From the NCBI GenBank assembly GCA_024276825.1, contig JAJRWI010000051.1, positions 1 to 23,319 of the forward strand: a stretch of 23,319 nucleotides of DNA, given 5' to 3'. Position 1 is the stretch's first letter. Every line of letters starts with the position of its first letter. Made by a program: the position numbers and the translations under genes. A model generated the notes under the pieces. The model was not told the origin of the DNA. It ran no database searches and saw only the letters and a program-made list of their open reading frames with translations. Shown one piece after another: positions 1-23,319 of the stretch. Source of the DNA: an archaeon (GTDB taxonomy: Archaea > Asgardarchaeota > Thorarchaeia > Thorarchaeales > Thorarchaeaceae).

Positions 1-2
1 AC

Positions 3-1823
3 GATACAGGAGCTTACCTACTTGCCATTAACGCATTTTCGTATCCACTAAACGACTATCATTTAAGAAGGGCAATAGCCTATGGTATTAACAAGACAGA
101 CATTGCTAATGGCGTTTTTGAATCATATGTAGAACCAATAGACCTGCTGGTTCCAAAATCCAATGAGTTTTCCAAATACGATGATGGTATGTTCTATGAT
201 GTAAATGTGAATAATGCAAGGAAGGAACTTGCGTCTGCAGGAATGCTTGATGTTGATGATGATGGAATGGTAGAGGCGCCCAATGGGGATGAACTCCACC
301 TCAATATTTGGTATCCACATGATGTTCAAGGATTGAACGAGACCGCTTCGGTCATATCTTCGAACCTTATTGCAATCGGGTTGAACAATTCAATCATCCC
401 GATGAATCAGACAGTCATTCAGTATCAGATTGAAATGCATAACGAAACCTATGATCTGGCTTTGTATTACAAGGACCTGTCAGCCTTTGGACTTGGATGG
501 GCAGGCAACACATTCCATAGTTCAATGATCTCGCAATATGGAGAGAACATTGCAAACATAGACGACGATGATATTGACTCAGCCATTGAAATCTATCAAA
601 ACAATCAGTATCTTAAAGACGCGATGGTGATGGGAAGGAATGTTCTTACAATCATTCGAGATCGAGCGCCGGTAATCCCATTATTCAACTACAAATGGCT
701 GAGCGTATATACTGACCAGAACATGGAGGGATGGGTCAGTGATCCTTTTTCAGGGGCCAACAGTCTTTGGAATCTTAAAGAGTTGACACCAAAATCAGGA
801 GCCACCAATGAACTTGTCGTTGCGGTCCTGCCAGAATTCTTCACCGAGTTCTTCACCTCACTCAACCCTTTCAGGGCTGGACAGACAATAGATAATTACA
901 ACTGGCTTGCGAAGAATAATTTCAATCCATATCTCATGATATTTGACACTCCCATTGCCACGCATCCCGATGGCTCAGCGGTTCCAAGAGCGTCATCCGC
1001 TTGGGATGTAGAGTATCTTGGGGTTGTTCCGGATCTTGAAAATGACCAATCGCGTGTTGTATTCTACTGCAACCCCAATGCCAATTGGACAGATGGTGAA
1101 CTAATGAATGCTCAGGACTACAGATTCACATTCGATTACTACTCAAATTGGTCTCTTGTGAACATATCCAGCATCATTAATACCTTCAAGGCAAAGGGTG
1201 ACTACGAGATAGGAATCACTCTAGACAACAAGGATATCTTTCTCTTCCGAACGCTTGGAGCATTACCGATTCTTCCAAGGCATATCTGGGAGAACAAGAA
1301 CCCATTAACGTGGGAGCCAAACATTGATGATCTTGTGGGATCAGGCCCATTCATGATTGAGTCTTTTGATGTGAACAATTCATTGACACTAACGAGGAAT
1401 GTTCACTACTATCCCGAGATTGATAGAAGCCCTCCAGTCCTACTGAGCATTCAGATTGATCCTGAAAACCCGATTCCTGCAGAGAGTGTCTTAATCAGAG
1501 CCGTAATAGAGGACGACAGTAAGATTGAAAATGTCACTCTTCATTACACCCATTCGATTGGCAAGATCAACTTCACTGAAGAGATTCAGATGGTCTTAGG
1601 AGCTCAAGGATACGAAGGCATCATACCTGCAAGAGTCACTGCCAACAGAGTTTCATTCTACATTGAAGCCATGGATATATGGGGTAACTCCGCAATTCTT
1701 TACAATGGCTCTTATTCCCGAAACACAACTACAATCACTTATAACTCGGGACAAACCATCATGATCATTGGGGGTATCATACTCGGAATTATTGTATTGG
1801 TTGTGTTTATTCGTAGAAAGTAG
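3..1823 (+). CDS. ABC transporter substrate-binding protein, family 5 (peptide/nickel type), with C-terminal Ig-like domain and TM anchor; 5'-truncated by window edge
   Basis: Frame is open from nt 3 (DTGAYLLAINAFSYPLNDYHLRRAIAYGINK), upstream of the ORF-track Met. Family-5 SBP motifs: LRRAIAYGIN, APVIPLF, SLNPF, WTDGELMNAQDYRFTF, LPILPRHIW, VGSGPF, LTRNVHYY. Ends in a hydrophobic helix plus RRK. Confidence 0.88.
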   Translation, partial: DTGAYLLAINAFSYPLNDYHLRRAIAYGINKTDIANGVFESYVEPIDLLVPKSNEFSKYDDGMFYDVNVNNARKELASAGMLDVDDDGMVEAPNGDELHLNIWYPHDVQGLNETASVISSNLIAIGLNNSIIPMNQTVIQYQIEMHNETYDLALYYKDLSAFGLGWAGNTFHSSMISQYGENIANIDDDDIDSAIEIYQNNQYLKDAMVMGRNVLTIIRDRAPVIPLFNYKWLSVYTDQNMEGWVSDPFSGANSLWNLKELTPKSGATNELVVAVLPEFFTEFFTSLNPFRAGQTIDNYNWLAKNNFNPYLMIFDTPIATHPDGSAVPRASSAWDVEYLGVVPDLENDQSRVVFYCNPNANWTDGELMNAQDYRFTFDYYSNWSLVNISSIINTFKAKGDYEIGITLDNKDIFLFRTLGALPILPRHIWENKNPLTWEPNIDDLVGSGPFMIESFDVNNSLTLTRNVHYYPEIDRSPPVLLSIQIDPENPIPAESVLIRAVIEDDSKIENVTLHYTHSIGKINFTEEIQMVLGAQGYEGIIPARVTANRVSFYIEAMDIWGNSAILYNGSYSRNTTTITYNSGQTIMIIGGIILGIIVLVVFIRRK

Positions 1824-1827
1824 GTCA

Positions 1828-3294
1828 TTAAGATGACTTCTTCTTAATTCTGAAGATCACATACAACGCAACAACTCCAATCCCAAACCCGCCTATCAAT
1901 AGATATGGACCATATAGTATGAACGGGTCATTAGGCCAGATCTCAGCCAGCACCTCACCTGCGGCCTTCCAGCTGTCTGCAATTCCCAACAAGTGCTCCG
2001 CGATTTGGTCAAGTTCATCGCTATATAATTGCAGAGATGCTTCAAGGTTTTTAGTATCATTGTATGCAGATGAAATGTTGTAGAATGTATTAAACGGAAA
2101 CGAGTCATGCTCTGTGAAATTCACTGGGTCAATCAGACTCTTATTGCTGGCAAGTGCTTCAAAATGCTGCAGGGCATCGGAACCCTTTACGACAAACTCA
2201 GACAGGTCATGTTGAGTGATAAATTTCGGAAGAGATTCAATGGCAGTTCTATATGATAGATACTGCAATGTTATTTGGCTTTCAAGACCAAGGCCAATGA
2301 ATACGAGTAAAGAAGCAATAAAGGATTCGGCATCATCTCGATCTTGAAACTGAGAGAGATATCCATTCAGTCCTTGAACGGACATGTCCGAACTCATTTG
2401 TCTGAAGCCAGCCTCGCCATATTTCCAAATGAAGGCTGCTGAGCTATATGGGTTGTAGGTGGTTCCAACGCCAAGTAACTTGTCTCGTACCATGGGTCCC
2501 AATACACTATCAACATCTTCCACTGGCTCGCCAATGGGTTCAAAGACTGTGGTTATGTAGCTTCTAGCCTTCCACGCATTGTTGAGTGCGGTATATGTCA
2601 TTTCAGTGTAATTTCCACGCCCGTCATAGGGATATCCAAAGTTGCTACCAAATGATCCAACTCCAGGGTCAATGATGGTCACTATTCCATTGGTGTCATT
2701 ATAGCCAACTACGACAATTCCATGACCTCCTCCTGAAATGCCCTGCTCCCTAAGAAAGTCATAATCATCAGATGGGAGCCAAGATGGATCAACACTGAGG
2801 ATAAGGGGTATTCCTTTATCGAGAGTTTCGCGCATAAGGTCAAAGGCTTGAGTTTCTCCATCAAGCAGTCCAATATTGATGCCCTGACCCTCCCATAATT
2901 TCTGGGCCTCCTCAATACCAGCCATTTCACTGTCGAAATAGAATGTTAGGTTCAATCCATAAAGGTCTGCGACGAACTTTGTTGGTTCGACCTGTTGATA
3001 TATGGCCCCGGGATACATGAGCATGGTGTCTTGATATTTTATGTATGCCCAAGAAAACCCTATTGTTGAAACTGCGAACAGATCATGAAGCGTTAAGTCA
3101 AATCCGAGATATTGAAGGACAACCGACTCTGCTGCCCAAGCACAGAAACCGTTTATCTCTTGCCAAACATAGGGGACACCATCAAGAAGAACAGCATCAC
3201 TTGAAGCAGAAACGGGTTGCACTGCATAGAGTGGGACAAGAGTCAGAATGAGAAGCATTATGATTGGTATTGTTTGAGACCTCAAAGTTATCAA
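1828..3294 (-). CDS. Secreted, C-terminally membrane-anchored papain-fold cysteine peptidase (C39-like)
   Basis: Signal peptide; VPYVWQEINGFCAWAA (oxyanion Gln + catalytic Cys), GHGIVVVGYND (His), IIDP (Asp); C-terminal TM helix plus KKK. Confidence 0.78.
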   Translation of the reverse strand: MITLRSQTIPIIMLLILTLVPLYAVQPVSASSDAVLLDGVPYVWQEINGFCAWAAESVVLQYLGFDLTLHDLFAVSTIGFSWAYIKYQDTMLMYPGAIYQQVEPTKFVADLYGLNLTFYFDSEMAGIEEAQKLWEGQGINIGLLDGETQAFDLMRETLDKGIPLILSVDPSWLPSDDYDFLREQGISGGGHGIVVVGYNDTNGIVTIIDPGVGSFGSNFGYPYDGRGNYTEMTYTALNNAWKARSYITTVFEPIGEPVEDVDSVLGPMVRDKLLGVGTTYNPYSSAAFIWKYGEAGFRQMSSDMSVQGLNGYLSQFQDRDDAESFIASLLVFIGLGLESQITLQYLSYRTAIESLPKFITQHDLSEFVVKGSDALQHFEALASNKSLIDPVNFTEHDSFPFNTFYNISSAYNDTKNLEASLQLYSDELDQIAEHLLGIADSWKAAGEVLAEIWPNDPFILYGPYLLIGGFGIGVVALYVIFRIKKKSS

Positions 3295-3422
3295 ATTGAA
3301 CTTAATTAAGGTTCAAATATACATATTGATGGCTACAAAAACATGTTAAGAGATATGAATTAACATATCAAATGGCAAGTTAGAATCAATGTCTTCGTGT
3401 AGAGTAATATGGGGACATAGAG

Positions 3423-3662
3423 ATGCGAATTGAGATTACAGCAATCGGATTCATATTGATCATTGTAGGCATTGCAATCATGATTATAGGTGCTCTGTGG
3501 GGAGCTATGAAGCAGAATGAATCTGAGATCAATGGGCACAGTAAAGGTATTATCCTAATTGGACCAATTCCAATTGTGTGGGGCTTCGGCAACAAGACCA
3601 AAATTCTATGGCTCATCCTGCTTGTAGTATTTTCCTTAATTTTGATTATTGGATTGATTTAG
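3423..3662 (+). CDS. DUF131 / TIGR00304-family small archaeal membrane protein
   Basis: Two TM helices flanking the family signature GIILIGPIPIVWG. Confidence 0.85.
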   Translation: MRIEITAIGFILIIVGIAIMIIGALWGAMKQNESEINGHSKGIILIGPIPIVWGFGNKTKILWLILLVVFSLILIIGLI

Positions 3663-4098
3663 GCGAAGCAGGCCAAATGCATCATTCTAGCGAAATACTT
3701 CAAAAGTTGAATAGTATATTTCGGCAATAATCCTGTTTCTAATTTTTTCCATAGTTCCATATCCTGCTTAAACGGATCTTCCAAGTATTTCATGGCTTCA
3801 TTTACAAGAGACGCATCCCAAATGGCTCCTAAACACATAGACCAAGCTCTTGCCATTCTATTGTTTCGATACTTTTGAAACATCTCTTGAGCAAATGCAA
3901 ATTCAGCCACATCTCTAATTGACTTAAAAATTACAAGCAGCAAGGACTCCACACTTCATTTTCAACAGCGTATTCTACCATGTTTTTTGCATAATCATAG
4001 TAATTTGTTGATGAATTTGCAAGATGCTCAGTAATACTCCAATCATCTTCTTGCAGAAACGCACGATACATCCGAATTGAACCATTCATTTGCATCAT
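3659..4098 (-). pseudogene. Probable frameshifted/decayed gene of unknown function
   Basis: A 55-aa ORF at 4098..3931 (MMQMNGSIRMYRAFLQEDDWS..., GAGGT upstream) overlaps the 97-aa ORF 3952..3659 in another frame at GAAGTGTGGAG. Removing one TG fuses them (...ENEVESLLLV...). Confidence 0.4.
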
Positions 4099-4508
4099 AA
4101 TGACCTCTAGAATAAATGAAAGAGTAAATTATTCAGCTAAATGCGTAATGGGTTGCATGTAGATGCATAGAGGTTAGACAGAGTTGGACACCAATCAAAA
4201 GATCATCTAAATGATATTCTATGAAATTGTGGGGGGCTTAAATAGTATCATGGGAAACAATGGTCTGAAATGTGTCCAGTGCCATTCCTTGAAGGACAGG
4301 ACTTTAATGTCCAACTATGTCGAATTTACAATGAACGGCTCAAGTAGATATAAATCAACCTTTCAATGTTTCCAGTTTTCTATTAATTCGAATATATTTT
4401 CAGCTCTCGAGTAAGAGTTGCTTGCAAACAATGCCAAATGTATGCAATGATCCATAGCATCATAATTGAGATTGAATCCCAATTTTTATTGCTGATAATG
4501 TTATTAAA

Positions 4509-5513
4509 ATGCTGATGAATATGAAAAACTGTTTTATCACAGGGGGCACTGGATTCATAGGAAGCCATATTGTCAAATTATTAGTGAAACGGGGACATCA
4601 GGTCACTGTTTTAATTCGCAAGACATCGAATCTTTCATTGATTCAAGGCTTGCAGATCAACACCATAACATGCGACTTGACAGATAGTGATAGTCTAATC
4701 TCCATGGTTCCTGAAGATACTGAATGGTTATTTCATAATGCTGCAGTTATGAGCCATTGGGGCAACCGCTCAAAATTTTGGCCAGTAAATGTTGAAGGCA
4801 CAAGGAACATACTTGAAATAGTTCGCAAGAAAGACATACCTCAACTAATACATACCTCGTCAACCGCTATATATGGACTGCCAAATAAAATAGAACCAAT
4901 AAAAGAGGATGATCCATGGCACCCTGAGAATGCCTATCAAGAATCGAAAGCAGCTGCAGAACAGCTTGTGATAGATTATGAGAGGGACTATGGGATCAAA
5001 GCAGTGAGGGTAAGACCACCAACTGTTGTGGGCCATGGTGATATGTTTACAGGGCCTCAAATCATTGAACGGATCAAAAATAACTCAATGGTTGCCATTA
5101 GCGGGGAGAGTCGTACTAGTTTTGTGCATGCCGAGGATGTTGCCAGATGTCTCATATTATCTGCTGAAAGGTTTAACAATGCACATGGCAAGGCATACAA
5201 TGTAGTATCTTTTATCTGCACATTTCGTGATTTACTCATAGAACTTGCAAGAGAGCTTGGTGTCAATACTAAATTCAGAACTATTCCTTATCATCTCGCC
5301 TTATTTATTGGCAAGATTTCTGTAGGATTTGCACGACTTCTCCGTCGAGAACAGGCTCCAGCCATCACAGATTTCGTTGTAAAGATATTTGGAACAAATT
5401 ATATCATTAATGCAGATAGAGCAAGAGAGGAGTTAGGCTTTGAGCCCAAGTGGGATCTTCAAAGTACTGCAAAAGATATGGTCAAATGGGGAGGGTTTGT
5501 CAAGCAACGTTGA
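4509..5513 (+). CDS. NAD-dependent epimerase/dehydratase (extended SDR, 3-beta-HSD-like)
   Basis: TGGTGFIG Rossmann motif, HNAA, NVEGT, HTSS, YQESK (YxxxK), RPPTVVG, FVHAEDVA. Confidence 0.9.
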   Translation: MLMNMKNCFITGGTGFIGSHIVKLLVKRGHQVTVLIRKTSNLSLIQGLQINTITCDLTDSDSLISMVPEDTEWLFHNAAVMSHWGNRSKFWPVNVEGTRNILEIVRKKDIPQLIHTSSTAIYGLPNKIEPIKEDDPWHPENAYQESKAAAEQLVIDYERDYGIKAVRVRPPTVVGHGDMFTGPQIIERIKNNSMVAISGESRTSFVHAEDVARCLILSAERFNNAHGKAYNVVSFICTFRDLLIELARELGVNTKFRTIPYHLALFIGKISVGFARLLRREQAPAITDFVVKIFGTNYIINADRAREELGFEPKWDLQSTAKDMVKWGGFVKQR

Positions 5514-6237
5514 TATTGTTCCTAATAAGTGATTGACTCAATCTCCATGTATAAATGTTTGATATTTGGCCCATGGATTCTTTAAATTGGTAATCCAGTC
5601 CAGTCAGTATTTAGCGCATATCATACTCTTTTTTCGAAGACAGCCATGCATGATCAGTCTTCAGTGTTTCAGTCTAACAGTGATTATTACATGGATGGAG
5701 CCAAAGAAGATTCATAATAAAATCTAAGGACAAGACTCATTTCCAAGGACGAATATGTTCAGCCCATCAAAGTAGACGGTCGTTCATTATAAGTTGGACA
5801 AAAGACATGATTGTGCTTCTGTCATTTGAAGTTTGGCTGAATGGATCTGGATCAATTCTGTGATAGCATCTCAAATGCTACTGTGGCCTTCCCGACAATT
5901 ATGTGACTGGACGATTCTTGGATACAATCTATAGAAAATCAATGTATGGAGTTTACAAAGAATAAACCAAGAAGGGTTGCGCGTAAATGCGTAGAGCTTG
6001 ACATAATCTTTACTTTTATTTTTTCACTTTATTTATAGCAATCATCGAAAATTCGCAGAATTATAAAATGGCTTCTGCAACTCATTGATCTGTTTTTCAC
6101 TGGGGATTGGCATTTCGTATAGTATATTTATCAACAAAGACATTTCAAATCAGGAAATAATTTTTTTCATCTATCGAATAATATATGTCATTCAATCAGG
6201 AGGCCAAAACTGAAAAAAAATCAGAGGCATAGACCAA

Positions 6238-7320
6238 TTGAACTATCACATCGTACTCACAAGAAAATGTAACCTCAATTGCAAGTACTGTCATGGTGGT
6301 GAAGAGACTGGCCCAAACACTGAAATCCAGTACTCGCTGGAAGACCTCTCTACTTTTCTTGAAAATGACTCTTGTCCTCAACTAATGTTTTACGGGGGTG
6401 AACCAACTCTTCGCATTAACTTGATGCAGAAGATAATGGACCTTGTTTCAGATGGCAGATTCATGCTGCAGACAAACGGTCTCTTGCTCCATAGAATTCC
6501 CAAAGACTACATCAGACGAATCCATTCTATACTTGTATCAATTGATGGCCCACGAGACGTTACTGATTATTATCGTTCTAGAGGGGTATATGACCAAGTC
6601 CTAAAGAATGTTCGTTGGTTAAGGAATGTTGGCTTTGAGGGGGACATTGTCGCCCGAATGGCAGTTTCACAACAGAGTGATATTTTCCGAGATGTCAGTC
6701 ATTTGCTAGATTTACAAGACCCATCATTTGATCATGTCCATTGGCAACTGAATGTAGTCTGGGATGCAGAAGGAAACTGGATCGATTTTGACAGGTGGGT
6801 TAAGGAATCATACAAGCCTGGAATTGAAAGGCTTGTCAGACGCTGGGTGGACAAAATGCAGGAGGGAGTCCTAGAGGGTATTGTGCCTTTTCTTCCAGTC
6901 ACATACACTCTCTTAACAGGTAGGACCTCAAGGTTGAGATGCGGCTCAGGTCTGGACACATTTGCAATTCATACAAATGGCACAATCGGAGTCTGTCCCA
7001 TATCCCCAGATTGGGACTTCTCAATTGTTGGTGATATTCATTCCACAAATCCTGAAGGTCTTAAGGATATTATGACCGTGATTGACCCATGTCCCAGCTG
7101 CAAAGAGTATGGAGTGTGTGGAGGAAGGTGCCTTTTTGCTAACCGACAAAGATTATGGGGCAACGAGGGATTTGAGAAGATCTGCGATACCGTGAGACAT
7201 ATGATCTCAACTCTAAGAGCATATCTTGATGAAATAATTGAAAATATTAAATATAGCAATATTGGTATAGAGCAATTCAATTATCCAGAGTTCAACAATG
7301 GTTGTGAGATCATTCCATAG
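6238..7320 (+). CDS. Radical SAM/SPASM-domain protein, AF0577 (TIGR04084)-like
   Basis: CNLNCKYC (CxxxCxxC), YGGEP, QTNG, SIDG; SPASM Cys pattern CGSG...GVCP...CPSC...CGGRC; C-terminus NNGCEIIP; TTG start. Confidence 0.88.
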   Translation: MNYHIVLTRKCNLNCKYCHGGEETGPNTEIQYSLEDLSTFLENDSCPQLMFYGGEPTLRINLMQKIMDLVSDGRFMLQTNGLLLHRIPKDYIRRIHSILVSIDGPRDVTDYYRSRGVYDQVLKNVRWLRNVGFEGDIVARMAVSQQSDIFRDVSHLLDLQDPSFDHVHWQLNVVWDAEGNWIDFDRWVKESYKPGIERLVRRWVDKMQEGVLEGIVPFLPVTYTLLTGRTSRLRCGSGLDTFAIHTNGTIGVCPISPDWDFSIVGDIHSTNPEGLKDIMTVIDPCPSCKEYGVCGGRCLFANRQRLWGNEGFEKICDTVRHMISTLRAYLDEIIENIKYSNIGIEQFNYPEFNNGCEIIP

Positions 7321-7331
7321 CAGAATGAGGG

Positions 7332-7814
7332 TCACTCGAATTCTTCGTCAATCTCGCCCTCGGCGAGGTCTTTTCTCATCAGAATAATCTCTTCACCCAG
7401 ACGTTCCTTTCTCCCAGTTTCCACATAGCCCAGTCTGGAATAGAACGTGCTCTGTGCATCAACACTGCTGTACACCTCGATTTCCACATAGCTTGCACCC
7501 ATATGTGCCAAGAGGTTCTCAGCATATTCCACCATCATTGAACCAATACGACGGTTTCGAAAGTTGTTTTTCACTGCGAGGCGTTCAATAACCCCAATAT
7601 TTCCCCTCATGGTGACTCGCATTGTTCCAACGATTGAGCCGCCAACTATGGCCACATAGACATTACCCATCTGAATGTGTCGTGAGATCTTGCCCAGTCC
7701 TTCAGTGAGTGCTGCAGGCGGTCTCGAGAGTTGTTTTTTCACGGGCTTGTATGCCTCTTCGATGATAGATCGGACGATGTCGACCTCTCCAAGTTCTGCT
7801 CGTCTTATGGTCAC
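7332..7814 (-). CDS. GNAT family N-acetyltransferase
   Basis: RLAVKNNFRNRRIGSMM acetyl-CoA motif A and FYSRLGY. Confidence 0.88.
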   Translation of the reverse strand: MTIRRAELGEVDIVRSIIEEAYKPVKKQLSRPPAALTEGLGKISRHIQMGNVYVAIVGGSIVGTMRVTMRGNIGVIERLAVKNNFRNRRIGSMMVEYAENLLAHMGASYVEIEVYSSVDAQSTFYSRLGYVETGRKERLGEEIILMRKDLAEGEIDEEFE

Positions 7815-7955
7815 TTCTGCATAGTTGTAAATTGGGGTAACCTCCCTTCTGCTGTAGAATTACAGTCTGTTTAAGATATACATTTCTTAGTCATAAACTA
7901 TTGCAATGGGGATTAGGAATTCTTTTTTGCAATGCAGTTGTGAATACTAACTACA

Positions 7956-8444
7956 ATGGAGCAAATAAAAATATCCAAAACGACACCATCCGATGAGCAA
8001 GTTCTTCGAGAGATAATTATTGATTCATGGGGCACCGACTTTGTTGTTTCACGTGGTAGTAAGTGGTATCCCCTTGAACTCCCAAAGCTCGTGGCAAAAC
8101 TAGACAATACAATTGTGGGACTATTGACATATAGAGTCGAGGATGATGAATGTGAGTTAGTGACATTGAATAGTCTACAGGAGGGAATAGGAGTAGGCAC
8201 ACTACTAATAGATGAATTGGTAAGAAAGGCCAAGGAACTTGGTTGCAAACGCATTTGGGTGATCACAACAAACGACAATATCAAGGCTCTTGCATTTTAT
8301 CAAAAGAAGGGGTTCAGGCTCAAAGAAGTATATCCCAATGCGATTGAACAATCAAGAAAGTTGAAGCCTCAGATACCACTCATTGGAAATAATGGAATTC
8401 CAGTAAGAGATGAGATCGAGCTAGAACTATTGCTAAATTACTAA
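7956..8444 (+). CDS. GNAT family N-acetyltransferase
   Basis: QEGIGVGTLL motif A, ITTNDN, ALAFYQKKGF, C-terminal IPVRDEIEL. Confidence 0.9.
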   Translation: MEQIKISKTTPSDEQVLREIIIDSWGTDFVVSRGSKWYPLELPKLVAKLDNTIVGLLTYRVEDDECELVTLNSLQEGIGVGTLLIDELVRKAKELGCKRIWVITTNDNIKALAFYQKKGFRLKEVYPNAIEQSRKLKPQIPLIGNNGIPVRDEIELELLLNY

Positions 8445-8517
8445 TATGAAATCATTGATGGAATATAACATCGGGATTTAATAGAGGATTTGTAGGATAC
8501 ACATTGAGGTCATTTGC

Positions 8518-8670
8518 ATGCCAAAGGAAAAGGATGAAGAAGAAATTGTAGAATCTCAAAAACTCAGTGCTCGCGATAAAAAGGAAATTCAAGAGGGAGC
8601 CTGTGTGAACTGTGCAGCAGCGAGCATTGTATTGACTCTTGTTATCTATATATTAATGATCGTCATGTAA
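8518..8670 (+). CDS. 50-aa tail-anchored membrane microprotein with juxtamembrane CxxC (not in ORF track)
   Basis: MPKEKDEEEIVESQKLSARDKKEIQEGACVNCAAASIVLTLVIYILMIVM*; TGAGGT Shine-Dalgarno-like motif 7 nt before ATG; fills the intergenic gap. Confidence 0.65.
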   Translation: MPKEKDEEEIVESQKLSARDKKEIQEGACVNCAAASIVLTLVIYILMIVM

Positions 8671-8706
8671 ATAAAAAGAGGGAGAGTCCCAGAGGGACTA
8701 TTCCTC
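8671..8706 (-). terminator. Hairpin plus T-run at the 3' end of the membrane-protein gene (possibly bidirectional)
   Basis: GAGGGAGAGTCCC-AGA-GGGACTATTCCTC inverted repeat, followed on the minus strand by TTTTTAT. Confidence 0.5.
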
Positions 8707-10080
8707 ATTGTCGTCTTCTTGCCCCAGACGTTTGCCAGGTTTGAATCTACGACTGGGGTCTACTCTAAGTCTAGCTGTGTCAGGAGGACCTTGAAGGTCC
8801 GCACCAGGTCTTCCTTCCTCAATCTGCTCAGGGGTTTCCGGTGCTGTGACCTCTTCGTAGACCTCCTTATCAACCTCTTCAGGGGTCACCTCTTCGCCCT
8901 CTTCCTTGATACGTTCAACAACACGTTCAACACGCTCGACTTTGAGATAATAGAGCATTGAAAAGATTGCAACCAGAGGGAATGCCAGAAGCTTTGCAAC
9001 ATCACGGAATATAAAGTTGACATAGTTCGTGGTTGAACTCCAGTCAAACCAAGCAGCCAATTGAGGGCTGTATGTTGATGCTGTGATTAGGCTGTCCACA
9101 AAGAAGAATCCGCTTGCCAGCATGAAAGTGATCAACGGGCCAAGATCCCGAACTCTAAAACGGCTCTCTTCAACTGATTCAGTCACGGTCCTGCCAATAC
9201 CCGACATGGCATACACGAGGAAGAACAGTGTCATGGCAATATCGACAGGCTCCATTGATGGAACCGAGGTCCTGCGCATAACGTTTACCAAGAAATATCC
9301 TGAATAAATGGCAATGAAGACTGTGAGCAAAGCAATATTGAGTGCTGCACCTTTGAGGGCATACCTGAAATAGGCAACCAATGCGATCAATGCGAATATT
9401 CCAAGTAGTGCAAAAGCCACTATGATGTATGTGAAATGTAGCGAGATGTTCTGTTGGAAGTTTGGAAATACTGGACCCAGCATGGTACTGATACCGAAGA
9501 GGTCTTGAGGAATCACTACAAGGGCAAGAATAGCCTCTGCTGCAATGATACCAATACCGATAATTAGAATGATGAATGCCAAGAAACCTTTAGCAATCCC
9601 ACCCTTCTTCGGCTCTGCAATTGTTGCGATTCTTAGACTGGTTCGTGATGACAGGTATGCCTGAAAACCAATCCATCCGACCCATCCCACCGCCGCAAAC
9701 AGATAAAGTGGTGTGGACTTGAAGAATACTGAGAGCCATACTGCAATGAAGAAAGACACTGCAATCCATGCTATTCCCTTGAGCTCTGTGATTCTTCCAC
9801 GGCCCCTTCTGGTTATCCATACTTTGTCAAGTCCTACCAGTAGTAGTATTGTGCCTAGCATAAAATAGATCGTTCCTGTTGCTCCAACATATGCAAAAAC
9901 ATTCACAAGGACTGTTTCTGTTGGAGATCCTACAACTCCAGGTATCGAGAGAATATACGATACAAAGAAGGAGATGAACGATGTAATGAAGAAAATAATC
10001 AGATAGGCAACATATCTTCGTGTTTTAAAGAAGACCTTTAGGCCTTCGATGATATTGGAGAGAACTGGAATGCTTACCAA
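8698..10080 (-). CDS. Polytopic membrane protein of unknown function (about 11-12 TM) with charged C-terminal tail
   Basis: Many hydrophobic helices and a Glu-rich tail. Start placed at TTG 10080 because GGAGG lies just upstream (ORF track extends to 10137). Confidence 0.8.
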   Translation of the reverse strand: MVSIPVLSNIIEGLKVFFKTRRYVAYLIIFFITSFISFFVSYILSIPGVVGSPTETVLVNVFAYVGATGTIYFMLGTILLLVGLDKVWITRRGRGRITELKGIAWIAVSFFIAVWLSVFFKSTPLYLFAAVGWVGWIGFQAYLSSRTSLRIATIAEPKKGGIAKGFLAFIILIIGIGIIAAEAILALVVIPQDLFGISTMLGPVFPNFQQNISLHFTYIIVAFALLGIFALIALVAYFRYALKGAALNIALLTVFIAIYSGYFLVNVMRRTSVPSMEPVDIAMTLFFLVYAMSGIGRTVTESVEESRFRVRDLGPLITFMLASGFFFVDSLITASTYSPQLAAWFDWSSTTNYVNFIFRDVAKLLAFPLVAIFSMLYYLKVERVERVVERIKEEGEEVTPEEVDKEVYEEVTAPETPEQIEEGRPGADLQGPPDTARLRVDPSRRFKPGKRLGQEDDNEE

Positions 10081-10259
10081 TTTGTTTTCCTCCAGTGATG
10101 TAAATCCTAGAGTATGTCTTGATTTTAACTTTTGCAAGGCTTATTAACTTGTGTTAGAAGAGTAAGAATAGTAGTTCTGATTTTTGAACTACAATTTCGA
10201 TTCATGGAAATAGAATACAAGATAAATAGGTTTAATAGTCGGAAAAAATTAATCCATAC

Positions 10260-10348
10260 GTGGTCGGAGTTCGGCATGGCCTTGTTTTATACATGCCCTC
10301 ATTACAAAACAACTCCCCCCTCCTACCATGCCTTGCCGACCCGACCAC
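10260..10348. ncRNA. Candidate structured non-coding RNA / cis-regulatory element
   Basis: GC-rich island in an AT-rich spacer with nested inverted repeats: GTGGTCGG/CCGACCAC, GGCATGG/CCATGCC, TTGTTTTATA/TACAAAACAA. Confidence 0.45.
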
Positions 10349-10560
10349 ACCTATTTCATGAGGTCAAATTGGTCATAAAACGGAATAGGATCGCGCTCAG
10401 TGCCATTCTCCAATAATTAAGATTCAAATATAATCATAATCCTTATCAAATTTCAATTCGCAGTATTTCAAAGCGCCAATTGATGAATTGGAGTCATGGT
10501 CAAAACCTGGGATATCATTTTTCATTAACTAAGTAATTCATTTATGAAACCAGTAGTAGT

Positions 10561-10597
10561 AAATAAAGAGGGGAGACACCCCATTAGGAGGGTCTCC
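10561..10597 (-). terminator. Hairpin plus T-rich tract downstream of the Kbl/BioF-family gene
   Basis: GGAGAC...GTCTCC stem about 11 nt after the stop codon, followed on the minus strand by CTCTTTATTT. Confidence 0.45.
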
Positions 10598-10608
10598 AAT
10601 TCGGGAAA

Positions 10609-11832
10609 CTAAATTATTCCAAGCCTTTTACCAATTTTTTCGTAGGCATTGAGAGCCTTGTCAAGATGTTCCTTAGTAAGGCCGCTGTTCATCATGTTTC
10701 TAATACGAGCTTTGTCGCGAGCGACCATTGGATATACAATTGGCAGGGCTAAGATGCCTTCCTCCAAAAGGCCCTCACTGAGTTGGACGGCCTTTGCGCT
10801 CTCGCCGACGATAGCAGGAACGATTGGAGTCTGGCTGTTGCCAATGTCATAGCCAAGTTGGGTGAGACCTTTGACAAAATACTCTCGGTTGTCCCAGAGT
10901 GTCTTCACATGCTCGGGCTCGGTTTCAAGAACATCGATTGCGGCGATACAAGCTGCGGCTGTTGCTGGTGGGTGAGAAGCACTGAGAAGCCATGATCGGC
11001 TCTTGTTATAGGCGTACTTCACCATGTCCTCACTACCAGAAACATGGCCACCCATGACACCAAACGCCTTGGAAAATGTACCCATCTCAAAGTGTACATC
11101 ATGATGGGTCAGTTTGTAGTGAGAAACGATACCACGGCCGCCATCACCGAGTACTGCCTCACCATGTGCGTCATCGACATAGATCATTGCACCATGCTCC
11201 TTGCCCAGCTTAACGATCTGATCAAGGAGTGCAATGTCTCCATCCATTGAGAAGACACCGTCGGTTATTATCAGGATCTTGTTTGGATTCTCTTTCTCAG
11301 CCTCATTGAGCACTTTCTCAAGTTCGCCCATGTCATTATGAGCATAGACATAACGAGTGGCCTTAGTTAGTCGCACACCATCGATGATTGAACCATGATT
11401 TAGCTCATCAGAGATTATGGCATCACCCTTGCCAACAAGCTGGGGGATCAGACCCTCATTTGTTGTAAAACCAGCCGAGTAGGTCAGAGAAGCCTCAGCC
11501 CCCTTGAACTTTGCAAGTCTTCGCTCTAGCTCAAGGTGAAGGTCCATTGTGCCAGCAATGGCTCTCACAGAACCTGAACCAACTCCGTGTGTTTCAATGG
11601 CCTTGATAGCAGCTTCCTTCAACTTTGGATGGTTTGTCAAGTTGAGGTAGTTGTTACTGCAAAGCATGATCACCTCTTTGCCATCCACTTTCGCAACAGG
11701 AGTGCTGGGGCCTTGAAGCTCACGAATCTTCCACTCAAGATTCTGCTCGACAAGTTTCTCATACTCCTCGCGCATCCAAGCAATTGGATCTCTCATTTTT
11801 TTCACCAGTACATTGGTCTTTGTTTGTGACAA
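10609..11832 (-). CDS. kbl: PLP-dependent alpha-oxoamine synthase (glycine C-acetyltransferase / 8-amino-7-oxononanoate synthase family)
   Basis: CSNNYL, GSGSVRAIAGT, SDELNHGSIIDG, DGVFSMDGD, DDAH, GTFSKAFG (PLP Lys), ARIR. Kbl versus BioF specificity cannot be resolved by eye. Confidence 0.85.
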   Translation of the reverse strand: MSQTKTNVLVKKMRDPIAWMREEYEKLVEQNLEWKIRELQGPSTPVAKVDGKEVIMLCSNNYLNLTNHPKLKEAAIKAIETHGVGSGSVRAIAGTMDLHLELERRLAKFKGAEASLTYSAGFTTNEGLIPQLVGKGDAIISDELNHGSIIDGVRLTKATRYVYAHNDMGELEKVLNEAEKENPNKILIITDGVFSMDGDIALLDQIVKLGKEHGAMIYVDDAHGEAVLGDGGRGIVSHYKLTHHDVHFEMGTFSKAFGVMGGHVSGSEDMVKYAYNKSRSWLLSASHPPATAAACIAAIDVLETEPEHVKTLWDNREYFVKGLTQLGYDIGNSQTPIVPAIVGESAKAVQLSEGLLEEGILALPIVYPMVARDKARIRNMMNSGLTKEHLDKALNAYEKIGKRLGII

Positions 11833-12007
11833 CTGGTCACAATCAACTATGCCGTGCGAAGTGATAGAGTATATATGGCCTTCGCTTTATTCAAAAAAGT
11901 AAACCCATGGCTTGAAGTTCATTTTTACCCCAATCTTTCATAGTAGAATTGAATAAGGGCAGATATAAAATCTGAATTGGCAAAATCTTGATTGTGAATA
12001 GCACAAA

Positions 12008-12658
12008 GTGATGATATTGAACGGGCTGATTCAAAAATATGGCTTACTGGTGATCGGAGGAGTTCTTTCAATAATATTCTACTGCATCTTTACATTGATT
12101 TCATGGAAACTGTATCCATATGAGTTTTGGCCCACCACTCACTATCTCAGTAGATTGGGTGATTACATCTACAGTCCGCTTGGTGCCTATTTCTATAATG
12201 CTGGATGCATCCTTACTGGAATCGTTTTGTTTCCGTTCTTCATTGGATTTAGCGAGTGGCATGAAGAGAATATCTTCAAGAGATATTTTATGATATCAGG
12301 ACAGGTGTTGGGGCTTTTCTCAGCGGTTGCATTAATCATGATTGGCATCTTCTCGGAGGATCAAGGACCGCCACACATGACTGCATCCACAACTTTCTTC
12401 CTCCTGAATTTTTTTGTCTTGTTCATTATCAACTTTGCATTACTAATGAACTCAAGAATTCCAAAACCGATTCCACTCTATGGGCTGATATTTGACATTG
12501 GTTACGTTGCCCTTGAATTCACAATTGGTGGACCAATTGTTGAATGGATCACAGTATTTGGGTCGCTTTTGTTCGTTGGAATGATATCACTCCATACATA
12601 TTACATAAGACAGATGAATGAAGGAACAGCAATGGTATTAAAGGACCTACTGATTTGA
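12008..12658 (+). CDS. DUF998-family membrane protein
   Basis: About 6 TM helices; YLSRLG, FYNAG, IGIFSED...PH motifs. Confidence 0.75.
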   Translation: MMILNGLIQKYGLLVIGGVLSIIFYCIFTLISWKLYPYEFWPTTHYLSRLGDYIYSPLGAYFYNAGCILTGIVLFPFFIGFSEWHEENIFKRYFMISGQVLGLFSAVALIMIGIFSEDQGPPHMTASTTFFLLNFFVLFIINFALLMNSRIPKPIPLYGLIFDIGYVALEFTIGGPIVEWITVFGSLLFVGMISLHTYYIRQMNEGTAMVLKDLLI

Positions 12659-13219
12659 AGAAGCAACACATTCTGGATTCTCATCCATTTGTTCCTCGTC
12701 TTTACAGACGATTTCAGGAATGATAAGAATTGCAAAAAAGATGATAGCAACAGTGATCATCCCAGTAGTAGTTTTAAGAAACAAGCTGATATGACCAACA
12801 TAAGGTATCCTGAAAACAACGACTCCAATTATCTCATTATAGGTTCGGTCATATGGGTCGGGATGAGTGTTTGCATCGCCTTTTGTGTAATAATGATATG
12901 TCCCATTAATGACTTCTATATCTATCACACGATGCACGACTGGGCCTGAGGTCTGCCATTCGGTGTCTTGAAACACAATGATGTCGCCCACCTTAATCTG
13001 GTCTGGAGGGCGGGACTGCAGGACAAGAAGATCTCCACGATCGAGGGTGGGGACCATTGAGTAGCTTGTGACAACAACCAGAGGACTTGAAGTGCCCATT
13101 GCGACCATAAACAGGCCATATCCACCAAAAGTGGCTCCAACCACGATTACTAGGGTGAAGGCAGATTTAAACCATTCAGGCCTAGTGTTCCATTTCAGTT
13201 TGCTTTTTATCCTCTGCAT
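12647..13219 (-). CDS. sec11: Signal peptidase I, archaeal/ER Sec11 type
   Basis: VVTSYSMVPTL (catalytic Ser), GDIIVF, VVHRVI (His), TKGDAN...D; N- and C-terminal TM. ATG 13219 follows GAGGA (alternative TTG 13225). Confidence 0.92.
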   Translation of the reverse strand: MQRIKSKLKWNTRPEWFKSAFTLVIVVGATFGGYGLFMVAMGTSSPLVVVTSYSMVPTLDRGDLLVLQSRPPDQIKVGDIIVFQDTEWQTSGPVVHRVIDIEVINGTYHYYTKGDANTHPDPYDRTYNEIIGVVVFRIPYVGHISLFLKTTTGMITVAIIFFAILIIPEIVCKDEEQMDENPECVASSNQ

Positions 13220-13335
13220 TAGCAAGTCCTCATCTTAGCCGAGTTTGACATGTCTAATAAAATTGACGTTACCTTGTACCAATCGGAATCTTAAAACAAG
13301 TAATGGGTATTGGGTTCATTAACGAGTGATGAGCC

Positions 13336-14475
13336 TTGAGTAGAGTATTTACGCGTGCCTGGAAAAGCACTCCAAGAATCAATTGTGGACTCTGTGGTAT
13401 GTCTAATTGTGCCAGCTTTGCTAGAGCCGTCATATATGGTAAGATAGGTGCGGACACATGCCCACTATTCCAGCTTCCAGAATATCAACCTATGAAACAT
13501 GAATTGGAAACCGTGTGCAAGCAGGCACGGCATCCACGTTCAAAGCTTGCCCCGCCAATGCCTGAGGGCGGTATTCTACTCACCAAGCCTTGTAGGGACA
13601 CCAATGAACGCGTAATGGCAGAACTTAGAGTATTCAACGGTGTTCCCACAGGTCAGCCCATCTTGTATGGAGTCTTTGACCCGATGATACTCTGCAAGTG
13701 CCTTAACTGTCTGGAGAGCAAGTTTGAGCTTGTTAAATGCAGTAAGGAATTGGGATATGGCCGGGCAGACACGGGCGACATGAGCATCACGCTACTTCAA
13801 GATGGAAGAATCAACATGCGCAGGGTTCTGGACAAGGATCATGTTCTTGACCTGTTTTCAAAGATAGAGAAAGCCATCTTTGGTTCCGTCATTTGCAACT
13901 CATGTGGACGAGATGTACTGTCGATTCTCCTTGATGCTCGTACTCTTGACGGTGAGAATGAGCATGAGGCCATTTCGGGCGGTAGCACCTTTGACCTTCA
14001 AAGATCAATTATTGGAACTCCCCTTAAGCGAAGTGATGTTGACTCTATTCATAATTCAGAATTAATCAAGTCAGCTATTGATGATGCAATTGTTGTATTC
14101 AGAAGAGCACTAGATAACATCATGAACAAGAGCCCTGTTGACGATGGTCTGTTCAACAAATTGGAAAAGGCAATCTGTTCAATTGTTTCTGAACTCTTTG
14201 TCAACGACTCGGATTATGACACGACAGTGCTTCTAAAAACCATGGCACTATTGCTATTGATTGAGGATGCCATATATGGCATTAATGAAATATCGCTATC
14301 TATCGATATGTTAAAGGAGGATGAGCAGGTATGGCTCGTAAATGCATCAGAAAGCGTGAGGAAGAACTTTACCATTCAAGCCCCTGATATTGCAAATTCC
14401 AAGAAATATATTGCATATGCAAATCTTACAAGGGTTTCAAATGCACTTCGTTTCATATCAATCTGGAATGGCTAA
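13336..14475 (+). CDS. (Fe-S)-binding protein with N-terminal putative Fe-S (PF04060-like) domain
   Basis: PRINCGLCGMSNCASFA...CP Cys pattern; additional KPC, VKCS and CNSCG motifs. Confidence 0.75.
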   Translation: MSRVFTRAWKSTPRINCGLCGMSNCASFARAVIYGKIGADTCPLFQLPEYQPMKHELETVCKQARHPRSKLAPPMPEGGILLTKPCRDTNERVMAELRVFNGVPTGQPILYGVFDPMILCKCLNCLESKFELVKCSKELGYGRADTGDMSITLLQDGRINMRRVLDKDHVLDLFSKIEKAIFGSVICNSCGRDVLSILLDARTLDGENEHEAISGGSTFDLQRSIIGTPLKRSDVDSIHNSELIKSAIDDAIVVFRRALDNIMNKSPVDDGLFNKLEKAICSIVSELFVNDSDYDTTVLLKTMALLLLIEDAIYGINEISLSIDMLKEDEQVWLVNASESVRKNFTIQAPDIANSKKYIAYANLTRVSNALRFISIWNG

Positions 14476-14969
14476 TGCTTCCATCGTTCTTTTGTTCGAT
14501 TGATGAGTCTAAGAATCTGTTCTGCATCAGATAGAGGGTCAGGATGCCAGTCCCGAGGAGTTTCACAGGACGCAGATGAATCAATTCCGCAGATGAACTT
14601 GACCAAAAGTTCTAGTCTCATGGTTTCAGCTTTTGCTGCGCGAGACGCATCCTTATCAGTTGGAAATCCGGAAGGGGGCGTTTCAGAGGTGCTGACGACG
14701 TACCACAAGTCTTCACCAATATTCGTAGCCACTAGTTCAGCTGGAAAATTATCAATATTCTCCTTGAAGACTATTGTATCGCCCAGTTCAATTGCTGAAC
14801 CTACTGGCTTTTGATCGCCATCGGGTGATTCAATCAGCTCAATAAAGTCAACAAGTACTCGTTCTACACCCTTTCTAAGAAGATCAAGAGATGCATGAAT
14901 AATAACTCCATCATCAGATGTGAGAGAGTCTTGATTGGCACCTATATTCTCATCTGTCATAACAATCAT
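14472..14969 (-). CDS. Hypothetical acidic protein
   Basis: 165-aa ORF filling the gap with a 4-nt convergent overlap; no recognised motif. Confidence 0.6.
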   Translation of the reverse strand: MIVMTDENIGANQDSLTSDDGVIIHASLDLLRKGVERVLVDFIELIESPDGDQKPVGSAIELGDTIVFKENIDNFPAELVATNIGEDLWYVVSTSETPPSGFPTDKDASRAAKAETMRLELLVKFICGIDSSASCETPRDWHPDPLSDAEQILRLINRTKERWKH

Positions 14970-15250
14970 GTAATAAAGACTTGAATAAGGCTTTATTTTT
15001 TGCCATTTATGGTCAAACCATCAAAAAAGTCCTTGATTCATATATTGGCAATAATTACAATTGCTTCAGAATATCGTAAAGAGAGTTAATCATTGAAAGA
15101 AATTGAACATAGCGATTTAACAAATTGCATGAGAGAGAATTTGTTCTGGTTGTGCCAGTTTCGACAATAATCAAATTATAAGAGATAAGTTACATTTAAA
15201 TCATAGTGTATATTCGTATTACAAGCGTTCTGGAGAACGAGGAGATATCC

Positions 15251-16663
15251 ATGGTATACTATACCGACGATCCACCTCAAATTAACAGGCGAATGGTGGC
15301 AGGTTATTACCTGTTCCTATGCCTGGTTGGCTTTGCCGTTCTCCTAGGACCAACAGGTGGTGGCATTCCAACAACACTAATTGAGAATGTCCACCGTAAC
15401 CAGCACGAGATCGCAACACCGAATTATGGCACTGATCCTACAGACTGCCAGACATGCCATCCAAATGAATATGGCAACTGGAGTGTAACGGATCATGCCA
15501 CGCACATGAGTGTTGTAAACTCAACTCATGTGCAGATTGGGGCTTATGTTATCATTTCATGGGCATATTTCAACACATCCTGCGCTGAGTGTCATACAAG
15601 TGGTTGGGACAACTCCACGGGCACACCAACTTACGATGCTCTAGGAGTCAACTGCTTTGCGTGTCATAACTCTACAGGATATGTTGATTATTCAGGTGAA
15701 ACATGCTCATCCTGTCACAAACCAAGTGGCGAGGAGCATCCACACCAATATGTCCCATGGCAGAACTCGGCCCATGCGAACTCGTTGACTGACCTCCGAA
15801 GCAGTTCACATGCAGCATCATACTGTATGCATTGCATGTCAACTGAGGGCTTTGTATATCAGCAGAACCCCGAAATGATCGGCAATGATGTCGATACTGG
15901 TTTTGACCCTAATGCCGATTACAATGCAGTGTCTTGCCCAGCATGTCATGCGGTTCATGCAAACTGGTCAGGAACATCGCCAGGAATGATTCGCGCAGTC
16001 AATGCAACTCAGCTATGTGCGAATTGCCACGTTGGAACGTACCACGACACATACCAGCTATGGACTGGTGGTCCACACCATCTTGCTGGAGTTGAGTGTA
16101 CTGACTGTCATGGCTACGATATAGCTCCAGGTGATAATGTATTCCTTAACCACACATTCGTGGTGAATCCAGAAGTTGCATGTGGCCAGAGTACAGAGTG
16201 CCATGAGGGGCAAGAAGACTGGGCCATAAACCAGTTGGAGCAGATACAGAGTGCATTTGATGCCCTCACAGATGAGATTCTCACTGAGGCCTCTGCTCTT
16301 GAAGACATCATTACCACATATAATCAGACTGATGGTGCTGACCATGATCTTGTAGCCGAGGTCATGGATGTGATTGATTCAGTCGTTAGTGAGGTCACTT
16401 ATCTCATAAACGACGGGTCACATGGATTCCATGATCCAATGGAGTTCAGCCAGCGTCTCACTGATGCGTACGCACAACTGCTGAATGCAAAGGCCTACTT
16501 CTATGAAAATCTCCCACCAGACACAGTGATTGAAACAGTCACTGAAACTGTGACCGTAACTGTGCCTGTTGGTGGAACCGACACACTAGTGTTGGCTGGA
16601 GGAGCAGTCGGAGGCATCGTTGTCGGGTTACTCCTAGGAGCGCTCATAGGCAGAAGACGCTAG
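15251..16663 (+). CDS. Cell-surface multiheme c-type cytochrome (7 CXXCH + CXXCM + CX5CH; c554-like repeats and NrfA/c552-like helical C-terminus)
   Basis: CQTCH, CAECH, CFACH, CSSCH, CPACH, CANCH, CTDCH; plus CMHCM and CGQSTECH; DGSHGFH motif; N-terminal hydrophobic segment, Thr/Val linker, C-terminal TM plus RRR. ATG 15251 follows GAGGAG. Confidence 0.92.
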   Translation: MVYYTDDPPQINRRMVAGYYLFLCLVGFAVLLGPTGGGIPTTLIENVHRNQHEIATPNYGTDPTDCQTCHPNEYGNWSVTDHATHMSVVNSTHVQIGAYVIISWAYFNTSCAECHTSGWDNSTGTPTYDALGVNCFACHNSTGYVDYSGETCSSCHKPSGEEHPHQYVPWQNSAHANSLTDLRSSSHAASYCMHCMSTEGFVYQQNPEMIGNDVDTGFDPNADYNAVSCPACHAVHANWSGTSPGMIRAVNATQLCANCHVGTYHDTYQLWTGGPHHLAGVECTDCHGYDIAPGDNVFLNHTFVVNPEVACGQSTECHEGQEDWAINQLEQIQSAFDALTDEILTEASALEDIITTYNQTDGADHDLVAEVMDVIDSVVSEVTYLINDGSHGFHDPMEFSQRLTDAYAQLLNAKAYFYENLPPDTVIETVTETVTVTVPVGGTDTLVLAGGAVGGIVVGLLLGALIGRRR

Positions 16664-16670
16664 AATATTA

Positions 16671-16701
16671 GGGGCCTTTCAGGCCCCAAACTTTTTCTTT
16701 T
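16671..16701 (+). terminator. Intrinsic-terminator-like hairpin after the cytochrome gene
   Basis: GGGGCCT-TTC-AGGCCCC perfect 7-bp stem followed by AAACTTTTTCTTTT. Confidence 0.7.
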
Positions 16702-16772
16702 GAAGTTACAAATCTTGGGACATAGAAACTATGAATTTACGAAAGAAAACTTATTAACTGCAAGTAAGCTGA

Positions 16773-18965
16773 GTGAGAGCGATGAAACGAAGATTTGCAA
16801 TTATAGCATTTACATTCTTGATGCTTTCAGGCACATTGATTTCAAATGAAACAATGCAAATGATTCATGAACGTGTCATTTGTACATCAGTTGACTTTAC
16901 GCCTTCAGAAGAATACAATATAAGCAGCTATCTCGATTTTTCGTGGGCGACGCTTGATATAATGTTCTCATATTTGATGAATTATTCTGATGGCTCAGTT
17001 TTCAGGCGTGGAGATCACCAATGGCAGATAATCTCGCTTCCGCCTAGTCTAGCAGACTATTATTGGGCGATAGTCGGGCTAGCACGTATGTATGATGTGT
17101 CTGCTAAGAGCGGCACACCCAATAATACAATCTCAACAATGATTAGCAGAGCAGCAAACAAGATGGTGAGTCTCTTTCTTGATCCAGAATATCCTGGATT
17201 TTATGTAAATACATATTCACCTGAAGAAGCGCGAACAACTAAGCGTGCAGGAGTTCAAGCATATGCATATTATGCTCTAGAACTTGCAGAGTCAGTAAAT
17301 TCATCATTGGATTTCAGTTCTGAAAAACAATCCGCAATAGACTGCTTGGCGGATATTCTTTATGATGAAGAGAATGGTGGATTTTATTTCTTTACTCTTA
17401 GAAATGGGTCAGTAAAGGTTCCAGACTATATCTATGAAGTATATCCCAATGATGGTAAACGACTTGACCATTTATCCTTAGGAATCATGGCACTCTACGA
17501 TGCAGGGGTAAAATATGGCAACAACACACTGATATCAATGGCCAACAAGTCCATTGATTTCATGCTTCAAAATATGAAGGAATACAATCAGTCCATATAT
17601 TATGGCATGAAACTTGCCGTTAACAGGACTGGAGGAGATGTAATTGTCGAGCAGAATGAGAGACCAGGTAATGTCGTGATCTCAGATATAGATGCCATTG
17701 CTATGCGTGCTTTACTGAAGGCATATGAGGTTACTGGAAACTCGACTTTTTTGGCAAATGCTGAAACATTGGTCAGAGCGCTACTAGAACATAATTGGGA
17801 CACTGAAAATGGTGGATGGTATGCAGAAACATTGCATGGCGAGCCATATGACCCGCTGAATGATAAGGATGTGAAATATTACAAATATGCGGAGATACAG
17901 TTTCAAGTAGTATTCTCACTTGAAGAGTTGTATGAACTCACCGATGAGGAGCAATACATTCAACTTGTAATTGACACACTAGAGCTTATTCTGGCAAACT
18001 TATGGGATATTGAAGATGGGGGCTTCATGCAGAATGGAAATAGAAAATGGGAAACCCTGAGCCAGGACTGGCAAGTGCATAATACTGCAGTGCAAGGTCA
18101 AGCGATCCTTGCATTGGAGCAGATTTGGAGCTATGGTCTTCCAATCATATCATATGTTCGTATCAATCCAGTATCTCCAAGACCAAATGACGAAATTCTC
18201 GTTTCAGCTGTTATTTCAGATCCAGATGGCATCGATCAAGCTTACGTGAATTACACAATGACATTGGGAAATAATGTCACTACTGGCATCTTGCCCCTGC
18301 TTCCAAACCCTCAGGTTAAGGGCATTTTCAACAATACTTTTGGCTATTTGAATGACTCGACCAGAGTGAACTTCTTTGTCTTTGCAAATGACTCGTTGGG
18401 TAATGACTTCATTGCGGGGTCGTATTATTTTGTTGTTCGTGAGGATGTATTTCCACCAACAATAACATTGAGAGCAATCTATCCCAGTGAAGTCAAAGAG
18501 GGTGATGAGGTTATTCTTGAGTTTGGAACCCAAGAGTTTCCCATCCACAGCTCAATAGTATCATGTGTTTTGTTTTGGAAGGTCAATGATGGATTCTACC
18601 AGCAGACAAACATGACATTGGTGGGAGTGGATGACAAGAGTCTGGTGTGGCGCATCAACATTGGTTCATTCAATGGCGGCGATGTGATCTCATACTTCTG
18701 CCAAGCAACGGACGAGTCAGGAAACACAGGAACAAGCATTTACTACAAGTTGACCGTAATTGGACCATCGGTGACCTTTACTCCAGTTGCCCCATGGCAG
18801 GTTGTTGCCGTTGTTGGTTTAGTTTCAGCACCCGGCTTTGGATTTGCCTATGTGTGGTCTCGTCGGAAGCTTGTTGCTAAAAAGCAGCGCATGTTGAAGA
18901 AAGAGGCACGCAGACGAGGACGTAGACCAAGAGGGAAGGGCCGATCACGAAGGAGGCGTTCATAG
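16773..18965 (+). CDS. Secreted alpha/alpha-barrel (AGE-epimerase / six-hairpin glycosidase-like) protein with two Ig-like domains, TM anchor and polybasic tail
   Basis: Signal peptide; repeated DPEYPGFY, DEENGGFY, DTENGGWY, DIEDGGFM barrel motifs; two beta-rich modules ending ANDSLGN and ATDESGN; TM helix then an Arg/Lys-rich tail. Confidence 0.72.
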   Translation: MRAMKRRFAIIAFTFLMLSGTLISNETMQMIHERVICTSVDFTPSEEYNISSYLDFSWATLDIMFSYLMNYSDGSVFRRGDHQWQIISLPPSLADYYWAIVGLARMYDVSAKSGTPNNTISTMISRAANKMVSLFLDPEYPGFYVNTYSPEEARTTKRAGVQAYAYYALELAESVNSSLDFSSEKQSAIDCLADILYDEENGGFYFFTLRNGSVKVPDYIYEVYPNDGKRLDHLSLGIMALYDAGVKYGNNTLISMANKSIDFMLQNMKEYNQSIYYGMKLAVNRTGGDVIVEQNERPGNVVISDIDAIAMRALLKAYEVTGNSTFLANAETLVRALLEHNWDTENGGWYAETLHGEPYDPLNDKDVKYYKYAEIQFQVVFSLEELYELTDEEQYIQLVIDTLELILANLWDIEDGGFMQNGNRKWETLSQDWQVHNTAVQGQAILALEQIWSYGLPIISYVRINPVSPRPNDEILVSAVISDPDGIDQAYVNYTMTLGNNVTTGILPLLPNPQVKGIFNNTFGYLNDSTRVNFFVFANDSLGNDFIAGSYYFVVREDVFPPTITLRAIYPSEVKEGDEVILEFGTQEFPIHSSIVSCVLFWKVNDGFYQQTNMTLVGVDDKSLVWRINIGSFNGGDVISYFCQATDESGNTGTSIYYKLTVIGPSVTFTPVAPWQVVAVVGLVSAPGFGFAYVWSRRKLVAKKQRMLKKEARRRGRRPRGKGRSRRRRS

Positions 18966-18977
18966 GAGGAAACAAAT

Positions 18978-21044
18978 TTGGATATAGGAACAATATTCTT
19001 GCTAGTTGCAATAGGCGTGGGTTGTGTTGATCTGCTGATAATGATCATTGGACCCCGAATCAAAGATTATGAGGCATTATCGCTGGGAATGGCGGTAGTT
19101 GCAGGATTTGCCGCCATTGGGTCAGCAATCTGGTTATTGCTGCTGATTTTCAACAATCAGTTTCAGTATGATTATGTCTATCAGACTACTTCTTCCACTT
19201 CAAACTGGGCCCTTAAGATATCAGCCCTTTGGACAGGGCAGTCAGGTTCACTTGTATTTTGGACAATGTTGTCCTTCTTGCTATATCTGATATATCGATT
19301 TACCATAAGGGGCTATGAGGATGATATGGTAGCATATCGTGCCTCAGTCATCATGATAATCCAGGCAATTCTGATCGCAACAAATACTTTCTTTGCTGAC
19401 CCTTTCAGAATCACAAGTGGCATCGAACGAGTTGAAGGGCTTGGTCTAAACCCACTATTGAGAACATTCTGGAATGTCATTCATCCCCCCATTGTGTTTA
19501 TCGGATATGCATTGACAATGATACCTTTTGCCATAAAACTGGCAGGCTTTACAATCAGAAGCGAAGACAGAAAATCCGAGTCAGTCCCGGTTTTGGAGTC
19601 ATTATCAAGATTCTCCACAATTCTTGCATGGGTGATGTTATCAGTTGGAATAGTGGTTGGAGGTTATTGGGCATATATTGTACTTGGATGGGGTGGATAT
19701 TGGGCTTGGGATCCAGTTGAAACAACATCACTTGTTCCATGGCTACTATTGACATGCTATTTCCATGCAAAGCCAATTCTAAAAAATCATGATGTGTTGA
19801 GAGATTCGTTTCTTGCGTTCGCATTCCCCAGTGTAATATTTGCAACTTGGGTCACCAGAAGTGGTGTTCTAAATTCAGTTCACCTTTTCTCATTATCAAT
19901 TGTGAGTTGGACCATGCTTGCAACATTACTAGGAATATTCATAATTACAGCAATAATTACTGCGTGGTCGGGATATCGCGATGCAGAGCCGGAAGATGAG
20001 AGCGAAGAAACGGGAGTGAGAAAGTCATCATTCTCATTCCATAATCCAAGAAATGTTTCTGTCATGATTGCATTATTTGGTCTGATAATTGTACTCATGG
20101 TGTCTGTGATTGGTGTGGCTTTACCAGCAACTCTCAACATTCAGACTGTAATCGCGAACCCTGATGCTCCCCCCGAAGAAATGGTGTCCATTGGTCAGGA
20201 CTTCTTCTGGATTGGATTCTATGTATCCTGCTTTCTAATAGCAGCATCCGCATTCTTCTGCATGGATTCATCATTCATTAAGAATAGATTGAAAGTGATT
20301 GGGGTTATCGTGTTATTGGCCATTGGAGGAGCTTTGGGCATTGTGTCATTTCTCAACCCCACCATGCCCATACCAACGACAAACTGGTTGGTGAATGCTG
20401 CAATCCCAATCGCCCTCGGTGCTCTTATCTACATGGCAGTGGTATTCATTCGAGTTCTAATAGGACGCGAAAAGACTGCATTTACATTTAGAAGAATGGG
20501 CCGCGTAATGCTCCATTTGGGGCTACTCATCTTGATCTTTGGTGTTCTAATGAGTGAGAACAGCGTATACGAGTCAAATGCAATGTATCGAGCTAATGAT
20601 GCATACGAAGTGGCCCCACAAATATGGGTCCAAGTAAAGGGCATTGACCTTGTGTACTGGAATAATCAACGTGATTTCAAATTAGTGGTCACTGTTTTTG
20701 TCATAGAAGGTGACAATGTAATAGGCATTGGAGTCGTGAGTATACAAGGATATCCTGAGTGGGGCTCGGTGATTCATACTGTTTACATACACAACACTCC
20801 ATTTAGAGATGTGTTCATTGCAGTAAATGGATTTACTCAGGTAGCACCTAATGTAATGGCAGTTTCACTTCATACAAAAGTACTGCCATTCATGGCTTTT
20901 GTCTGGACAGGGTCATTCTTTCTTATATCTTCAATGTTGCCTATGGCGGCCATTGAGGGCTCTCGCTTCATTAAGAATTTGCGTGAGAAATATCAGGACG
21001 AACACCAAGAAGAAGAAACTGAAGATGTTGAAGCTTCCGAGTAA
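18978..21044 (+). CDS. ccmF: Cytochrome c heme lyase / synthetase CcmF (NrfE family), full length
   Basis: LWTGQSGSL, GLGLNPLL, IHPP, WGGYWAWDPVE (WWD domain), TRSGVLNSVH, MLHLG; TTG start after GGAGG. Confidence 0.93.
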   Translation: MDIGTIFLLVAIGVGCVDLLIMIIGPRIKDYEALSLGMAVVAGFAAIGSAIWLLLLIFNNQFQYDYVYQTTSSTSNWALKISALWTGQSGSLVFWTMLSFLLYLIYRFTIRGYEDDMVAYRASVIMIIQAILIATNTFFADPFRITSGIERVEGLGLNPLLRTFWNVIHPPIVFIGYALTMIPFAIKLAGFTIRSEDRKSESVPVLESLSRFSTILAWVMLSVGIVVGGYWAYIVLGWGGYWAWDPVETTSLVPWLLLTCYFHAKPILKNHDVLRDSFLAFAFPSVIFATWVTRSGVLNSVHLFSLSIVSWTMLATLLGIFIITAIITAWSGYRDAEPEDESEETGVRKSSFSFHNPRNVSVMIALFGLIIVLMVSVIGVALPATLNIQTVIANPDAPPEEMVSIGQDFFWIGFYVSCFLIAASAFFCMDSSFIKNRLKVIGVIVLLAIGGALGIVSFLNPTMPIPTTNWLVNAAIPIALGALIYMAVVFIRVLIGREKTAFTFRRMGRVMLHLGLLILIFGVLMSENSVYESNAMYRANDAYEVAPQIWVQVKGIDLVYWNNQRDFKLVVTVFVIEGDNVIGIGVVSIQGYPEWGSVIHTVYIHNTPFRDVFIAVNGFTQVAPNVMAVSLHTKVLPFMAFVWTGSFFLISSMLPMAAIEGSRFIKNLREKYQDEHQEEETEDVEASE

Positions 21045-21054
21045 AAAAGGAGAT

Positions 21055-21089
21055 TGAACTCCTCGACTTGGGGAGTTCACATATCTTTT
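21055..21089. terminator. Probable bidirectional terminator between convergent ccmF and ccmE
   Basis: TGAACTCC...GGAGTTCA inverted repeat flanked by an A-run on the left and TCTTTT on the right. Confidence 0.55.
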
Positions 21090-21097
21090 GATGAAGA

Positions 21098-21490
21098 TCA
21101 GACAGATGTTGTTGAGTTGGTTTCATACTTACTGGGGCATTGAATCAATATTTCCTCAGCAATCATCAACTTAGCGGATTGAAGAACACCTATTGCGACA
21201 ATGTCTTGATCATCTTCAAATCCAGGCAATGTTCCTTCAAGCATCACTGTGAGTGTATGCGTTTCGCCATATATGACAAAAGTAATGTTATTTTGGGTGA
21301 CTGTCAGTGAACCTGCAAGTACTTTTCCTTTAACCTGGATATTAAGACCGATGTAGTAGTCAGCATTTTCAACTACAGTGTCAACACTGAGGTATGGATC
21401 AACATACAGTTGCAGCATTGCATAGGAAATACCGCCCACAACAGCCACAAGAACAATTGCGACCACGATCATTCGAGTCTTCTTTCTCAT
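21098..21490 (-). CDS. ccmE: Heme chaperone CcmE, Cys-type (System I*)
   Basis: N-terminal TM, beta-rich body, ILIQCPSKY (CxxxY in place of HxxxY). Confidence 0.92.
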   Translation of the reverse strand: MRKKTRMIVVAIVLVAVVGGISYAMLQLYVDPYLSVDTVVENADYYIGLNIQVKGKVLAGSLTVTQNNITFVIYGETHTLTVMLEGTLPGFEDDQDIVAIGVLQSAKLMIAEEILIQCPSKYETNSTTSV

Positions 21491-21497
21491 AAATGAC

Positions 21498-21632
21498 CTA
21501 CTCCTGATCTTCTATTTTTAACCTCTTCATTGCATTTTCAATACGATTCATTCGAATTAAAAGATAGGCAAGGAATATTAGAATTCCACCCCATAGGATC
21601 ATTGCCACTGTAAAGAGTTCTGTCTGTTGCAT
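21498..21632 (-). CDS. ccmD: CcmD-like small membrane protein (44 aa, not in ORF track)
   Basis: MQQTELFTVAMILWGGILIFLAYLLIRMNRIENAMKRLKIEDQE*: single TM plus charged tail, exactly between ccmC and ccmE (4-nt and 7-nt gaps), AGGAG upstream. Confidence 0.8.
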   Translation of the reverse strand: MQQTELFTVAMILWGGILIFLAYLLIRMNRIENAMKRLKIEDQE

Positions 21633-21636
21633 TTTA

Positions 21637-22305
21637 TCAGCTCCTGTTCATTCGGTATTCCATCAGTTTTTCATTAACCTTGTCAACGCGATATGTAATA
21701 TCCAAAATCATGATGTAAAGCAGGATAATAGCAATAATGCTAATGCCAAGAGTCATCCCATGTTCAACTGCCATCTGCAGACCGATTGGTGTGATGACAA
21801 CTGGATGCAGAGTGTTCCACAGGTGAATCGAGAGATAGCTCAAGATTACAGCAGGAAATGCTATTATCCCGAAAAGAGAGCCATACTGAGCTCTGATTTC
21901 AGGATCATTAATGGATGCACGATATACAAGTAGACAAGCATAAGCGATCCACAGAATTAATGTGGTGGTTTCTCGTGGGTCCCAATTCCAGGGTGACCCC
22001 CAAGTGGCTGCTGCCCATTGCATTCCTGAGAGTAGTGTTATTGTTGTGAAGAGTAGACCAATTTTAATTGATGCACCACTTACCAAGTCATAGCGGATAT
22101 CACTCTTCCATAAATAGAGAATACTTGAGATCAGAGTCACTCCAAATGCCAAGTATGCTGTGAGGGCGGGTGCAACATGCTGAAAGAGAATTCTGATTAG
22201 TTCGTGCAATGTTGCTTCAGGAGGTGCAAAGATCCATGTCATATATATGTAGATCACTCCTGTAATCATGGTCGCAATATAGAGCAGCAATCGAGTTCTA
22301 TTCAC
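21637..22305 (-). CDS. ccmC: Heme exporter/delivery protein CcmC
   Basis: WAAATWGSPWNWDPRETT WWD motif with flanking His in FQHV and TLHP. GTG 22305 follows AGGAG (ORF track start 22323). Confidence 0.93.
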   Translation of the reverse strand: MNRTRLLLYIATMITGVIYIYMTWIFAPPEATLHELIRILFQHVAPALTAYLAFGVTLISSILYLWKSDIRYDLVSGASIKIGLLFTTITLLSGMQWAAATWGSPWNWDPRETTTLILWIAYACLLVYRASINDPEIRAQYGSLFGIIAFPAVILSYLSIHLWNTLHPVVITPIGLQMAVEHGMTLGISIIAIILLYIMILDITYRVDKVNEKLMEYRMNRS

Positions 22306-22374
22306 AGCAATCTCCTGCCTCAATGTATTTAATCTATGTTATGAAACTTTCGTTAAGATATTGGTTTCAGGCTT

Positions 22375-23046
22375 TCAGTTTGTTAAAACATAATTGAATA
22401 TTGAGGCGGAGAGAAGCATCATTGCAAACAGATGTCCTGCCACTAGTTTCAGGAGAATGTCAAGGCCGATGAGAAGTGGTCCCATGACAAGACCCCGAGT
22501 CAATTCAACAAGTAGGATAAGTGCAGATGTTGCTGTTGGAAAATATACAAGAGGAAAGATTGTTGCCTTAGACTCTACTGGTAATGTAAGCGCTGATGCC
22601 ATGGATCCAACAGTTGCCAAGTCCAATGTTCCCAGAATGAAGGTGGCATAAACATAGGGATTGGTAAATGATAGGCTGAAACCAAAAAGCACCATAGAAA
22701 TTGGAATCAGGAACACTTCAACAGTTATCATCAAAAAGAATCCATAGGTCACTTTCCCCAGATATACAGCCCATGCAGGAATAGGGGCCACAGAAATGCC
22801 CTTCAGAGTTCCAGTGTCAACCTCAGACAGGAACACTGGTGCGAACCCAAACATGCCGGTTAGAAAGATTATCACCCATAACATCGCACTGCCAATCTCT
22901 GGTGAGATGTCACCACCCATTCCAAACGCGAAGGCAAGCAGTGATATCAAAGCAAAGAGAAACATTGCGAATAATTCAAATGGACGTCGGAATTGAATCA
23001 TTATGTCTTTTTTAGCGATGGCCATAATGGCTCTCAAATATGTCAT
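22375..23046 (-). CDS. ccmB: Heme exporter permease CcmB
   Basis: AIAKKD N-terminus, FLSEVDTGTL, YLGK, about 6 TM; lies between ccmA and ccmC. Confidence 0.88.
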   Translation of the reverse strand: MTYLRAIMAIAKKDIMIQFRRPFELFAMFLFALISLLAFAFGMGGDISPEIGSAMLWVIIFLTGMFGFAPVFLSEVDTGTLKGISVAPIPAWAVYLGKVTYGFFLMITVEVFLIPISMVLFGFSLSFTNPYVYATFILGTLDLATVGSMASALTLPVESKATIFPLVYFPTATSALILLVELTRGLVMGPLLIGLDILLKLVAGHLFAMMLLSASIFNYVLTN

Positions 23047-23055
23047 TTCATCACC

Positions 23056-23319
23056 TCAGAGTTTTCCTCCGAACTGGTCAATTGGGCCTATCCCCTTAAC
23101 TTCGCCCTTCCGCAGCAGGAGATAGGTGTCGCTCATTCTCTCGCCCAGATTGATGTTATGGGTCGTCAAAATGGTAGTCTTTGTTTTTCTGATGCTGTTT
23201 AGATATTCAGAGAACATCTCCGAGGAGTCCGCATCAAGACCAGAGTAAGGCTCGTCAAGTAGAAGAAGTCGGGGATCATGAAGTACTGATCGAATTATGT
23301 CCATCCGTTTCTTAAGACC
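23056..23319 (-). CDS. ccmA: Heme ABC exporter ATPase CcmA (C-terminal part; truncated by window edge)
   Basis: Frame open from the window end: GLKKRMDI (end of ABC signature), LLLLDEPYSGLD (Walker B/D-loop), ILTTH (H-switch); directly upstream of ccmB. Confidence 0.85.
   Translation of the reverse strand, partial: GLKKRMDIIRSVLHDPRLLLLDEPYSGLDADSSEMFSEYLNSIRKTKTTILTTHNINLGERMSDTYLLLRKGEVKGIGPIDQFGGKL

Follow-up and report, generated by a model that had tools for sequence, protein, structure and literature searches.

In c-type hemes, as a rule, the residue that immediately follows the second Cys of the binding motif is a His (or Lys) and serves as the proximal ligand; the heme c motifs listed in the literature have no residue other than these two at this position (PMC11492766). 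In OcwA, a nonaheme terminal reductase at the cell surface of Thermincola potens that can pass electrons to iron oxides, shuttles or electrodes, hemes 2 and 5 are five-coordinate and are the putative active sites; hemes 5 to 9 overlay NrfA, with heme 5 in the place of the active site (PMC6703420). MccA and HAO are described as pruned descendants of an OcwA-like nonaheme, and it is again slots 5 and 2 that are affected there (PMC6703420). A natural five-coordinate heme c bound by Met is found in NrfH (PMC8840924). With regard to maturation, the E. coli Ccm system failed, according to PMC4158909 (citing Allen 2005), on engineered CXXCM, CXXCK and CXXCR motifs; this is the sole reported test of CXXCM. 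Furthermore, a single mutation in the motif His sharply lowers lyase activity (bioRxiv 10.1101/2025.05.29.656830). For CXXCK, S. oneidensis appears to achieve maturation via its general CcmF together with CcmI (PMC12285233). Our search of the literature, which covered open full text, returned no natural CXXCM, only an engineered b562 variant or unrelated text.

The window analysed here is a 23,319-nucleotide stretch of DNA from an Asgard archaeon of the Thorarchaeota. It contains a multiheme cytochrome gene in which TGT ATG CAT TGC ATG, read in frame as CMHCM and followed by STEGF, stands where a heme motif is expected. The relevant features of this gene are:

15206 to 16663, + strand: membrane-anchored multiheme cytochrome c of OcwA type with nine slots; 485 aa in the gene call.
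15446 to 16111, + strand: other canonical CxxCH motifs (slot 1 at 15446, slot 3 at 15653, slot 4 at 15704, slot 6 at 15935, slot 7 at 16016, slot 8 at 16097).
15581 to 15595, + strand: slot 2, with the canonical motif CAECH; equivalent to OcwA heme 2, which like heme 5 is five-coordinate.
15809 to 15811, + strand: His202, five residues upstream of CMHCM; common to OcwA and conserved in 102 of 114 sequences.
15824 to 15838, + strand: slot 5, CMHCM (C207, M208, H209, C210, M211), equivalent to OcwA heme 5 and NrfA heme 1.
16043 to 16045, + strand: His280, aligned with OcwA H381 and the His of NrfA HPEY, in the distal pocket over slot 5.
16181 to 16204, + strand: slot 9, CGQSTECH, a long-spaced C-x5-CH; its spacing varies in the family, mostly 4-10 residues.

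Seven CxxCH motifs, CMHCM and one C-x5-CH thus make nine slots. The true start of the protein is probably the conserved Met16, at about 15251. At the N-terminus of the cytochrome lies a hydrophobic helix, and at the C-terminus a TM helix whose last residues are RRR; a three-helix bundle, a Thr/Val stalk and nine N-x-S/T sequons are also present. From the hydrophobic termini, sequons and stalk the protein is predicted to be tethered to the membrane and to face outward at the cell surface. D403, S405 and H409 are invariant, PF02335 matches over residues 280-443, and the NrfA-type C-terminal bundle with its DxSxGxH is present. The predicted model has a mean pLDDT of 75 and is low at 282-311. Among relatives, slot 1 is often C-x4-CH and slot 9 is mostly C-x4 to C-x10-CH; such variable Cys spacing at slots 1 and 9 suggests a lyase that is tolerant of spacing.

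OcwA (PDB 6I5B) is the best solved match of the family profile (E 1e-23), with the nine motifs in the same order and CMHCM falling on its fifth motif. OcwA is also the closest predicted fold (VIA Z 19.6, rmsd 5.2 over 321 residues; Foldseek E 1e-10), followed by the undecaheme OmhA (6QVM, Z 17.1) and then by nitrite reductases. The nine slots are collinear with a c554 module (1-4) and an NrfA module (5-9). Given these profile and fold matches and the overlay of OcwA on NrfA, the CMHCM slot is the slot of the NrfA CXXCK heme. The first-pass annotation had placed CMHCM in a heme slot by means of an internal repeat, and this placement is borne out: a W..S.H element precedes both CAECH and CMHCM, and the two map to OcwA hemes 2 and 5, respectively.

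The window cytochrome shares with OcwA and OmhA the nine collinear slots, the globular heme domain, the three-helix C-terminal bundle and the His202 and His280 context of slot 5. By analogy with OcwA and NrfA, the wire hemes can take their distal ligands from His97, 190, 251, 291, 316 and 409, so that His209 is left over as one more conserved His; OcwA has Met where the window cytochrome has His291. Other differences are found at slot 5, where OcwA combines CXXCH and its proximal His with a distal His-His pair and the window cytochrome combines CMHCM with Tyr-His; His-His distal motifs over hemes 2 and 5 occur in all OcwA but not here. Unlike OcwA, the window cytochrome also has the C-x5-CH at slot 9, archaeal N- and C-terminal membrane segments, the stalk and the sequons. 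We conclude that it descends from the same stock as OcwA and probably works like it.

To put the motif in context, we compared the window cytochrome with 119 homologues at 41-73% identity, which carry Thorarchaeota protein names (120 close sequences in total). Both Cys are invariant where covered (C207 in 114/114, C210 in 118/118), M208 is kept in 116/118 and H209, a near-invariant His that the first-pass annotation had passed over, in 117/118; most canonical motifs of the protein vary more at their inner residues. Position 211 is Met in 108 sequences, Gln in 10, Leu in 1 and His in 1. Since a locus scan that uses the CMHCM pattern is biased, motif counts were taken from other sets, namely the 120 close sequences, 90 distant ones and loci found without the pattern. 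A pattern-free search located the cytochrome gene in 24/59 genomes of the source family and in 11/16 of a second Asgard family. The 22 source-family loci found in this way read CMHCM (19), CLHCM (1), CMHCQ (1) and CMRCH (1), and in the second family each of the six loci read has C[LM]HCM. The motif is shared by Hodarchaeales relatives as well.

The source genome (98.3% complete) encodes two multiheme cytochromes only, and both carry CMHCM. The second, at C74:23002-24453 (+) of genome G000 (P0003), uses different codons for the motif, and among genome loci the Cys and His codons of the motif differ synonymously while the residues stay unchanged. This paralog stands alone, lacks the distal-pocket His loop and has Glu at the His202 position; a by-eye reading of N-terminal sequence puts it beside probable ferrous-iron transporter and metal-repressor genes. 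It should also be noted that in one genome of the same genus (G236, locus L070; single contig, 86% complete) the sole copy found is a canonical CMRCH, with no barrel match (see below) within 1.5 kb.

A sequencing error, or the strain-specific decay of one heme site, has a vanishingly small chance of explaining the motif. All that speaks for it is the non-canonical motif itself, while the motif type recurs in 119/120 close sequences, in 21/22 pattern-free source-family loci, in both paralogs and in the second Asgard family. Error and private mutation are thus ruled out by the conservation, the paralog, the synonymous codon variation and the pattern-free loci, and the view of the first-pass annotation that CMHCM is real and in frame is upheld. 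That annotation had also named a state of affairs that would undo its reading, in which all close homologues carry CXXCH; in fact His is found in a single one of them. Judging from these alignments, CMHCM is a lineage-wide motif under selection.

In the distant set of 90 near-full-length relatives, the fifth residue is something other than His in 33/87 sequences at slot 5 (Met 21, Lys 4, Val 3, Arg 2, and Leu, Gln and Asn) and in 10/79 at slot 2 (Met 6, and Arg, Lys, Phe and Trp), counts that overstate independence because the rows are related. At slots 1, 3, 4, 6, 7 and 8 the figure is 0/534. Among the eight slots counted, non-His residues are therefore confined to the two that match the five-coordinate hemes, 2 and 5. 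Background frequencies are 2% for Met and 7% for Leu, yet Leu appears once at slot 5, versus 21/33 for Met. In the homologue alignment proposed in the first-pass annotation, CMHCM is conserved and, in relatives, alternates with CxxCH and CxxCK at slot 5. Slot 2 is often CxHCM or another variant in relatives of the Hodarchaeales clade. Separately, a subclade of Hodarchaeales type (P0143, P0144, P0146, P0149, P0159, P0161, P0219 and P0223) has GCCH or GCCM at slot 2, with adjacent Cys followed by His or Met. The NrfA motif CxxCK is seen in OcwA-like relatives on separate branches, at slot 5 in P0155, P0197, P0218 and P0254 and at slot 2 in P0132.

The residue at motif position 3 covaries with this substitution. 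His is found there in 21/33 non-His versus 0/54 canonical sequences at slot 5, and in 5/10 versus 0/69 at slot 2, the sequences being kin and not independent. A strict mutual exclusion of His at positions 3 and 5 held throughout the distant set; it was broken by one further sequence, a CVHCH, which has both.

On a tree built without the motif columns (a fast tree with modest support), at least 10 changes between His and non-His are counted at slot 5. Met, which needs three base changes from His, arises in several separate branches, including a relative from a cluster labelled bacterial. A canonical subclade (CMYCH, CMRCH) is nested in the Thorarchaeota CMHCM clade. Placing the CMYCH pair outside the Thorarchaeota plus Hodarchaeales clade is rejected (AU p=0.002), while a position as sister to all other Thorarchaeota rows is not (AU p=0.198). 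A position of the pair inside the larger clade implies either a reversal or two gains. Taken together with the CVHCH and CVHCM proteins, which are close relatives, the nested canonical proteins and the AU rejection make it appear that the slot 5 pocket switches back and forth between His and non-His. True losses do exist, in that the slot 5 motif is deleted in P0166 and P0180 and replaced by aromatics in P0223. Unlike in the clean-deletion relatives, the flank length around CMHCM equals that of OcwA.

Downstream of the cytochrome gene, the window contains the following:

16671 to 16687, + strand: terminator-like hairpin 3' of the cytochrome gene (consensus match only).
16773 to 18965, + strand: membrane-anchored (alpha/alpha)6-barrel protein with an AGE-epimerase/GH76-like fold, between the cytochrome gene and ccmF.
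18978 to 21044, + strand: ccmF heme lyase with an intact WGGxWxWD motif (WGGYWAWD).
21098 to 23319, - strand: ccmE (CPSKY, CXXXY type), a 44-aa ccmD-like ORF, ccmC, ccmB and the end of a probable ccmA.

This arrangement resembles the archaeal System I of Methanosarcina in having CcmB, C, E and F, a probable ccmA, a CcmE of the CXXXY type and no CcmH match; it differs in its single full-length CcmF, the CcmD-like small ORF and the conserved barrel gene beside ccmF (PMC9084895). The source genome gave one CcmF copy, which is full-length, and no match to CcmH (PF03918). The small ORF at 21498-21632 (-), conserved at 44-47 aa after ccmC with a hydrophobic N-terminus and a charged tail (also in L001, L006, L024, L033 and L052), is putatively CcmD-like by its size and place; ccmD has been reported as mostly lacking in archaea (PMC9084895). 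Since a single CcmF was found in this 98.3% complete genome, the adjacent copy must be the general lyase for the canonical sites too. A dedicated adjacent lyase for CMHCM is therefore ruled out in the source genome, which corrects the first-pass annotation, where this CcmF was named as the possible installer. Its accompanying premise, that CXXCK needs a dedicated lyase, is not universal, S. oneidensis being the counter-case. A Ccm system serving only two multiheme substrates could nevertheless have adapted to them.

Apart from two CMYCH loci, every Thorarchaeota-type locus whose downstream sequence is long enough (27 loci) has the barrel gene 3' of the cytochrome gene, and ccmF is nearly always next. 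The same order of cytochrome, barrel and ccmF is kept in two Hodarchaeales-clade loci, and beside P0157 the barrel gene is found alone. It is missing beside the CMYCH copies, P0136 and the second CMHCM paralog of the source genome; hence the link between barrel and cytochrome may reflect lineage and not the motif. Fold searches with the barrel returned sugar epimerases and hydrolases as top matches; a complex prediction with the cytochrome (score 0.02) is given no weight here. The barrel protein has a further extracellular region and an invariant K-R-x-D-H, and the gene order is common to two Asgard groups. Upstream of the cytochrome gene, 13336-14475 (+) encodes a protein of 379 aa whose N-terminal part contains a putative Fe-S cluster domain (PF04060); this protein was not found beside the cytochrome in other loci.

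The distal side of slot 5 is far less constant than the motif. The window cytochrome has the distal motifs H178-P-H180 and Y279-H280, which are variable or deleted across the family. A His is present in the distal-pocket segment of 97/120 close sequences and absent in 23/120, including the source-genome paralog; in the distant set it is absent in 11/21 CxHC members versus 12/54 canonical ones. Four residues only separate heme 7 from His280, and the NrfA Tyr/Ca segment is absent. His202 stands at the spacing of the second-sphere Arg of NrfA.

These observations bear on whether the protein is an ammonia-forming nitrite reductase of the NrfA type, with Met in place of Lys at the catalytic heme and a dedicated adjacent lyase. 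It shares with NrfA and the octaheme nitrite reductase a non-His fifth residue at the very slot of CXXCK, a helical tail with the C-terminal bundle and DxSxGxH, and a distal His, His280, which aligns with that of HPEY. However, it has Met, Gln or Leu where the NrfA active site has Lys or, rarely, His, and it has four extra N-terminal hemes and, of the second-sphere Arg/Tyr/His triad, an aligned His with the Tyr-bearing segment cut to four residues, and the pocket His is lost in many members. With two multiheme proteins and no NrfD match in the 98.3% complete source genome, neither an NrfH nor an NrfBCD partner was found, and the single CcmF is general. OcwA itself is slow on nitrite (kcat 1 per min; PMC6703420). 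We consider this function very improbable, and the NrfA annotation given in databases was rejected on the motif (Met, Gln or Leu in 119/120), the triad and the partners. The proposal of a catalytic heme in the first-pass annotation is weakened by the same loss of the Lys, the Tyr loop and, in 23/120, the pocket His. Its broader proposal of a Met-proximal or otherwise unusual heme holds in so far as the motif sits in a heme slot and Met lies far above its background, and is undercut by the Gln, Leu, Val, Phe and Trp found at slots 2 and 5.

The main issue is whether slot 5 still holds heme. We lean towards heme being retained on C207 and C210, with an open face and with Met or some other non-motif residue as ligand, since the family has repeatedly arrived at Met and Lys rather than at the commoner filler Leu, appears to switch back to CxxCH and keeps its flanks unchanged. 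Among the non-His residues Met (21/33) and Lys (4/33) predominate, and both are known to ligate iron. As a parallel that we propose here, heme 1 of Desulfovibrio vulgaris NrfH is bound by Met in a CXXCHXM motif; there, the fold is unrelated, the canonical CXXCH is kept and Met lies two residues on, unlike in CMHCM, which is without that His (PMC8840924). If heme is retained, C207 and C210 would carry a covalent heme c put on by the single general CcmF, and His209 would probably offset the lost motif His, either in maturation, through recognition or transient ligation, or as a ligand proper. Such a side heme, retuned and open on one face, would receive electrons from the bis-His chain and would more likely serve as an exit for electrons or a contact site for substrate than as the centre of a nitrite reductase. 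The likeliest form of this reading has Met211 as a weak proximal ligand, although taken by itself this form is less likely than not. The Gln, Leu and Val variants imply that Met is not essential, such that another residue could ligate; we regard it as unlikely that the iron is held by, for example, His209 or a pocket His while Met, Gln or Leu merely packs the proximal face. The fullest version, in which CxHCM is a natural heme c motif with Met as proximal ligand, matured by a single CcmF via the His before the second Cys, possibly with help from the conserved barrel protein, and forming a tuned, open redox site on the surface of Asgard cells, strikes us as rather unlikely when taken as a whole. 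Several facts count against retention. Iron cannot be ligated by the Val, Leu, Phe or Trp seen at the fifth position, and ligation by Gln is unlikely. E. coli Ccm failed on CXXCM (PMC4158909), and the source genome gave one CcmF and no CcmH match. The distal His is missing in the 23/120 close and 11/21 distant CxHC sequences noted above, the one CVHCH joins both His residues, and a sister position of the CMYCH pair is not rejected.

The opposing reading, that heme 5 has been pruned to leave an eight-heme wire, is a serious possibility that falls short of being probable. The C-x-H-C would then be kept as a redox-active or structural disulfide, or as a Cys/His/Met metal site. The reported dependence of E. 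coli Ccm on the motif His (PMC4158909), the sharp drop in lyase activity on mutation in this His (bioRxiv 10.1101/2025.05.29.656830), the failure to find a second lyase in the source genome, the non-ligating residues and the relaxed distal pocket all fit it. Slot specificity fits heme loss equally well, since hemes 2 and 5 are those proposed lost in HAO and MccA (PMC6703420), and slot 2 can shrink to GCCH or GCCM while slot 5 can vanish (P0223). CxHC resembles the active sites of DsbA and PDI, and Met, Gln and Leu are the axial series of type 1 copper sites. Set against pruning are the repeated gain of Met over Leu, which a metal site could explain and a plain disulfide could not, the apparent reversal to CxxCH inside the clade with unchanged flank length, and the Lys variants at the slot of NrfA's own Lys. 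Furthermore, unlike MccA and HAO, the present family keeps both Cys and the x-His-x-Met pattern while switching with CxxCH.

The conserved Met motif may stand for a mode of heme binding that is new to the literature, or else for a site that has lost its heme and kept its Cys. If heme is present, a natural CxHCM at a reactive slot would extend the specificity of heme lyases, would give the NrfA/OcwA/HAO superfamily a new set of active-site ligands and would alter the number of hemes counted in genome surveys restricted to listed motifs. If it is absent, the family would show heme pruning at an intermediate stage, in which a Cys/His/Met site lies next to a heme wire. The question is directly testable, since relatives with natural CxxCH, CxHCH and CxHCM exist, some of them within the same genomes. 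By analogy with OcwA, the most likely role of the cytochrome is in terminal or extracellular electron transfer. Databases mostly give it the name of nitrite reductase; it is a candidate protein for extracellular electron transfer by Asgard archaea.
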